Shown here: one piece after another, positions 1 through 64,000 of the stretch | How the letters are laid out: each line of letters begins with the position of its first letter | Numbering within the stretch: the stretch's first letter is position 1 | Origin: Longimicrobiales bacterium | GTDB lineage: Bacteria > Gemmatimonadota > Gemmatimonadetes > Longimicrobiales > Gaopeijiaceae | NCBI GenBank assembly: GCA_965203485.1 | Contig: OZ241892.1 | Span: 1,120,001 to 1,184,000, forward strand | DNA: 64,000 nucleotides | Reading direction: 5' to 3' | The notes under the pieces: generated by a model | What the model was told of the DNA's origin: nothing | Database searches by the model: none | What the model saw: only the letters and a program-made list of their open reading frames with translations | Made by a program: the position numbers and the translations under genes

Positions 1-1187
1 AACTCGTTGAGCGGAGTCCCTCCAGTGCCGACGAGCCGCGTCCTGGCCCCGGGGAAGCGAGCGCGAAACGCCTCCAAGCCGCTGGTCGCTCCCTTCTTGC
101 CGCTCTTCACTTCGATGCCGACGACGTGCGGGCCGCGGGTCAGGACGAAATCCACTTCTTGGTCGTCGCGGCGCCAGTAGTGAAGCTTCGCCGCCGGGGG
201 CAGCGTGTTGTGGAGATGGGCTCCCACGGCGCTTTCGACGATCCTTCCCCACAGGCTGCGGTCGCTCCTCGCCTCGTCGAAGGAATAGCCCAGATGCGCG
301 GTCATGACGGCGGGGTCGAGCACGTTCAGCTTGGGCGGAGAAGCCCGGCGAAGGTGGCTCTTGGCGGAATACCTGGGAAGACCGGTGGCCAGCCCCGCAT
401 CTGCGAGGAGTTTCAGGTAGCGAACCAGCGTGGTAGCGTTGCCCGCGTCCTGCAGCTGGCCCAGCATCTTGGTGTAGGCGAGAATCTGCCCGGAATAGTC
501 CGGCACGAGTTCCATCAGCTGTCGCATCAGCGCGGGCTTGTCGACTTTGGCGAGCGAGAGGATGTCTCGGTTGATGACGGGCTCGACGATCGAGCCGAGG
601 ACGTAATCGCGCCAAACGTCCATGTCGCCCCGCATTTGAGCCGCCGCCGGATAGCCGCCAAAGAACATGTACTCGTCCAGGGTCAGGTCGAATGCCGACA
701 CCATCTCCCGAAGCGGCCACTGGCGAACGGGCACCCGCATGAAGCGGCCCATCAAGCTCTCGTCAAGACCCGTCATCAGATCCCACGGAGCCGAGCCCAG
801 CACGACGACCCGCAAAGGGCAGCCCTCGGATCGGTCCCGGTCCCACATCCCCTTGACCAAGCCGGACCAGCCTTCGATGTGCTGCACCTCGTCCAAGGCC
901 AGGACGAACCCCGACGGGCTTGCGCGGGCGGCCCGGCGCGCGCGTTCCCAGACGTTCACGAGCCATTCCCTGGGAGGCACCTCGCCGAGCTTGCCGAAAG
1001 AGGCCTCGTGGGTGGCCGGATCGTCGACGGCGACCAGCCAGTGAGGAAGGCCCGTGCGCCGAAAGGCCTGCTCGGCGATGGTGGTCTTGCCCGTCTGCCT
1101 GGGACCGATGACGGCTACGAGCTTGCGCGGCTCCATTGCCAGGAACTGCACGACGCGCTCGACGAGCGGTCTCTCGTAGGTGCTCAT
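1..1187 (-). CDS. AAA_14-type ATP-binding protein with C-terminal DUF4143/PD-(D/E)xK-like domain (3' end runs off the window)
   Basis: Manual reverse-strand translation from ATG 1187: MSTYERPLVERVVQFLAMEPRKLVAVIGPRQTGKTT (Walker A). The C-terminal part reads YWRRDDQEVDFVL...GIEVKSG. It is absent from the ORF track because the stop lies outside the window. Confidence 0.85.
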   Translation of the reverse strand, partial: MSTYERPLVERVVQFLAMEPRKLVAVIGPRQTGKTTIAEQAFRRTGLPHWLVAVDDPATHEASFGKLGEVPPREWLVNVWERARRAARASPSGFVLALDEVQHIEGWSGLVKGMWDRDRSEGCPLRVVVLGSAPWDLMTGLDESLMGRFMRVPVRQWPLREMVSAFDLTLDEYMFFGGYPAAAQMRGDMDVWRDYVLGSIVEPVINRDILSLAKVDKPALMRQLMELVPDYSGQILAYTKMLGQLQDAGNATTLVRYLKLLADAGLATGLPRYSAKSHLRRASPPKLNVLDPAVMTAHLGYSFDEARSDRSLWGRIVESAVGAHLHNTLPPAAKLHYWRRDDQEVDFVLTRGPHVVGIEVKSGKKGATSGLEAFRARFPGARTRLVGTGGTPLNE

Positions 1188-1229
1188 GCGAATATTATCC
1201 GTGATTGAATAGTTTTCCGCGATGACGTA

Positions 1230-1259
1230 ATCATACTACAGCGAGGGGCAATCCGCCAA
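1230..1259 (-). promoter_or_regulatory. Possible sigma70-type promoter of the ATPase gene (TTGGCG-N18-TATGAT)
   Basis: AT-rich patch upstream of ATG 1187; hexamers read on the minus strand at 1259-1254 and 1235-1230. Confidence 0.3.
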
Positions 1260-1286
1260 GCCGGAGCGCGTCCCTGCGCCTCGCCC

Positions 1287-2456
1287 CTACCGGACTCGCA
1301 GGGCCTCGGCGGTCGCTCGGAACGCCTCGTCGCGCTCGGTCGCGAGGCCCAGTTCGACGAGGGAGTCCAGGTCGCGTTGCAGGGTGCGCTCGGAGAGAGC
1401 GCGGTAGGCGCGTCCGAGGCCGGCGTCCAGCTCGGCGGCGTCGCCGGGGCCGACGGCGCGGTCCAGGGGCAAGGACAGGGCGAGCGCGCGGCGGCGGCGC
1501 ATCACGGTCTTCTTGTGGTGCTCGTGGGCGTCGAAGCGGGCGAAGACGAACGCGCGCCAAGCGGCCCGCCATTGGTGTTCGCGCAACGAGCGCGCCACGG
1601 CGGCCAAGCCGTCTCGGAAGCCGGCGACGGCGTAGGACACGAACGAGGTGAGCGACCGGTCGGCCACGGTTTGGCGGAGCAAGCGCTCGTAGTGGCGGCG
1701 CGTCTGCGCGTAGTGGACGGTCGCCAGCGAGACGGCGAGGGCGGGGACGCCGGCACGGGCAAGCACGTAGGTCTCCATCAGGCGGGCGGCGCGACCGTTT
1801 CCGGCGGCGAACGGGCGAATCCACGCCAAGTACGCATGGACGGCGGCCGCATGCGCCAGAGCGCCGCCGGAATTGGAGCCGTCGGCGGACGGCGCACCCG
1901 GGTCCAGGGCTGGAATCTCCTGCTCGGCCCACGAGCACAGCCGCTCGACGAGGGCGGGAACGTCTCGGGCCGGAGGGCGGGGGACGCCGGTTGCGTCGTC
2001 CGTTTCGCGAAATGCTCCCGGCGATCCGGCGAAGTGGGCGCCCAGTCCCTTGCCCAGCGTTCGATGGACTTGAAGCAAAAGCGTCGGCGAGACCGGGCGC
2101 GGCGCGTCGGCACGGGCATGGTCGAGCAGCAGGCAGGTGGCCTTGGCGACGTTTCGCGCCTCGACTCCCAGGTGCCGGCGGCTCTGGGGCGGCCTTCGGC
2201 CCGCGAGCGCCGACGCCACCTGGGTCTCCGTCAGCGTGCCGCCGGCGAGCGCGAGGGTGGCGGCGGTTCCCCGGGCCAAGGCAGTGCTTGCCAGGTCGGC
2301 CTGCAGCTCGGGGGGGATGGGCGACTCCCGCAGCGAAGCGAGGCCGGCGTCGCACCAGCCGAGCTGGCGGCGGGTCTTCGCCGAGAGGCTCCAGTCGCGG
2401 CGGAAGCGGGGCGCCGAAACGTGGGTTCGCGCGCCGGAGTTCGCGGAGTGCGACAT
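1287..2456 (-). CDS. Fic/DOC-family protein with degenerate catalytic motif and C-terminal HTH-like region
   Basis: LAWIRPFAAGNGRAAR versus canonical HPFx(D/E)GNGRxxR; upstream PGAFR; C-terminal SERTLQRDLDSLVELGL. Confidence 0.85.
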   Translation of the reverse strand: MSHSANSGARTHVSAPRFRRDWSLSAKTRRQLGWCDAGLASLRESPIPPELQADLASTALARGTAATLALAGGTLTETQVASALAGRRPPQSRRHLGVEARNVAKATCLLLDHARADAPRPVSPTLLLQVHRTLGKGLGAHFAGSPGAFRETDDATGVPRPPARDVPALVERLCSWAEQEIPALDPGAPSADGSNSGGALAHAAAVHAYLAWIRPFAAGNGRAARLMETYVLARAGVPALAVSLATVHYAQTRRHYERLLRQTVADRSLTSFVSYAVAGFRDGLAAVARSLREHQWRAAWRAFVFARFDAHEHHKKTVMRRRRALALSLPLDRAVGPGDAAELDAGLGRAYRALSERTLQRDLDSLVELGLATERDEAFRATAEALRVR

Positions 2457-2531
2457 TTACGGCCCTATTTTGTCGAAGGAGACGGTGTCCGGAGCGCGGA
2501 AGCAACGAGGAAGACGCCGTTTTCGATGCCC

Positions 2532-2566
2532 GGACAGATTCTTGGACAGATTATGGGTATAATCTG
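2532..2566. promoter_or_regulatory. Operator-like element: GGACAGATT direct repeat plus CAGATTAT-N4-ATAATCTG palindrome containing TATAAT/CATAAT
   Basis: GGACAGATT at 2532-2540 and 2544-2552; inverted repeat 2547-2554/2559-2566; lies in the divergent fic/icd intergenic region. Confidence 0.5.
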
Positions 2567-2855
2567 ACGACAGTCGCGAACGGGTCAAGTCGGCAGGGCG
2601 TGAACCGGCGAACGAGTCGGTGCGGGCGCGAAGGCGGCCGGGCGGCGTCGCCCCGGAGGCGCGCGCGGGCGGTGCGCCGGTCCCCATCCGCTTCCGCGCC
2701 TACCTTTCTCATCGTGCGCCGAAATCGCCAGATTTCGAGAGACGCCGGAGGGCGCGGCCATAGCGCCTTCGGCAAGGCCGTCCTCTCCTGTCCCGGCAAG
2801 CCGCCGCTTCTCTCCAGCGAGCACGGAGTTCCTTCCAGCCAGCGGAGTTCCCATC

Positions 2856-4091
2856 GTGCCGTCTTCGTACCGCCACGCAGCCGTTCCCCGCGGCGAGCGC
2901 ATCACGTCTCGCGGCGGCGGCCTTCAAGTCCCCGACCGCCCCATCGTCCCCTTCGTCGAAGGCGACGGCATCGGGCCGGACATCTGGGCGGCCACCCGCC
3001 GCGTGGTGGACGCCGCCGTCGCGACTTCCTATGGCGACGCCCGCGCCGTCGCGTGGATGGAGGTCCTCGCGGGCGAGAAGGCCCACGAACGCGCGGGCGA
3101 ATGGCTGCCCCAGGAGACGTTGGACGCATTCACGGAGTTTCGGGTCGCGATCAAGGGGCCGCTGACGACGCCCGTGGGCGGAGGGATTCGGTCGCTGAAC
3201 GTGACGATTCGGCAGGTTCTGGACTTGTACTCGTGCGTTCGGCCGGTGCGCTGGATTCCGGGCGTGCCCTCGCCCGTGGGCAGTCCGGGCGATCTTGACG
3301 TGGTGATCTTTCGCGAGAACACGGAGGACGTGTACGCGGGCTTGGAGTGGGAGGCGGGCACGCCCGAGGCCGAACGGCTCCGCGCGTTCCTGGCGGACAG
3401 CCTGCGGGCGCAGGTTCGCGAAGGGAGCGGGATCGGGGTCAAGCCGGTGAGCGAGTTCGGGACCAAGCGGCACGTGGCGGCGGCGATCCGGTACGCCCTG
3501 GCGCGTGGAAGGGACTCCGTGACGCTCGTGCACAAGGGCAACATCATGAAGTTCACCGAGGGCGCGTTTCGGGACTGGGGGTACGAGGTGGCCCGGGACG
3601 AGTTTCCCGGCGACACCGTGCCCGAAGCGCGCCTCTGGGAGGGCGAGGAGGCCGGGGGAAGGGTCGTGATCAAGGACCGCATCGCCGACGCGATGTTCCA
3701 GCAGGCATTGCTTCGCCCGTCGGAATACTCCGTGCTGGCGACGCCCAACCTGAACGGCGACTACCTGTCGGACGCTTGCGCGGCGCAGGTCGGCGGGCTG
3801 GGCATGGCGCCCGGCGCCAACATCGGCGACGAGGTCGCGGTCTTCGAGGCGACCCACGGGACGGCGCCCAAGTACGCGGGGCAGGACAAGGTGAATCCGG
3901 GTTCGCTGATCCTGTCGGCGGCGATGATGCTCGAGCACTTGGGGTGGGACGAGGCGGCGGCGGCCGTGGGCAGGGGACTGGAGGGCGCGGTCCGGGCGCG
4001 CGCCGTGACGTACGACTTGGCGCGCCAAATGGAGGGCGCGACGGAAGTGTCGACGTCGCGCTTCGGGGAAGCCGTCGTCGCGTGCATGTAG
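2856..4091 (+). CDS. icd: Isocitrate dehydrogenase (E. coli-type dimeric family)
   Basis: [69 protein letters not shown]. Confidence 0.97.
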
Positions 4092-4244
4092 GAGGCTCGC
4101 CGCGCCTCCGCGGCCATCCGGCGCCGCTCGCGCGTCGCAGCTTGCTTGCAGCGGGCGCCGCGTCGCCGGCGAGCAGGGGGTGCGGCGTGCTGCCGCGGCG
4201 AGCGCGCGAACGGGGAGGCGCCGCGTCCGCGTGAGCACGGGCCG

Positions 4245-6209
4245 ATGCAGCTGAGGACGACGGGCGCGGAGGACGGGGCGCTCGACGTCCCGCTCGTCGT
4301 CGTGGCGGTCGCCCAGGACGGCGGAGAGGATGCCGGCGGGGACGCGTCCTCCGGCGTCTCGGTCGCGCCCGGCCGATCGGGGGAAGCCGCGACGGCGCTG
4401 GCGGCCCTCGTCCGAGCAATGGGCGGAGCGTTGCAGGCACGGTTGCCGGAGAACGCGCTGGGGGAGTCCGCGAGGCCGGCCCAGGGGCACGACGCCGTGG
4501 GCGAGGCGCAGCGGTCGCTCCGGGCGGAGGACGCGGTGGGCGGGGCGTTGCGGTCGCCCCAGGAGGACGCGGCGGGCGGAGCGTCGCGGTCGGCCGAAGG
4601 GGTGTTGCGCGCCGCCCTGGAGACGGGCGACTTCTCGGCGAGCGAGGAAGAGTCCGTGCTCGTGTACGCGGACGGCGCCGGCGGTCCCCGCCGCATCTTG
4701 TTCTGCGGGGTCGGGCCGCGCGCCGAACTCTCCGCCGAGAGGATGCGGGAGTTCGGCGGGCGGGCGGCGCGGGCGGCGGAGATGCGCCGGCTGCGGTCGC
4801 TGGCGGTGGTCGCGGACCACGTGGCGGGGGACGGCGCGGGCGGGGACGCGGCCCTTTGGCAGGGGCTGGCGGAGGGGTTGGTCCTGGGTTCCTGGCGGTT
4901 CGGCGAGTTGGCGACGGCGAGCGGGAGCGGCGATGCGTGGCCGGGCGTCGAGGAGGCGGCGCTGGCGGGAGCCGGGCGGACGCCCGCTTGGCGGGAGGCC
5001 GTGCGCGCGGGCCGCGAGTTCGCCGAAGGCGAGAACTTGGCGCGCGCGTTGCAGGCCCGTCCTGGGAACCTGCTCACGCCGACGGCGCTGGCGGACGCGG
5101 CCGTTCGCGTCGCGGACTACGCGGGACTGGCATGCCGCGTTCTGGGCCCGCGCGAGATGGAGGCGGAGCGCATGGGGGCTCTGCTGTCCGTGGCCCGCGG
5201 ATCCAACGAGGAACCGCGGCTGATCGTGCTCCGCCACACGGGCGGCCCGGCGGACGATCCGCCGCTCGTGCTGGTCGGCAAGGGCCTCACCTTCGACGCG
5301 GGTGGGATTTCGATCAAGCCCGCGAAGGGCATGGAGGACATGAAGTACGACATGTCGGGCGGGGCGGCGGTGCTGGGCGCGATGCAGGCGGTCGGCCGGC
5401 TGGGTCTGCCGGTCAACGTCGTGGGCGTCGTTCCCAGCTCCGAGAACCTGCTGGGCGGGTCGGCCACCAAGCCGGGCGACGTGGTGACGACGCGGGCGGG
5501 CAAGACCGTCGAGGTGATCAACACGGACGCCGAGGGCCGCCTCGTCCTGGCCGACGCGCTCGACTACGCGCGGCAGTGGCGGCCCGCCGCCGTCGTCGAT
5601 TGCGCGACGCTCACCGGCGCCTGCGTGGTCGCGCTGGGCAGCCACCGCTCCGGTCTGCTGGGCAACGACGGCGAGCTGTTGCGCGAGCTGGTCCGGGCGG
5701 GCGACGCGGCGGGACAGCGCGCGTGGCGGCTTCCGCTCGACCAGCCCTACCGCAAGCAGCTCGACAGCCAAGTGGCCGACCTCAAGAACGTCGGGGGACG
5801 CGAGGCGGGGACGATCACCGCCGCGTGCTTCCTGGCGGAGTTCGCTGGCGACGCGCCCTGGGCGCACCTGGACGTGGCGGGGACCGCCTACGGCAAGACC
5901 GACAGGCCGTACTTGAGGGACGGCCCCGCGGGGACTCCATGCCGGCTGCTGCTGGAATGGGTGCGGATGCGGGCGGCCCGGGCGGACGACCAACGACGGC
6001 GGGCGGCGCCGTCCAGCGCTCCGAGGGCGGACGCGGACGCGGCCTCGGCCGGCCCAAGCCCGGCGGCCGAGTCGGGCGCCGCCGAAGCGGTTGACGTCGT
6101 GCCGGGCCGCAGGGCCCAGCGTGCGCTTCCGGCGCCGCCCGGCGGTTCCGTCGAAGCATGCGCGGACGCGCCGCCGGACGCCGCCGCAGCCGGCCGGCCG
6201 GGCGCCTGA
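4245..6209 (+). CDS. pepA: Leucyl aminopeptidase (M17) with an N-terminal repeat insertion and a low-complexity C-terminal tail
   Basis: VGKGLTFDAGGISIK, MKYDMSG, NTDAEGRLVLAD, ATLTG, WAHLDVAGT; start taken at ATG 4245. Confidence 0.93.
   Translation: MQLRTTGAEDGALDVPLVVVAVAQDGGEDAGGDASSGVSVAPGRSGEAATALAALVRAMGGALQARLPENALGESARPAQGHDAVGEAQRSLRAEDAVGGALRSPQEDAAGGASRSAEGVLRAALETGDFSASEEESVLVYADGAGGPRRILFCGVGPRAELSAERMREFGGRAARAAEMRRLRSLAVVADHVAGDGAGGDAALWQGLAEGLVLGSWRFGELATASGSGDAWPGVEEAALAGAGRTPAWREAVRAGREFAEGENLARALQARPGNLLTPTALADAAVRVADYAGLACRVLGPREMEAERMGALLSVARGSNEEPRLIVLRHTGGPADDPPLVLVGKGLTFDAGGISIKPAKGMEDMKYDMSGGAAVLGAMQAVGRLGLPVNVVGVVPSSENLLGGSATKPGDVVTTRAGKTVEVINTDAEGRLVLADALDYARQWRPAAVVDCATLTGACVVALGSHRSGLLGNDGELLRELVRAGDAAGQRAWRLPLDQPYRKQLDSQVADLKNVGGREAGTITAACFLAEFAGDAPWAHLDVAGTAYGKTDRPYLRDGPAGTPCRLLLEWVRMRAARADDQRRRAAPSSAPRADADAASAGPSPAAESGAAEAVDVVPGRRAQRALPAPPGGSVEACADAPPDAAAAGRPGA
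4413..4600 (+). repeat. Degenerate 36-39 bp in-frame tandem repeat (~5 units) inside pepA
   Basis: Units start near 4413, 4452, 4491, 4530 and 4566 (GACGCGGTGGGCG..GCG..GCGGTCG), encoding (D/N)A(V/L/A)G(G/E)A.RS.... Confidence 0.6.
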
Positions 6210-8239
6210 CGGTGCCGGCGTGGCGCGCACCGGCCGCTGGGGAGGCCGAACGAAGCCGGCCGCGCCGCTCCGGAGCTTGGCGGACGTGCGCGCTTCTCCT
6301 CGGCGCCGCCGCGCCGGTCGCGGCGCAGGACCCGCCGTCGGGCCGGCCGCCGCCGCCGGACTCCGTGCCGCCGGACTCGCTGCGCGCCGACAGCGCCGTG
6401 GTTGCCCCGCCGCCGGACTCCGCCGCCGTGGACACGCTGCCGCCTCCGCCGGTGCTTCCCTCGTTGGACGACATCGGGCCTGCGCGCGGCGCGCCCGGCG
6501 TCTGGGAATGGGACCGGGACGCGCTCTTGGCGGCGCGGGGACAGACGCTTCTCGATCTGCTCTCGCAGGTGCCCGGCGTCCTGTCGTTGCGTGGCGGCGA
6601 CTTCGGGGCCTCCGCGACGGCCGTCCCGGTCGGGGTGGCGGGCGGAGGGCTTCGGCTCTACTACGACGGCGTGGAGCACCTTCCCCTGAACGGAGCGGTG
6701 CCGGACCTGTCGCGGGTCGCGCTGTCGGGGTTGCAGCGGGTGCGGGCCATCAGGCGCGGCAGCGGCCTGGACGTGCGCCTGTTCCGGTTCGCCCACGCCG
6801 ACGCGCGGCCCTACGCGCTGATCGAGGCGGGGACGGGCGACCTCGACACGAACGTGCTGCGGGCCACCTTCTCGTATCCGCGCGTCGTGCGCGGAAAGGC
6901 GGCGCTGGCGATCGAGCGGATCGACGCGCGGGGAGCCGACGACGCGGGAGCCGTGACGGGGGGATGGTTCCGCTACAGCCTGCACCGGGGCGACCGGGCG
7001 GGACTGCGCTTCGAGTACCGGCGCGTGTCGTCGGAGCAGTCGGCGCCGGCCGACGCGCCGGGCCTGGGCGCCCAAAGGTCCGACTGGACGGTGCAGGGCG
7101 TCTGGGAGCCCGCCGCCGGGTTGCTGGCCGAGGCGTGGGCGACCGGAGCGGCCTTGGCCCCGTCGCCGGACTCGGCGGGGGCGGACGCGCGGGCGGGGAC
7201 GGGCGTCGGGCCGGTCTCGCGGCGCCAGTACGGCGCGCGGGTCGCCGGCGGGACGGATTGGCTGTGGGCGCGCGGAGCGCTGCGCGTGAACGGCGGCGCG
7301 GGCGTTCCGGAACGCGAGCTGGCGGCGGACGCGTCGGCGGCCCATCCGCGCTGGGGCGGCGCGAGCCTGCACGGCTGGCGGGAAAGCTGGGGCGGCGCGG
7401 CGGGGGCGGGCTACGACGCGCGGGCGTGGGCGGATCCGGTCTCGTTCCTGACGGTCTTCGCGGAGGCCGGGGACGGCCGGAGGTCGGCGCCGCTGCGCGG
7501 ACCTCCGCTCGCTCCGCCCGACTCGGCGGAAGCGTCCGGCGGCTCGGAGCCGGGCGCCGCGCCGCCGAACCGCTTCGTCCAGCGCGCCCGAAGCCGCTAC
7601 GGGCTCGTCGCGGCCCGCTGGGGCGCGAGGCTCTCGGCGGCGCGCCTGTCGGTCGAGGCCGATTCGGTGCGGCCGACTCAGCTTCCGTTCGACCGCGACG
7701 GGCTGGTGGCGGCTCAGCCGCGCCGCCGGGCCTGGGAGTTCGCGGGCCGCGTTCCCCTCTGGCCGCGGGGCCTGCACCTGCGCGCCCAAGTGCAGCTTTG
7801 GGACGCGGCGCCCGCGGCTTCGCCCGACGACTCGCCGGTTCCAGCGGATTCGGTTTCCCCAAACGACTCCCTTCCGCCCCGCCGGCTTCCCGGCCTCTAC
7901 TTCCCCGACCACCTCTACGACGCCGCGCTCTCCTTCCACCGCACCTTCCTGCCCACCGAGAACTTCGAGCTGTGGGTGGACCTCGGCGCCAGGGGCCGGG
8001 CCGAGATGGCCGTGCCGTCGCCACGGCCGCCGGAGGACGCCGAGGGGGACGGGCCGCAGCCGTCGATCGTGCCCTTCTACCAGGACTGGTACCTTCGGGT
8101 CCAGATGCGGTTCCTGTCCTTGAACGTGTTCATCAGCGTGGAGAACCTGACGTTGCGCGACGCCAACCAGGACGCGCCCGGCCGGGTCCTGCCGGGAACG
8201 CGGGGGCTCTACGGCGTGCGTTGGACGCTGTGGAACTGA
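6158..8239 (+). CDS. Putative outer-membrane protein (TonB-plug-like N-terminal domain plus beta-barrel)
   Basis: Signal-like LLLGAAAPVAAQD; plug-like TLLDLLSQVPGV...YYDGV; terminal aromatic beta-strand YGVRWTLWN. Start uncertain. Confidence 0.65.
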   Translation: MRGRAAGRRRSRPAGRLTVPAWRAPAAGEAERSRPRRSGAWRTCALLLGAAAPVAAQDPPSGRPPPPDSVPPDSLRADSAVVAPPPDSAAVDTLPPPPVLPSLDDIGPARGAPGVWEWDRDALLAARGQTLLDLLSQVPGVLSLRGGDFGASATAVPVGVAGGGLRLYYDGVEHLPLNGAVPDLSRVALSGLQRVRAIRRGSGLDVRLFRFAHADARPYALIEAGTGDLDTNVLRATFSYPRVVRGKAALAIERIDARGADDAGAVTGGWFRYSLHRGDRAGLRFEYRRVSSEQSAPADAPGLGAQRSDWTVQGVWEPAAGLLAEAWATGAALAPSPDSAGADARAGTGVGPVSRRQYGARVAGGTDWLWARGALRVNGGAGVPERELAADASAAHPRWGGASLHGWRESWGGAAGAGYDARAWADPVSFLTVFAEAGDGRRSAPLRGPPLAPPDSAEASGGSEPGAAPPNRFVQRARSRYGLVAARWGARLSAARLSVEADSVRPTQLPFDRDGLVAAQPRRRAWEFAGRVPLWPRGLHLRAQVQLWDAAPAASPDDSPVPADSVSPNDSLPPRRLPGLYFPDHLYDAALSFHRTFLPTENFELWVDLGARGRAEMAVPSPRPPEDAEGDGPQPSIVPFYQDWYLRVQMRFLSLNVFISVENLTLRDANQDAPGRVLPGTRGLYGVRWTLWN

Positions 8240-8394
8240 CCGGCGGCGCCGAGCTGGCGGGGGGCGGGCCGCCACCGTCTCCACGGGGTGCGTCGGACGT
8301 TGCGGGACCGGTTGCCGCGGCGGCGGGGCCGGCCGGGGGGCGGCCGTCTGCGCCGGAGGCCCGGGGGACGCAGGGCGCGGCCGGGATTCGGAGC

Positions 8395-9270
8395 ATGACG
8401 GGATACGGGTCGGCCGCCGCGTTCCTCCGCCAGGAGCGCGTGCTGCGCGTGGAGGTCCGCTCGGTCAACCACAGGCACCTGAGCGCCGGCGTCCGCCTGC
8501 CGGGAGGGTGGGAGAGCCTCGAGAGCCTGGCCGTCGCCCGGATTCGGGCCGCGCTCAAGCGGGGACGCGTGTCGCTTTCGGCGCGATGCGGCGAGCGCGA
8601 TGCGGACGGGAACTCGCCGTTGCGGCTGGACGGGGAGCGCGTGGCCAGGGCGGCCGGGCTGCTCCGCGAGGCGTGCGCCGGCCTGGGGATCGACGACCGC
8701 CTGCGGCCCGGCGACTTGGCCAGGGTGCCGGGGGCGTGGCGCACCGACTCGGTCGCCGGGGAGCCTCCGGCGGAGGACGAGTTCGCGGGATGCGTGGACC
8801 GGGCCCTCGGGCGGGTGGCGGAGATGCGGGAGGCGGAGGGACGGCGGCTGGCGGACGCCCTCGGCGAGAGCGTCGCGAAGATCGCCGGGGCGGTGGACCG
8901 GATCGAGGCGCGCGCGCCGGAGCGGCTTGTGCGCCATCGCGACCGCTTGCGCGAGCAGGTGCGGGCGCTGGCGGAGGGAGTGGACGTGGACGAGGACCGG
9001 TTGGCGCGGGAAGTGGCCCATCTCGCGACGAAGTGGGACGTGGCCGAGGAGGTGGTGCGCCTGCGGTCGCACATGGAGCTGTTCCTGGAGGCGTTGCGGG
9101 CGGGTCCGGGGAATCCGGTGGGAAAGCGGCTCGAGTTCGTCGCCCAGGAGATGAACCGCGAGGCGAACACGATCGCGGCCAAGGCCAACGACGCGCCGAT
9201 GGCCGGGGCGGTGGTCGCGATCAAGGAGGAGATCGAGCGGATTCGCGAGCAGGCGGAGAACGTGGAGTGA
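8395..9270 (+). CDS. yicC: YicC/YloC family endoribonuclease
   Basis: IRSMTGYG, EVRSVNHRHL, DVAEEVVRLRSH, GKRLEFVAQEMNREANTIAAKA, ERIREQAENVE. The true start may lie slightly upstream (in-frame GTG 8230). Confidence 0.92.
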   Translation: MTGYGSAAAFLRQERVLRVEVRSVNHRHLSAGVRLPGGWESLESLAVARIRAALKRGRVSLSARCGERDADGNSPLRLDGERVARAAGLLREACAGLGIDDRLRPGDLARVPGAWRTDSVAGEPPAEDEFAGCVDRALGRVAEMREAEGRRLADALGESVAKIAGAVDRIEARAPERLVRHRDRLREQVRALAEGVDVDEDRLAREVAHLATKWDVAEEVVRLRSHMELFLEALRAGPGNPVGKRLEFVAQEMNREANTIAAKANDAPMAGAVVAIKEEIERIREQAENVE

Positions 9271-10109
9271 CGGCGGGTCCGGGGTTCCTGGTGCTGGCGG
9301 GGCCGTCGGGAGCCGGCAAGACGACGATCGCGAGCGGTCTCGTGGAGCGCTGGCCGGAGCGCTTCGCGGTCTCGGTGTCGGTCACGACGCGGCCGGCGCG
9401 CCGGGGCGAGCGCGGAGGCGTCGAGTACCGCTTCGTGTCGCGGCGCGAGTTCGGCGCGATGATCGAGGCGGGCGAGCTGGCCGAATGGGCGGAAGTGCAC
9501 GGCGAATGCTACGGAACCCCGTTGCGCAATCTGTCGGGGGAGGAGTTGGACAGCGATGCCGGGCGGGGCAGGGGCGTCGGCCGGGGTGGCCGGGCGGCGT
9601 CGCCGGCCGGGCCGGGAATCGCCGCTCCCCCCGTTGTCCTGGTCCTCGACATCGATGTGCAGGGGGCCCGCCAAGTCGTGCGCCGGTCGCCGGAGGCCGT
9701 GGTTATGTTTGTCGTCCCCCCGGGGCCGGGGCCATGGCTTCGGCGGCTTCGCGGCAGGGGGACCGAGTCCCCTCGCCAGATCGCCGGGCGCCTTGCGACG
9801 GCCCTCCGCGAGCTGGAGGCGGCGGAGTCGCTCGCTCGCGCTCCGCAGTTCGGCGGCTTCGTGGTGAACGAGTCGGTGGACGGGGCGGTCTGCGAAGTCG
9901 TGGCGGCGGTGGACGGGTTCGGGCGGGCCGGACCCGCGGTGGGCCGGGCGAGGGGACGGGCGGGGGTGCGCGCCCTGTGCCTTCGCTTGGCGGAAGGGGC
10001 CCGGGCCGAGATCGAGCGGCTGGAGCGGGCCGGAGGAGACGGCGAGGCCGTCCGCGTCCGGCCGCAGGACGGCAGCGAAGCAGTCCCAGCAACAGGACGT
10101 GGAACATGA
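9267..10109 (+). CDS. gmk: Guanylate kinase (with a Gly/Arg/Pro-rich insertion)
   Basis: GPSGAGKTT, SVTTRPARRGE, EWAEVHGECYGT, LDIDVQGA; GTGA overlap with the yicC stop. Confidence 0.9.
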   Translation: MTAGPGFLVLAGPSGAGKTTIASGLVERWPERFAVSVSVTTRPARRGERGGVEYRFVSRREFGAMIEAGELAEWAEVHGECYGTPLRNLSGEELDSDAGRGRGVGRGGRAASPAGPGIAAPPVVLVLDIDVQGARQVVRRSPEAVVMFVVPPGPGPWLRRLRGRGTESPRQIAGRLATALRELEAAESLARAPQFGGFVVNESVDGAVCEVVAAVDGFGRAGPAVGRARGRAGVRALCLRLAEGARAEIERLERAGGDGEAVRVRPQDGSEAVPATGRGT

Positions 10110-10318
10110 GAGTCTTTCCCCCGGAACTCGTGGCCGAGCACAACCAGAGCAAGTACTTGGGCGTGCTGGTGGCGGCCAAGTACGCTCGCGAGCTCAACCT
10201 GCTTCCCAGCGAGCCGCTCGGCGACCAGAAGAAGCTGACCACGCGCGCCCTCGAGGCGATCACGTCCGGGCAGGTGGACTACAGCCTGGTCGAGCGCAGG
10301 CGGCCGGAAACGGATTAG
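10106..10318 (+). CDS. rpoZ: RNA polymerase omega subunit
   Basis: 70 aa; SKYLGVLVAAKYARELN...TTRALEAI; conserved gmk-rpoZ-coaBC order. Confidence 0.85.
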   Translation: MRVFPPELVAEHNQSKYLGVLVAAKYARELNLLPSEPLGDQKKLTTRALEAITSGQVDYSLVERRRPETD

Positions 10319-10323
10319 GCGCG

Positions 10324-11577
10324 TTGGCGCTGCGCTCGGCGGTCGCGGACGTCCGCGAGCCGCGCCCGCCTTGGAAGGGCAAGAGGGTCGTGTTGGGCGT
10401 GTCGGGCGGCATTGCGGCCTACAAGGCGGTGCAGGTGGCCCGCGACCTGACGCTCCTGGGCGCGCTCGTGGACGTGGTCCTCACGCCGGCCGCCGCCGAG
10501 TTCGTGAGGCCGCTCTCGTTCGCCGGCGTCACCGGGCGCAGGCCGTTCCAGGCGCCCCTGGGCATCGGGCCGGACGGGGCGATCCATCTGGATTTGGCCC
10601 GGCAGGCGGACTGCGTGTGCGTGGCGCCCGCGACGGCGGACCTCCTCGCGCGGGCGGCGTCCGGCCGGGCGGGCGACCTGCTGGCGGCGGTTCTGCTCGG
10701 CACGCGGGCCCCGGTGCTGGTGGCGCCCGCCATGAACGACGCCATGTACGAGCACCCGCAGACGCAGGCGAACGTGGACCGGATCGAGGACGTGCTCGGC
10801 TACGTGCGCGTGGGGCCGGTGGAGGGACCGCTGGCGGCAGGCGAGGGCAGCGGGGCGGGGCGCATGGCGGACCCGTCCGCGATCGTGCAGGCCGTGGGAC
10901 GCGCGCTGGCGCCGGCCTCGCCGCTGGCGGGGGCGGCGGCGCTCGTGACCGCGGGACCCACGTGGGAACCGCTCGATCCGGTGCGCTGCCTGGGCAACCG
11001 CTCCTCGGGCAAGATGGGATACGCGGTGGCGGCGGCGGCGTGGCGGCGCGGCGCGGACGTCGTCCTCGTCTCGGGTCCCTCGGGCGAAGCGCCGCCTTGG
11101 GGGGTCGAGGTGATCCGGGTCGAGACCGCGCGGGAGATGCACGACGCCGTGATGGAACGGGCGGCATCCGCCGACGCCGTCGTTCACGCGGCCGCCGTTG
11201 CCGACTACCGGCCCAAGCAGGTCTCCGCCGAGAAGATCAAGAAGAGCGCCGCGGGGGACGAGATGGACGTGGACTTGGTGGCGAACCCGGACATCGCGGT
11301 GGAGTCGCGCAAGCGCATGCCGCCGGGAAGCGTGTCCGTGGGCTTTGCGCTGGAGACGTCGGACGTCGTGGCGAACGCGGAAGCCAAGCTGGCCCGCAAG
11401 GGCTTCGACTTCGTGGTCGCGAACCGGGCGGGGCGGGAGGGCGAGGGATTCGGCGCGGACACGAACCGCGCGGTCGTCGTCGAGCCGGGGCGCGAGCCGA
11501 GGGCGTTGCCGCTGATGTCCAAGGACGCGGTCGCCGAAGAGATCATGGACCTCGTCGAGGCGGCGCTCGAGCGATGA
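10324..11577 (+). CDS. coaBC: Bifunctional phosphopantothenoylcysteine decarboxylase/ligase
   Basis: GVSGGIAAYK, APATAD, APAMN, VTAGPTWEPLDPVR, NRSSGKMG, AAVADY, VGFALET; TTG start approximate. Confidence 0.94.
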   Translation: MALRSAVADVREPRPPWKGKRVVLGVSGGIAAYKAVQVARDLTLLGALVDVVLTPAAAEFVRPLSFAGVTGRRPFQAPLGIGPDGAIHLDLARQADCVCVAPATADLLARAASGRAGDLLAAVLLGTRAPVLVAPAMNDAMYEHPQTQANVDRIEDVLGYVRVGPVEGPLAAGEGSGAGRMADPSAIVQAVGRALAPASPLAGAAALVTAGPTWEPLDPVRCLGNRSSGKMGYAVAAAAWRRGADVVLVSGPSGEAPPWGVEVIRVETAREMHDAVMERAASADAVVHAAAVADYRPKQVSAEKIKKSAAGDEMDVDLVANPDIAVESRKRMPPGSVSVGFALETSDVVANAEAKLARKGFDFVVANRAGREGEGFGADTNRAVVVEPGREPRALPLMSKDAVAEEIMDLVEAALER

Positions 11578-12431
11578 GCGAGGCCGCCGAGCGCTTGGCC
11601 GTTCACTTGGACCAGCGGCGCCGGCTGGGCGAGCCGCCGGTCGTGCCTTCGGCCTTGTCCGCCGCCGAGTTCGTGATGGCGGCCTCGGCCGGGGCGGGCG
11701 GCCTTGATCGGTCCGCGGCGCCGAAGCGGGCGGGTGCGCCGGGTGCAGGCGGATCCGCCGCGTCTCGGTCGCGGGGCCGGTCTCGGTCTCCGGCTCCTGG
11801 GGACGGCGGCCGGGGCGCGGCCATGCTCGACTCGGCCGCCGCCCCCGCCGAGGACGACTTGCCCGGCCGCGCCGCGGCCGCGGGCTACGACGAGTTGCGC
11901 GAAATGGCGCTGGGATGCACGCGCTGCCGCTTGGCCAAGGAGCGCAAGCACGTCGTCTTCGCGGACGGCGCCCCGGATGCGGAGCTGGCCGTGGTGGGCG
12001 AAGCGCCCGGCGCGAACGAGGACGCGACTGGCCTGCCGTTCGTGGGCGAAGCGGGCAAGCTGCTCGATCTGATGCTGGCGTCGGTGGGTCTCTCGCGCGG
12101 CGAGTCGGTGTACATCTGCAACGTGCTCAAGTGCCGTCCGCCGGGAAACCGCAACCCGGCGCCCGACGAGATCGAGGCGTGCGCGCCCTTTCTGAAGCGG
12201 CAGATCGAGCTGGTGGCGCCGCGCGCCGTGCTGGCCGTGGGCGCGTTCGCCGCGAACCGCCTCACGGCGTCGCAGGCGTCTCTGGGCAAGTTGCGCGGCC
12301 AGGTGTACCGTTACGAAGGAGTCCCGCTGGTCGTCACCTATCACCCGGCGGCCCTGCTGCGCAACCCGGGCTGGGGCCGCAGGGCGTGGGACGACCTTCA
12401 GCTTCTGCGCCAGGAGATGGACCGGCAGTGA
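11574..12431 (+). CDS. udg: Uracil-DNA glycosylase family 4 (Fe-S)
   Basis: CTRCRL, VGEAPG, PFVGEAG, NVLKCRPPGNR, TYHPAALLR. Confidence 0.92.
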   Translation: MSEAAERLAVHLDQRRRLGEPPVVPSALSAAEFVMAASAGAGGLDRSAAPKRAGAPGAGGSAASRSRGRSRSPAPGDGGRGAAMLDSAAAPAEDDLPGRAAAAGYDELREMALGCTRCRLAKERKHVVFADGAPDAELAVVGEAPGANEDATGLPFVGEAGKLLDLMLASVGLSRGESVYICNVLKCRPPGNRNPAPDEIEACAPFLKRQIELVAPRAVLAVGAFAANRLTASQASLGKLRGQVYRYEGVPLVVTYHPAALLRNPGWGRRAWDDLQLLRQEMDRQ

Positions 12432-12519
12432 CGAGGCGGCCGAGAGGCCGTCGAGGGGCGGGACCGGCGGCGAGACCGTCCGGGCGCGACCCACCCGCAA
12501 GAGCAGCGCGAGGACCAAG

Positions 12520-13920
12520 GTGAGCGAGGCGATTCCTCTTCAGCCCGAGCAGGCTCCGGCGTTCGACCGCGAGCCGCCGTTCGCGCCCGCGGCCGAGGCG
12601 TCGGTCCTGGGCGGGATGCTGATCGACGCCACCGCCGCGCCGCGCGCGCTCGAGGTCGTCGACGCCTCCATGTTCTTCCGGGAGGCGCACCGCCGGCTGT
12701 ACCGCGCCATGACTCGCCTGTTCGAGCGCGGCACGGCGCTCGACGTGATCACCGTCTCCGAAGAGCTCAAGAAGGAAGGCGAGCTCGACAACGCGGGCGG
12801 CCTGGAGTACTTGGCGTCGCTGCTGGACGCCGTGCCCACCGCCGCCAACATCGAGTACCACGCTCGCATCGTCCGCGAGAAGGCGCTGCTGCGCAGGTTG
12901 ATCGAGGCGGCCAACGCGATCGTGCAGGACGTCCACGACCCCGGCGAATCGAGCGCCGAGGATGTGCTCGACCAGGCGGAGCACCGCATCTTCGGCGTGT
13001 CGCAGTCCCGCGAGCGCGCGGGCTTCGTTTGGATCAAGGAGATCCTGTGGCCCACGTTCGAGCGCATCGAGCAGCTGCAGGAGTCGGCGGGCGGCGTTTC
13101 GGGGCTTCCCACCGGCTATGCCGACGTGGACCAGATGACCACGGGCCTGCAGCCGGGCGACTTGGTCGTCGTCGCGGGCCGTCCGTCGATGGGCAAGACG
13201 TCGTGGGCGCTCAACGTGTCGCAGTGGGTGGCGCTCAACCAGGGCGTCCCGGTCGCGATCTTCAGCCTTGAGATGTCGAAGGAGCAGCTGGCGCAGCGCT
13301 TCCTGTGCGCGGAGGGCCGCGTGGACGCGCAGAGGTTGCGCAAGGGCTCGCTTTCGGCCGAAGACCACCGGCGTCTGGCCATGGCCGCGGGCCGCTTGAA
13401 CACGGCCCCGATCTGGATCGACGACTCGGCCACGTCGAACGTGCTCGAGATGAAGGCCAAGTCCCGGCGTCTCAAGTCCGAATCCGACGTCGGCCTGATC
13501 GTCGTCGACTACATGCAGCTGATGTCGGCCCCGGGGGCGGGGCGCAACGACAGCCGCGTGCAGGAGATGAGCGACATTTCCAGAGGACTCAAGGGCCTGG
13601 CGCGGGAGATCGGCGTTCCGGTGATCGCGCTGAGCCAGCTGAGCCGCGCCCCCGAGCAGCGCACGAACCGCCGTCCCCAGCTGTCGGACCTGCGCGACAG
13701 CGGATCGATCGAGCAGGACGCGGACTTGGTGATGTTCCTCTACCGTCCCGAGTACTACGAGGGGCCGGAGGACAAGGACGGCGCCTCGCTGGAGGGCAAG
13801 GCCGAGCTCATCCTCTCGAAGCAGCGCAACGGCCCCACCGGCACGATCGACCTGTACTTCCACAAGGAGTTCACCCGCTTCGATTCCGTGGCGCGGGAGT
13901 CCGGCGCCGAAGGAGGGTAG
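12520..13920 (+). CDS. dnaB: Replicative DNA helicase
   Basis: AEASVLG, AGRPSMGKT, FSLEM, VDYMQL, LSQLSR, RPQLSDLRDSGSIEQDAD, KQRNGPTG. Confidence 0.97.
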   Translation: MSEAIPLQPEQAPAFDREPPFAPAAEASVLGGMLIDATAAPRALEVVDASMFFREAHRRLYRAMTRLFERGTALDVITVSEELKKEGELDNAGGLEYLASLLDAVPTAANIEYHARIVREKALLRRLIEAANAIVQDVHDPGESSAEDVLDQAEHRIFGVSQSRERAGFVWIKEILWPTFERIEQLQESAGGVSGLPTGYADVDQMTTGLQPGDLVVVAGRPSMGKTSWALNVSQWVALNQGVPVAIFSLEMSKEQLAQRFLCAEGRVDAQRLRKGSLSAEDHRRLAMAAGRLNTAPIWIDDSATSNVLEMKAKSRRLKSESDVGLIVVDYMQLMSAPGAGRNDSRVQEMSDISRGLKGLAREIGVPVIALSQLSRAPEQRTNRRPQLSDLRDSGSIEQDADLVMFLYRPEYYEGPEDKDGASLEGKAELILSKQRNGPTGTIDLYFHKEFTRFDSVARESGAEGG

Positions 13921-13926
13921 GGCCGC

Positions 13927-14649
13927 GTGCCGGATGTCGCTTCGAAGCCGCCTCGTCCGGCGCGGGTCGTCGTGCTGGTGCCGGCGGCGGGATCGGGCCG
14001 GCGCATGGGGGGGACGCGCAAGCCGTTCCTGGCGCTCGGTCGGCGGACCGTGCTGGAGGAGGGCGTCTCGCGCTTCCTTCGCCGGCGCGAGGTCGTCCAG
14101 GTGGTCGTGGCGGCGCCGCGGGGGTTCTTCGACGAGGAGCCGGACGAGGCGGCGCGGCTCGAGGGCGGAGACGCGCGCATGCGCTTGGTGGAGGGGGGAG
14201 CCAGCCGGTTCGAGTCGGTCGAGCGCGCGTTCGCGGCGGCGCGGGCGGACGCGGACGTGGTGGCGGTGCACGACGGGGCGCGGCCGTTTCCGCCGGACGA
14301 CGCGATCGGGGCCTGCATCGCCTGCGCGGCGCAGGGGCGGGTGGCGGTGGCGGGGGTTCCGGTCGTCGACACCGTGAAGCGCGCCGACTCGTCGGGACGG
14401 CGGGCCGAGACGGTTCCGCGCGAGGGCCTTTGGCGCGCGCAGACGCCCCAAATGTTTCCGCGCCCGCTCTTCTCCGCCGCGCTGGCCCGGTGCAGGGAAA
14501 GCGGCGCCCGGCCGACCGACGACTCGTGGATGGCCGAGGCCATGGGCGAGTCCGTGCGGATGATCCGGTCGTCCTCCGCCAACCTCAAGATCACCCGTCC
14601 GGCGGACCTGCGCGTCGCCGAGTGCCTGTTGCGGTCGCGCCGGCGGTGA
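13927..14649 (+). CDS. ispD: 2-C-methyl-D-erythritol 4-phosphate cytidylyltransferase
   Basis: PAAGSGRRMG, GGASRFESV, VHDGARP, DTVK, AQTPQ, TDD, NLKIT. Confidence 0.92.
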   Translation: MPDVASKPPRPARVVVLVPAAGSGRRMGGTRKPFLALGRRTVLEEGVSRFLRRREVVQVVVAAPRGFFDEEPDEAARLEGGDARMRLVEGGASRFESVERAFAAARADADVVAVHDGARPFPPDDAIGACIACAAQGRVAVAGVPVVDTVKRADSSGRRAETVPREGLWRAQTPQMFPRPLFSAALARCRESGARPTDDSWMAEAMGESVRMIRSSSANLKITRPADLRVAECLLRSRRR

Positions 14650-15923
14650 GCGGGCGGCGTCGCCTTTCCGCAGGGCCTCCGAGTCCGGCGGCGAGATCGT
14701 CCGGGCGCGTGTCCGGCGCGCGCCCGGCCTCCCGCGCGACGAAGTCCGAGTCCGGCCCGGCAGGCGCCCCCGCGCCGCCGCTCGCCCTGGCCGAGTGCGC
14801 GCGAGCAGTGCGCGCGGGCGAACTCGTCGTCCATCCGGCCGAGTCCGTCTACGGCTTCGGCGGAGCGCTCGATCCGCGCCCGCTGGAGGCATTGCGGGCG
14901 CTGAAGGGCCGCGCGTCCAGCGGATTCGTCGTGCTCGTCCCGCGCGTGGACGAAGTGGAGGAGCTGCTGGGCGCCGCCGGCCGCGCGTTGGCGGACGCGT
15001 TCTGGCCCGGTCCCCTGACCTTGGTCGTGGACGATCCCGCAGGCCGCTTTCCGTCGGGAGCGAAGGCGGCGGACGGTTCGGTCGCGGTGCGCGTTCCGGG
15101 GCGCGCGGAGACGCTGGCGCTCCTGGGCGAGGCGGGGCGGCCGATGACCTCGACCTCGGCCAACGCTCCGGGCGGGCGTCCGGCGGTCACGGCGGAAGGG
15201 GCTCTCGCCGCCGCGCGGGCGCTCGGCCGCGAGATGGCCGTCCTCGACGCGGGCCCGTTGTGCGGCGGGCCCGCGTCCACGTTGGTGCGCTTGGGGGCGC
15301 CGCGGCCCGCGGTGCTTCGCGAGGGCCGAGTGAGCGCGCGCGACGTGGCCAGGGCTCTCGGCGAGCCGAGCCCGGCGCCTCGCGACGTCGCCGCTTCGCC
15401 GCGCGGAGACGCCTTGCGCCCGGACACCGGCGCCGCGCGGCGCCCGTCCGCCGGCCCCGAGCCCGGGGCGGAGCCGTTCGTGGTCACCTTCGTTTGCACC
15501 GGCAACACGTGCCGCTCGCCGATGGCGGAGGCGATCGCCCGCCGCGCCTTCGACCGCAGGGGGATGAGCGGCTTCCACGCGCGCTCGGCGGGCGTGGCGG
15601 CGTGGCCGGGGGCTCCGGCGAGCGACGGCGCGTTGCGGGCGGCCGCGGAATCGGGCCTCGACTTGGAAGCGCACCGCAGCGAGCCGCTCTCCCGCGAGAC
15701 CGCGGAGTCGTCGAGCCTGCTGCTGTGCATGGGACGAAGCCACTTGGCCCGGACGGAGGCGCTGGGCGGCGGCGGAAGGTGCCGGTTGCTGAAGGAAATG
15801 GCGGGCGGGGGCGGCGAGGTGGCGGACCCCTTCGGGAGAAGCGACCGGGCGTATCGCGAGACGTTCGCCGAACTGGAGGCGGCGGTCGAGGCGGTCGTGG
15901 AGGGACTGGCGGGCCGTGCCTAG
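14646..15923 (+). CDS. Fusion of TsaC/Sua5 (YrdC) threonylcarbamoyl-AMP synthase and a low-molecular-weight phosphatase (YwlE-like)
   Basis: One frame from GTG 14646: PAESVYG, LKGR, FWPGPLT, TSAN, then VCTGNTCRSPMAE and DPFG. Confidence 0.85.
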   Translation: MSGRRRLSAGPPSPAARSSGRVSGARPASRATKSESGPAGAPAPPLALAECARAVRAGELVVHPAESVYGFGGALDPRPLEALRALKGRASSGFVVLVPRVDEVEELLGAAGRALADAFWPGPLTLVVDDPAGRFPSGAKAADGSVAVRVPGRAETLALLGEAGRPMTSTSANAPGGRPAVTAEGALAAARALGREMAVLDAGPLCGGPASTLVRLGAPRPAVLREGRVSARDVARALGEPSPAPRDVAASPRGDALRPDTGAARRPSAGPEPGAEPFVVTFVCTGNTCRSPMAEAIARRAFDRRGMSGFHARSAGVAAWPGAPASDGALRAAAESGLDLEAHRSEPLSRETAESSSLLLCMGRSHLARTEALGGGGRCRLLKEMAGGGGEVADPFGRSDRAYRETFAELEAAVEAVVEGLAGRA

Positions 15924-16716
15924 CGTCTTCGCCGTCCTGGGCGATCCGGTGTCGCACAGTCTGTCGCCGGCGTTGCACAACGCCGCGTTCCGCGCCGAGG
16001 GACGCGACGCCCGCTACGAGGCCCGCGCCGTGCCGGCGTCCGAGTGCGGCCGCGTGCTGCGCGAGCTGGCGCTGGGCGGCGGCGGCGGCAACGTCACCGT
16101 GCCGCACAAGGAACGAGTGCTGCCGTTCCTCGACCGCCGCACCTCCGCCGTGTCGGCCACCGGGGCGTGCAACACGTTCTGGGCCGTCGGCGCAGACGTG
16201 TGGGGAGACAACACCGACGTGGCCGGCTTCGAGGCCGCATGGCGCGCGGCGACGACGGGCCTGCACGGCTCCCTCGACGTGCTGGTGCTGGGCGCCGGCG
16301 GGGCCGCCCGTGCCGTCTTGGCCGTCCTGCTGGCGGATGCTCGCACGGCCAGGGCAGGGGTCTGGAACCGGACGCGCGAGCGAGCGGAAGGCGTGCTGCG
16401 CCACTTCGGCGGCGAGCGGACCGCCTTGGCCTGGGACTGGAGGCGAAGCAGGGCGCAGGCGGTGGTGAACGCCACGTCGGCGGGCATGAACGGCGGGGCG
16501 CCGCCGATCGACCTCGAGCGTCTCGCGGAGCGGCCTCGCGTCGTCGTCGATCTGGTGTACTGCGACGGGGGGACGGCGCTCGTGCGGCAGGCGCGGCGCA
16601 TGGGCGTCGCGGCCGCCGACGGGCGCGAGATGCTCGTGCGGCAGGCGGAAGCGTCTTACGCGCGCTGGTTCGGAGCGCCGCCCCCCGAGGGAGTCATGCG
16701 ATGCGCGCTCGGGTAG
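15916..16716 (+). CDS. aroE: Shikimate dehydrogenase
   Basis: GDPVSHSLSPALHN, NVTVPHK, NTD, LGAGGAARA, NRT, VNATSAG, DGREML. Confidence 0.93.
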   Translation: MPSVFAVLGDPVSHSLSPALHNAAFRAEGRDARYEARAVPASECGRVLRELALGGGGGNVTVPHKERVLPFLDRRTSAVSATGACNTFWAVGADVWGDNTDVAGFEAAWRAATTGLHGSLDVLVLGAGGAARAVLAVLLADARTARAGVWNRTRERAEGVLRHFGGERTALAWDWRRSRAQAVVNATSAGMNGGAPPIDLERLAERPRVVVDLVYCDGGTALVRQARRMGVAAADGREMLVRQAEASYARWFGAPPPEGVMRCALG

Positions 16717-17558
16717 ACCGCGGGCTGGAGCGGGCGGGCGCCGGGGCGCCGGGGCGTCCTCCCGCGTCCGGCTCGGGGCGGCGGGGCGTCGCGGTCGCGC
16801 GCTTGGCGGCCGTCCTCGACTTCCTGCTCCCGGCGGCGTGCGCGGGTTGCGGGGGAGCGGTGGACGACGCCTCGTATCCGGGGCCGGTCTGCCGCGGTTG
16901 CCGCCTGGGGTTGCCCGCCGTCCCGTTGCCGCTCTGCGAGCGTTGCGGAGCGCCGTCGGGGGCCGGCCGGGCGCCCGCGTGCCTCGAATGCGCCGACTGG
17001 CCGGCGGCGCTTCACGGCGCCCGCGCCGCGTGTCTCCTGCAGTCGCCGGCCCGCGAACTGGTCCATGCGCTCAAGTACCAGGGCTGGCGCGGCGCGGGAG
17101 CGTTCATGGGCGCCGAGATGGCCCGGCGAGCCGGTCCCGCCGTGCGCAAGGCCGAGCGCCTGGTTCCCGTGCCCACTTCCGCTCGCAACAGGCGCCGCCG
17201 CGGCTACAACCAAGCCCGGGTGATCGCCGACGCGATGGGGGCCGCGCTCGGCGTGCCGGTCGCGGAATGCCTCGAACGGCGGCGCCAGCAGGGCACGCAA
17301 ACGGCCTTGAACCCGGAGCAGCGCAGGGCTAACGTCAGTAGCGCGTTCGCGCTGGTGCAGGGCGGGGAGCGCGACGTCGAGGGTCGCCGAGTCGTCTTGG
17401 TGGACGACGTGCTGACGACCGGCGCCACGGTCCTCGCCGCGTTCGGGGCGTTGGCCCCGGCGGGGCCGGCCGGAGTGTTCGCCTATGCGTTCGCCCGCGC
17501 GGTGCCCATGTCGGGCCCCGACGCGGACGGCGTTCCTCACCTTCCGGAGCTGAGATAG
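16701..17558 (+). CDS. comF: ComF family protein (double zinc ribbon plus PRTase-like domain)
   Basis: Four CxxC pairs, LKY, RGYNQA, RRANV, LVDDVLTTGAT; start approximate. Confidence 0.88.
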   Translation: MRARVDRGLERAGAGAPGRPPASGSGRRGVAVARLAAVLDFLLPAACAGCGGAVDDASYPGPVCRGCRLGLPAVPLPLCERCGAPSGAGRAPACLECADWPAALHGARAACLLQSPARELVHALKYQGWRGAGAFMGAEMARRAGPAVRKAERLVPVPTSARNRRRRGYNQARVIADAMGAALGVPVAECLERRRQQGTQTALNPEQRRANVSSAFALVQGGERDVEGRRVVLVDDVLTTGATVLAAFGALAPAGPAGVFAYAFARAVPMSGPDADGVPHLPELR

Positions 17559-17561
17559 CAG

Positions 17562-18578
<1,017 letters not shown>

Positions 18579-18638
18579 GGGCCGGGGGGGAGCCCGCCGC
18601 TGCAGTCGAAGAAGGGCCTTGACGGCCTGCCCGCCGAC

Positions 18639-19868
18639 TTGGACGGAGCCGTCGTCGCCGTGCGCGCCGACCTCAACGTGCCCCTGTCGGGCGCCGAAGT
18701 GGCGGACGACATCCGCGTCCGCCGCACCGTGCCCACGATCCGTTGCTTGGCCGCGGCCGGCGCCCGCGTGGTCGTGCTCTCCCACTTGGGGCGCCCGGGC
18801 GGCGAGTTCGTGCCGGCCCTTTCCCTGGAGCCCGTCGCGACCCGCTTGTCGGAGTTGCTCGGAGCGACCCGCGCCGGCGCGGCCCGGGCCAACGCCGGCG
18901 GCGCGCGGCTCCGGTTCGTCCGCCACGCGCGCGGCGATCCGGTTGCCGCCGCCGTGGCCGCCGTGCCCTCCGGCGGCGTCCTGCTTCTCGAGAACACCCG
19001 CTTCTTGCCCGGCGAGACCGCCAACTCGCCGTGCCTCGCGGCCGAATGGGCCGCCTGGACCGATCACTTCGTCGCGGACGCGTTCGGCGCGATGCACCGG
19101 GCGCACGCCTCGACCGACGCCCTGCCGCGGGCCGTGCGGACGAAGGGCGGCGAGGCGGTCGCGGGCCTGCTCGTGGAGCGCGAGCTCGCCCTTCTGGGCC
19201 GTGCCGTCGACGCGGGGCGGCGTCCCCTGGTCGTCGTGCTGGGCGGCGCCAAGGTCTCCGGCAAGATCGCGTTCGTGGAGGCGTTGCTCGAGCAGGCGGA
19301 CACGGTGCTCGTGGGCGGCGCCATGGCCAACGTCTTCCTTCGCGCCCTCGGGCTGGAGACGGGAGCTTCGCTGGTGGAGGAGGAGGCGGTCGACGCGGCC
19401 CGGCACCTCTTGAAGATCGGCGGCCCGCGCTTGGCGCTGCCCGTGGACTGCGTCGTGGCCGAGCGAGTGGCTCCGGGCGTGCCGACGCGGATCGCCGAGC
19501 GCACGGGAGTGGCCCCCGGCGAGGCGATCGGCGACATCGGCCCCGTCACGGCGGAGCTGTTCGGCCGACGCGTCGCCGAAGCCGAGACGGTGCTGTGGAA
19601 CGGTCCCATGGGCGCGTTTGAGACCGAGGGATTCGGGGCGGGAACGAAGGATGTCGGCCTGGCGGCGGCCGCGGCCGCCGAGGAAGGCGCGACGGTGATC
19701 GTCGGAGGAGGCGACTCGGCGGCCGCAGTGGAGTTCGCAGGCGTGGCCGGCCGCGTTACGCACGTGTCGACCGGCGGGGGCGCCGCTCTGGAATTGCTGG
19801 CGGGCGCCGACTTGCCGGGCATCGCGGCGTTGTCCGACCGTCCTCCGCTCCTGGAAGAGTCGGCATGA
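18639..19868 (+). CDS. pgk: Phosphoglycerate kinase
   Basis: RADLNVP, SHLGRP, LENTRF, DAFGAMHRAHAS, GGAKVSGK, WNGPMG, GGGDS, HVSTGGGA. An in-frame CTG at 18600 may be the real start. Confidence 0.95.
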   Translation: MDGAVVAVRADLNVPLSGAEVADDIRVRRTVPTIRCLAAAGARVVVLSHLGRPGGEFVPALSLEPVATRLSELLGATRAGAARANAGGARLRFVRHARGDPVAAAVAAVPSGGVLLLENTRFLPGETANSPCLAAEWAAWTDHFVADAFGAMHRAHASTDALPRAVRTKGGEAVAGLLVERELALLGRAVDAGRRPLVVVLGGAKVSGKIAFVEALLEQADTVLVGGAMANVFLRALGLETGASLVEEEAVDAARHLLKIGGPRLALPVDCVVAERVAPGVPTRIAERTGVAPGEAIGDIGPVTAELFGRRVAEAETVLWNGPMGAFETEGFGAGTKDVGLAAAAAAEEGATVIVGGGDSAAAVEFAGVAGRVTHVSTGGGAALELLAGADLPGIAALSDRPPLLEESA

Positions 19869-20647
19869 CGCCGCGAGACTCGTTTTCGCGGCGGCCCCGC
19901 GCCGCGCCGGTCGTCGCGGCCAACTGGAAGATGCACTTGGGGCCGTCCGGCGCCGGCCGTTTCTTCGCGGCGTTTCGGCCCGGCGCCGAGCACGCACGCG
20001 TCCGCCTCCAGTTCTTCGTGCCGGCCGTCTCGCTGGCGGCGGCGAGGGACAGCGCCGAGGTCCAAGCGGAGTTCGGCGTCCAAAACGTCCACTGGGAGCC
20101 CGCAGGCGCGCTGACCGGCGAGACGTCGGCCGAGATGGCGCGAGACGCCGGGGCCGCCCTGGCCTTGATCGGCCACTCCGAACGCCGGGGCCTTTTCGGC
20201 GAGACCGACGCCGAGGTCGCTCGGAAGACGAGCGCCGCGGTCCGCGCGGGCTTGATCCCTGTCGTCTGCGTCGGCGAAAGCCTGGAGGAACGCCGTGCCG
20301 GACGCCTGGACGACGTCCTCCGGCGCCAAGTGGAAGCGTTCGCCGGGCCGCTTTCCCGGGCGCGAGAGTGGATCGTCGCGTACGAACCGGTCTGGGCGAT
20401 CGGCACGGGCGAGACCGCGAGCCCGGGAGACGTTGCTGAAGCCCACGCGATCGTGCGCGCTGCGCTGGGCGACGCTGGGCGGATGCCGATCCTTTACGGC
20501 GGCAGCGTCAAGGCGGCCAATGCGTCCGAGCTCTTGGCCGTGCGGGGCGTGGACGGCTTGCTGGTGGGGGGCGCCAGCCTGGACGCGGAGGAGTTCGCCG
20601 GCATCGTCGCCGCGGCCGTCGAGGTCGCGCGCTCGGGTCGTCCGTAG
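19865..20647 (+). CDS. tpiA: Triosephosphate isomerase
   Basis: ANWKM, GHSERR, AYEPVWAIGTG, LYGGSV, LVGGASL. Confidence 0.96.
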   Translation: MTPRDSFSRRPRAAPVVAANWKMHLGPSGAGRFFAAFRPGAEHARVRLQFFVPAVSLAAARDSAEVQAEFGVQNVHWEPAGALTGETSAEMARDAGAALALIGHSERRGLFGETDAEVARKTSAAVRAGLIPVVCVGESLEERRAGRLDDVLRRQVEAFAGPLSRAREWIVAYEPVWAIGTGETASPGDVAEAHAIVRAALGDAGRMPILYGGSVKAANASELLAVRGVDGLLVGGASLDAEEFAGIVAAAVEVARSGRP

Positions 20648-20724
20648 GCGGGTCCGGGGCGCGGCTGGGCGCATCCGCTGGACGGACCCCGCTGGGCTGG
20701 GGCCGACCCGGGGAGCTTGCCGAA

Positions 20725-21549
20725 CTAGGCTGGGCTTGTGGCGCCGGGACGCCTTCGCGACCGGGCGCCGGTTGCGGTGCGCGCGGCCGCATCGCCGCCC
20801 GTGGACGTCGTGGCCGCGGCGCGCGCCTTGGCCGTCCGCCGGTCTGTCGCCGGACCCGCGGGATCGTCGGCGGCCCCGTAGCCGAACTCGTCGACCATCG
20901 CGGCCACGACGGCCGCGGCGGCGTCCCATGTGGCCACTTCGCGCCCCAGCAGCCGGCTCAGGCTCGTTACCGGTCGGCCTCGGATGCCGCAGGGCACGAT
21001 CGCCGAGAAGTAGGACAGGTCGGTGCTGGCGTTGAGGGCGAAGCCGTGGGACGTGATCCAGCGGGACGACACGCGCACGCCGACGGCGGCAACCTTGGCG
21101 CCGCCGGCCCAGATGCCCGTGGCGCTGGGCTCGCGGGTCCCCTCCAGGCCGAAGGCGGCGAGCGTGCGAAGCAACGCTCCCTCGATGCCTCGCAGGTACG
21201 CGTGCAGGTCCTTGCGGTCGGGCTTGAGGTCCAAGACGGGGTAGCCCACCAGCTGGCCCGGCCCGTGGTAGGTCACGTCGCCGCCTCGGCCGGCACGGTG
21301 GACCGCGATCTCTCCGGCCGCCAGCTCCTCCGGCGACAGCAGCACGTGCTCGCCACGGGCCGACGAGCCCAGCGTGATCACGTGGGAGTGCTCGAGGAGC
21401 AGCAGCGTGTCGGGTATCTCGTCCCTGCGCCGCTCGTCCACGAGCCGGGCCTGGAGCGCAAGACCCTGGCCGTACTCGACTCGGCCGAGCCGCCGCACGG
21501 CGAGCGTCCGCTTGGACCAGTCCGGCGCCGGGCGTACTTCGTACGTCAC
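20725..21549 (-). CDS. lipB: Lipoyl(octanoyl) transferase
   Basis: LLLEH, RGGDVTYHGPGQLVGYP, KVAAVG, HGFALN, IVPCG; start GTG 21549 or 21615. Confidence 0.93.
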   Translation of the reverse strand: MTYEVRPAPDWSKRTLAVRRLGRVEYGQGLALQARLVDERRRDEIPDTLLLLEHSHVITLGSSARGEHVLLSPEELAAGEIAVHRAGRGGDVTYHGPGQLVGYPVLDLKPDRKDLHAYLRGIEGALLRTLAAFGLEGTREPSATGIWAGGAKVAAVGVRVSSRWITSHGFALNASTDLSYFSAIVPCGIRGRPVTSLSRLLGREVATWDAAAAVVAAMVDEFGYGAADDPAGPATDRRTAKARAAATTSTGGDAAARTATGARSRRRPGATSPA

Positions 21550-21622
21550 GAGGCGGCGCGACGGCGAAGTCCGGCGGCCTCGAGGGCGAAGGGGCCGCGC
21601 CGGCCGGGATTGCACCGGCGGG

Positions 21623-23122
21623 TCACGCTTCCGCCGGAAAGTCCTCCAGCAACTCCTTGAGCTGCGCGAGGAAGCGTGCCGCGTCGGCGCCGTCCACGAG
21701 CCGGTGGTCGTAGCCCAGCGAAAAATAGGCGCGCTTGCGAATCGCCATCGTGTCCTGGCCGCTTGCCGCGTCGGCGAGGACGACCACTCTCTTCTCGACG
21801 GCCCCCGTGCCGAGGATCGCCGCCGTTCCCCTGGGTATGACGGGCATGCCCACGATGGTGCCGAGGACCCCCGGGTTGGTGATCGTGAACGTGCCGCCTT
21901 GAATTTCCGCCGGCGCCAAGCGCCGCGCGCGTGCTCGCTCGGCCAAGTCCACGATCTTCTTCCCAAGGCCTGCCAAGCTCAGCGTGCTCGCGTCGTGGAT
22001 CACCGGAACGATCAGCCCCGGGTTGAGGTCCACGGCCATGCCCAGGTTCACCGACCCCCGGTGGATGACGCTGTTGCCCGAGACAGTTCCGTTGATCGCC
22101 GGGAACCCCTGCAGCACGCGGGCGCAGGCCCACGCCACGAAGGCGGTGTACGACACGCGCGCCCCCCGGGCGGCCCACCGCTCTCGGTTCTCCCTGCGGA
22201 TCCGGTCGATCGCGGAGAAGTCGATCTCGATGAAGGAATGGACGTGGGGCGCGATGCGCTTGGCCAGCACCATGTGGCGGGCCGTGAGGCGGCGCATCTT
22301 GTCCATTGCTTCGACGCGGTCGCCCTCGAAGACCGGAAACTCCGGGTGCTCCACTTCGTCGTGGAAGCGGTTCCACAGCGCGTCGGGGGCGGACGCGGGC
22401 GAGGGGACGGCTCTTTCGGCGGAATCGGCGGCCGTGCCCGCGCCGGCGGGCGCGGGCGCCGCCGCAGGTCGCGCCCCCGGCGCGGCAGGAGGCGCGCCTG
22501 CTCCCGCGTCGATGTAGGACAGGATGTCGTCCTTGGTGACGCGCCCCAGGTGCCCGGTGCCCGGAACGGCCGCCAGGTCCACCCCGGACTCGTCGGCGAT
22601 GCGCCGCACGACCGGCGTGGACTTGGTGCGCAGGCGCTCCTCGCGGGTCGCCGCCGCGCGGATGGCGTCGGCCGGCTCGTCTACCCCCGCCTGCTTGGGC
22701 GAGTCCGCGCCTGCCCGATCGCCTGCCGTCGCTTGTCGTCCCGCTTGCCCGGGCAAGGCTCCGCTCGTCGCGCCCGCACCGGTCCCGCGTACTCCGTCCC
22801 CGGCCGCCGGGGCGCCGGCCTCGGGTCGCGGCTCGCCGGCCTCCGTGCCGCGTCCGTCGTCCGTCGCGTCTCCTGCGCCGTCGCCGCTGGCGACGTAGGC
22901 CAGCACAGCGCCGACCTCCACCGTCTGACCCTCGGCGACCACGATCTCCGCCAGCGTGCCCGCCGCGGGCGACGGGATCTCGGCGTCCACCTTGTCCGTC
23001 GATATCTCCAGCACCGGCTCGTCCCTTTCGACCGCGTCGCCGGGCTTCTTCAGCCACTTGGAAACGGTCCCCTCGGCGATCGACTCGCCCATCTGGGGCA
23101 TCGGCACTTCGATCCGAGACAC
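21623..23122 (-). CDS. 2-oxo-acid dehydrogenase E2 (dihydrolipoamide acyltransferase)
   Basis: Lipoyl domain MPQMGESIAEG...EISTDKVDAE; PSBD TPVVRRIA...GRVTKDD; catalytic YDHRLVDG; AGGAG RBS before GTG 23122. Confidence 0.93.
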   Translation of the reverse strand: MSRIEVPMPQMGESIAEGTVSKWLKKPGDAVERDEPVLEISTDKVDAEIPSPAAGTLAEIVVAEGQTVEVGAVLAYVASGDGAGDATDDGRGTEAGEPRPEAGAPAAGDGVRGTGAGATSGALPGQAGRQATAGDRAGADSPKQAGVDEPADAIRAAATREERLRTKSTPVVRRIADESGVDLAAVPGTGHLGRVTKDDILSYIDAGAGAPPAAPGARPAAAPAPAGAGTAADSAERAVPSPASAPDALWNRFHDEVEHPEFPVFEGDRVEAMDKMRRLTARHMVLAKRIAPHVHSFIEIDFSAIDRIRRENRERWAARGARVSYTAFVAWACARVLQGFPAINGTVSGNSVIHRGSVNLGMAVDLNPGLIVPVIHDASTLSLAGLGKKIVDLAERARARRLAPAEIQGGTFTITNPGVLGTIVGMPVIPRGTAAILGTGAVEKRVVVLADAASGQDTMAIRKRAYFSLGYDHRLVDGADAARFLAQLKELLEDFPAEA

Positions 23123-23149
23123 GTGGGCTTCTCCTGGGGACGACGGTTC

Positions 23150-23168
23150 GGGGGGGGGAGGGGGGGGG
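23150..23168. repeat. G9-A-G9 homopolymer tract in the E1beta-E2 intergenic region
   Basis: GGGGGGGGGAGGGGGGGGG read directly from the sequence. Confidence 0.8.
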
Positions 23169-23235
23169 CGGGACCGGAACCCGGGCGGCAACCCGCTTCG
23201 AGGGCTTGCGGCGTCCGTCGGCCCGGCGCGCGGCT

Positions 23236-24252
23236 TCAGTACCGGGAAAGGTAACGTCCGGCCACGGCCACGTCGGCGGCGGACGGCAGGAAATAGTCCT
23301 CGAGAGACCCGGCGAAGGGCACCGGGGAGTCGATCGCGGTGACGCGGAGGATGGGGCCGTCCAGCCACTCGAACGCGCGTTCGTTCATGCGGATGGCGAT
23401 CTCGCCCGCGATGCCTCCGGTGCGCGTGTCCTCGTGGACGATCAGCAGCTTCGACGTCTTTTCGACCGACGCCGCGATCATGTCTTCGTCGAGCGGAGCC
23501 AGCGTCCGCAGATCGATCACCTCCGCCCGGATGCCCTCGGCGGCCAATGCCTCGGCGGCCTCCAAGCTGCGGTGCACCATGAGGCCGTAGGTGACGATCG
23601 TCAAGTCGTGTCCCTCCAGCGCGATGCGCGCCTTGCCCAGCGGAATCGTGAAGTCGTCCGCGGGCAGGAGCTCGCGAAGGTGCGGGGCGCGGTAGAGTCC
23701 CTTGTGCTCCTCGAAGATGACCGGATTGTCGTCGCGGACGGCGCTCTTCAGCAGGCCCTTCGCGTCGCTCGGCGTCGAGGGGTAGACGATCTTGAGACCG
23801 GGCGTGTGAAAGAACGCCATCTCCACGTTCTGCGAGTGGAACGGCCCCGCTCGGTTCCCGCCGCCCACGGGCCCGCGCACCACCATCGGCAACGGTCCCG
23901 CTCCCCGGTAGAGCGACGTCGCGACGTAGTTGGTCAGCACGTCGTAGGCCGGCGAGATGAAGTCCATGAACTGCATCTCGACCACGGGCCTGAGCCCCAT
24001 GTGCGCCGCCCCCGCCGCCGCCCCGGTGAATCCGCCCTCGGCGATGGGCGTGTCCACGACCCGCAGAGGCCCGAAGCGCTCCAGGAATCCGCGCGTGACC
24101 TTGAAGGCGCCCCCGTAGGCGCCGATGTCCTCGCCCAGGAGAAACACGCGGTCGTCGCGCTCCATTTCTTCCCAGAGCGCCTCGCTCACGGCCTCCAGGA
24201 ACGTTGCGGGCCGACGCGCGCGGGTGCGCGAGACGTGCTCGGGGGGCTCCAC
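23236..24252 (-). CDS. 2-oxo-acid dehydrogenase E1 beta subunit
   Basis: LLGEDIG.YGGAFKVT, DTPIAE, EMQFMDF, GPFHSQ, PGLKIV, EVIDLRTLAPLD. Confidence 0.93.
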   Translation of the reverse strand: MEPPEHVSRTRARRPATFLEAVSEALWEEMERDDRVFLLGEDIGAYGGAFKVTRGFLERFGPLRVVDTPIAEGGFTGAAAGAAHMGLRPVVEMQFMDFISPAYDVLTNYVATSLYRGAGPLPMVVRGPVGGGNRAGPFHSQNVEMAFFHTPGLKIVYPSTPSDAKGLLKSAVRDDNPVIFEEHKGLYRAPHLRELLPADDFTIPLGKARIALEGHDLTIVTYGLMVHRSLEAAEALAAEGIRAEVIDLRTLAPLDEDMIAASVEKTSKLLIVHEDTRTGGIAGEIAIRMNERAFEWLDGPILRVTAIDSPVPFAGSLEDYFLPSAADVAVAGRYLSRY

Positions 24253-24286
24253 GGCGGATGCGCGCCCGCGGTCCCCGCCGGGGCTA

Positions 24287-25351
24287 TCAGGCGACGCCGG
24301 CAAGGTCGGGCCGGGCGGGGGGACGCTCGCCGGGGTCGGGCGGATCCAGGCGCGTCCAGTGGGGAGTCTGGGCGGAGCCGGACAGGACCGGGGCCATCGC
24401 CTCGGCGCCGGCGGGATCGGGCTCCAGGCGCAACCTTGCCGTCGCGTGCTCCACCGCCGCCAGGGCCGCCCGCCGCGCTCGGCGCACACCGGCGTCCTCG
24501 CCGTCCGCCGGAGCGGCCGCGCGGCCTTGGCGCCAGTCCTCCAGCTCCTCGGCGGCGGGCAGGCCCATCTCCAGCAGCGTAGGTCCGCCGCCGTCCGCGG
24601 CCCGTTGCCGGGCATGGGCCGCCAGCTCGTGCACGCGGTCGAGCGGTCTGCCGGCCAGCGACACGGACTCGAGGCCGTAGTTGGCCGCCGCGTCGGCCGC
24701 GGAGACGGGGGCGTCCCGCTCCTTCTCGGAATCGCTTCGAGCGGCGCGCGCCCCGGCGGGCGCCAGCACGACGATCAGGGGGACGGCGAGCGCGGTCGCC
24801 AAGCTCATGCCCTCGTGCCAGCGTCCGGTCTCCAACGCCAGATCGTCTTCGAAGACCAGCGCGGCCCGAGATTCGCCTCGGCGCCGAAAAGCCAGCGCGA
24901 CCCCGGCCATCACCTGGGTCATGGCTCCGGGCGGGCCGTCGAAGCCGAGCAGTCCGCGGCGCAGATCGGTCCAGCTCCATCCCCCGGCGCGCGCCGCCGC
25001 CGCCGCCGTGCCCTTGGCGGCCGCCCAGCGCAGAAACTCGAGCGGCGTAGCGCCGAAGGCCAGCGCGGGCCCGAGCGACGTCGGTCCGGGGCAGCACACG
25101 TCGCCGCCCTCGGGTTGCCGGCGCATGGCGCAGGCGACGGCGACGCACCGCGGATCCACTCGGAAGCCGGCGGCGGGCACGGACTCCAGGGCGCCGTCCT
25201 TCAACAGGTCCTCGACGGCGGCCTCCAACGCCTGGGCTTGAAGGACGTGATAGAGGAAGTCGTCCCCATGCCGCGACCAACCGAGTCCGGCCGGCTCGGC
25301 GGGCGCCGCCGGCGTCACGCGCGCTCCGGCCCGGACGCGGAACTCCGCCAT
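24287..25351 (-). CDS. E1 alpha-like protein with degenerate ThDP-binding motif (probable pseudoenzyme)
   Basis: Fold-level motifs are present (VMAGVALAF, TG.WHEG, A..AVPLIVV, A..YG, AR.RA..GGGPTLLE), but GDG is replaced by EDD and there is no NN and no GH loop. It lies directly upstream of E1beta. Confidence 0.75.
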   Translation of the reverse strand: MAEFRVRAGARVTPAAPAEPAGLGWSRHGDDFLYHVLQAQALEAAVEDLLKDGALESVPAAGFRVDPRCVAVACAMRRQPEGGDVCCPGPTSLGPALAFGATPLEFLRWAAAKGTAAAAARAGGWSWTDLRRGLLGFDGPPGAMTQVMAGVALAFRRRGESRAALVFEDDLALETGRWHEGMSLATALAVPLIVVLAPAGARAARSDSEKERDAPVSAADAAANYGLESVSLAGRPLDRVHELAAHARQRAADGGGPTLLEMGLPAAEELEDWRQGRAAAPADGEDAGVRRARRAALAAVEHATARLRLEPDPAGAEAMAPVLSGSAQTPHWTRLDPPDPGERPPARPDLAGVA

Positions 25352-25466
25352 CGGCTCCGCGAGAGCAAGCGCGCTCGGCCGAGCCATGCCCGCCGGGCCC
25401 GACGGACACTGCCCGAGAACCGTGGTCCGGCGAGTCCCCCGCAACGCCGAGCGGAGGCCCGTCCGA

Positions 25467-25964
25467 TCAGTCGGCGCCTTTCGGCCGCACCCCGTCACCG
25501 GGTCCCCCCGCCGGAGGCTCGTCTCCGGAGCCTTCGGGGGGAGGTTCGTCTCCGGCCCCCTGCGGCGGAGGCTCGGCGGCCTCTTCGCCGTCGTTCGCCT
25601 CGGACGGTTCCGCCTGCGCGTCGCCGGGGTCGGGAAGGAGCAGCTCGCCGCCCGGCGACTCCCCGCCCAAGACCGGCGCGGGGGCGACCGTGGACGGACC
25701 GGCGACCCCTTCGAGCACTGAAGTGGGCGCTTGGCTCTGCGAGGAAAGGATCGCCAGGATCAGCGAGATCACCATGAAGGCCGAGCCGGCCGCCCACGTG
25801 GCCCGCGTCAGCAGCGTCGTCGCCTGCCTGCCGCCGAGCACCTCGGTCGCGGCGGCTCCGCCCCCGACCGCGGCCAGACCGCCGCCCTTGCCCGCCTGCA
25901 ACAGAATGACGACGGCCAGGAACACCCCGTCCAGCACCAGCAGAGCCAACAGGAATCCGTACAT
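25467..25964 (-). CDS. secG: Preprotein translocase subunit SecG with a long acidic Pro-rich tail
   Basis: Two TM helices, ILLQAGKGGGLA, LLTRATW; the tail has a 27-bp repeat x3 at 25513/25540/25567. Confidence 0.9.
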   Translation of the reverse strand: MYGFLLALLVLDGVFLAVVILLQAGKGGGLAAVGGGAAATEVLGGRQATTLLTRATWAAGSAFMVISLILAILSSQSQAPTSVLEGVAGPSTVAPAPVLGGESPGGELLLPDPGDAQAEPSEANDGEEAAEPPPQGAGDEPPPEGSGDEPPAGGPGDGVRPKGAD

Positions 25965-26044
25965 TGAGTTCGAAGCAGCCTTGGCGCGACGAGGGAAATC
26001 GGCGGCCGGCTCGTGTCGGCCGCACCGTGGCGGTGCAACATCCA

Positions 26045-26073
26045 AACATGCCGAGAACGGGACCGCGAGTCAA
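26045..26073 (-). promoter_or_regulatory. Possible secG promoter (TTGACT-N17-CATGTT)
   Basis: Hexamers on the minus strand at 26073-26068 and 26050-26045, about 80 nt before the secG ATG. Confidence 0.35.
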
Positions 26074-26365
26074 CGTTTCGCGGTGCACCTCGCTTGGGCG
26101 GGCGTCCCTGCCGGATCGGTACGGGGGCACGTTCGCGCCGGCCCCGCGGTCCGCCGCCCGCCCGGCGCCCCAACGCGGACCCCGCAGGGCCGCGTGCCTG
26201 GCCCGCCGCCTCGACCGTGCGGTCGCGCTCCAGGGGCGGCGGCCGTACCGGACCTGCCTCGCCCGCGGTAGAATAGTCGGAGGTGCGCCTCCGCTCCCCG
26301 GTCCCGGCAGGCGCGCCGCGCCCCCCCGGCGCTCCGGCCCCTCGCCCCTTCTCGCCACCGCCGCC

Positions 26366-27487
26366 GTGAAGCAAGCGTTCCTCCTTCTGGAAGACGGCCG
26401 CCGCTTCGACGGCCTTGCCTTGGGCGCTCCCGGCGTCGCGATCGGCGAAGTCGTGTTCAACACCGCGATGACCGGGTACCAGGAGGTGCTGACCGATCCG
26501 TCGTACGCGGGCCAGCTCGTCGCGATGACCTACCCGCTGATCGGCAACTACGGCGCGAACGACGAAGATCCGGAGTCCGCCCGGCCCCAGGTCGCGGGCT
26601 TCGTTGTGCGGGAAGCCGCGCGCGCGCCGAGTTCCTGGCGGAGCCGCGAGTCGCTGGACGACTACTTGGCGCGCTGCGGGGTTCCCGGCGTTCGCGACGT
26701 CGACACGCGCAGTCTCACGCGCCACATCCGCGCCGAGGGCGCGATGCGCGGCGCCGTCGCGGAAGCGAGCGAGGACCAAGACGAGGTCATGGCCCGTGTG
26801 CTCGCCCATCCGAAGATGGACGGACTCGACTTGGCCTGCCGCGTCTCGACGGGCGAGCCGCGCGAGAGCCCTCCGGAGCACGCGGCCGCCCGCCACGTTG
26901 CGGCGTTTGATCTCGGGGTCAAGCGCAACTCGGTGCGGATGCTGGCGCGAAGGGGTTGCCGCGTGACGGTCTTGCCCGCGAACTCCACGGCGCAGGCCGC
27001 GCTCGCGCTCGATCCGGACGGCGTCTTCCTCTCCAACGGTCCGGGCGACCCGGCCGCGATGGATCGCGCCGCGAGAACGGTCCGCGCACTCGCCGAGGCG
27101 GGCTTGCCCGTCTTCGGCATCTGCCTGGGCCACCAACTGATCGCCCGCGCCTTCGGCGGCGCAACCTTCAAGCTGCCCTTCGGACACCACGGCGCCAATC
27201 ATCCGGTGCGCAACCACGACCGCGGGACCATCGAGATCACGTCGCAGAACCACGGCTTCGCCGTCCGGGCCGGAGACGGCCGGACCGTTGCCGGTGCGCC
27301 GGCGCTGCGGGTCACGCACACGAACCTCTACGACGGGACCGTCGCGGGGATCGTGCATCGCTCGCTCCCGGTGCTGGGCGTCCAGTACCACCCCGAGGCG
27401 GCCCCGGGACCGCACGACAGCCGCTACTTGTTCGACGACTTCGTCGCGTTGATGGACGCGCGCCGCCGCGCGGCGGCCGCGCCTTGA
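26366..27487 (+). CDS. carA: Carbamoyl-phosphate synthase small subunit
   Basis: LLLEDG, GEVVFNTAMTGYQE.LTDPSY, LSNGPGDP, GICLGHQ, TSQNHGF, QYHPEA.PGP.D. Confidence 0.96.
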   Translation: MKQAFLLLEDGRRFDGLALGAPGVAIGEVVFNTAMTGYQEVLTDPSYAGQLVAMTYPLIGNYGANDEDPESARPQVAGFVVREAARAPSSWRSRESLDDYLARCGVPGVRDVDTRSLTRHIRAEGAMRGAVAEASEDQDEVMARVLAHPKMDGLDLACRVSTGEPRESPPEHAAARHVAAFDLGVKRNSVRMLARRGCRVTVLPANSTAQAALALDPDGVFLSNGPGDPAAMDRAARTVRALAEAGLPVFGICLGHQLIARAFGGATFKLPFGHHGANHPVRNHDRGTIEITSQNHGFAVRAGDGRTVAGAPALRVTHTNLYDGTVAGIVHRSLPVLGVQYHPEAAPGPHDSRYLFDDFVALMDARRRAAAAP

Positions 27488-27575
27488 CGCCGCCGCGCGT
27501 CCTCGGGTTATCTTGAGCGTCCTGGCTGGACGCCCGGCCCGGCCCTCGCCGCAGGCGAATCGGAGGAACAGGACG

Positions 27576-27941
27576 ATGAAGAAGGCGGAGCTGGTGGACC
27601 AAGTCGCCGACGCCATCGGGCCGGGGCTCAGCCGGAGAGAGTGCGCCCTGGTCGTGGACGGATTCTTGAATGCGGTCAAGCAGGCGTTGGCGCGCGGCGA
27701 GACCGTCCAGCTGCGCGGCTTCGGCACGTTCAAGCGCCAGGAGCGGAAGCCGCGCAGGGCTCGGAACCCGCGTACGGGCGAGCGCGTCGAGGTCCCGGCC
27801 CGCTCCGTCCCCGTCTTCAAGCCGGCCGAGGACTTCCGCCGCAAGGTGAACCGCGCGCATTCGGTGCGGGAGACGTCGCCCGACGCGCCCTACGTCTCCT
27901 TCTCGGTCCCGGGTTCCGCGGCGCCGACGCGCTTCGGATAG
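27576..27941 (+). CDS. HU/IHF family DNA-binding protein
   Basis: MKKAELV, LRGFGTF, RRARNPRTGE, VPVFKP; GGAGG upstream. Confidence 0.92.
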   Translation: MKKAELVDQVADAIGPGLSRRECALVVDGFLNAVKQALARGETVQLRGFGTFKRQERKPRRARNPRTGERVEVPARSVPVFKPAEDFRRKVNRAHSVRETSPDAPYVSFSVPGSAAPTRFG

Positions 27942-27956
27942 CCGGGCCGCCGCCCG

Positions 27957-28199
27957 GTGCGCGTAACCGTGCTTCTGTTCGCGGTCTACCGGGAACTGGC
28001 CGGAACCGGCGACCTCGAGGTGTCCTTGCCCGAACGGGCCGACGTGAGGGCGTTGCTGGCGAAGTTGCGCGAGCGCGCAGGCTTGGCGGGGTTGCCTGCG
28101 GAGGTGGCAGTGGCGGTGAATCGCAGGTACGCGGACCTGGGCACGCCCCTGGCCGACGGCGACGAGGTGGCCCTGATTCCGCCCGTGTCGGGAGGGTGA
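27957..28199 (+). CDS. moaD: Molybdopterin synthase sulfur carrier subunit
   Basis: VLLFA.YRE.AG, AVN, DGDEVALIPPVSGG. Confidence 0.92.
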   Translation: MRVTVLLFAVYRELAGTGDLEVSLPERADVRALLAKLRERAGLAGLPAEVAVAVNRRYADLGTPLADGDEVALIPPVSGG

Positions 28200-28660
28200 C
28201 GCCGGTGGCGTGGAGCGACATCGTCTTCGCACCGATCGTGCCCTCGGAGGTGCTGGAGCGCGTCGGCGCCAGCGGTCACGGAGCGGTCGATCTGTTCCTG
28301 GGCGTCGTGCGGGACGCCAACGACGGCCGGGCCGTGTCCGGCATCGAGTACGAGGGCTACGAAGCGATGGCGCGCGACGAGCTGGCCGCGATCGTGGCGA
28401 ACGCCGAGGCTTCGATGCCGGAAGGCGGTCGCGTGGCGGCAGTGCACCGTCTGGGCGTCTTGAACGTGGGCGAGGCCAGCGTCGCGGTCGCGGTGTCCGC
28501 CCCGCACAGGGCGCCCGCGTTCGACGCCGCCCGCCGGGTGATGGACGAGATCAAGGCGCGTCTTCCCGTGTGGAAGCGCGAGCGCTACGTGGACGGAGAG
28601 CCGGAGTGGCTCGAGGGCCGGACGCCCGCTCCGGCGAGGGAAGCCGAGGCCGGTTCGTGA
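28196..28660 (+). CDS. moaE: Molybdopterin synthase catalytic subunit
   Basis: GAVDLFLGVVR, YEGYEAMA, HRLG.L.VGEASV, PHR, PVWKRE. Confidence 0.92.
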   Translation: MTPVAWSDIVFAPIVPSEVLERVGASGHGAVDLFLGVVRDANDGRAVSGIEYEGYEAMARDELAAIVANAEASMPEGGRVAAVHRLGVLNVGEASVAVAVSAPHRAPAFDAARRVMDEIKARLPVWKRERYVDGEPEWLEGRTPAPAREAEAGS

Positions 28661-29637
28661 TCGACGGCTTCGGGCGGCGCGTCGAGTACCTGCGCATTTC
28701 GGTCACCGACAAGTGCAATCTGCGGTGCGTGTACTGCATGCCCGAGGAGGGACTCCACTGGTTGCGGCGGGACGAGCTTCTCAGCTACGAAGAGATCGCG
28801 ACGGTGGTGGAGGCGATGGCGGGCATGGGCCTGCGCCGTCTGCGGCTGACCGGAGGCGAGCCGTTGGTGCGCAAGGACCTGGACCGCTTGGCGTCCCTGC
28901 TCCGGGCCGTGGACGGGATCGAGGACGTCGCGCTCTCGACCAACGCGGTGCTGCTGGCGCCGGTCGCCCGCCGTCTCCGCGAGGCAGGCATCTCGCGGAT
29001 CAACATCTCGCTGGACTCGTTGCGGCCCGAACGAGCCGACGAGATCGCGCGCCGTCCGGGAACCCTCGCCAGGGTCATGCAAGGCTTGGACGCGGCCCTG
29101 GCCGCCGGCTTCGATCCGGTCAAGATCAACGTCGTCCTGGTGCGCGGCGTCAACGACGACGAGGTGCCCGCGTTCGCCGAACTCACCCGAACGCGTCCCG
29201 TCCACGTCCGCTTCATCGAGATCATGCCGACCGCGTCCAACTTGGACTTGAGCGCGGACAACTTCCTGTCGTGCGACGAAGCGCTCGCGGCCGTGTCGTC
29301 GGTGGACGAGTTGCGCCCGGTGCCAGGTCCGCCCGGCAACGGCCCCGCGACGTACTTCGCGTTGCCGGGGGCGCTGGGCACGATTGGGGCCATCACGCCG
29401 ATGAGCCACAACTTCTGCGACCGGTGCAACCGAATGCGCCTCACCGCCGACGGCCAGTTGCGCCCGTGCCTCTTCGGCGACCTCCAGACGCCGTTGCGCG
29501 ACGCGCTTCGCCGGGGCGAGGACCTGCGGCCCTTGGTCGAGGAGACCCTGCGCGTAAAGCCCGAACGGCACCTGCTCGTGCAGGGCTCGGCGGCCGGCTC
29601 GGGCGGACTGGTGGCGCTGTCTCAGACCGGCGGCTAG
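28657..29637 (+). CDS. moaA: GTP 3',8-cyclase (radical SAM)
   Basis: D.FGR..EYLRISVTDKCNLRCVYC, TGGEP, FCDRCNR.RLTADG.L.PCL, C-terminal GG. Confidence 0.95.
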   Translation: MIDGFGRRVEYLRISVTDKCNLRCVYCMPEEGLHWLRRDELLSYEEIATVVEAMAGMGLRRLRLTGGEPLVRKDLDRLASLLRAVDGIEDVALSTNAVLLAPVARRLREAGISRINISLDSLRPERADEIARRPGTLARVMQGLDAALAAGFDPVKINVVLVRGVNDDEVPAFAELTRTRPVHVRFIEIMPTASNLDLSADNFLSCDEALAAVSSVDELRPVPGPPGNGPATYFALPGALGTIGAITPMSHNFCDRCNRMRLTADGQLRPCLFGDLQTPLRDALRRGEDLRPLVEETLRVKPERHLLVQGSAAGSGGLVALSQTGG

Positions 29638-29890
29638 ACCTCCAAACGCGACAGGCGGCGCTCGAAAGCAGCGTAGCGAACGGGGTTGCACGGCGCCCCG
29701 GAGGAATCCGTCGCGATCGGCTGGGCCGGGCTGGTAGGTTTGTCTCGGTCGGAGGCGCGCCGCATCTCGGGCCGGGGCCGCCTTCCCTTGGTGCGCCTCT
29801 GCTCCAGGGTTGACCGCGAAGGCGATTGCGGGGTGCGCCCGTCCGGCCAAGATTCGATGTTTCCGCACCCCAAGAGGAAGGAAGCGCCGG

Positions 29891-30823
29891 ATGGCCAAGA
29901 AGATCACCGTGGTGGGCGCCGGCCACGTCGGCGAGGTCTGCGCGCAACGGCTCGCCGAAAAGGAGCTGTGCGAAGAAGTCGTGCTGATCGACATCGTCGA
30001 GGGCATCCCCCAAGGCAAGGGGCTCGACCAATGGCAGAGCGCCCCGGTCGAAGGCTTCGACACCCGCGTGTCGGGCTCCAACGACTACGCCCCCGCCGAG
30101 GGATCGGACCTCTTCGTCGTGACCGCGGGCATCGCCCGCAAGCCGGGCATGAGTCGCGACGACCTGCTCCGCACCAATGCCGGCATCGTCCGGTCGGTGG
30201 GCCGCGAGATCGCCCGCGTCGCCCCCGAGGCGGTGGTGATCGTCGTGTCCAACCCGCTCGACGTGATGGCCTACGTCATGAAGGAGGCCACAGGGTTCCC
30301 CCGCGAGCGCGTGGTCGGCATGGCGGGCGTCCTCGACACGGCCCGCTTCCGCGCGTTCATCGCCATGGAACTCGACGTGAGCGTGCAGGACATCCAGGCG
30401 CTGGTGCTGGGCGGCCACGGCGACACGATGGTGCCGCTGGCCTCGTACGCCTCGGTGAGCGGCATTCCGCTGACCCAGCTGATCGAGCCCGACCGCCTCG
30501 AGGCCATCGTCCGGAGGACGCGAGACGGCGGCGCGGAGATCGTGGCCCATCTCAAGACCGGGAGCGCCTATTACGCGCCGTCCGCCGCGGCCGTGCAGAT
30601 GGCCGCCGCCGTCGTCGGCAACCAGCGCCGAATCCTGCCGGCCGCGGCCTTCCTGGAAGGCGAGTACGGCCAAGCGGGCATCTACCTGGGCGTTCCCTGC
30701 AAGCTCGGCGCGGGCGGACTCTTGGAGATCGTCCAAGTGGACTTGGCCGAGGGCGAGCAAGCCGCATTGGCCGAGAGCGCCGCGCACGTGCGCGCCACGA
30801 TGGCGGCGCTTTCGGAGGACTGA
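29891..30823 (+). CDS. mdh: Malate dehydrogenase (LDH-like)
   Basis: [47 protein letters not shown]. Confidence 0.95.
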
Positions 30824-30825
30824 AG

Positions 30826-31452
30826 ATGCCCGGCGTCCATGGCTCGCGAACGCCGCCCGACTCCGGCCGTTGCCTGCCCCCGGATCCGTCGGCGGTCGGG
30901 GCCGCGTCGGCGCCCGCGCCCGGCGGCGCCCGCGCCCTTCGCGGGCGAAGGCTGTGGGCGCTGCTTCCGGCGCTGGCGGCATGCGGCGGCGACGCCGTCT
31001 TGCCCGACGGGCCTCCCGGCATCGAGGACCTGGCCTTCGCGCCGGAGCTCGAGGTCGATCTGTCCCGCATGACCTTGTTGGCTTCGGGCCTGTACGTGCG
31101 CGACCTCGTGGCGGGAACCGGGGCCGAGGCCGTGTCCCAGGCCGGAGTTCGCTTCGACTACGAGGGGTGGCTCCACGACGGCACGCCCGTGGACCGGGGG
31201 CGATACCCGGCAAGCCCGTTCTGGCCGGGCGCCTTCGAGAGCCAGCTCGACGGCGAAGTCTACTACCTGGTGGGCAGCGGCGAGACCATCGCCGGATGGG
31301 ACATCGGACTGGTGGGGATGCGGGTCGGGGGCACGCGCCAAGTGGTTATTCCGCCGAAGCTTGGCTACGGCGCCGGGGGCTCGCCCGACAACAGGGTGCC
31401 GCCCAACGCGGTTCTCGTGTACCGGTTCGGTCTGCTTGCCGTCGAACCCTAG
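30826..31452 (+). CDS. FKBP-type peptidyl-prolyl isomerase, probable lipoprotein
   Basis: Lipobox LAAC; SGLYVRD, IAGWDIG..GMRVGG.R...IPP.LGYG, VPPNAVL. Confidence 0.88.
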   Translation: MPGVHGSRTPPDSGRCLPPDPSAVGAASAPAPGGARALRGRRLWALLPALAACGGDAVLPDGPPGIEDLAFAPELEVDLSRMTLLASGLYVRDLVAGTGAEAVSQAGVRFDYEGWLHDGTPVDRGRYPASPFWPGAFESQLDGEVYYLVGSGETIAGWDIGLVGMRVGGTRQVVIPPKLGYGAGGSPDNRVPPNAVLVYRFGLLAVEP

Positions 31453-31571
31453 TCCGAAGGCCCAGGTGGAAAAGGGAGCGTTCGGCGCGCAAGTCGGTCT
31501 TCGCTGGGCATTGCGCGTCGCCGGTGGGCGGGCTCGCCGCTCCCGCCGCCGTCGTCGGCCGGACTCTCGGC

Positions 31572-32126
31572 CTACAACCGCGGCAACGCCACTCCCGTCT
31601 GGCCCTGGTACTTGCCCTTCCGGTCGGCGTACGTGACGTCCGGCGTCTCGTCGCCCTGGAAGAAAACCAGCTGGGCGATCCCCTCGCCGCCGTAGATCCG
31701 GGCGGGCAGGGGCGTCGTGTTGGATATTTCCAGCGTCAGATAGCCCTCCCAGCCGGGCTCCAGCGGCGTCACGTTGACGATTATGCCGCACCGGGCATAG
31801 GTGCTCTTGCCGACGCACAGAACCAGCACGTCGGACGGCACCCGGAACCGCTCGACCGTCCGGGCCAACGCGAACGAGTTGGGTGGGATGATGCACTCCG
31901 GGCCGTTCACGTCCACGAAGGATCGCTCGTCGAACGCCTTCGGGTCCACAACGAGGTTGTGCACGTTGGTGAAGACCTTGAACTCGGGAGCGACGCGGAT
32001 GTCGTAGCCGAACGAAGAGAGGCCGAACGAGATGCTGCCGTTGCGCACCTGCCCGGCTTCGAACGGCTTGATCATCCCGTGCTCGAGGGCCATCCGGCGA
32101 ATCCAGCGGTCGCTCTTGACGGGCAT
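31572..32126 (-). CDS. dcd: dCTP deaminase
   Basis: [49 protein letters not shown]. Confidence 0.95.
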
Positions 32127-32407
32127 GTGGGCTGGCGGGAAAGGCGCGGGGGACGGAAGGAGGAACATGATGCCGGCCGACTCGATTCTGCACGTCGGCA
32201 GGGGGTGAACTGCGGGCCAACATAGCCGCTCGGCGAAGTTGCCGCCAAGCGGAACCGGTGCGCCTCGCTGGGCGGCCCCATCGATCCGCTTGCCGGCGCC
32301 GCGAGGGCTTGGGAAGCGGCTGGACGAACGACGCCTCCCAAGGCGAATCGAGACCGGTCCGTCCGAAGACGGGAGCGGCCCGGCCCGGTCTTCTCTCGCG
32401 CCGTCAG

Positions 32408-32870
32408 CTAGCGCGGCAACCCGCGCAGGGTCACGACGGCGGTCCGTCCGCCGAAAGCGGCGGGAAAGGCCCCCGACCAGTCGCGGACTATGCTCCGCAC
32501 GCGGCCCGTCGCTTCGTCGACCGGCATCGCCGCGCGTCCTCCGGTTGCCCGGTCCAGCGTCGCGGCTCCCTCCGGCCCGGCCATCCCGATGCGGTCCAGC
32601 ATGGTGGTCCACGTGTCCTCGACGGCACGGCGAAGAGAAAGCCGGCGCCCCCGTGGTCCACGGGATCGGGCGAGAGAGTCAGCCGATGGCGACGGAGAAC
32701 GCCGCCGTGTCGCCGATCGACGCCAGCGTGACCGACGGCGTGACGACCAGCGACTCGGCCCGCGGCACGGCGGAACCGTCGTCGCAGGAGCCCACCGCGA
32801 ACGCAACGAGCGTCCCGAGCGCGCCGGTTCCCGGTATGCCGGTGGCCGGCGCCCGTGCCTTGCCCGCGCG
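32408..32870 (-). pseudogene. Remnant of an Ig-like-domain lipoprotein (internal deletion plus frameshifts)
   Basis: Lipobox-like LVAFAVGSC followed by an Ig-like start [20 protein letters not shown] that stops at 32679. In other frames it continues [16 protein letters not shown] / EDTW...[17 protein letters not shown]...[10 protein letters not shown]...RGLPR*. Confidence 0.5.
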
Positions 32871-33205
32871 GACCCGGTCCAGGGCGCGCTCACGTCGGCC
32901 CGTCCTCGAGCGGCCTTCACGACTCGATGCCGGTCTCCCGTGCAGGATTGGTGGACTGCCGCTCGCGCACGCCAAGGTTGCGGCGCCGTCGTCGGCCCGC
33001 GGCCGGCGATGCCGCCCAGCCACGCACAGCGCGACGTGCCAATCGCGCGCGCTCGACGCGAAACGTTACCCAAGGGTGTGACAAGGGCGCGACCGGCGAG
33101 TCCCGGCGATGCCGGCGGAGCGTCCCGCGGCACCTCGCGGCCTGCGGCACCGCGGCCCGTGGGTTGCCGCGCCGTCGTCCGCCGCCTCGCGCCGCCGCCC
33201 CGCGC

Positions 33206-33234
33206 TTGAGCATCGCGGCCGACGGCCGTATCTT
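33206..33234 (+). promoter_or_regulatory. sigma70-type promoter of the nuo operon (TTGAGC-N17-TATCTT)
   Basis: Hexamers at 33206-33211 and 33229-33234, 83 nt before the nuoA ATG. Confidence 0.6.
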
Positions 33235-33248
33235 CCGTGGCCAGCAGC

Positions 33249-33266
33249 TCGTGAAACATTTCACAA
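33249..33266. promoter_or_regulatory. Rex (NADH/NAD+ sensor) operator
   Basis: TCGTGAA-ACAT-TTCACAA matches 13 of 14 positions of the Rex consensus TTGTGAA-N4-TTCACAA; it sits between the promoter and nuoA. Confidence 0.75.
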
Positions 33267-33317
33267 GCGAGCGCGCCGCGGCCCGGGGCGACCGGGGCCG
33301 ACGACCGGGAGCCCCGC

Positions 33318-33674
33318 ATGGCATCGTCCTACATTCCGCTCCTCATCATTCTGGGCGTGTCGGTCGTCAACGCGGTGGGGATGGCGGTTGCGTCGCACGT
33401 GCTCAATCCACGTCGCCCGACGCCCGAGAAGGCCATGCCGTACGAGTCTGGAATGATCCCGCTCGGAGACACGCGGGCGCGCTTCTCGATCAAGTTCTAC
33501 ATGGTGGCGATCAGCTTCATCGTCTTCGACCTGGAGGCGATCTTTCTTGTGCCGTGGGCGGTGCGGATGCGCGAGCTGGGCTGGGGTCCGTTCGTGGCCG
33601 TCTTCCTCTTCACGGCGGTGCTCGCGGTGGGGCTGGCCTACGAATGGAGGAAAGGAGGCCTGGAATGGGACTAG
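33318..33674 (+). CDS. nuoA: NADH-quinone oxidoreductase subunit A
   Basis: [30 protein letters not shown]. Confidence 0.95.
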
Positions 33675-34318
33675 ACCGGCCGGGCGTGCTCGGCGCCGGA
33701 ACGCCGGCCTTCCTGACGACCAAGCTGGACTTCGTCGTCAATTGGGCCAGACGCAACTCGCTCTGGCCGATGCCGTTCGGGACGGCCTGCTGCGCGATCG
33801 AGATGATGGCGTCGGCGGCCAGCAACTACGACTTGGCCCGCTTCGGCATGGAGCGGATGTCGTTCAGCCCGCGGCAGGCCGACGTGCTCATCTGCGCGGG
33901 CCGCGTGCCCTACAAGCTGGCGCCGGTCCTGCGCCGCATCTGGGACCAGATGATGCAGCCCAAGTGGTGCATCTCCATGGGAGCCTGCGCGTCCTCGGGG
34001 GGCGTCTTCGACGCGTACTCGATGGTGCAGGGGATCGACACGATCGTGCCCGTGGACGTCTACATTCCGGGGTGCCCCCCGCGCCCGGAGGCCCTCATCT
34101 ACGGCCTCATGATGGTCCAGGAGAAGATTCGCGGCGAGAGCTTGGCCCGGCATGCGGAGTTGCGGGCCGAAGATCCGGCGGACGCCGGCCGTCCGAAGGC
34201 GAGCGAGCGCGAGGTCCTCGACTTGACCGGCCCGTTCGGCAACTCCACCCAGCAGAACCGGGTCAGCGGCGAGGTCGAGACCAGCGCCGTCGGCCGGCCT
34301 GCCGACCGCCTGCCCTGA
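33665..34318 (+). CDS. nuoB: NADH-quinone oxidoreductase subunit B
   Basis: [35 protein letters not shown]. Confidence 0.96.
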
Positions 34319-34335
34319 AGGGGAGGAAGCGCGCC

Positions 34336-35088
34336 TTGAGCCCGAGCGGCGACCCCGCCGGCCCGCCGCCGTTCGACTTCAGCGCCGTCGCTCGCGGTCC
34401 GGCCGCCGCCGCCGAGGTTGCTCCGGCCGGTCGCCGGCCCGGCAGCGGGGAGCCGATCAATCCGTCCGTGCGCGCGCTCGGGGCCCGCTTCGGCTCAGCC
34501 GTCCTGCGCAGCGAGGTCAACGCGGGCGACCAGGACGTCGTGTACGTCGAGCCCGCGCGGATCCTGGAGGTTCTCCGCTGGCTTCGCGACGAGCCGGAAG
34601 AGCACTACGACCACCTCGCGGACGTCACCGCGGTGGACTACGGCGGCGGACGCCCCATCGAGGTCGTCTACCAGCTTTGGTCGATTCCGCGGCGCAAGGC
34701 GCTCCGCGTCAAGTGCGAGCTGCCGCTCTCGGCTCTGGAGATCGACAGCGCCACGGCGCTGTGGGCGGGCGCCGACTGGCTGGAGCGAGAGGTGTACGAC
34801 CTCTTCGGAGTCAGGTTCCGGGGGCACCCCAACTTGCGCCGCATCCTGATGCCCGACAACTACGCCGAGGGACATCCGCTGCGGAAGGACTTTCCGCTGA
34901 GGGGCCGCTTCTCGCGGGCCGAGCAGACGCGCCGCGCGCTGTCCCAGGAGCCGGAGGACTACTACGCGCCCGGCGAGATCGGCGACCGCGTTCCCCAGAC
35001 CATGGTGAGCCCCCGGGGCGCCGGCGACGCCGAGGAAAGCGCCGCTCCGCCGTCGCCGGCCGGCGACGAAGCGCGGACCCGCCGATGA
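34336..35088 (+). CDS. nuoC: NADH-quinone oxidoreductase subunit C
   Basis: DVTAVDY, WLEREVYDLFG..F.GHPNLRRILM, HPLRKDFPL; GGAGG then TTG. Confidence 0.93.
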   Translation: MSPSGDPAGPPPFDFSAVARGPAAAAEVAPAGRRPGSGEPINPSVRALGARFGSAVLRSEVNAGDQDVVYVEPARILEVLRWLRDEPEEHYDHLADVTAVDYGGGRPIEVVYQLWSIPRRKALRVKCELPLSALEIDSATALWAGADWLEREVYDLFGVRFRGHPNLRRILMPDNYAEGHPLRKDFPLRGRFSRAEQTRRALSQEPEDYYAPGEIGDRVPQTMVSPRGAGDAEESAAPPSPAGDEARTRR

Positions 35089-36362
35089 CGACCCGCACGG
35101 TCGAGTTCGACGCCTCCCGCACCCCCGAGATGGGACCGGGCGGCGTCCTCGTCGCCAGTCCGTCGGTCCCGTTCGACGCGCCCGAGCCGGAGTGGGACTC
35201 CGAGACGATGCTGGTCAACGTCGGTCCGCAGCACCCGGCCACGCACGGAGTGCTCCGGCTGATCGTGGAGCTCGACGGCGAGACCGTCGTCAGCGTCGTG
35301 CCTCGCATCGGCTATCTGCACTCGTCGTTCGAGAAGCTGGGCGAGTACCGCACGTGGAACCAGATCGTGCCGCTCACGGACCGCATGGACTACCTGGCGC
35401 CGCTCATCTACAACTGCGCCTACGTCATGGCCGTCGAGAAGCTGATGGGCATCGAAGTCACCGACCGTTGCCGGGTTGCGCGCGTGATCTGCATGGAGAT
35501 GGACCGCATCTTCTCGCACTTGCTGTGGCTGGGCACGTGGTCCATCGACGTCGGCGCCTTCACCCCCTTCCTCTACGCCTTCCAGCAACGCGAGAAGGTC
35601 TACAAGCTGCACGAAGCGCTCACCGGCGCCCGCATCACGACCTCGGCCACGCGCATCGGCGGCATGATGGCCGACCTTCCGGAGGGCTGGACCGCCGGCG
35701 TGCGCGAGTTCGCGGACAACCTGCCGGCCACGCTGGACGAGATCGACGCGCTGCTGACGTGCAACGCCATCCACGTCGGACGGACGCAGGGAATCGGAGC
35801 GATCTCGGCGGAAGACGCGGTGGCGCATGGGCTCACGGGCGCGAACCTGCGCGCGAGCGGCGTCCCCTACGACGTGCGCAAGGACCGGCCGTACTACGAC
35901 TACGAGAGCTACGACTTCGAGGTTCCCATCGGTTGCCACGGCGACTGCTACGACCGCTACTTGGTGCGGATGGAGGAAATGCGCCAGAGCCTGCGCATTC
36001 TCCACCAGGCGCTGGACCGCCTGCCGTCCGGCCCCATGGACGTCGCAGACCCGCGCGTCAGCCTCCCGTCCAAGACCGACTGCATGTCCGACATGGAGTC
36101 GATGATCCACCACTTCAAGCTGATCACCGAAGGGCTCCCGGCGCCTGCGGAGGACTGCTGGTTCTCGGTGGAGGGATCGAAGGGCGAGCTCGGGATGTAC
36201 GTGGTGGGAGACGGCGGGCCGAAACCGGTCCGGTGGCGGATCCGCCCGCCGTCGTTCGTCAACTTGGCGGCGATTCCGGCGCTTGCCGAGGGCCACTTGA
36301 TGGCCGACCTCATCGTCATCAACGCAAGCTTGGACATCGTCCTGGGCGAGATCGACAGGTGA
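35085..36362 (+). CDS. nuoD: NADH-quinone oxidoreductase subunit D
   Basis: NVGPQHPATHGVLRL, GYLH, DRMDY, GDCYDRY, DIVLGEIDR. Confidence 0.96.
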   Translation: MTTRTVEFDASRTPEMGPGGVLVASPSVPFDAPEPEWDSETMLVNVGPQHPATHGVLRLIVELDGETVVSVVPRIGYLHSSFEKLGEYRTWNQIVPLTDRMDYLAPLIYNCAYVMAVEKLMGIEVTDRCRVARVICMEMDRIFSHLLWLGTWSIDVGAFTPFLYAFQQREKVYKLHEALTGARITTSATRIGGMMADLPEGWTAGVREFADNLPATLDEIDALLTCNAIHVGRTQGIGAISAEDAVAHGLTGANLRASGVPYDVRKDRPYYDYESYDFEVPIGCHGDCYDRYLVRMEEMRQSLRILHQALDRLPSGPMDVADPRVSLPSKTDCMSDMESMIHHFKLITEGLPAPAEDCWFSVEGSKGELGMYVVGDGGPKPVRWRIRPPSFVNLAAIPALAEGHLMADLIVINASLDIVLGEIDR

Positions 36363-37027
36363 GCGCCGCGCCCGTCAACAATCCCGGCTGGGCCGGCAAC
36401 ACGGGAGAGTTCGGCTTGTCCGAAGCGGACGTGCGGGGCGGGGCCGTTTCGGACGGTCCTCCGCTGGACGGCGGTCACGCGAGCGTAGCCCCCAGCCTGC
36501 CGTACATGCTGGCCGCCGGCGATCCGGACGCCGTCCTGTTCGAAGGCCCGTACGCGGAGCGCTTCAAGAAGATCAGGAGCCGCTATCCCACCGCGCGCGC
36601 GGCTCTGCTTCCGGCGCTGAACTTGGCCCAGGAGCTGCGTGGCTTCGTGTCGCCCGAGACCATGGACGAAGTGGCGGCGCTTCTCGGCCTGAGCAAGGCG
36701 TACGTGCGCGGCGTGGCGACCTTCTACACGATGTACAACAAGCGTCCCGTGGGACGCTTCCTCATCCAGGTGTGCACGAACATCTCTTGCAACCTGTGCG
36801 GCGCCGAGGACGTGCTGGCCGCGTTCCTGGACCAGACGGGCGCCGAGCTCGGCGAGACCTCCAAGGACGGAACGTTCACGGTCGTGGAGGCCGAGTGCCT
36901 GGCCGCGTGCGGCTTTCCGACGTGCGTGCAGATCAACTCGCGCTACTTCGAGGACGTCGGTCCGGGCGACGTGCCGAGCATCCTGGACCGCTTGAAGGGC
37001 GAGCTCCAGAGCGGCGCACGGGTCTGA
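36359..37027 (+). CDS. nuoE: NADH-quinone oxidoreductase subunit E
   Basis: VATFYTM, VCTNISC, ECLAAC; N-terminal extension, start uncertain. Confidence 0.92.
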   Translation: MSAAPVNNPGWAGNTGEFGLSEADVRGGAVSDGPPLDGGHASVAPSLPYMLAAGDPDAVLFEGPYAERFKKIRSRYPTARAALLPALNLAQELRGFVSPETMDEVAALLGLSKAYVRGVATFYTMYNKRPVGRFLIQVCTNISCNLCGAEDVLAAFLDQTGAELGETSKDGTFTVVEAECLAACGFPTCVQINSRYFEDVGPGDVPSILDRLKGELQSGARV

Positions 37028-37038
37028 GGAGCTGCGAC

Positions 37039-38331
37039 GTGGCCTACCCGTACCGGCACCGCCGCGAGACCCGAGTCCTCAGCGAGGCGTTCGGGGACCC
37101 GGCCGCCCGCACCGTCGCCGGGTGGAAGGCGCTGGGCGGCTACCAGGGACTGGCTCGCGCCTTGGAGATCGGGCGGGCCGCGACCGTCGACGAGGTGAAG
37201 GCGTCGGGCCTGCGGGGCAGAGGCGGGGCGGGCTTTCCGACGGGCGTGAAGTGGTCGTTCATGCCGCAGGACTCCGGGCGGACGCACTACTTGCTGTGCA
37301 ACGCCGACGAGTCGGAGCCGGGTACGTTCAAGGACCGAGAGATCATTCGCTGGACGCCGCACCAGCTGATCGAGGGATGCCTGGTCGGCGCGTACGCGAT
37401 CGGCGCAACGCATTGCTACGTCTATCTGCGCGGCGAGTTCTTCGAGGCCACGCGCGTTCTGGCCCGGGCGCTCGAGGAAGCGTACGCGGAGGGGTTGGCC
37501 GGCCCGGACGTCATGGGTTCGGGCGTGGACATCGACGTCACGCTGCACGTGGGCGCAGGCGCGTACATCTGCGGCGAGGAGACCGGCCTCATGAGTTCCC
37601 TGGAGGGCCGCCGCGGCGAGCCCCGAATCAAGCCGCCGTTTCCAGCCGCGTCGGGCGCGTTCGGAATGCCCACGACGATCAACAACGTCGAGACGCTGGC
37701 CGCCGTTCCCCACATCCTGCGGCACGGCGGCGAATGGTACCGCCAATGGGGAACCGACAAGAGCCCCGGCACGAAGCTGTTCTGCGTGTCGGGCCACGTG
37801 AACCGCCCCGGCAACTACGAGTTGCCCCTGGGGTTCCCGATGATGGACCTGATCGACGACGTGTGCGGGGGCATGCGCGAGGGCAAGGCGCTCAAGGCGG
37901 TGATCCCGGGCGGAAGCTCGGTGCCGATCTTGAGCGCCGACGACTGCGAGTCGTGCGACTTGTGCTACGAAGGAGTGGAAGCCGCCGGGTCGATGCTGGG
38001 GTGCGCGTCCGTGATCGTCATGGACGAGACGGCCGACGTCGTCAAGCAGGTCCGCCGCATGGCGGACTTCTACGCGCACGAGTCGTGCGGCCAGTGCACG
38101 CCCTGCCGCGAAGGCACCGCTTGGGCCGGCCGCATCCTGCGCCGCATCGAGGAGGGCCGGGGCAGGGAGGACGACCTCGGCACGCTCCTGCAGATATCCG
38201 AGCAGATGACGGGCACCACGATCTGCGTTCTGTCGGACTCGCTGGCGGCGCCCGTGATCTCTTCCATAGAGAAGTTCCGCGACGACTACCTGGCCCTGAT
38301 CCGCCGCGGCGAGCGAGTCGGGGCAACGTGA
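37039..38331 (+). CDS. nuoF: NADH-quinone oxidoreductase subunit F
   Basis: SGLRGRGGAGFPTG.KW, NADESEPGTFKDR, GAYICGEET, ESCGQCTPCREG. Confidence 0.96.
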   Translation: MAYPYRHRRETRVLSEAFGDPAARTVAGWKALGGYQGLARALEIGRAATVDEVKASGLRGRGGAGFPTGVKWSFMPQDSGRTHYLLCNADESEPGTFKDREIIRWTPHQLIEGCLVGAYAIGATHCYVYLRGEFFEATRVLARALEEAYAEGLAGPDVMGSGVDIDVTLHVGAGAYICGEETGLMSSLEGRRGEPRIKPPFPAASGAFGMPTTINNVETLAAVPHILRHGGEWYRQWGTDKSPGTKLFCVSGHVNRPGNYELPLGFPMMDLIDDVCGGMREGKALKAVIPGGSSVPILSADDCESCDLCYEGVEAAGSMLGCASVIVMDETADVVKQVRRMADFYAHESCGQCTPCREGTAWAGRILRRIEEGRGREDDLGTLLQISEQMTGTTICVLSDSLAAPVISSIEKFRDDYLALIRRGERVGAT

Positions 38332-38349
38332 CGCAAGCGAGGAAACGCA

Positions 38350-39972
38350 ATGGCCGATAACGGACGTCCGCCCGCCGCCGCGGTGGCCCTCACGATCGAC
38401 GGCCGCGACGTCACGGTGCCGAAGGGCACGTCGTTGCTGGAGGCCGCCGCGCTCGCGGGAACGGAGTTGCCCCACTACTGCTACCATCCGGGCCTGTCGG
38501 CGCCCGCCCAATGCCGAATCTGCCTCGTGGAGGTGGAGGGCGCCCCGAAGCTGCAGCCGTCGTGCGTCACGATGGCCCAGGACGGGCAAGTGGTGCGCAC
38601 GGACAGCCCGGAAGCGCTCAAGATGCGCAAGGGCGTGCTCGAGTTCTACCTGGTCAACCACCCGCTCGACTGCCCGGTCTGCGACATGTCGGGCGAGTGC
38701 AAGCTCCAGGACTACGTGTTCGCGGAAGGGCGCGAGAAGGGACGCGGCACGGAACCCAAGCGCGTCTTCGGGCGCGACGACTTCGGCGGCGACGTGCTGT
38801 ACTACGGCGACCGTTGCGTCATGTGCACCCGTTGCGTGCGCTTCATGGACGAGGTGGCGCGCGACTCGCGCCTGACCGTGGTGGAGCGGGGGAGCCGGGC
38901 CGTCATCGACACGTTCTTCGACGAAGGGCTGGAGGGGGCGTCGTTCGCCGGCAACGTCGTGGACATATGTCCCGTGGGCGCCTTGGTGTCCAAGGACTTC
39001 CTGCACAAGGCGAGAGCGTGGGACTTGGACCACGCTCCGTCGGTGTGCCCCGGATGCAGCCAGGGCTGCAACATCGAGCTGCACGTCCGCGACAACGCGG
39101 TTCAGCGCCTGAAGCCTCGGGAGAACGCGGACGTCAACGGGCACTGGATGTGCGACTTCGGCCGCGCCGGCTACGAGTGGATCAACCGGGGCGGACGGCT
39201 CGAAGCGCCTGCCGTGGGGCGCGGGGCCGGCCGCCGGGCTGCGGCGTGGGACGAGGCGCTGGGGTCGTTGCTGGCGCGGTTGCGGGCCGCCGCCGGCTCG
39301 GACGTGAAGGTGGTCGGTTCGGCAGGGTCGTCGTGCGAGGCGCTCGCGGCGCTCGCCGGGGTGGCCGAGGAGACGGGAGCCGTCTCGGCCCGGTTGTTCC
39401 GCTCGCGGCGGGCCGCCGACGAGGATCCCTTGCCCGGGTTCCCCACCTTGGTGCGAAGGCGCGACTTGGCCCCGAACGTGGACGGCGCGAGGGCCCTCGG
39501 CTTCTCGCGCGTGGGCGGCGACGACGCGGCGGGCGGACTCGAGGACGTGGCGGCGCACGACGGCGTGGTGCTCGTGCTGGACGACGAGCTCGCCGACCAG
39601 GACGAGTCGTTCGGCGCGCGGGCCGGCCTCTTCGTCTACTTGGGCGCCTGGGCGCCTGCGGCGGCCGCGAACGCGGACTTCGTGCTGCCGCTCGCCACGT
39701 TCGCCGAGCAGGACGGCGCGTTCGTCAACGTGCAGGGGCGCGTGCAGCGGTTCCGGCCGGGGATGCGCGCGCCGGGAGAGGCGCGGCCGGCTTGGCTGGC
39801 GCTGGGCGCCCTGATGGCGGCCTTGCAGGGCGCGGACGCTCCGCCGGCGAGCGCGGCGGCGGCGTTCGCGGCAGCGGCGCGGCGGCACCGCGCGTTGTCC
39901 GGCCTGTCGTACGAAGCGCTTGGATCGCTGGGGGCGCCGTCGGTTGCCGATCCAGGGGCGGACGCGGCGTGA
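38350..39972 (+). CDS. nuoG: NADH-quinone oxidoreductase subunit G (short, 540 aa)
   Basis: HYCYH, CRICLVE, NHPLDCPVCD..GEC, CVMCTRCVRF, CPVGAL, CPGCSQGC. Confidence 0.93.
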   Translation: MADNGRPPAAAVALTIDGRDVTVPKGTSLLEAAALAGTELPHYCYHPGLSAPAQCRICLVEVEGAPKLQPSCVTMAQDGQVVRTDSPEALKMRKGVLEFYLVNHPLDCPVCDMSGECKLQDYVFAEGREKGRGTEPKRVFGRDDFGGDVLYYGDRCVMCTRCVRFMDEVARDSRLTVVERGSRAVIDTFFDEGLEGASFAGNVVDICPVGALVSKDFLHKARAWDLDHAPSVCPGCSQGCNIELHVRDNAVQRLKPRENADVNGHWMCDFGRAGYEWINRGGRLEAPAVGRGAGRRAAAWDEALGSLLARLRAAAGSDVKVVGSAGSSCEALAALAGVAEETGAVSARLFRSRRAADEDPLPGFPTLVRRRDLAPNVDGARALGFSRVGGDDAAGGLEDVAAHDGVVLVLDDELADQDESFGARAGLFVYLGAWAPAAAANADFVLPLATFAEQDGAFVNVQGRVQRFRPGMRAPGEARPAWLALGALMAALQGADAPPASAAAAFAAAARRHRALSGLSYEALGSLGAPSVADPGADAA

Positions 39973-41246
39973 GCAGGCTCGACTCGGGGCTCTGGTTCGT
40001 CGTGGCGGGCGCGGCCAAGGTGCTCGTCGTCTTCACCGTGATCATGGTGGTGGTCGCCTACATGACGCTTGCGGAGCGCCGCGTGTCCGCCTTCATCCAG
40101 GACCGGCTGGGGCCCAACCGCGTCGGCCGCTTCGGATGGCTGCAGCCGATCGCCGACGGCATCAAGAACATCCTCAAGGAGGAGACGATGCCTGGAACGG
40201 CGTCGCGCTTCTACTTCCTCCTGGGCCCGGCGCTGGCGATCATCCCGGCGCTCGCCACGTTCGCCGTGATTCCGTTCGCCGCTCCGCTGCCCACGCCGGC
40301 GGGAGCGGTGGACATGATCGTGGCGGACGTGCCCGTGGGCGTCCTCTACGTCCTCGCTCTCTCCTCGCTGGCCGTGTACGGCGTCGTGCTGGCGGGCTGG
40401 GCCTCCAACAACAAGTACGCGTTTCTGGGCGGCCTGCGGGCGTCGGCCCAGATGATCTCCTACGAGGTGGCGCTCGGGCTGAGCTTGATCGCGGTGCTGC
40501 TGCTCGCGGGCAACGTCACGCTTACGGAGGTCGTTCGCCAGCAGCAGCAGATGGGACTGTGGTTCGTCCTGCCGCTCTCGCTGGCCTTCGTGTTCTTCGT
40601 GATCTCGGCCTTCGCGGAAACCAACCGGCTCCCGTTCGACATGCCCGAGGCCGAGTCGGAGCTCGTCACGGGCTATCACACGGAGTACTCCGCCATGAAG
40701 TTCTCGATGTTCTTCATCGCCGAGTACGCGCACGTGCTGACGGCCTCCGCGCTGATGGCCACGCTCTTCTTCGGCGGATGGGACGTGCCTTTCTGGAAGG
40801 GCGACGACATGTTCTGGCACGACGGCGCCTGGATCCGCGGCTTCGACGCGAGCGGAGCCGCGATTCCCGCGCAGCCCAGCGTCTGGATCACGCTGGCGAC
40901 GCTGGCGTCCTTCGTCGCCAAGACGGCGTTCTTCCTGCTGCTGTTCATCTGGGTGCGCTGGACGCTGCCGCGCTTCCGCTACGACCAGGTCATGCACTTG
41001 GGCTGGAAGGTGATGTTGCCCGCGGCCCTGGGCTACGTCGTCCTCATGGCCGGGACGATGCTTGTGCTGGCGCAGCTCGGCGTGGAGTTCGGCATGCGGT
41101 ACGGACTCGCGCTCACCGGCGTGAGCGGGCTCGCCACGGTGGCTTTCCTGTTCTTCGTGGACCGCGACCGCATCATCGGCGGCGCGCACGCCAAGCGAAG
41201 GCCGATTCGGCGCCGGTTCGCAGCAACCGGGGCCTCCGCCGAATAG
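39969..41246 (+). CDS. nuoH: NADH-quinone oxidoreductase subunit H
   Basis: ERRVSAFIQDRLGPNRVG, ADGIK, RASAQMISYE, ETNRLPFDMPEAESEL, LPRFRYDQ. Confidence 0.96.
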   Translation: MSRLDSGLWFVVAGAAKVLVVFTVIMVVVAYMTLAERRVSAFIQDRLGPNRVGRFGWLQPIADGIKNILKEETMPGTASRFYFLLGPALAIIPALATFAVIPFAAPLPTPAGAVDMIVADVPVGVLYVLALSSLAVYGVVLAGWASNNKYAFLGGLRASAQMISYEVALGLSLIAVLLLAGNVTLTEVVRQQQQMGLWFVLPLSLAFVFFVISAFAETNRLPFDMPEAESELVTGYHTEYSAMKFSMFFIAEYAHVLTASALMATLFFGGWDVPFWKGDDMFWHDGAWIRGFDASGAAIPAQPSVWITLATLASFVAKTAFFLLLFIWVRWTLPRFRYDQVMHLGWKVMLPAALGYVVLMAGTMLVLAQLGVEFGMRYGLALTGVSGLATVAFLFFVDRDRIIGGAHAKRRPIRRRFAATGASAE

Positions 41247-41264
41247 GCCCGAAAGGAGAAGCTG

Positions 41265-41765
41265 ATGGCAATATCGGTCAAGGTCGTTCGCCGTCCCGAG
41301 GCGGGGCGCACGTCCTACATGCGCGCCACTCTCAAGGGCATGAGCCTGACGTTCCGCCACTTGGTGAGCCCGCAGAAGGTGACGCTCGAGTATCCGGAGG
41401 AACAGCCCGACCTGCACCCGCGCTGGCGCGGGACGCACCGAATGGAAGTGCACGCCGACGGACGGCCGAAGTGCGTTGCCTGCGGCCTTTGCCCCACGGT
41501 CTGCCCGGCCAACTGCATCCGCTTGGTCGGAGGCGAGGACGACCAAGGCGCCCGCTATCCGATCGTCTACGAGATCGACGAGTTCCGTTGCATCTTCTGC
41601 GGCATGTGCCAGGAAGTGTGTCCCGTCGAGGCGATCCACGTGGGGCGCCACTTCGAGAACGCCGAGTACGAGCGCGACCGCTTCGTGTACGACCTCGACC
41701 GGCTGATGGACCAGGAGCACTCGACGACGCTGCTGTGGGATCCGTCGGACCCGCGTTCCGAATGA
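41265..41765 (+). CDS. nuoI: NADH-quinone oxidoreductase subunit I
   Basis: [12 protein letters not shown] and [12 protein letters not shown]. Confidence 0.95.
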
Positions 41766-42301
41766 CGGACGTCCTCTTCTTCGTCTTCGCGGTGGTCGCC
41801 GTCGTCGGCGCATGCGGCGTCGTTGCGGGACGCAGCCCCGTCGCCAGCCTGCTCTTCATGGTGGGCGCCCTGGCCAGCGTTGCCGGCATCTTCGTGCTGC
41901 TGGAAGCGCACTTCCTGGCCGCCGTGCAGGTGATCGTCTACGCGGGCGCGATCATGGTGCTGTTCCTCTTCGTGATCATGCTCCTCAACTTGGGCCACGA
42001 CTACCGGGCCGACCTCAAGTTCGGCCTGTGGACGCTCCTCGCGGCGGCGGCCTCGGGCTTCACCGGTTGGCTGCTGTGGACCGGCTTCGCCGAGGAGGGA
42101 GCGTCCGGCGCCTTGGGGGGCGACGCGGCCGCGGCGGTGGACGCGGCGGTCGCCGAGAAGGGGGCGGTGGGCGCGATCGCCGATCCCCTCTTCACCGACT
42201 ACGTGGTGGCGTTCGAGATCATCGGCCTGCTTCTGCTCGTGGCGATCGTGGCCGCGGTCGTCCTCGCGAAGCCGCGCGGGAAAGACGCCCGCCAATGCTG
42301 A
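41762..42301 (+). CDS. nuoJ: NADH-quinone oxidoreductase subunit J
   Basis: [35 protein letters not shown]. Confidence 0.94.
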
Positions 42302-42588
42302 CGCACGCGCTGGCGCTGAGCGCGGTCCTCTTCGTGATCGGCACGCTGGGCGTGATCGTCCGCCGCAACGCGATCGTGATGTTCCTGTGCATCGAGCTGC
42401 AGCTGAACGCGGTCAATCTCGCCTTCGTGACGCTGTCGCGGCAGGTGGGAATCGAAGGCCAGCTGTTCGTGTTCTTCGTGATGACGGTCGCCGCCGCCGA
42501 GGCCGCCGTGGGCTTGGCGATCATCATCGCCGTCTTCCGCCATCAGAAGACGGTGCAGGTGGACAAGTTCAATCTGCTCCGCTGGTGA
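42295..42588 (+). CDS. nuoK: NADH-quinone oxidoreductase subunit K
   Basis: [25 protein letters not shown]. Confidence 0.95.
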
Positions 42589-42592
42589 TTCG

Positions 42593-44800
42593 ATGACGGG
42601 AGGCGCGACGACCGGGACGGCGGCTGAACCGGGGACCGTCGCGGGAGCGGGGCCGTGGGCGGCGCTGGCCGGACCGGGCGCCCCGCTCGAGAGCGCGGCT
42701 GAGTGGAGTCCCTTCCTTCCCGGCTTGGTTGTGCTGTTGCCGCTGCTCGGCTTCGCCGTCAACGGCGTGCTGGCCCTCGTTGCTTCGGCGCGGTCGTCCG
42801 CCGAGTTGCGCGCCGGCGCCGAGAGCGGGTCGTCGTCCGGACCCGCCGGGCTCTCGCGCACCCATCGCTGGCCCACCGTCGTCGGGCCCGGCGTCATGAT
42901 TGCCGCGTTCCTGCTGGCCGCCGTCAACTTCTGGCGGATGCTGGGGGCGGACCCGCACGATCCGGTCGTGCAGACGTACTGGACCTGGATGGCCACCTCG
43001 TCGTTGCGGATCGACGTGGCTCTCCAGCTCGACCAGCTGTCGATGATCATGATGCTGGTCGTCACCGGCGTCGGCTCGCTCATCCACGTGTTCAGCGTCG
43101 GATACATGCGCGACGATCCCGGCTATCCGCGCTACTTCGCCTACCTCAACCTGTTCGTGTTCTTCATGCTGGTCCTGGTGCTGGGCGCCGGGTACCCGCT
43201 GATGTTCGTGGGCTGGGAAGGGGTCGGGCTCTGCAGCTACCTGCTCATCGGCTACTGGTTCGCCGACCGCGAGAAGTCCGACGCCGGAAAGAAGGCGTTC
43301 GTCGTCAACCGAATCGGCGACTTCGGCTTTCTCCTGGCCATGTTCCTGCTCTTCGCCACGTTCGGCGCGCTGGACTTCGCGACGGTCGTGGAGGGCGCGC
43401 CGACCGCCTTCGAACACGGCGGCTTGCTGGTGACGGCGATTACGTTGCTGTTCATGTTGGGAGCGGCGGGCAAGAGCGCGCAGGTTCCTCTTCACGTCTG
43501 GTTGCCCGACGCCATGGCCGGGCCCACCCCCGTCTCGGCGCTGATCCACGCCGCGACGATGGTCACCGCCGGCGTCTACATGATCGCCCGCTCGGCGGTG
43601 TTGTTCGCGCTCGCTCCGACCAGCCAGGCGATCGTGGCGGGCATCGGCGCGCTAACCGCCCTGCTGGCGGCGACGATCGCGTTGCAGCAGTACGACATCA
43701 AGAAGGTCCTGGCGTACTCGACGGTCTCGCAGCTCGGCTTCATGGTGCTCGCCGCGGGCGTGGGCGCCTTCACCGCCTCGGTCTTCCACCTCGTCACGCA
43801 CGCCTTCTTCAAGGCGTTGCTGTTCCTGGGCGCCGGCGCCGTGATCCACTCGCTGCACCACGCCTTCCACGAGACCAGCAACAAGGCCGACGCCCAGGAC
43901 ATGCGCAACATGGGCGGACTCTCCAAGCGCATGCCCGCCACGCGCGCGACGATGTGGATCGCCACCCTCGCCATCGCCGGCGTCTACCCGCTGGCCGGCT
44001 TCTTCTCGAAGGACGAGATCATCTGGTACGCGGGCGCTTGGGCCGGCGCGCCGAACAACGTCCACGCCGGGTGGTACGCCGCGTTCTGGGCCGTCGCGCT
44101 CGTCACGGCTCTGCTCACGGCCTTCTACATGACGCGGCTGATGGTGATGACGTTCCACGGCCGGACGCGCCTGAGCGAGGCCGACCGAGGGCATGTACGC
44201 GACGCGCCCTGGGTCATGCGGGCGCCGCTGCTGGTCCTCGCCGTCCTCTCGGTGGCGGGCGGCCTGCTCAACGTGCCGGAGAAGCTGGGCGTGCTGCTCG
44301 GCGGCCTTGCGCCCGCGGAATGGCTGCACCACTGGCTTCACCCGGTCACGCAGGCCGCCGCCGACATCCAGGTCGCCGCGATGGGCGCCGCCAGCGACTA
44401 CGCGCCCGTCGGCGGCGGCGAACTGGTTTGGGCAGGCGCTTCGGGGCTGGCCGCGCTTGCGGTGGTGGCGTTCGCGGCCCTGGCCCTGGCTAAGCGCGCG
44501 TACCGGCCGGCGGCGGAGGATGCGGGGCCGGCCGGCGGACTTCGGCTCGCTCTCTACCGCAAGTGGTACTTCGACGAGGTCTTCGACCGCGCGGTGGTGC
44601 GGCCCGTCCTTGCGGCGTCCCGGTGGTGCTGGAAAGTGGTCGACGCGGTCGTGATCGACGGCTTCGTCAACCTCGCGGCGGCGTCCACGCGCTTGGCCGG
44701 CTGGATCGCGAGCCTCTTTCAGACGGGCCAGGTCAACACGTACGCCTTCGTGCTGGCCCTCGGCGTGCTCGCCGTCCTCGGCGCGGCGTACCTGCAGTGA
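42593..44800 (+). CDS. nuoL: NADH-quinone oxidoreductase subunit L
   Basis: GWEGVGLCSYLLIG, NRIGD, GKSAQ.PL..WLPDAMAGPTPVSALIHAATMV, HAFFKALLFL. Confidence 0.96.
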   Translation: MTGGATTGTAAEPGTVAGAGPWAALAGPGAPLESAAEWSPFLPGLVVLLPLLGFAVNGVLALVASARSSAELRAGAESGSSSGPAGLSRTHRWPTVVGPGVMIAAFLLAAVNFWRMLGADPHDPVVQTYWTWMATSSLRIDVALQLDQLSMIMMLVVTGVGSLIHVFSVGYMRDDPGYPRYFAYLNLFVFFMLVLVLGAGYPLMFVGWEGVGLCSYLLIGYWFADREKSDAGKKAFVVNRIGDFGFLLAMFLLFATFGALDFATVVEGAPTAFEHGGLLVTAITLLFMLGAAGKSAQVPLHVWLPDAMAGPTPVSALIHAATMVTAGVYMIARSAVLFALAPTSQAIVAGIGALTALLAATIALQQYDIKKVLAYSTVSQLGFMVLAAGVGAFTASVFHLVTHAFFKALLFLGAGAVIHSLHHAFHETSNKADAQDMRNMGGLSKRMPATRATMWIATLAIAGVYPLAGFFSKDEIIWYAGAWAGAPNNVHAGWYAAFWAVALVTALLTAFYMTRLMVMTFHGRTRLSEADRGHVRDAPWVMRAPLLVLAVLSVAGGLLNVPEKLGVLLGGLAPAEWLHHWLHPVTQAAADIQVAAMGAASDYAPVGGGELVWAGASGLAALAVVAFAALALAKRAYRPAAEDAGPAGGLRLALYRKWYFDEVFDRAVVRPVLAASRWCWKVVDAVVIDGFVNLAAASTRLAGWIASLFQTGQVNTYAFVLALGVLAVLGAAYLQ

Positions 44801-46545
44801 GTTCGCTGCTCGCTTCGGTCGCCTACGACTCGTGGGCGCTCCACTTCCTGGTGCTGGGCCCGCTTGCGGGGATGCTGCACGTGCTGGCCGCCCCCGCCGC
44901 CCGGGCCAAGCACGTCGCCCTGGCATGGTCGGTGGCCGTGTTCGCCGTCAGCGCAGGACTGTGGTGGGCCTACGATCCCGGCCCCGGCTTCGCGCTCCGC
45001 TCGTCCGCGCCTTGGATTCCGGGCTGGGGCGCGGAGTACGCGCTGGGCGTCGACGGCATCTCCTTGTTCATGGTCATGCTGTCCGCCCTCACCACGCCGG
45101 TCGCTGTCCTCGCCTCCTTCAAGTACATAGAGACGCGCCAGAAGGCGTTCTACGCCCTGATGCTGCTCCTGGCGGCGGGCGTCTCGGGCGTCTTCCTGGC
45201 GACGGACGTTTTTCTCTTCTACGTGTTCTTCGAGCTCACGCTGGTGCCGATGTACTTCATCGTCGGCATCTGGGGCGGCGAGCGGCGCATCTACGCCGCC
45301 GTCAAGTTCTTCCTCTACACGGCGCTCGGATCGCTGCTCATGCTGGCGGCGATTCTCTACGTCTACTTCAAGACTCCGACGGCCTCGTTCAGCTACGCGG
45401 CGTTCCTGGCCGCCGACCTGACGCTGAGCGAGCAGCTCTGGCTCTTTGGCGCCTTCGCGGCGGCGTTCGCCATCAAGGTGCCGGTCTTCCCCCTGCACAC
45501 GTGGTTGCCGGACGCCCACGTCGAGGCCCCCACGCCGGGCTCGGTCGTCTTGGCCGCGGTGCTCCTGAAGGTGGGCGCGTACGGATTTCTGCGCTTCCTG
45601 CTGCCCCTCTTTCCGGATGCGGCGCAGCACCCCGGGGTCGTGGCGACGATGCTGGCGCTGGGCGTCGCGGGCATCGTCTACGCGGCTTGGGTGGCCGCCG
45701 TCCAGCCGGACGCCAAGAAGCTCGTGGCGTACACCTCGGTGGCGCACATGGGCTTCGTGGTCGTCGGCGTCTTTGCGCTCACGGCCAACGGCCTCGTAGG
45801 CGGCTTGATGGTCATGATCAGCCACGGCGTCTCCACGGGCGCGCTGTTCCTGTTGCTCGGGATGATGTACGAGCGCCGCCGCACGCGCCGGATCGAGGAC
45901 TTCGGCGGCCTGGCCAGAGTCGCGCCGCTGTTCTCCACCGCCTTCGTGATCACGGCGCTCGCGTCGATCGGGTTGCCCGGCACGAGCGGCTTCGTCGGCG
46001 AGTTCCTTGCGCTTCTGGGCCTGTTCGAGCGCCACCCGGTTGCGGCGGCGGTGGCCGCGACAGGCGTGATCTTCGCCGCGTACTACATGCTCCCGATGGT
46101 CCAGAAGATCCTTTTCAACAAGCTGGACAAGCCGGAGAACCGGTCGTTCCGCGACCTCTCCCGGCGGGAGTCGGTGATCTTGGCGCCCCTGGTGGCGCTG
46201 ATGATCTGGATCGGCGTGCACCCGGCGCCGGTGCTCGACCGCATGGGTCCCAGCGTGGACGCCGTGCTGGAGCGGGTGCGGGACGCCGGCGGCAGTTCCG
46301 CCGGTGCGGCGTTGTCGGCTGATGGCGTTGCCGTCGCAGTGGGCGCGGCTCGGTCGGCCAGCCAACCGGCGGCGGGCCGGTCGGCGTCCGCGAGCGTCGG
46401 TGGCGCGCTGGCCGGGCCGCCCCAGCCGACGCCGAATCGGCCGGATGCCGTGGGCCGCGGCGGCGAACCGAGGGCGAGTCAGCCGGCGGCCTTGAATCGG
46501 GGCGGCGGCGCGCCGGACCGGTCGGAGAGGGAGCGTACGCCGTGA
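44797..46545 (+). CDS. nuoM: NADH-quinone oxidoreductase subunit M (with a ~90 aa low-complexity C-terminal tail)
   Basis: FYVFFE, K.P.FPLHTWLPDAHVEAPT, LLKVG.YG, AYTSVAHMG, GLPGTSGFVGE. Confidence 0.96.
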   Translation: MSSLLASVAYDSWALHFLVLGPLAGMLHVLAAPAARAKHVALAWSVAVFAVSAGLWWAYDPGPGFALRSSAPWIPGWGAEYALGVDGISLFMVMLSALTTPVAVLASFKYIETRQKAFYALMLLLAAGVSGVFLATDVFLFYVFFELTLVPMYFIVGIWGGERRIYAAVKFFLYTALGSLLMLAAILYVYFKTPTASFSYAAFLAADLTLSEQLWLFGAFAAAFAIKVPVFPLHTWLPDAHVEAPTPGSVVLAAVLLKVGAYGFLRFLLPLFPDAAQHPGVVATMLALGVAGIVYAAWVAAVQPDAKKLVAYTSVAHMGFVVVGVFALTANGLVGGLMVMISHGVSTGALFLLLGMMYERRRTRRIEDFGGLARVAPLFSTAFVITALASIGLPGTSGFVGEFLALLGLFERHPVAAAVAATGVIFAAYYMLPMVQKILFNKLDKPENRSFRDLSRRESVILAPLVALMIWIGVHPAPVLDRMGPSVDAVLERVRDAGGSSAGAALSADGVAVAVGAARSASQPAAGRSASASVGGALAGPPQPTPNRPDAVGRGGEPRASQPAALNRGGGAPDRSERERTP

Positions 46546-48038
46546 CGCTCGACTACGCCTCCAGCTTCCACTACTTGGTGGCGTTGCTGCCGGAGCTGCT
46601 CGTGTTCGTGGGAGGGATGGCCGTGCTGCTCGCGGGCGTCTCCAAGCGCGACGGCGAACGGCGGCCGGAGCTGGGCTGGGCGACCCTGGGGGTTTTGGCG
46701 GCGGCCGCCGTCGCGAACGGCTGGCTCTACTCGGTGAGCGAGAACGGCGCCACGGCCATGATCGCCGTGGACGACTTCCGCCTCTTCGCCAACTGGATCT
46801 TCATCGTGGGCGCGGCTCTCGCGATCGCGATATCGCTGGCCTACGTGTCGCGCCAGCGCCTCCAGGCGGCCGAGTACTACGCGCTGATCGCGTTCGCGAC
46901 GGTCGGCATGATGGTGATGGCGGCGGCCCGCGACCTGATGATCGTCTTCCTGGGCATGGAGACGATGTCCATCGCGGTGTACGCGCTGGCCGCCTTCAAC
47001 CGCCGCGACCCGCGCTCCGCCGAGGCCGGCCTCAAGTACTTCCTGCTCGGCGCGTTCGCGAGCGGCTTCCTGCTGTTCGGCATCGCGCTGGTCTACGGCG
47101 CGGCGGGAAGCACCAACTTGCACGCGATTGCGGTCGCCGTGCAGGACGGCGCCGCGGCGAGCAGCCTGATGATCCCGGGCGTCGCCCTGCTCGTGACCGG
47201 CTTCGCGTTCAAGGTGTCGGCCGTGCCCTTCCACATGTGGACTCCGGATGCCTACGAAGGGGCGCCGACTCCGGTGACCGCGTTCATGGCGTCGACGGTC
47301 AAGGCGGCCGCTTTCATCGCGCTGGCGCGGATACTCTTCGTCGGCCTCGACGGCGTCTACCAAGAATGGTGGCGCATCCTCTGGTGGCTCGCGGCGGTAA
47401 CGATGGTCGCGGGCAACTTGGTGGCGGTCGTGCAGTCCAGCATCAAGCGGATGCTGGCCTACTCGTCCATCGCGCACGGGGGATATCTTCTCGTCGCGCT
47501 GGTGGCCGCCAACGACTTGGCCGCCGCGGGGCTCCTCTTCTACCTCTTCGTGTACACGGTAATGAACATCGGCGCCTTCGCCGTGGTCGTCACCGTCGGG
47601 CGGCAGTCAGAACGCAACGCCGCCGTCGAGAGCTACGCCGGATATGGATGGCGAAGACCGGTCCTGGGCACCCTGATGACGCTGTTCCTCCTGTCGCTGG
47701 CGGGCTTCCCGGGCACCGGCGGCTTCATGGCCAAGTTCTACTTGCTGCAGGGCGCGGCCGACGCGGGCCTGTGGTCGCTCATAGTCGTCTTGGTCGTCAC
47801 CACGTTGGTCTCGTACTGGTACTACCTGCGCGTGGCTTGGTTCATGTGGATGAAGGAGGCCCCGGCGGAAGCGGCCCGAGCGGCCCGAGCCACGCCGTTC
47901 GCCATCTACGTGGTGCTGATCATCTGCGCCGGCCTGGTCTTGGTGACGGGCGTCTTCCCAGGCGCGGCGATCGACTTCGCGCAGGCATCCGTGGACGGAC
48001 TGCGACACTTGGTGGCGGGTGCCGCGCCGGATGGTTGA
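46542..48038 (+). CDS. nuoN: NADH-quinone oxidoreductase subunit N
   Basis: SAEAGLKYFLLG, FKVSAVPFHMWTPDAYEGAP, KRMLAYSSIAH.GY, SLAGFP. Confidence 0.96.
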   Translation: MTLDYASSFHYLVALLPELLVFVGGMAVLLAGVSKRDGERRPELGWATLGVLAAAAVANGWLYSVSENGATAMIAVDDFRLFANWIFIVGAALAIAISLAYVSRQRLQAAEYYALIAFATVGMMVMAAARDLMIVFLGMETMSIAVYALAAFNRRDPRSAEAGLKYFLLGAFASGFLLFGIALVYGAAGSTNLHAIAVAVQDGAAASSLMIPGVALLVTGFAFKVSAVPFHMWTPDAYEGAPTPVTAFMASTVKAAAFIALARILFVGLDGVYQEWWRILWWLAAVTMVAGNLVAVVQSSIKRMLAYSSIAHGGYLLVALVAANDLAAAGLLFYLFVYTVMNIGAFAVVVTVGRQSERNAAVESYAGYGWRRPVLGTLMTLFLLSLAGFPGTGGFMAKFYLLQGAADAGLWSLIVVLVVTTLVSYWYYLRVAWFMWMKEAPAEAARAARATPFAIYVVLIICAGLVLVTGVFPGAAIDFAQASVDGLRHLVAGAAPDG

Positions 48039-48433
48039 TCAACCCGTGGATATGCAACCGCCGAGCGGCAAGAAGTCGTTCCTTGACGCGGCGGAACAAG
48101 TGTTGCAAGCCTTGAACCCCGGTGAGCAACTGCACTATGGCGAAATCGCACGGCGGGCCCTGGAAGAAGAACTCATCGTGGAAAAGCGCCAGACTCCGGA
48201 CGCGACGTTGAGGGCGAAGATCAGAACGGACATACGTCGGCGGGAGGTACGGGGCGACCCACAACGCTTCGTGCGCGGCGGGCGCGGCATGTATGGTTTG
48301 GCCGACGATCGCGTGTCGGGACCCATACCCAAGGAGATTTCCCGGCACAACAGGGAGGCGCGGGACCAGCTCCTTGAGCAAGCGAGAAAGGGGTCTTCTG
48401 ACGAGTTCGAGGGTCTCGTTGAGAGACTACTAG

Positions 48434-49288
48434 AGCCTATCTCAAAAAGCATGATGGGTTGCGATGGGCCGGGGAGTTGTTCATCTTCGAGGCATGACGA
48501 CGGTGAAGCTGAGCGACGAGCAGTGGGAGCGGATTCGCCACCACTTCCCCGAGGAAGCGCAAAAGGGGAAGCGGCTGGGGCGGCCGCCGGTGCCCGCTCG
48601 GCGCGTGTTCGAGGCAGCGCTGTGGATTCTGCACACGGGCGCCCAGTGGAGCTTTCTGCCGCAACACTATCCGAACTACAAGACCGTGCACCAGAGGTTC
48701 CAGACTTGGATCCGGACGGGCGTGCTCGAACGGGTGCTGAGGGACTTGGCGGGGGAAGCGAGGCAACGGGGTCTCTTCGACGGCACGGAGGCATACGTGG
48801 ACGCGTCGTTCGCGCGGGCGAAGGGAGGCGGGGCGGGCGTGGGAAACACCAAGGCGGGCAAGGGCGTGAAGATCATGGCGGTCGTGGACCGTTGCGGTCT
48901 TCCGCTGTCGTTGAGCACGCATCCTGCGAATCCTCACGAGGCGACGCTCGTCCAGTTGTCGCTGGACTTGGCGTTCACGGACGACACGCCGGCAAACTTG
49001 ATCGGCGACAAGGCGTACGACAGCGACCCGCTGGACGCGGCCTTGCGTGCGCGAGGCATCGAGATGATCGCGCCGCACCGGCGCAATCGAACGCGGCCGC
49101 GGACGCAGGACGGTCGTCGGCTTCGGCGGGCGAAGCGACGATGGATTGTCGAGCGGTTCTTCGGGTGGATGCAGTGGAAGCGCCGGCTGTTGGTCCGTTG
49201 GGAATATCATCCCGAGAACTTCCTGGCGTTCGTCCAACTGTCCGCCATCTGCATCTTCTTCAACCATCTCGGCTTTTTGAGATAGGTT
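48434..49288 (+). mobile_element. IS5-family insertion sequence, 855 bp, CTAG (or TA) target duplication
   Basis: Left IR AGCCTATCTCAAAAAGC (48434-48450) and right IR GCTTTTTGAGATAGGTT (49272-49288) match 16/17; CTAG at 48430-48433 and 49289-49292. Confidence 0.95.
48494..49285 (+). CDS. IS5-family DDE transposase (single ORF, 263 aa)
   Basis: LSDEQW, GRP, WILHTGAQW..LP, VDAS, G.K...VVD, GDKAYDSD, RWIVERFFGW; the stop codon lies inside the right IR. Confidence 0.93.
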   Translation: MTTVKLSDEQWERIRHHFPEEAQKGKRLGRPPVPARRVFEAALWILHTGAQWSFLPQHYPNYKTVHQRFQTWIRTGVLERVLRDLAGEARQRGLFDGTEAYVDASFARAKGGGAGVGNTKAGKGVKIMAVVDRCGLPLSLSTHPANPHEATLVQLSLDLAFTDDTPANLIGDKAYDSDPLDAALRARGIEMIAPHRRNRTRPRTQDGRRLRRAKRRWIVERFFGWMQWKRRLLVRWEYHPENFLAFVQLSAICIFFNHLGFLR

Positions 49289-50324
49289 CTAGTCGAGATG
49301 GGCTTCGCGGACGTTGAGAAGACGCCTATGAGTCGCGACGGTGGGATCGACGTGCGCGGGACCTTGATCGTAGGCGATGTTGTGCGCATTCGCATGGCCG
49401 TACAGGCAAAGAGATGGAAGCAAGATGTAGGTCCGGCGATTGTGCGGGAGCTTCGAGGAGCGATGGGTCCGGACGAACACGGACTTGTCATCACGACCAG
49501 TGAGTTCACCAAGGGAGCACAAGACGAGGCGACACGCGCTAATGCTCGCTCTGTTGCACTCATGGACGGCAAGCAACTGGCCGACCTCCTTGCCTGGTAC
49601 CAGATTGGGGTGAAACGCAAGGAGCATGCGCTCTTCGTGCTTGATTCTCCCGAATCCGAGCACCGTTGAAACCGACTCTACCGCGCGGGGTCAAGTCGGT
49701 TGAAAGAACGCGGCGATCCGGCGTGAAGAGATGGCGACGAGCTGCCCAGACGAGGATATCCTGGGACTGGATGAGGCCACCTACGGCAAGGGTTGCCGAC
49801 TCGGCCTCCGCCGTCACGGACTAGGATCCATCCAGACGACGGCTCCGGTCCATGTTGCGACTTCATCGCCGAAGTCGGCACCGTGCCCAGTGGCCGACTG
49901 GCTTCTCGGCGAAGGTCGGCGCAGGCCATGGTCTCCGTAGCACGCTCCGCCGCAATTCGGCGGACAACAGTCTTCTTCCTCGCTCTTCCGTCGAGGCATG
50001 TCGGTGTGCCAGTCAACTGCATCGACGGCGCTGCATTCAGCAATGGTTCAACGGATGGCTCCTGTGCACGCATCGTCGCTTCCACGTACTCTCGGCGGCG
50101 GTAGCCGTCAAATAGTGCGGCGAGCGCCATGGCCTGAGCACTGTCGGATTCGCTATTGCCGGCAAATGTCGCCCAACCGTTCGGCGCATCGGCGTCTCCC
50201 TGCGAACGGCGGGCGCTTGTCGGCGACCGGCCCGTGCCGGGCCGCCACCAGCACTCCTTCTTCGTTGTCGTTCGACAGAAATATGCGAGGCATCTACGGA
50301 CGTGAAGTCGCCTCAATCGCCACG

Positions 50325-53300
50325 TCAAACTCCTCCCTTTGCCCGCTTGGTCCGGAATCTGATCTGTCTGACGAGATCTCGGCGAAGCGACTCCTGCCGA
50401 TCTTCCAGCCCGAAGAACCTCAATACCATTTCGTCGATGGCCAAGTGCTCGTCCGTGCGGACCTCCTGGTCGACCGGAAGGGGCTCTCGTTTCCTCAGGA
50501 CGTCGAAGACGGCCCTTGCGCTGTCCGCGAAGTCGAAGGATAAATCCACCGGCAAAGCTTTCATGTCCGTCGCTTCGGCCTTGAGCAGTCCACCTCCGAG
50601 GTTCTTTCGGCCCGTGACTTCTCTGTACAACCAGACAAGAGACGAGTTCATGTATGCCCACAAGGAGTAGTGCAGATCCGATTCCCAGAGCTCAGCAGGC
50701 AAGTACAGCTCTACGGCGCTGTAGGAAAACGCTCTGCATGAATTGAAGACGCAATAGTGCTTGTTGCCTACGCCGCGCGGCATCACCAGCGCAGGTATTT
50801 TGTCTTCGGTCCGGGCCAACGACGATGGAATACGATCCGGGGCGTCGTCGGCGGCAAATGCTGCTCGTCCCGTGAGGGTCAGAATCGGCGTGTCCCGGCG
50901 GTTGCTCTGGAGCGCGTGCTTCGGAAAGTTGAGCCCTTGACCGAAGCGTGCGATGGCCTTCTTCTTCTCTGGGCGGTCATCACAGCGAGACATCCGATGT
51001 AGCGCATCTGCAAGATAATCTGGCATCGCGATTAAGTGACCCCACTTCATGTTGCTGACGGAATCGATCTCTTTCTTGACGCCGAAAGCCATTCTGGAAT
51101 CGGCAACGAGGTACTCGATGGGCTTGCCCGGCGTTCGCGAAAACAATGTGATTACGGCATTGATGTTCTGACTCCGGGTATCGGAGAAGAACTTGCCGGA
51201 CGTGTCGACGATCTTTTCGAAAGATGCTTTGTTCAAAGAGAAAATCTGAAACTTCTTGCCGTAGTCGGTGCTCAGCCATGCGTTGTGCGTGATGAAGCAA
51301 CCATGCCCGTCGGTCGCCAAGACTCGAAGCCCGCGAGCATAAAAGTAGATGAGAAGATCGCTGCCTCGCGGCAAGCTCTCGCTCCAATCCCGTCGTACCT
51401 GCTCTCCATAGGAGTCCTTCATCTCCGGCGACAGGAGGCTGTTGCGAGATTCCACGTACGGCGGATTTCCGATCACGATGTCGAAGCCGTCGCCTATGCC
51501 GAACATCCATTCCGGGTCGAACCAGCAGGCATGTTTGTTTTGATCGTAGGGGTTCCACCGTGCGATCAGTTTTGCGGCGTCCTTGCCCCAGTCGTCTTCG
51601 ATCAACGCCTCGTGGAGCAGTCGGCGGATCCGCTTGTCCTGCTTCTTCAGCTCCCACTTCTGGTCCCGCGTACGGGCGTCGAACCAGTCGGATCTGACCT
51701 GCTCCAGCTCTTCTTCCAGGTTCTTGACTCTTGTGTTGGGGAGGGTCCGTTGCGGGGGTCCGTTCAGACCGATCAACGCATCTGCCGCGACGAAGCGGGT
51801 CTCCAGGTTCGGCAAGGCCTGGATGCCGTAGTTGTCGTCGGGATCGTCGTTGGACTGCTGCTCGATCACCAACGAGATGAAGAAGCGCAGCTTGGCGATT
51901 TGGCAGGCGATGGGCTGGATGTCCACGCCGTGGATTACGTTCTGGATCAGGTACAGCTTGCGACCGTAGTCGCCGTAGTTTCGCTCCGGCGAGAAGCTTT
52001 TCTCCACGGCCGCCACGGCGTCCCGCCGGGCCACGGGGTCGGGAATATCCCGGGCGCGGGCCAATTGGCGTTTCTTCCACCGCTGGTTGTCGGGGTCGAC
52101 CTTCGCCAGAACCGACACGAGCTTCTGAAGGATGCCCATGGGGAACGCCCCCGAGCCGCAGGCGGGATCCAGGACCTTCATGGAGTCGATCGCGTCGATC
52201 AGAGGCTCGACCTCGTCGTCGCGCATCTGGCGGCCGGCTGGCGAGCCTGGATCGGCGCTCCGCGTCGCGACGAGCTTGCGGAGGCGTGCCTCGAGCCCGG
52301 AGCTGGAGCCGTCGCGGGGACGCATGTGGGCACGGAAGTGGGCGACCAGCGCCTCGTCCACCATGTAGTCCACGACGCGACGGGGCGTGTAGTAGGAGCC
52401 CGTGGCCTTGCGGGCCGTGTCGCGCGTCTCGGGGTTGTAGGAGGCCAGCAGGTTCTCGAAGGCGCGGCCCAGAAGCTCGGGGTCGAGCGCCACTTCCTCG
52501 TCCAGCGGCGTGTTCTCTTCGATGGTGAACTTGTAGCGGCGAAACAACGGGAAGAGACCGCCCTCATCGAAGAACAGCCGGGCCGGGACCGACAGCTCGC
52601 CGCCGTGGTTCGGGAGGTCGATGTTGTCGGTGAACGCGTCGATGCGACGACCGCCGCCGCGCACATGCTCGAAGTCGTCCAGGCAGTCGAACAGGCCGCC
52701 GTCCACGAACGGAACGGAGCGGAGCCGCTCCGCAAAGCGGTCGGGGTGGCGGAGCAAGTCACGATAGCGGTATCTGGTGAAGTCTCGATGCGTGCTCTTG
52801 TCCTTCTTGCTGAAGGATCGGCGGCGTATCTCCGTGTTCAACGTGGCAAAGAACAGGTTCTGCAGCACGGCGCGGTAGTAGTCGGTAGCGTCGTCCGCGT
52901 GATGCTTCAGCTGGCTCCGGGCGAAGTGATCCTCGAAGAGGGCGTCGGGCACTAGACGCTTCTCCTTGAGGAACCAGACGAACAACAAGCGGGTGATCAA
53001 GCGGATGACGTGCCGCTCCGTGTTGCCCTCGCCCACGCCGTCGTCGGGAAAGTTGCATTCCTTCGTCGCTCGCTGGAACCAAGCGAAGAGGTCCGCGTAG
53101 AAGCGGCGATTCAGCTCGCCCGTGTCGAGGACGGCTTCCCACGCTTCAAGGAGCTCGTCGAAGTTGGAGACCTTGCGTTGTTGGATCAGCTGGTCGAACG
53201 CAAGCTCCGAGAGCAGCTGAAGATGCGCGCGATGAGGATTCTCCAGGCTCACGTCCTTGATGAGCGACACGCGCTCGAGGACGTCCCTGTCGGCGTCCAA

Positions 53301-53813
53301 CTTGTGCAGCCGACGGTGAATCACGGCCATGGTGAGGTGCGGAGAGCCGTTGTCGTCTCGGTGCCGGAAGCAGACGACCGTGGGCATCGGGAAGATGTGG
53401 TTCACGGCTCGGGTGGAGGCGGTGAAGTAGGAGCGCGAGCGGCGCCCGGACTTCAAGTCGACGGCGAGGAACAGGAACGACTTCGCGATGCCGTCGTCGA
53501 AGTGGCTGGCCTGCGTCGAAGAAGTCGGCGGGCTGGGCCGGCCGTCGGTGATGTCGCTCGTCCGCGCAACCTCGTCGTTCGTGAACTGGAAGACGATGTC
53601 CATGTCTTCCCATTGCTCGAACGTGGCCAGCTGACCGGCGGCGAGCCTGTCCGCAGCCCGCACGTCCTCCAGAAAGACGTCGACAGAAGGGAAGTCGATC
53701 GTCCGGTCGCTGCGGTAGCCGAGCGTCCCGAGCAGGGCTTCGGTGCAATCCGCAAGCGATCCGTCGGCCAGATCTCGGAGCGCGTCTCGGATCGTCCTCT
53801 CCGCTTCGCTCAT
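50325..53813 (-). CDS. Eco57I/type IIG-like N6-adenine DNA methyltransferase, copy B (1162 aa; specificity region B)
   Basis: RLITRLLF.WF, GGLF, DPELLG..FENLL, TGSYYTPR, motif I LDPACGSGAF, GVDIQ, motif IV IGNPPY; start ATG 53813. Confidence 0.9.
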   Translation of the reverse strand: MSEAERTIRDALRDLADGSLADCTEALLGTLGYRSDRTIDFPSVDVFLEDVRAADRLAAGQLATFEQWEDMDIVFQFTNDEVARTSDITDGRPSPPTSSTQASHFDDGIAKSFLFLAVDLKSGRRSRSYFTASTRAVNHIFPMPTVVCFRHRDDNGSPHLTMAVIHRRLHKLDADRDVLERVSLIKDVSLENPHRAHLQLLSELAFDQLIQQRKVSNFDELLEAWEAVLDTGELNRRFYADLFAWFQRATKECNFPDDGVGEGNTERHVIRLITRLLFVWFLKEKRLVPDALFEDHFARSQLKHHADDATDYYRAVLQNLFFATLNTEIRRRSFSKKDKSTHRDFTRYRYRDLLRHPDRFAERLRSVPFVDGGLFDCLDDFEHVRGGGRRIDAFTDNIDLPNHGGELSVPARLFFDEGGLFPLFRRYKFTIEENTPLDEEVALDPELLGRAFENLLASYNPETRDTARKATGSYYTPRRVVDYMVDEALVAHFRAHMRPRDGSSSGLEARLRKLVATRSADPGSPAGRQMRDDEVEPLIDAIDSMKVLDPACGSGAFPMGILQKLVSVLAKVDPDNQRWKKRQLARARDIPDPVARRDAVAAVEKSFSPERNYGDYGRKLYLIQNVIHGVDIQPIACQIAKLRFFISLVIEQQSNDDPDDNYGIQALPNLETRFVAADALIGLNGPPQRTLPNTRVKNLEEELEQVRSDWFDARTRDQKWELKKQDKRIRRLLHEALIEDDWGKDAAKLIARWNPYDQNKHACWFDPEWMFGIGDGFDIVIGNPPYVESRNSLLSPEMKDSYGEQVRRDWSESLPRGSDLLIYFYARGLRVLATDGHGCFITHNAWLSTDYGKKFQIFSLNKASFEKIVDTSGKFFSDTRSQNINAVITLFSRTPGKPIEYLVADSRMAFGVKKEIDSVSNMKWGHLIAMPDYLADALHRMSRCDDRPEKKKAIARFGQGLNFPKHALQSNRRDTPILTLTGRAAFAADDAPDRIPSSLARTEDKIPALVMPRGVGNKHYCVFNSCRAFSYSAVELYLPAELWESDLHYSLWAYMNSSLVWLYREVTGRKNLGGGLLKAEATDMKALPVDLSFDFADSARAVFDVLRKREPLPVDQEVRTDEHLAIDEMVLRFFGLEDRQESLRRDLVRQIRFRTKRAKGGV
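51453..53813 (-). repeat. 2,361-bp direct repeat, copy B (MTase constant region)
   Basis: Near-identical to 55111-57471 at an offset of 3,658 bp; homology ends at the NPPYV codons. Confidence 0.95.
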
Positions 53814-53841
53814 TCCGGACCTGTCCCGGTTGAGGAGACGG

Positions 53842-56800
53842 TCATGCTGACGTGACGTGCCGCCCCGGACTCGGGGAGCTACGGTCCACACCGATACGTC
53901 GCTCCACTGCCGCAACTTCCTGCGCAGTGAGCTTGTAGAGACGGTACACCAGACGATCCACTCTCTCTTCGATCTCACCGATCGCCGAGTCGTCCCCGTC
54001 TTCCTTTGCTATGTCGATCAGGAGATGGGCCAACTCGACGATGGATCGTTCGTCCTCTCTACTGAGCTTCGGCACCGGGATCGCCTCTACGATGTATTTA
54101 TTCCACTGAGGACGCCCTTTACCGGTCGTCGGTGCGATGCGGTCCACGAGCCACGACACCAGGGTGCTGTTGAGAACAGCGCACAGATAGGGGAGCGACT
54201 CTCCCGACATCACGAACACCTTGTTGTTGCAGTACATCTCGTCGTCGGAATACGCAAATCGTCCGCAGTCGGCTATTTCCATCCAAAAAAGCTTTTCGTG
54301 TCCAAAGCGGGCGTGAGTTTCGTCGCTTGGGCTAGCCTGGAGCTCATACCATGCGTTTGCGCCCGACTTCCTGGACAGGGCCCCCTTATGGCGTTGAAGC
54401 CAGGCGAACACTCCGGGATACCTCTCGATTTCGGTTCCGCGGCGCACCAGTATCAGCCACCGGTCGTTGAATCGAGCGTGCCACCGCCGAATGTCTCGCC
54501 CCTGAAGTAGCGGCTTGACGATCTCGGCTACCCCCGGGTCCTCGGCCAGCAACTGCTCCCGAGTCGCGCCGTTGATTACAAAGGCCTGATTGTAGCCGGT
54601 CTTGATGCCATTGTTCATGATGACTTTCCATTCCTTCAACGGAATGCCTACTGCCTTCTTCATCTTGTCCATGACGCCTTGCTCGATCTTCGACAGCACC
54701 ACCCACGGCTCGGCGTTGCGCGGCCGGAATCGACCCCAGTGCCGATCTTCAGGCGGGAAGTCGCCAACGTTCAAGCGATCCATGTCCACCGTCATGCATG
54801 GGCCTTCGTGTTTGCCCTCGCGCAGGATCAGAATGCTCGAGTCCACGATCGCGTTCTCAAAGACGTCCTTGCCCAGCTCGACCAGCCTAAGCGGTGCATG
54901 GTTCTCGGCAAGAAGCCGTCGCGTCGCCTTGCCGTACGCAGCCCGCAGCCAGCTGTTTGACGTGATGTAGGTCAGTACGCCTTTGCGTGCGGCGAGCAAC
55001 CGGCAACCCTTCTCGTAGAAGAGCTGGTACACGTCGCCTCTTTTCGTGAACGTGCGGTAGCCGCGAGAACCGTACAGCCTCGCAAGAACGCTCCCCTGCT
55101 TCTGTAGCTGCACGTACGGCGGATTTCCGATCACGATGTCGAAGCCGTCGCGGACGCCGAACATCCACTCCGCGTCGAACCAGCAGGCGTGCTTGTTCTG
55201 ATCGTAGGGGTTCCAGCCCGCGATCAGATTGGCGGCCTTCTTGTTCCATTCGTCTTCAGTCAGCGCCTCGTGGAGCCGGCGGCGGATCCGCTTGTCCTGC
55301 TTCTTCAGCTCCCACTTCTGGTCCCGCGTACGGGCGTCGAACCAATCGGATCTGACCTGCTCCAGCTCTTCTTCCAGGTTCTTGACTCTTGTGTTGGGGA
55401 GGGTCCGTTGCGGGGGTCCGTTCAGACCGATCAACGCATCTGCCGCGACGAAGCGGGTCTCCAGGTTCGGCAAGGCCTGGATGCCGTAGTTGTCGTCGGG
55501 ATCGTCGTTGGACTGCTGCTCGATCACCAACGAGATGAAGAAGCGCAGCTTGGCGATTTGGCAGGCGATGGGCTGGATGTCCACGCCGTGGATTACGTTC
55601 TGGATCAGGTACAGCTTGCGACCGTAGTCGCCGTAGTTTCGCTCCGGCGAGAAGCTTTTCTCCACCGCTGTCACGGCGTCCCGCCGGGCCACGGGGTCGG
55701 GAATATCCCGGGCGCGGGCCAATTGGCGTTTCTTCCACCGCTGGTTGTCGGGGTCGACCTTCGCCAGAACCGACACGAGCTTCTGAAGGATGCCCATGGG
55801 GAACGCCCCCGAGCCGCAGGCGGGATCCAGGACCTTCATGGAGTCGATCGCGTCGATCAGAGGCTCGACCTCGTCGTCGCGCATCTGGCGACCGGCTGGC
55901 GAGCCTGGATCGGCGCTCCGCGTCGCGACGAGCTTGCGGAGGCGTGCCTCGAGCCCGGAGCTGGAGCCGTCGCGGGGACGCATGTGGGCACGGAAGTGGG
56001 CGACCAGCGCCTCGTCCACCATGTAGTCCACGACGCGACGGGGCGTGTAGTAGGAGCCCGTGGCCTTGCGGGCCGTGTCGCGCGTCTCGGGGTTGTAGGA
56101 GGCCAGCAGGTTCTCGAAGGCGCGGCCCAGAAGCTCGGGGTCGAGCGCCACTTCCTCGTCCAGCGGCGTGTTCTCTTCGATGGTGAACTTGTAGCGGCGA
56201 AACAACGGGAAGAGACCGCCCTCATCGAAGAACAGCCGGGCCGGGACCGACAGCTCGCCGCCGTGGTTCGGGAGGTCGATGTTGTCGGTGAACGCGTCGA
56301 TGCGACGACCGCCGCCGCGCACATGCTCGAAGTCGTCCAGGCAGTCGAACAGGCCGCCGTCCACGAACGGAACGGAGCGGAGCCGCTCCGCAAAGCGGTC
56401 GGGGTGGCGGAGCAAGTCATGATAGCGGTATCTGGTGAAGTCTCGATGCGTGCTCTTGTCCTTCTTGCTGAAGGATCGGCGGCGTATCTCCGTGTTCAAC
56501 GTGGCAAAGAACAGGTTCTGCAGCACGGCGCGGTAGTAGTCGGTAGCGTCGTCCGCGTGATGCTTCAGCTGGCTCCGGGCGAAGTGATCCTCGAAGAGGG
56601 CGTCGGGCACTAGACGCTTCTCCTTGAGGAACCAGACGAACAACAAGCGGGTGATCAAGCGGATGACGTGCCGCTCCGTGTTGCCCTCGCCCACGCCGTC
56701 GTCGGGAAAGTTGCATTCCTTCGTCGCTCGCTGGAACCAAGCGAAGAGGTCCGCGTAGAAGCGGCGATTCAGCTCGCCCGTGTCGAGGACGGCTTCCCAC

Positions 56801-57471
56801 GCTTCAAGGAGCTCGTCGAAGTTGGAGACCTTGCGTTGTTGGATCAGCCGGTCGAACGCAAGCTCCGAGAGCAGCTGAAGATGCGCGCGATGAGGATTCT
56901 CCAGGCTCACGTCCTTGATGAGCGACACGCGCTCGAGGACGTCCCTGTCGGCGTCCAACCTGTGCAGCCGACGGTGAATCACGGCCACGGTGAGGTGCGG
57001 AGAGCCGTCGTCGTCTCGGTGCCGGAAGCAGACGACCGTGGGCATCGGGAAGATGCGGTTCACGGCTCGGGTGGAGGCCGTGAAGTAGGAGCGCGAGCGG
57101 CGTCTGGACTTCAAGTCGACGGCGAGGAACAGGAACGACTTCGCGATGCCGTCGTCGAAGTGGCTGGCCTGCGTCGAAGAAGTCGGCGGGCTGGGCCGGC
57201 CGTCGGTGATGTCGCTCGTCCGCGCAACCTCGTCGTTCGTGAACTGGAAGACGATGTCCATGTCTTCCCATTGCTCGAACGTGGCCAGCTGACCGGCGGC
57301 GAGCCTGTCCGCAGCCCGCACGTCCTCCAGAAAGACGTCGACAGAAGGGAAGTCGATCGTCCGGTCGCTGCGGTAGCCGAGCGTCCCGAGCAGGGCTTCG
57401 GTGCAATCCGCAAGCGATCCGTCGGCCAGATCTCGGAGCGCGTCTCGGATCGCCGTCTCCGCTTCGCTCAC
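53842..57471 (-). CDS. Eco57I/type IIG-like N6-adenine DNA methyltransferase, copy A (1209 aa; TaqI_C-like specificity region)
   Basis: Same motifs as copy B; C-terminus has GIKTGYNQAFVI, KPLLQGRDIRRW, WYELQ, YLCAVLNS, VYRLYKLT. Confidence 0.9.
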   Translation of the reverse strand: MSEAETAIRDALRDLADGSLADCTEALLGTLGYRSDRTIDFPSVDVFLEDVRAADRLAAGQLATFEQWEDMDIVFQFTNDEVARTSDITDGRPSPPTSSTQASHFDDGIAKSFLFLAVDLKSRRRSRSYFTASTRAVNRIFPMPTVVCFRHRDDDGSPHLTVAVIHRRLHRLDADRDVLERVSLIKDVSLENPHRAHLQLLSELAFDRLIQQRKVSNFDELLEAWEAVLDTGELNRRFYADLFAWFQRATKECNFPDDGVGEGNTERHVIRLITRLLFVWFLKEKRLVPDALFEDHFARSQLKHHADDATDYYRAVLQNLFFATLNTEIRRRSFSKKDKSTHRDFTRYRYHDLLRHPDRFAERLRSVPFVDGGLFDCLDDFEHVRGGGRRIDAFTDNIDLPNHGGELSVPARLFFDEGGLFPLFRRYKFTIEENTPLDEEVALDPELLGRAFENLLASYNPETRDTARKATGSYYTPRRVVDYMVDEALVAHFRAHMRPRDGSSSGLEARLRKLVATRSADPGSPAGRQMRDDEVEPLIDAIDSMKVLDPACGSGAFPMGILQKLVSVLAKVDPDNQRWKKRQLARARDIPDPVARRDAVTAVEKSFSPERNYGDYGRKLYLIQNVIHGVDIQPIACQIAKLRFFISLVIEQQSNDDPDDNYGIQALPNLETRFVAADALIGLNGPPQRTLPNTRVKNLEEELEQVRSDWFDARTRDQKWELKKQDKRIRRRLHEALTEDEWNKKAANLIAGWNPYDQNKHACWFDAEWMFGVRDGFDIVIGNPPYVQLQKQGSVLARLYGSRGYRTFTKRGDVYQLFYEKGCRLLAARKGVLTYITSNSWLRAAYGKATRRLLAENHAPLRLVELGKDVFENAIVDSSILILREGKHEGPCMTVDMDRLNVGDFPPEDRHWGRFRPRNAEPWVVLSKIEQGVMDKMKKAVGIPLKEWKVIMNNGIKTGYNQAFVINGATREQLLAEDPGVAEIVKPLLQGRDIRRWHARFNDRWLILVRRGTEIERYPGVFAWLQRHKGALSRKSGANAWYELQASPSDETHARFGHEKLFWMEIADCGRFAYSDDEMYCNNKVFVMSGESLPYLCAVLNSTLVSWLVDRIAPTTGKGRPQWNKYIVEAIPVPKLSREDERSIVELAHLLIDIAKEDGDDSAIGEIEERVDRLVYRLYKLTAQEVAAVERRIGVDRSSPSPGRHVTSA
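55111..57471 (-). repeat. 2,361-bp direct repeat, copy A (MTase constant region)
   Basis: Near-identical to 51453-53813. Confidence 0.95.
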
Positions 57472-57481
57472 TTCCTTTCGC

Positions 57482-60400
57482 TCATTGGTTGGGATTCTCC
57501 ATGATCACGAGCCACGTCACGAGTTCGAAGTCGGCGCCGGCGGCAGGACGGCGCGACCGAGCGGCAAGAGATGTCTCCCGGCGTCCGACGAACGAGCCGA
57601 TCTCCGCTTGGCGGTATGTGCTCTCGACGCTCCGGATGCAAGCGCGGATCATTCGGTCGTACTTGGCCACGTCCCGGCCGTGACGGGTTTCTCGGTCGAA
57701 TGCGCTCGCCAGCTCCGTCAGGGCCTCCGCCCGTCCCCGAGCCAGCGCGCTGAAGAGAGTCAGCGTCTGCTTGGCCTGCTTGAAGGCGTAGCGGACGCTC
57801 CCGTCGTCGCGGACGTAGGCGAGGAAGTAGGGCTGGAGGCGGTTCGGCGTTCTCCGTTCCCCGTCTTTCTGCTTGAGACAGAAGATAGCGCCGGGACGAA
57901 CGCGCGCGGGAGCCGCTTCGCCGGATTCGCCCGCGCCTCCGCCGGGAACGGGCGGAACCACGGCTTGAATGCCGAAGGGCGCGGACTCCAACGCCTCCCG
58001 GTTCTCCTGCAGGTAGTTGAGCAGGTCCACCAGGAAGTCGTCCAGGGTGAAGTCGCTCATGGAGATGCCGTCCTCGACCTCTTCCAGGTCCAGGCTCTCC
58101 TCTCGCAGGCGGCGGAGTTGCCGGTCGCGGAAGCTCAGTTCGTGCCGAACCGCCTCCTCGGCGCCGTTGGTCTTCGGCGCCAGCGGGTCGTCGGTTCCCG
58201 TCGCCGCCGCGTCCACCAGGGCCATCCGGGCCTCGACCCGGTTCTTGAGGTCCAGATAGCGGTCCAGGTCCCCGGTCGGCCAGAAGTTGGCCATGGCGAC
58301 CTGATGGTTGCGGCTGCCGATCCGGTCGATGCGTCCGAAGCGCTGCATGAGGCGGACCGGATTCCAGTGGACGTCGTAGTTCACCACCAAGTCGCAGTCC
58401 TGCAGGTTCTGGCCCTCGGAAAGGCAGTCGGTGGCGATGAGGATGTCGATCTCCTCCGCGGGCCGGGGGATCAGCTGGGCCACGGGCGCAAAGCGCGCGA
58501 GAATGCCGGCGAAGCTCGGCGAGCCGATGGTGGCGCGGTTGTCGCCGCTTCCCGTCACCAAGCCCACGTGCACGCCGAGCTCCGCGCGCGCCCACTCCGC
58601 AACGTTGCGGTACAGATAGTGGGCCGTGTCGGAGAAGGTCGTGAAGACCAGGGCTTTGCGGTTCGCTCGCCCGTCCTTGTCGGCAGGCGCCTCCGCCACC
58701 TTGTCCGCCAGCGTCCGCTTCAGCTCGGCCAGCTTGGCGTCGCGCGCCACGTCGACACGGACGACCTGCCGCAGAATCGTCCCGAAGGAGCGTCGGTCCG
58801 CCTTCAAGTCCTCCTTCCAAGCCTGCAGGTCCAGGTCGGCAAGCCTGTACCTGCGCCCTCGGCCCAGGGTGAACTCCTCGTCCTCTTCGTCGCCTCGGTC
58901 GTCTTCGTCGTCGCTGGCCAGGAGGTTGATCTGTTGGTTGCCGGGCTTTTCTATCCAGGCGTCGATGCGCTCGTCTAGCGCGTCCATTTTCGCGACGATG
59001 CGTTCCATCGTCCGCGTGAACGAGTGCACCGAACTCTCCAGCCGCTTGAGCAAGTTGACCCGCATCATTCCGATCAGCCAGCGCTCCCGGTCCCGCTGGT
59101 CGAAGTGCAACCGCTCCTTTTCGGCGTCGAGCGCCGACGTGTCCCGCACGTACTGGGAAGGCATGTACACCGCCAGGCGAAAGTCGCTGATCCGCCCGTG
59201 CAAGGCATCGTAGGACAGCTCGCCGGCGCTGTCGGTCGGCGGATGCAGGTTCACCGGCTTGGCCCGCTCCGGGAAGCCGCCGATCCGAGTCTCGACCTCC
59301 GGGTAGAAACGCCGCACGTGGTCGCGGGAGCGCGCGATGCTGACGGCGTCCAGCAACGCCAAGAAATCGGCGCCTAGCTGTTCGAGCAGCTGGGTCTTGT
59401 CCCGATGGCCCGTGGCCTTGCAGTCGTTCTCCCACTTCTGGAACGCCTTCTGCGCCACGCCGAACAAGCTTTGGACGCTCCCTATCCCGAGGCTCTCGCG
59501 GAACGCGTCCTGGCGCTTCTCGGTCATCAGGTAGATCTGATTGCGCAGGTCGCGAAGTCCCGTGTTGACGGGCGTTGCCGAGAGCATGAGCACTTTGGTG
59601 TGGACGCCGCCCCTGAGCACTTCCTCCAACAGGCGGTTGTAGCGGCTGCGACGCACCACGCGCCCGGCCTCGTCCTTCCGGTCGCGGCCTTCGTTGCGAA
59701 AATTGTGCGACTCGTCGATCACGATCAGGTCGAAGGCGCTCCAGTTGAACTTGGCCAAGTCAATGGCGTCCGACTTGCCGTGGTACCGGCTCAAGTCGGT
59801 GTGGGCAAGCACCGTGTAGCCGAACCGGTCCTCGACCAGCGGGTTGTTGTCGTAGCCCGCCCACGAGGTGTAGCGGACCCAGTTCTCCTTCAGCTTCTTG
59901 GGACAGAGCACCAGCACGCGCTCGTTGCGCATCTCGAAGAACTTGGCGACTGCCAGGGCGGTCCACGTCTTCCCCAGCCCGACGCTGTCCGCGAGGATGC
60001 ATCCGTTGTGATCGAGCAGCCGGTTGATCGCGCTCACGGCGCCGTCCCTCTGAAACCGGTAGAGCGCCTGCCAAACGGCGGTGTCGTGCAGCTGAACGTC
60101 CTGCACGAGGCCGTCCCGTTGTCCGCGTTCGTCGATCCGGTCCTTCAGGACGTGAAAGAGCGTCTTGTAGTAGAGGAACTCGGGCGAATAGTCCTTGCCC
60201 AAGCGCTCCAGCGCCGCCAGCACCTGCTCCTTCGCGTCGCGGGTAAGCTGCTCGTCGCACCAGAGAGCGTCGAACCATTCGAGCAGCCGGGCCCGGTCGG
60301 CGCCGTCGCGGACTTCGATGTTGAGCTCGATGTTGGGGTTGGCGCCGAAGCCCAGGCCGCCCCGAGTGAAGTTGGAGCTGCCCGCAAGGGCGGCGGTGTC

Positions 60401-60823
60401 GCCGTCGGCGTTCTCCACGCAGTACAACTTGCCGTACAGGAAGTTGGCCTTGCGCACGGTGCGCACCTCCACCTTCTCCTTGATCCACTGCGCGCACGCG
60501 CGAGCGAGGGGCTTCTGCGTCAGCGCGCGACGCAACTCCAGGGCGCCGTCGCGAGTGAGCCGGTAGGCTTTGTCTTCGCCCTCCGCCGGGTCCACCGAGG
60601 CCGCGCCCTCCGGCTGGCCGTAGAGGAAGCGAAGCCGTCGGAGCCCCTCCAGCTCGGTCCGAAGATCTCCGTAGGCGTAGATCGTGAAGTAGGCCGACAC
60701 GACGGAGAGCGTAGCGTCGGCTCGGAGGCGAGCCCCAAGGAACTTGCCCACGGTGCGGGCGCGGTTGTCCACGATGGCGTTCCTGTCGCGAACGGCCGCG
60801 GGCGGCCGCGGCTCCGTGCTCAT
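57482..60823 (-). CDS. PLD-like-domain SNF2-family helicase (DrmD-like), 1113 aa
   Basis: PLD-like SAYF...LYGKLY...GSSNFT...N.ELN; helicase LADSVGLGKT, IDESHNFRN, LSATP, ATDCLSEGQNLQ, WNPVRLMQRFGRIDRIG; start taken at ATG 60823. Confidence 0.9.
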   Translation of the reverse strand: MSTEPRPPAAVRDRNAIVDNRARTVGKFLGARLRADATLSVVSAYFTIYAYGDLRTELEGLRRLRFLYGQPEGAASVDPAEGEDKAYRLTRDGALELRRALTQKPLARACAQWIKEKVEVRTVRKANFLYGKLYCVENADGDTAALAGSSNFTRGGLGFGANPNIELNIEVRDGADRARLLEWFDALWCDEQLTRDAKEQVLAALERLGKDYSPEFLYYKTLFHVLKDRIDERGQRDGLVQDVQLHDTAVWQALYRFQRDGAVSAINRLLDHNGCILADSVGLGKTWTALAVAKFFEMRNERVLVLCPKKLKENWVRYTSWAGYDNNPLVEDRFGYTVLAHTDLSRYHGKSDAIDLAKFNWSAFDLIVIDESHNFRNEGRDRKDEAGRVVRRSRYNRLLEEVLRGGVHTKVLMLSATPVNTGLRDLRNQIYLMTEKRQDAFRESLGIGSVQSLFGVAQKAFQKWENDCKATGHRDKTQLLEQLGADFLALLDAVSIARSRDHVRRFYPEVETRIGGFPERAKPVNLHPPTDSAGELSYDALHGRISDFRLAVYMPSQYVRDTSALDAEKERLHFDQRDRERWLIGMMRVNLLKRLESSVHSFTRTMERIVAKMDALDERIDAWIEKPGNQQINLLASDDEDDRGDEEDEEFTLGRGRRYRLADLDLQAWKEDLKADRRSFGTILRQVVRVDVARDAKLAELKRTLADKVAEAPADKDGRANRKALVFTTFSDTAHYLYRNVAEWARAELGVHVGLVTGSGDNRATIGSPSFAGILARFAPVAQLIPRPAEEIDILIATDCLSEGQNLQDCDLVVNYDVHWNPVRLMQRFGRIDRIGSRNHQVAMANFWPTGDLDRYLDLKNRVEARMALVDAAATGTDDPLAPKTNGAEEAVRHELSFRDRQLRRLREESLDLEEVEDGISMSDFTLDDFLVDLLNYLQENREALESAPFGIQAVVPPVPGGGAGESGEAAPARVRPGAIFCLKQKDGERRTPNRLQPYFLAYVRDDGSVRYAFKQAKQTLTLFSALARGRAEALTELASAFDRETRHGRDVAKYDRMIRACIRSVESTYRQAEIGSFVGRRETSLAARSRRPAAGADFELVTWLVIMENPNQ

Positions 60824-60972
60824 CGGACCGACACTAACCGGTCGGGCCAGTGGAGAGTCGGCGCCGACAACTTGCCTGACCGCCAAGGCGGCCAACGTGA
60901 AGAAGCGATCGCGATGCCGCGATGGCGTCGCCGAAGTCGGTCCCCGCCTTCACCGGTTTCCTCTGCTGTTGC

Positions 60973-63564
60973 CTATCCCTTGGGCCTCTCCACCTGCAAC
61001 TCTGCGATGTCGGCGCTCCAGCGCTCGTCGCCGAGCAGGTGCTTGACGAAGTACTCGGCGCGTAGCCAGTACCAGTAGTCGCTCATGTCGCCGAAGCCGT
61101 GGCGCTGGCCGGGAAACACGAAGAAGTCGAAGCGCTTGTTGGCGCGAATGAGCGCCTCCGCCATGCGGAAGGTGCCCGCGTGATGGACGTTGTTGTCGAC
61201 GTCTCCCGTGGTCAGCAGAAGGCGGCCCTTCAAGTTGGCGGCCAAGTCCGAGTTGCGGTCGATGTCGTACTCGAAGCCGGTCACGACCCCCGCCGAATCC
61301 CTCACCTCCTTCACGCCGTCGTGCTTCTCGGACCAGTTGAGGTTGTACACGTCGTTGTCGTGGTTGCCGGCCGACGACACGGCTACCTTGAAGAAGTCGG
61401 GATAGACGAGCATCGCGGCGGTGGACATGAAGCCGCCGCCCGAATGACCGTAGATGCCGACCCGGCCCGCGTCGATGAAGTCGTGGCGGGCGGCGAGTTG
61501 CTCGATCGCTGCCTTCTTGTCCGCCAGTCCGTAGTCCCGAAGGTTGCCGTAGCCGTAGTTGTGGTACCACTTGGAGCGGTCGGGGTGCCCGCCCCGGTTG
61601 CCGACGGTGATGACGACGAAGCCGAACTGCGCCAGGCCCTGCTCGTACGGATTGAGCGAAAACGACTTGGCCACCGATTCCGTCTGCGGCCCGGGATAGA
61701 CGTAGGCGACGATAGGATAGGTCTTTTCGGCGTCGAAGTCGTAGGGGCGGTACATGACGCCGTGCAAGTCGGTCACGCCGTCGGCGGACTTGACGGCGTA
61801 GCGTTCGGGGAACTCGTAGCCCGCCGCCCGCAGCCGCGACAGATCCGCTTCCTCCAGATCCATGATCTTGCGTCCGCGCGCATCGTGGAGCGCCGAGGCG
61901 GGTCCCGCGTCCACGCGGGAGTAGTTGTCCACGAAGTAGCGCGCCGACTCGGCCGCCGAACTCTGGTGGTCGTAGTTGCCGGGGTTGAGCAGGGCGAGCC
62001 CCGACCCGTCCAGCCCCACTCGGTAGGCGTGCATGTAGTACGGGTCCTCGCCGGCTTCTCGGCCGTTGGCGCGGAAGAGCAGATAGCCGCCTTCCTCGTT
62101 CACGCCGACGACCGCATCCACGTGCCACGGTCCTTCGGTCAGCCGCGTTCGCACGGTCCCGTCCGGCGCGTAGCGGTACAAGTGGGCCCATCCGTCGCGC
62201 TCCGACCACCAGACCAGGTCGCCGTTCGCGAGCCTGCGCGGGGTCTGATGCTCCACATAGGTGTTAAGCCGCTCTTCGATCACCACCGTGGTCTCGCCCG
62301 TGGCGGGGTTCGCCCTGATCACGTCCACCCGGTGCTGGTTCCTGCTGCGCCGCCAAAAGTAGAGTTCGTCGGGACGGTCCGAGAGCCATTTGGCGACGGG
62401 GACTTCGTCCGGATCACGGCGGAAGCCCGAAGGCTCCACGAACACGCCCATCCTCTGGTCCTTCCACGGTTCGTCGTCGATCCGGCTCGCCTCTCTGGAC
62501 TCCATGTCGAAGACCCAAAGGCTGCTCTGCGTAACCGTCTCCTCGCCGGGCATGTCGTACTTGTAGGTCTCGAGCTGCGGACGCTTGTTGCCCACGGCGT
62601 GGACGACCCACAGCTCGCCGACTTCGCGCCGGTCCTGTCGCGTCAGCGCGAAATAGCGCGAGTCGTGCGACCACGCGACGCCTGGTCTCTGGCGCTTGCC
62701 GAACTCTTCCTCGGTCTCTTCGTCGTGGCGCCCGCGACCCTGAAAGCCGTAGCTGAAGTCCTTCTCGCCGTCGGTCGTCAGCTGGACCTCCTCGACCTCG
62801 GCGTCCTCTTCGGCGTCCTCCGCGTCGTCCCCCGACTTGCCTCTGCGCGCCTCGAGGATCTTCTCGTACTCCTCGTAGCTCATCATCCACAGATTGAACT
62901 CCCTGCTGAACACGACCCATGCCGTGTCCGGCGAGACGCTGGCCCATCCCGGATGGTTGTCGGGGGCCTCGTAGTCCTCCAACTCGCGAAGCGCGCGAGT
63001 CGCGACGTCGTACTCGAAGTGGTGAACCTTCTTGCGGGTGCGCGGCCGCTCTTGCTCTTCTTCCTGCTGGTCCTCCTCGTCCTCGATTTGCTCGTCGTCG
63101 CCCTCCTCCTCGTCGATCTCCTCGTCCTGCGACGACGTCACGTCGAACTGAATCGTGTTGTCGTCCGTGAAGCGGATGGACTGGATGGGCAAGTGCTTGC
63201 CGTCCCAGGGATCGAGCGTGATGCGGGTCAGCTCGGCCGCGATGCGGTCGTTGTCGAAGATCTCGGTCTTGGTTCCGCGCGCCGGATCCACGAGGAAGAA
63301 GCGCTTTCCCTCGGACGTCTCCCATTCGTACCAGAAGTGGTCCGAGCGCTTGATCCAACGCGGCGCGACGCGCAAGGAGTGGACCATTTCGCGGATCTTG
63401 TACGGCGCGAAGCGGGCGGCCATCTCGTAGTTCGCTGATCCCTCCGCTTCCTGGGCGAGCGCGGCGCGACCCGTCGGCAACCCGAACACGGCGGCGAAGA
63501 GAGCGGCTGACAGAACGCGGCAGGGGCGGACGCCTCTGCGCGCTGGACGGGTGGTGAACGTCAT
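60973..63564 (-). CDS. S9 family (DPP IV-like) serine peptidase, secreted
   Basis: Signal peptide ...GRAALA-QEA; beta-propeller WSERDGWAHLY; catalytic GHSGGG, GDVDNNVH, FPGQRHG; AGGAG before ATG 63564. Confidence 0.93.
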   Translation of the reverse strand: MTFTTRPARRGVRPCRVLSAALFAAVFGLPTGRAALAQEAEGSANYEMAARFAPYKIREMVHSLRVAPRWIKRSDHFWYEWETSEGKRFFLVDPARGTKTEIFDNDRIAAELTRITLDPWDGKHLPIQSIRFTDDNTIQFDVTSSQDEEIDEEEGDDEQIEDEEDQQEEEQERPRTRKKVHHFEYDVATRALRELEDYEAPDNHPGWASVSPDTAWVVFSREFNLWMMSYEEYEKILEARRGKSGDDAEDAEEDAEVEEVQLTTDGEKDFSYGFQGRGRHDEETEEEFGKRQRPGVAWSHDSRYFALTRQDRREVGELWVVHAVGNKRPQLETYKYDMPGEETVTQSSLWVFDMESREASRIDDEPWKDQRMGVFVEPSGFRRDPDEVPVAKWLSDRPDELYFWRRSRNQHRVDVIRANPATGETTVVIEERLNTYVEHQTPRRLANGDLVWWSERDGWAHLYRYAPDGTVRTRLTEGPWHVDAVVGVNEEGGYLLFRANGREAGEDPYYMHAYRVGLDGSGLALLNPGNYDHQSSAAESARYFVDNYSRVDAGPASALHDARGRKIMDLEEADLSRLRAAGYEFPERYAVKSADGVTDLHGVMYRPYDFDAEKTYPIVAYVYPGPQTESVAKSFSLNPYEQGLAQFGFVVITVGNRGGHPDRSKWYHNYGYGNLRDYGLADKKAAIEQLAARHDFIDAGRVGIYGHSGGGFMSTAAMLVYPDFFKVAVSSAGNHDNDVYNLNWSEKHDGVKEVRDSAGVVTGFEYDIDRNSDLAANLKGRLLLTTGDVDNNVHHAGTFRMAEALIRANKRFDFFVFPGQRHGFGDMSDYWYWLRAEYFVKHLLGDERWSADIAELQVERPKG

Positions 63565-64000
63565 CCGGCGGCTCCTGCGGGCAAGAGATAAGGGGATGGT
63601 TGGCATTGGGAGCCCCTGTTCCTGGGCGCCGCCAGCGATTGTAGCCCATGCACCGAGGTGCCGCCACCGACCCTGTGCTCCGGAGCCGGCGCACGGGCCG
63701 TTCCGCCGAGTGGGCGCCCGCCCCGGCCGGGCTTGCGTCCGGCGGGGTCCGACCGGGGCACGGAGCGCCGCGTCGCCCGCGGGGATCGTCGCCGCCTTTC
63801 GCGGTCGCGGCAGGCGCCGCAGGGACGACGTCCGGCGCCGGGCGTATTCTGGGCGCGCCCATCCGGCCATGTAGCCGCCCCCCGATCCGCGCGTACTTCC
63901 CCACGCGATGCTTCATCCCCGCTCTTCGCCCGCCGCCACGGACCGCGCAGCGCCGCCGCTTCCTCCGGGCGCGGCCCCGGTTCGGCCCTCCATCGCCGCC

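Follow-up and report, generated by a model that had tools for sequence, protein, structure and literature searches.

Class 1 DISARM consists of DrmD, DrmMI, DrmA, DrmB and DrmC, and the domains of its SNF2 helicase, its adenine MTase and its PLD nuclease recur in the locus described here. The pairing of a PLD-SNF2 helicase gene with an MTase-TRD gene is itself in print, and the initial annotation, which had called the module undescribed, does not stand on this point. Pin17FIII of Prevotella intermedia 17F, a type IIG enzyme in REBASE, is described as a tested m6A MTase with an SNF2 helicase upstream, and Table S3 of that paper gives 22363 of 22899 GGYGAB sites as methylated by Pin17FIII alone in E. 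coli (PMC5608340). Milman et al. tabulate PLD-SNF loci with Cj0031-like type II RM and programmed TRD inversions (PMC9881135, Table 3). Related descriptions cover type-2 BREX-related (DUF499/Hma; hereafter BR/Hma) systems, in which an N-terminal HKD plus Swi2/Snf2 helicase is the predicted effector and an N6-MTase is present (PMC12839542); AbiR, in which AbiRc joins a nuclease with Snf2 and which is toxic without the LlaKR2I methylase (PMC13064643); and C3a139 'HKD+Snf2', a cluster of four members that adjoin type III CRISPR-cas cassettes (PMC6546367). In the open-access articles searched, the main texts of PMC9881135 and PMC12839542 included, we found neither a name nor a defence test for the pair and, within the same scope, no restriction or phage protection by it in print.

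We analysed a 64-kb stretch of DNA (the window) containing a variable block whose features are given in Table 1. The initial annotation had described a packed minus-strand operon running from helicase to MTase A to MTase B, richer in A+T than its surroundings, flanked by nuoN and an S9 peptidase gene and free of tRNA genes. All of this was recovered: the reading frames are separated by gaps of 10 nt and 28 nt, the GC content of the block is 0.632 versus 0.693 for both the left flank and the genome, the two flanking genes bound it, and no tRNA gene occurs within the window. The sole unassigned stretch of the block measures 655 nt and holds a 150-aa frame without a Pfam match. The site of the block is empty in the congener G002, where neither a helicase nor an MTase of this pair family was found; the congener G001 keeps only a 5' remnant of the helicase there, the helicase having been deleted and the MTase orphaned.

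Table 1 Coordinates of the block and its features within the window.
Feature	Position	Strand	Description
Variable block, whole	48039..60972	.	Bounded by nuoN and S9 peptidase
HARE-HTH-Mrr (type IV-like) nuclease gene, IS5-interrupted	48052..49669	+	HARE-HTH, Mrr_cat, PDC-S02 matches
IS5-family element, transposase 48464-49285	48434..49288	+	CTAG target duplication
MTase B, 1162 aa	50325..53813	-	Eco57I/N6_Mtase; N-terminal domain and core as in A; unrelated TRD type B
Direct repeat copy 2 (MTase B core)	51453..53812	-	Differences from copy 1 clustered in last 170 nt
MTase A, 1209 aa	53842..57471	-	Eco57I/N6_Mtase; DUF4391-like N-terminal domain 1-230; TRD type A (TaqI_C-like)
Direct repeat copy 1 (MTase A core)	55111..57470	-	98.3% identical to copy 2
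PLD(HKD)-SNF2 helicase, 1113 aa	57482..60823	-	Pfam PLDc_2, SNF2, Helicase_C; PADLOC C3a139
Codon 130 TAC (Tyr) at HKD catalytic His position	60434..60436	-	Motif alignment with homologues

Compared with these systems, the locus resembles that of Pin17FIII in having a PLD-SNF2 helicase gene immediately 5' of an Eco57I-type MTase-TRD gene. As relatives of Pin17FIII we took 33 metagenome genes that start with the primer of the original paper, 5 of which have its 1117-aa length. Across residues 215-1190 of MTase A (~975 aa, E 0) they share ~36% identity with it, and 24 of the 33 follow a full PLD-SNF2 gene with an intact HKD, the helicases being 24% identical to that of the window (E ~1e-50). They differ in having a shorter N-terminal domain without detectable relationship to the window's and an intact nuclease His where the window has Tyr, while the second gene described for Pin17FIII is a 918-bp inverted piece, unlike the full second MTase found here. 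The Milman loci, compared by their published description (including that of B. ovatus), match in two-gene domain layout and TRD variation, but there one gene is switched by inversion whereas the window carries two full, co-oriented genes. The likeness to type I RM with several hsdS genes is functional only, since here MTase and TRD form one chain and the motor is an SNF2 protein with PLD.

DISARM, BREX, BR/Hma, Dpd and Zorya were each rejected as identities for the block, on scores below cut-offs or missing partner genes. Two claims of the initial annotation are supported, namely a two-gene helicase-nuclease/MTase-TRD unit and the lack of drmA and drmB beside a PLD fused to the helicase: the genes are adjacent, Pfam resolves a PLDc_2-SNF2 fusion, and the block has no DrmA, DrmB or DrmC. 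The helicase scored 146 against a DrmD cut-off of 610 and 83 against one of 950 bits, and the genome matches DUF1998/MZB at 94,120 and 3,516,348, outside the block. PglX scores (69 and 57) lie below cut-offs of 400-500, and no PglZ or BrxC is nearby. BR/Hma shares the HKD-Swi2/Snf2 fusion (with His mutated in the window) but its published definition requires both a DUF499 ATPase and DUF3780 at the locus; our block has no third gene, and the DUF499 matches of the genome (C1:1,113,078 and 2,925,691-2,927,595) lie 55 kb and 1.7 Mb off. C3a139 is described with cas neighbours, and no cas gene occurs in the block. Among 110 neighbouring ORFs of 22 related loci, DrmA/B/C, PglZ, BrxC and HmaC had no match; several of these loci stand beside unrelated defence genes (DarG, PifA, SoFic, Pycsar, AriAB and TIR).

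The helicase best matches C3a139 in PADLOC (E 1.8e-114) and belongs to a family of at least 7996 clustered proteins. Its ATPase motifs are intact (DSVGLGKT 279, IDESHN 369) and its structure model (pLDDT 81) adopts a RapA/SNF2 fold; we found no close solved relative, the best being SNF2/RapA. Its PLD motif reads LYGK rather than LHGK, a His130 to Tyr change that fails the HxK motif of active HKD/PLD nucleases, while 119 of 119 helicase homologues keep the catalytic His. From general HKD chemistry, the Tyr130 helicase is probably dead as a nuclease. A sequencing error at codon 130 is unlikely: a deep 1648-nt contig of run X3 spans the codon with zero differences, and no variant appears among the 40 of 69 rows listed. 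The earlier annotation had overlooked this change.

Both MTases retain their catalytic motifs, MTase A being a gamma-type adenine MTase with DPACGSGAF and NPPY (783-786); PADLOC matches both best to type IIG, and the best solved relatives, none of them close, are M.BseCI/7lni/TaqI. The doubling claimed in the initial annotation is real at the level of reading frames, as two full-length ORFs share 2360 nt at 98.3% identity (39 mismatches). This common stretch ends at NPPY, past which A and B are ~21% identical in amino acids, and its last 170 nt likely mark the edge of an exchanged cassette. The repeat is very young (dS 0.03), and the block contains only a direct repeat, with no inverted spare TRD. 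Because their TRDs are unrelated, we infer that MTases A and B differ in specificity. The TRDs are under purifying selection (dN/dS 0.11-0.22) and have a lower GC3 (0.70-0.73 versus 0.865).

As far as contigs show, an assembly artefact is ruled out by depth and junction contigs from four runs (two samples of one study, which is possibly the source of the assembly). In three runs of one sample, the repeat contig was about twice as deep as unique contigs (94.6 versus 44-53, 288 versus 120-153, and 1180 versus 591-616), and in the second sample ~4 times as deep; a difference-free contig bridges the A/B junction in three of the four runs. Contigs of TRD A were about as deep as those of TRD B (52.8 versus 49.6, 152.8 versus 146, 591 versus 616, and 123 versus 142), and therefore no large collapsed subpopulation shows. 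Separately, among four more distant runs examined, the sponge-metagenome runs X6 and X7 match parts of the helicase, the core and TRD B at 94-96%, with most of TRD A uncovered, an observation to which we attach no evidential weight.

Tandems recur among relatives. In a 401-genome sample, 2 of 12 MTase-bearing genomes have the tandem arrangement and most carry a single MTase. G063 has a full-length tandem in reversed order (B-A), with 83% core identity and dS 0.47, and G064 a decayed remnant consisting of B plus the start of the next MTase. G061 carries types A and B at two loci, and the three copies in G065 all have the same TRD, which means that an extra copy does not always bring a further specificity; inverted half-TRDs occur in the relatives L018, L086 and L090. 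Cores within a genome are 98.3, 95.9 and 83.3% identical versus 74-87% between genomes, while TRDs are 61-82% (A) or 66-74% (B) identical within a type and 18-25% across types. The core tree rejects a single clade of TRD-A carriers (14 versus 16 rows, p-AU 7e-97) and implies at least 4 label changes. Core sequences cluster according to genome and TRD sequences according to type, so the TRDs appear to have been exchanged. We found no full-length tandem of such MTases in the open-access literature searched, and their recurrence, as judged from these genomes, seems to be new here.

The N-terminal domain is 97% identical between MTases A and B, and by profile comparison it is a distant homologue of DUF4391 (hhalign 91%, E 1e-6), its sole Pfam match (E 0.025). 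A DUF4391-like domain lies downstream in 47 of 48 helicase loci (fused in 25 and free in 22), a count for which the profiles were built partly from the scored loci (23 of 25 fused, 7 of 22 free). The free form precedes type III RM in the loci whose neighbours were read. Such SNF2-DUF4391-type III mod/res loci belong to a sister helicase clade (35-41% identical; FastTree of 60 rows, without L067-L073 or ORFs below 850 aa) and likewise have the domain's homologue directly downstream, but their HKD is lost, DUF4391 is free and, by RefSeq annotation, Mod and Res methylate and cut. The N-terminal domain is also seen fused to a TPR-sigma70 protein. The literature searches turned up no DUF4391 link; three papers use the term, and by their titles neither of the two listed concerns RM. 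A search of the genome itself for the family gave no match, with the controls also silent.

This domain is likely a dock for the helicase. Helicase residues 362-1113 with the N-terminal domain reached 0.49 versus 0.01 for the best control, which is weak support; runs shared at least 73% of contacts with partner pLDDT of at least 77. Of 157 solved pairs, 116 passed the mark applied, as did 2 of 215 mismatched pairs; passes at scores up to 0.60 comprise just 18 of the solved pairs and both mismatched ones. Against both profiles the Pin17FIII-type N-terminus gave no detectable match, so the proposed dock may hold for only part of the wider family. The best structural match of the N-terminal model is weak, namely the DrdV nuclease domain (Z 4.7, rmsd 4.4, 121 aligned), a Z that in VIA-align falls in the range of common arrangements; other PD-(D/E)xK folds match at Z 3-3.7, and Foldseek returned nothing at E 0.001 or better. 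Among 119 homologues, D/E119 is kept in 117, E81 in 116 and K121 in 42 (E in 39), with both window MTases retaining D119-x-K121 and E81. The nuclease fold has likely lost catalysis, although a nuclease activity of the two window MTases is conceivable.

On balance, we consider it probable from gene content and motifs that the locus is a two-gene PLD-SNF2 helicase and adenine-MTase-TRD unit of ATP-driven RM, whose MTase was duplicated with a second TRD recombined in and whose nuclease His was mutated, so that it would methylate two motifs only. In intact relatives, each MTase-TRD chain would bind a short asymmetric sequence and place m6A on host DNA, a marking shown for the 36%-identical Pin17FIII family. 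The N-terminal domain, its catalysis likely lost, would dock the helicase; at an unmethylated site the SNF2 motor would translocate, HKD domains would meet and the DNA would be cut. Specificity would change when the segment reaching from the stop codon back to ~170 nt ahead of NPPY is exchanged, and relatives may gain specificities through an inverted spare half-TRD, a second full locus or a tandem of full MTases on one helicase. The genus appears to be losing the cutting arm, by the His-to-Tyr change here, by helicase deletion in G001 and with neither gene found in G002. The window locus probably only methylates because the helicase His is Tyr and the Mrr gene is split by IS5. The stacking of specificities on one motor proposed in the initial annotation is in keeping with its recurrence in relatives and the shared N-terminal domain; active, broadened restriction is unsupported in this genome since the only HKD His is replaced by Tyr. 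More tentatively, the locus may belong to a large and unnamed group of ATP-dependent modules for defence, whose SNF2 translocase would use a DUF4391-type adaptor to join exchangeable DNA-recognition partners (MTase-TRD chains, whether single or several, type III Mod-Res, even a sigma70 fusion); this would make tandem MTases a means of simultaneous multi-specificity and give DUF4391 a function.

The tandem could instead be a transient intermediate of recombination or a store of TRDs; a single MTase would then count at any given time, and recombination between the copies of the 2.36-kb repeat would change or remove a specificity without adding one. The youth of the repeat, the collapsed tandem in G064, the prevalence of single copies and the TRD inversion switching described elsewhere in the family (PMC9881135) would all fit, as would a collapse across the repeat, which would leave the helicase with TRD B. 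We nevertheless regard this as unlikely, given that both MTases are full length, in frame, co-oriented and 28 nt apart, that the G063 pair has persisted to considerable divergence, and that TRD A and TRD B depths are about equal.

It is more doubtful still that each MTase is a self-sufficient type IIG cutter with the helicase as an accessory, two sequences being restricted despite Tyr130. Such a reading draws on the PADLOC matches, the weak DrdV likeness and the conserved acidic residues with K121 in both window copies, but K121 is kept in a minority of homologues, the domain is found as free DUF4391 next to type III systems with their own nuclease, as well as fused to TPR-sigma70, and the helicase His is otherwise invariant in the clade. 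We would give least credence to an abortive-infection or toxin-antitoxin-like role resembling AbiR, with a toxic helicase-nuclease curbed by methylation and no site-directed cutting of invaders; the nuclease has been lost repeatedly, and ahead of the MTase, as would suit a gene that is costly to keep, yet the PLD anti-phage model score is weak (134 versus a cut-off of 1100), the block has no room for AbiRa/AbiRb genes, and the diversity of TRDs that are under selection argues for recognition of specific sequences.

Under the favoured two-gene RM reading, the locus matters in several respects. The size of the helicase family is set against its lack of a match to any named defence system; the architecture, in which a degenerate nuclease domain would be reused as a motor dock, is testable and would give DUF4391 a role; the TRDs, exchangeable and of four main types, are a source of new m6A specificities; and one bacterial family holds a natural series from intact through nuclease-dead to orphan MTase. 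For a defence assay the window copy is poorly suited, and a His-bearing relative would be better.

The disabled Mrr gene converging on the operon, as the initial annotation had it, is indeed a plus-strand gene split by IS5. It was ruled out as part of the module, as the Mrr query matched nothing beside 17 related loci; on this comparison it is a separate passenger outside the two-gene core. Without the IS element its frame is open for 252 aa, and the genome contains 8 other near-full copies of this IS5 element.

We found that the tandem MTases A and B, Eco57I-type adenine methyltransferases downstream of the PLD-SNF2 helicase, are identical at 98.3% over the 2360 nt before the NPPY motif (the core) and at only ~21% in the protein past it, where the target recognition parts (TRDs) lie. 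The tandem is real, as the initial annotation had it: in contigs of four sequencing runs from one study, possibly the assembly's source, repeat depth was ~2x in three runs and ~4x in the fourth, and contigs spanned the A/B junction unchanged in three of the four. The interruption of the Mrr-type gene, described there as disabled, and the A+T-richer composition of the block (GC 0.632 against 0.693) were likewise recovered. In run X4 the common core (window 51453-52886) had ~4x the depth of the unique parts, which suggests extra core copies in that sample or strains with other TRDs. The start region is briefly duplicated: a four-codon frame (MSER-K, window 57471-57485) overlaps the stop of the helicase and, through its own stop, the GTG codon of MTase A. 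The 655 nt between Mrr and MTase B (window 49670-50324) carry no assigned gene; one 150-aa frame in them gave no Pfam match, and six related loci held no counterpart.

Features of the variable block in the window
Feature	Coordinates	Strand	Length	Remark
Variable block	48039-60972			nuoN (ends 48038) to S9 peptidase (ends 60973)
PLD-SNF2 helicase	57482-60823	minus	1113 aa	
MTase A	53842-57471	minus	1209 aa	
MTase B	50325-53813	minus	1162 aa	
HARE-HTH-Mrr gene		plus		split by IS5

Helicase and MTase form a two-gene unit. Helicases of this family number at least 7996 (E 1e-50 or better). Around 22 related loci, the 110 neighbouring ORFs no more than 4 kb away (116 listed, six dropped as MTase pieces or frames overlapping MTases) included varied unrelated defence genes and no match to DrmA/B/C, PglZ, BrxC or HmaC. 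The absence of drmA and drmB noted initially extends to these relatives. In the window's genome, DUF499 ATPase and DUF1998/MZB genes, two each, lie far from the block (C1: 1,113,078, 2,925,691, 94,120 and 3,516,348) and probably belong to BR/Hma and YprA-type defence loci. Contrary to the initial proposal, the pair is not undescribed: Table 3 of Milman et al. (PMC9881135) includes type II RM genes adjoining a PLD-SNF gene, with specificity altered by programmed inversion, and Johnston et al. (PMC5608340) place a SNF2/RAD54 helicase upstream of the m6A MTase Pin17FIII of Prevotella intermedia 17F, the second gene being short and inverted. Pin17FIII alone in E. coli methylated 22363 of 22899 GGYGAB sites (PMC5608340). 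A scan with the Pin17FIII primer gave 33 metagenome loci, 24 of them with a full HKD-intact PLD-SNF2 gene upstream; the best full-length MTases share ~36% identity with MTase A across residues 215-1190. From these papers and loci, the pair is already known and MTase activity has been shown in a relative; the literature retrieved on it yielded no name, restriction test or full-length tandem.

In HKD nucleases, the His of the HKD motif acts as nucleophile and general acid. The window helicase reads LYGK at this motif, with intact ATPase motifs; the remaining 119 of the 120 best matches carry His there without exception, one of them 95% identical to the window helicase. PMC12839542 describes HKD as a conserved catalytic triad. 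Judged from sequence, the nuclease of the window helicase is probably dead; cutting would have been lost in this genome, and intact relatives would carry out ATP-driven restriction. MTase A and MTase B each retain motifs I and IV and would mark two m6A motifs. The same genome encodes two further HKD-intact PLD-SNF2 helicases, 33-35% identical (L009, C1:313657-317196, near MTase-like ORFs; L013, C1:2034443-2037823), both present in both congeners.

The N-terminal 240 aa of the MTase have a confidently predicted fold (pLDDT 88.9) that bears a weak resemblance to the nuclease domains of type IIG enzymes (DrdV: Z 4.7, rmsd 4.4, 121 aligned), although the would-be catalytic Lys is retained in only 42/119 homologues. 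The domain matches DUF4391. A sister clade of 22 helicases (FastTree support 100) has lost HKD and carries a free DUF4391 downstream, followed by type III mod/res in most loci read. Of 52 loci scored with profiles partly built from them, four had no downstream DNA; one form of the domain lies downstream in 47 of the other 48 (fused 25, free 22, never both). Complex modelling, proposed initially for helicase and MTase, weakly supported pairing through this domain (0.49 versus 0.01, contact agreement at least 73%, partner pLDDT at least 77). Of 157 solved pairs, 18 gave scores of this kind; two of 215 mismatched pairs passed, and both scored in the same range. The domain is likely the dock for the helicase; Pin17FIII-type N-termini showed no match to it, which speaks against such a dock across the whole family. 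At L030:3539-6517, downstream of an HKD-intact helicase of the same family, the domain is fused to TPR repeats and sigma70 (regions 1.2-4) in a 992-aa protein instead of an MTase, which recalls the sigma70-like AbiRa of AbiR. Operons in which an SNF2 helicase without HKD is followed by DUF4391 and then by type III mod and res (L036, L043, L045, L048, L051, L060, L078, L082, L083) occur in many phyla and also on plasmids; we found no paper on this arrangement.

Core identities were 98.3, 95.9 and 83.3% within genomes and 74-87% between genomes. TRDs cluster by type, four clusters (48, 25, 21, 16) taking in 110 of 114, and are under purifying selection; the 170 nt preceding NPPY move with them. 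TRDs have been exchanged between cores. In a tree of 30 cores, the grouping of TRD-A carriers into one clade is rejected (p-AU 7e-97), and the A and B cores are sisters inside a B-type relative; TRD A is therefore likely the graft. Inverted half-TRDs occur in L018, L086 and L090. Stacking recurs, as a minority arrangement: the copy-number survey suggested initially found a tandem elsewhere (G063), but when 401 genomes from the order were surveyed, with two candidates scored in each, only two of the 12 with the MTase had it in tandem. G063 has the order helicase-B-A, opposite to the window, with ~30 nt of the helicase 3' end preceding the second MTase. Among other relatives, G064 has the helicase deleted and TRD B followed by the start of another MTase, G061 carries A at one locus and B at another, both with a helicase, G062 has B and a different type 40 kb apart, and G065 has one TRD in three copies. 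The G065 locus (Poribacteria, L074:7084-18604), where a frameshifted helicase precedes three 1166-aa MTases that are nearly identical and share one TRD, may reflect amplification or an assembly artefact.

The closest helicases (80-90%) come from sequences labelled Longimicrobiales or Gemmatimonadota, two of these genomes being in the window's family. Helicase dS to another genus (0.30) is lower than nuoN dS to a congener (0.54), which points to horizontal exchange. Congener G002 has 90 nt between nuoN and the peptidase gene; congener G001 keeps only the first helicase codons there and carries a TRD-A MTase at another site, in a 19-kb region with no helicase. The nuoN-peptidase site is a variable hotspot, since in G001 (L080) it holds a transposase-like ORF and a 716-aa ORF beside the helicase 5' remnant.

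Follow-up and report, generated by a model that had tools for sequence, protein, structure and literature searches.

Tandem adenine methyltransferase genes with near-identical fronts and different C-terminal modules behind a PLD-SNF2 helicase gene in a Longimicrobiales bacterium

The window, meaning the entire 64,000-nucleotide stretch of DNA that was analysed, contains an island with two methyltransferase (MTase) genes (B upstream, A downstream), a PLD-SNF2 helicase gene, an Mrr nuclease gene with an insertion element, and 655 bp without Pfam matches (Table 1). The two MTase genes share a repeat of 2,361 bp that matches without gaps at an offset of 3,658 bp, with 2,321 identical positions (98.3%); this tandem repeat had been seen at the outset, and so had the two intact reading frames 28 bp apart, which are indeed open. 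Outside the repeat, identity drops to 16-42% per 100 bp. The repeat is the sole long self-match in the window and has two copies in the whole genome, both at the tandem locus. Apart from the ends of the insertion element, self-comparison found no long inverted repeat at the locus, and a promoter and terminator scan of the locus gave chance-level counts (2 vs 1.3; 6 vs 8.5). There is no recombinase near the locus: the recombinase search found only tyrosine recombinases, about 0.2 and 0.7 Mb away, and no serine recombinase. A recA gene is present in the genome.

Table 1. Features of the island, with positions in the window
Feature	Position	Strand	Remarks
HARE-HTH + Mrr nuclease gene	48019-49669	+	same island; split by IS5-family element
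IS5-family element in Mrr gene	48434-49288		CTAG duplicated at both ends
Gene A, downstream methyltransferase	50325-53813	-	1,162 aa, ATG start, open ORF
Variable module A (ESRNSLL)	50325-51452	-	375 aa after GNPPYV; GC 0.56
Repeat copy in gene A	51453-53813	-	self-alignment
Last 41 bp of repeat copy in gene A	51453-51493	-	DGFDIVIGNPPYV; no difference between copies
Spacer, B tail to gene A start	53814-53841	.	28 bp; contigs bridge spacer
Gene B, upstream methyltransferase	53842-57471	-	1,209 aa, GTG start, open ORF
Gene B domains	53842-57471	-	DUF4391-like N-domain, gamma-class N6-adenine MTase, module QLQKQG; mosaic gene
Variable module B (QLQKQG)	53842-55110	-	422 aa after GNPPYV; GC 0.59
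Repeat copy in gene B (codons 1-787)	55111-57471	-	self-alignment
B-lineage stretch before NPPY in gene B	55152-55279	-	23 differences/128 bp, 82% identical to A copy
PLD(HKD)-SNF2 helicase-nuclease gene	57482-60823	-	1,113 aa; Pfam PLDc_2, SNF2-rel_dom, Helicase_C
Tyr130 codon, site of PLD catalytic histidine	60434-60436	-	His in 109/110 homologous loci

Judged by sequence, the two genes encode adenine methyltransferases of the Eco57I-like type and follow a gene for a PLD-SNF2 helicase. Such pairs are widespread: the helicase gene lies upstream in 91 of the 101 related loci that have at least 5 kb of upstream sequence. The MTases have the gamma-class N6-adenine core of Type IIG restriction-modification (R-M) enzymes, with DPACGSG at 549, NPPY at 783, Eco57I Pfam matches (E 1e-27 and 3e-32) and fold matches to CamA, MmeI, BrxX and BpuSI. 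A C-terminal target recognition domain (TRD), also typical of Type IIG, is present: module B consists of late MTase motifs, a TaqI_C-type recognition domain (PF12950, E 8e-11) and C-terminal helices, and the tail of A is still homologous to that of B (profile match probability 98.8%, 20% identity). The original assignment to gamma-class MTases with an exchangeable C-terminal module thus agrees with motif order, TaqI_C in B and tail homology. The variable part takes in half of the catalytic core, and the low identity of 20% suggests that modules A and B likely read different DNA sequences. An endonuclease domain within the same polypeptide, as in Type IIG enzymes, was not found, as the 117 N-domains compared have no conserved PD-(D/E)xK pattern. 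These N-domains have weak DUF4391 matches in 100 of the 117 cases, Foldseek found no match at E 0.001 and the only lead is a feature lead of 0.83 to MmeI_N.

The helicase gene has a PADLOC HKD+Snf2 match (E 2e-114) and intact helicase motifs. Its tyrosine in place of the PLD histidine is supported by a contig from run X3 (59064-60711, no difference from the window), and the histidine is kept in the helicases of two related genomes, G135 and G136. Restriction is therefore probably off here: the nuclease in this genome is probably inactive and the locus likely methylates without restricting. With Tyr130 and the split Mrr gene, this copy of the system may simply be decaying.

The helicase-methyltransferase pair has no name or functional test in the literature searched. 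Its architecture, an Eco57I-type MTase gene immediately preceded by a PLD+SNF2 gene, is also that of a pair listed among the targets of programmed inversion by Milman et al. (2023, PMC9881135, Table 3), in which a PLD+SNF helicase gene precedes a Cj0031-like Type II R-M gene; the likeness, which extends to the variable C-terminal module, is one of architecture and not of compared sequences. Relatives of the proteins encoded here likewise have inverted spare modules (L009, L016, L025, L183, L184, L186). As far as the accessible text of that paper goes, the difference is that our locus has two complete genes in direct repeat, without an invertible cassette or recombinase. Tandem full-length copies in this MTase family are undescribed in the literature searched, outside of which lie most subscription papers and supplements (that of PMC9881135 may list such loci). 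In MANTIS, also Gao_RL or BREX-related type 2, an adenine MTase likewise directs a separate PLD-SF2 helicase-nuclease, and the histidine mutant H122A abolishes restriction (bioRxiv 10.64898/2026.09.23.753747; PMC12839542); our helicase has a tyrosine for this histidine. However, the accessible parts of these papers describe a system that needs the AAA+ ATPase MtsA and MtsB, both absent here, and an MTase with a nested rather than a C-terminal TRD. The island has no AAA+ ATPase (DUF499) and no DUF3780 gene, and the NF042964 score is 134 bits (cut-off 1,100). DISARM class 1 and BREX do not fit either: none of DrmD (146 bits, cut-off 610), DrmMI and PglX (69 bits or less, cut-offs 400-900) reaches its curated cut-off, and the island has no partner genes.

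The tandem is real. A junction contig of 1,077 bp (53765-54841) with zero differences is present in runs X1 and X2 of sample S1 and in run X4 of sample S2, and run X3 has a contig piece across the A-B junction (53765-53920). The depth ratio of shared to unique contigs is 1.90, 1.97 and 1.95 in X1-X3, and 4.0 and uneven in X4; the B/A ratio is 1.06, 1.05, 0.96 and 0.87 in X1-X4 and copy-specific variants occur at about 1:1, with contig depth not being a share of cells and a rare deleted form being invisible to this measure. The apparent four or so repeat copies in sample S2 (shared contig depth 544) were treated as noise; depths vary from 218 to 545 along the repeat in this sample. The matches listed for S2 show two loose ends: 51453, for module B, and 53812, on the helicase side.

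Comparison with related genomes, which the original prediction had proposed, found A and B together elsewhere. A search with the constant region returned 26 non-self matches at 69% identity or above: 11 A, 13 B, two truncated and no third type. Outside this clade, the next 82 relatives have only five module classes in a survey that used a motif filter and left out some loci (L014, L016), which makes the presence of A and B alone in the clade less remarkable. Module A is present in four of 314 family genomes (G000, G134, G135, G136), three of which (all but G134) also carry B. The order is B then A in G000 (98%) and the reverse in G136, which belongs to another genus (84% nucleotide identity). 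G135, of the same genus as G136, has helicase+A and helicase+B at two loci 1.6 Mb apart, each module standing alone with its own helicase; the loci are 97% identical over 5,781 bp and the match ends at NPPYV. G134 is a deletion remnant in which the beginning of another MTase comes after A, and G001 has B and no helicase orthologue. The junction sequences of G000, G134 and G136 are unlike one another, which points to separate origins. In a tree of the constant region, the A/B label switches seven times and a single A clade is rejected (AU p 5e-6); the trees were quick ones, and this one used 31 of the 52 A/B sequences, with near-duplicates thinned. Module divergence correlates with constant-region divergence (Spearman 0.75 for A and 0.86 for B, from pairs that are not independent). 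By these sequence comparisons, modules A and B are old. Plasmid relatives are all below 60% identical.

The differences between the two repeat copies are unevenly distributed (Fisher p 6e-20): the initial 2,192 bp contain 17, the following 128 bp (51494-51621 in the A copy) contain 23, and the final 41 bp are identical. The 5' halves of genes A and B are 99.2% identical, and for both of them the A-type P0004 is the nearest relative, ahead of P0139, the closest of B type; gene A is collinear with P0004 over its full length, whereas the divergent stretch of gene B has residues in common with P0139. Gene B is thus a mosaic with its breakpoint between 55345 and 55279 (codons 709-731), 52-74 codons before NPPY. 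The switch had been placed exactly at NPPY: this holds for the end of homology between the module types, which is at NPPYV, also in G135 and G136, and not for the exchange point, because the change of lineage in gene B falls earlier, within codons 709-731. Similarly, the predicted single-crossover capture of a constant+TRD unit is right in that recombination within the shared region has shaped the locus, but a simple single crossover with a foreign circle should have left a donor-like 5' half in the downstream gene, which is not seen. Recombination between tandem paralogues is known from the lpl genes of S. aureus (Tsuru and Kobayashi 2008, PMC2568036) and TRD movement from Type III mod genes (PMC3467074): in the accessible text, a crossover in a conserved block likewise moves the 3' region and spacer as a unit and yields mosaics. 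The genes are different ones, and at our locus only two module types recur across genera.

The explanation we favour, and hold to be moderately probable, is a three-gene version of the helicase-nuclease and MTase pair, built and homogenised by homologous recombination and likely providing two stacked specificities. Two full-length MTases with near-identical fronts and old, different C-terminal modules would methylate two different sequences, and each would call on the one PLD-SNF2 motor. The tandem would have arisen through RecA-type recombination within the shared region, which would also keep the fronts alike; the A-lineage 5' part of gene B could have been joined to its B-lineage 3' end in a capture anchored by homology or through conversion in an older pair. 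Loop-out would be possible and would remove B only. Single-module relatives exist (G001 has B, and P0004 and P0124 have no B partner among the matches listed), so that co-retention of A and B is not universal. G135 and G136, with their histidines, would provide the contrast to the probably nuclease-dead locus here. A comparable stacking is described in the accessible text on Lactococcus, where several HsdS subunits on one Type I HsdR/HsdM machine add protection (PMC12418389); the specificity unit of our locus, in contrast, is fused to a whole MTase of 1,200 amino acids and duplicated with it.

It is unlikely, but conceivable, that the tandem is a recent neutral duplication or capture in a decaying defence island, with the second gene persisting as loop-out is not yet fixed. 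The lost histidine, the split Mrr gene, ten residue-changing against four silent differing codons (codons 2-730) and the decay of related islands in G001 and G134 are in line with this; however, both 3.5-kb reading frames are intact and the same module pair occurs with intact histidine in G135 and G136, in the latter kept long enough for 84% identity.

Rather unlikely is an active switch without recombinase, in which RecA would excise and re-insert the segment between the 2.36-kb repeats, so that cells of the population alternate between two specificities and one. Identical tracts of 528, 428, 347 and 320 bp are ample substrate for the RecA present, a crossover at any position leaves an in-frame gene, elsewhere in the family there are inversion switches (inverted spare modules in five of 84 loci, plus L016) and the lowest B/A depth, in X4, would fit. 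Yet contig depth in the other three runs and the near-1:1 variants show no large loss, 40 differences persist between the copies, the excised circle has no evident origin, and no recombinase is nearby. Moreover, re-integration restores the same order, resulting in one-way loss rather than shuffling and in no B-only state. The proposed copy-number or specificity switch is therefore not borne out, and the loop-out that was to leave only specificity B would in fact delete QLQKQG and leave ESRNSLL, unless B is taken to mean the downstream gene. Direct repeats in the pneumococcal SpnIV tvr R-M locus can excise a recognition-domain circle (Kwun et al. 2018, PMC6265443), but the tvr locus, by the accessible text, combines two types of repeat with silent TRD pieces and its own recombinase, so that re-integration shuffles; our locus, with neither a recombinase of its own nor more than one repeat type, permits only loss or restoration.

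We regard as quite improbable a combined version, in which A and B are a long-lived functional pair of whole methyltransferase-recognition subunits in an uncharacterised PLD-SNF2 restriction system. As a mixed dimer, or on the two strands of one site, they would jointly have a specificity absent from each by itself, and loop-out by RecA would move cells between states with two subunits and with one, no recombinase being needed. More doubtful still are A and B as plain functional partners, for the two strands of one asymmetric site or as a mixed dimer on a two-part site. Wherever a species genome has an intact A gene (three cases), B is there too, both modules descend together through the clade, and some Type IIG families require a second MTase according to the accessible text of PMC3936762. 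But in G135 A and B are far apart and have a helicase each, the module-class survey often finds B-class modules where A is absent, and a single MTase is the rule at family loci: just three of 170 loci have several copies (downstream sequence reaches 5 kb or more in 93 of the 170). Finally, a fusion of two strain alleles by the assembly, the refutation named at the outset, is extremely improbable: the genome is metagenome-derived and the check rests on contigs rather than long reads, with no single record reaching both flanks, but the junction contig recurs in two samples, each unique part is at about flank depth with the shared part at about double in X1-X3, and G136 has the same two modules in tandem.

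The favoured three-gene version would add whole-gene tandems to the known inversions as a way in which this MTase family varies its specificity. The loci amount to a natural experiment: behind one shared front they present two different modules, in either gene order or on split cassettes, and in one copy the nuclease is probably dead. Methylome and expression tests would show which sequences the modules target, whether they stack on one motor and whether the module after NPPY can be swapped as a block.

The methyltransferase (MTase) genes A and B lie in tandem behind a PLD-SNF2 helicase gene (table below). As originally predicted, their common constant region (codons 1-787, up to NPPYV) is a gap-free repeat at an offset of 3,658 bp, with 2,321 of 2,361 bp identical, and both reading frames are open, with a spacer of 28 bp; these are the only two copies in the 3.56-Mb single-contig genome.

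Features of the helicase-MTase island in the window
Feature	Position	Strand	Remark
HARE-HTH/Mrr gene, split by IS5-family element	48019-49669		faces helicase and MTases
MTase gene A	50325-53813	-	tail ESRNSLL
MTase gene B	53842-57471	-	tail QLQKQG
PLD-SNF2 helicase gene	57482-60823	-	upstream of B, then A

In each MTase an N-domain of 230 aa precedes a gamma-class core, and a C-terminal module follows. Weak DUF4391 matches to the N-domain were obtained in 100 of 117 homologues; no conserved nuclease motif was found in it among these 117 proteins and no match among solved structures, so that A and B fall outside Type IIG in the strict sense. A structure model of A (pLDDT 79) is similar to CamA, MmeI, BrxX and BpuSI, and since about 110 residues past NPPY can be aligned between A, B and CamA, the variable module includes not only the recognition domain but also the late catalytic motifs. 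Across the MTase family, modules are hypervariable (46 clusters among 116).

As originally noted, homology between the two genes gives way to divergent sequence at NPPY, but the lineage join in B sits earlier. Of the 40 differences between the copies, 17 fall within the first 2,192 bp and 23 within the following 128 bp, and the final 41 bp are free of them. The A-type relative P0004 matches at 95% in the front part and 92% in the module, and the B-type relative P0139 at 87% and 85%; at the ten differing residues within 732-774, P0004 agrees with A at eight and P0139 with B at six. A is thus collinear with its relative, and B combines an A-lineage 5' part with a B-lineage 3' end, the join being placed by this comparison between codons 709 and 731. 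Capture by a plain single crossover, also part of the original prediction, is not supported: a foreign circle should have left a donor-like 5' half in A, and none was found. One-end homology-anchored capture, or conversion of B by A in an older pair, both fit the origin of B.

A search with the constant region only (7,999 candidates scored) gave 26 non-self clusters at at least 69%: 11 with module A, 13 with module B and 2 truncated. The next 82 complete matches had five module classes (36 B-like, 21, 20, 6 A-like, 1). Among 314 family genomes, 13 have the constant region and 4 have module A. In genome G136 the order is helicase-A-B, opposite to the window, and the 84% identity stops at NPPYV. 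In G135 the units helicase-A and helicase-B lie 1.6 Mb from each other and match at 97% along 5,781 bp, a match that likewise stops at NPPYV. G134 has a remnant, A followed by the start of a second MTase. Junction sequences differ among all three tandems (this genome, G134 and G136). In G136 (L179) the spacer between A and B repeats the final ~30 bases of the helicase gene, which marks the start of that duplication. P0013 (A) and P0146 (B), each on a contig of 97,650, suggest a further A/B pair. The B-type proteins P0139/P0356 and P0144/P0366, on contigs of matching size within each pair, have modules 88% and 82% identical and are possible B+B' pairs. On constant-region trees, the A/B label switches 8 times with 58 rows and 7 times with 31. 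A test on the 31-row set rejects A as one clade (AU p 5e-6), and both module trees (three outgroup rows each) reproduce the clade's deep split. Label switches and module trees together indicate that both modules go back to the root of the clade: A and B are old modules that recur together, with front parts repeatedly exchanged or homogenised.

The island is flanked by what we take to be a nuoN-like gene on one side and an S9-like peptidase gene on the other. Its chromosomal site is empty in G002 (L209), and in G001 (L208:6400-10330) other cargo occupies it: an ISL3 transposase, a UvrD-like helicase and a 39-aa leftover from the start of the PLD-SNF2 helicase; across the three genomes this is a variable defence site. 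The IS5-family element in the Mrr gene has a CTAG duplication at its insertion site and eight further near-full-length copies elsewhere in the genome (98-99.8%). Of 101 related loci with at least 5 kb of upstream sequence, 91 have a helicase upstream of the MTase. In the window helicase, Tyr (60434-60436, minus strand; codon base confirmed by an X3 contig) replaces the PLD catalytic histidine, which is present in 109 of 110 homologues, G134-G136 included. The equivalent change in MANTIS, H122A, abolishes restriction (10.64898/2026.09.23.753747), and for these reasons the helicase nuclease is probably inactive and restriction off in this genome. Both nucleases of the island, helicase PLD and Mrr, look disabled, whereas both MTase genes are intact. 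Neutral decay is rather unlikely as an explanation of the locus.

Loop-out between the repeats, as originally proposed, is feasible, with perfect tracts of up to 528 bp and recA present. It would, however, delete B and leave an in-frame A gene, not a B specificity, unless B had meant the downstream gene; re-integration would give back the original order. No recombinase was found near the locus, and contig depth, which is not copy number, gives no sign of a large fraction with the deletion: repeat to unique parts is 1.90-1.97 in public runs X1-X3 (4.0, uneven, in X4) and B to A is 1.06, 1.05 and 0.96 (0.87 in uneven X4). A live switch by loop-out and re-integration is unlikely, and loop-out would fit an evolutionary accordion better than a programmed switch. 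Further long repeats with near-identical copies lie outside the window (G000:C1:711672-749230 and 2780508-2790324). One is a direct repeat of 14.4 kb at 99.8%, another a dispersed family of 7-10 kb at 95-98%, and there is also an array that repeats every 1,053 bp.

A functional partnership of A and B is quite improbable. The modules recur together, but G001 has B without the helicase, and just 3 of 170 other loci (L014, L068, L179; 93 of the 170 had at least 5 kb downstream) have several MTase copies, both counting against fixed pairing. In a Poribacteria genome (L014:1909-13483), three full-length genes of the same MTase family stand in tandem, with modules 93-97% alike and clustered residue changes, a second route to stacked variants. 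An artefact joining two strain alleles in tandem is hardly credible, as it would predict single depth and no junction contig. Contigs bridge the A-B junction without differences (53765-54841 in X1, X2 and X4; 53765-53920 in X3), and these come from two samples of a single study, of which S1 may be the assembly source; reads over the junction with both flanks had been proposed as a check, and the junction is covered in two samples but both flanks are in no single record. The tandem is real.

Much of this has precedents. The same two-gene architecture is a programmed-inversion target (Milman et al. 2023, PMC9881135), excision between direct repeats is known from the pneumococcal tvr locus (PMC6265443), duplicated hsdS of Type I systems is switched through inverted repeats (PMC7394358), and lpl has mosaic tandems (PMC2568036). 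Among relatives, inverted spare modules are present in 5 of 84 loci, plus L016. In L009, L016, L025, L183, L184 and L186, spare half-modules lie in inverted orientation behind the MTase gene; several of these loci have inverted repeats (in L183, 453 bp at 100%), and they are likely inversion switches. Architecture, programmed inversion and direct-repeat excision are already known; a literature search, supplements aside, found no publication that describes full-length copies in tandem, or a two-module pair that recurs, for this MTase family.

For the tandem itself, we consider it reasonably probable that A and B each methylate one site of their own and would send the shared helicase motor-nuclease to unmarked sites. 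Recognition by the MTase complex directs the effector in MANTIS, and the same role is proposed here for A and B. Extra HsdS subunits in Lactococcus add specificities (PMC12418389), similarly placing added specificity units on one machine; two MTase genes would likewise give two specificities on one motor-nuclease.
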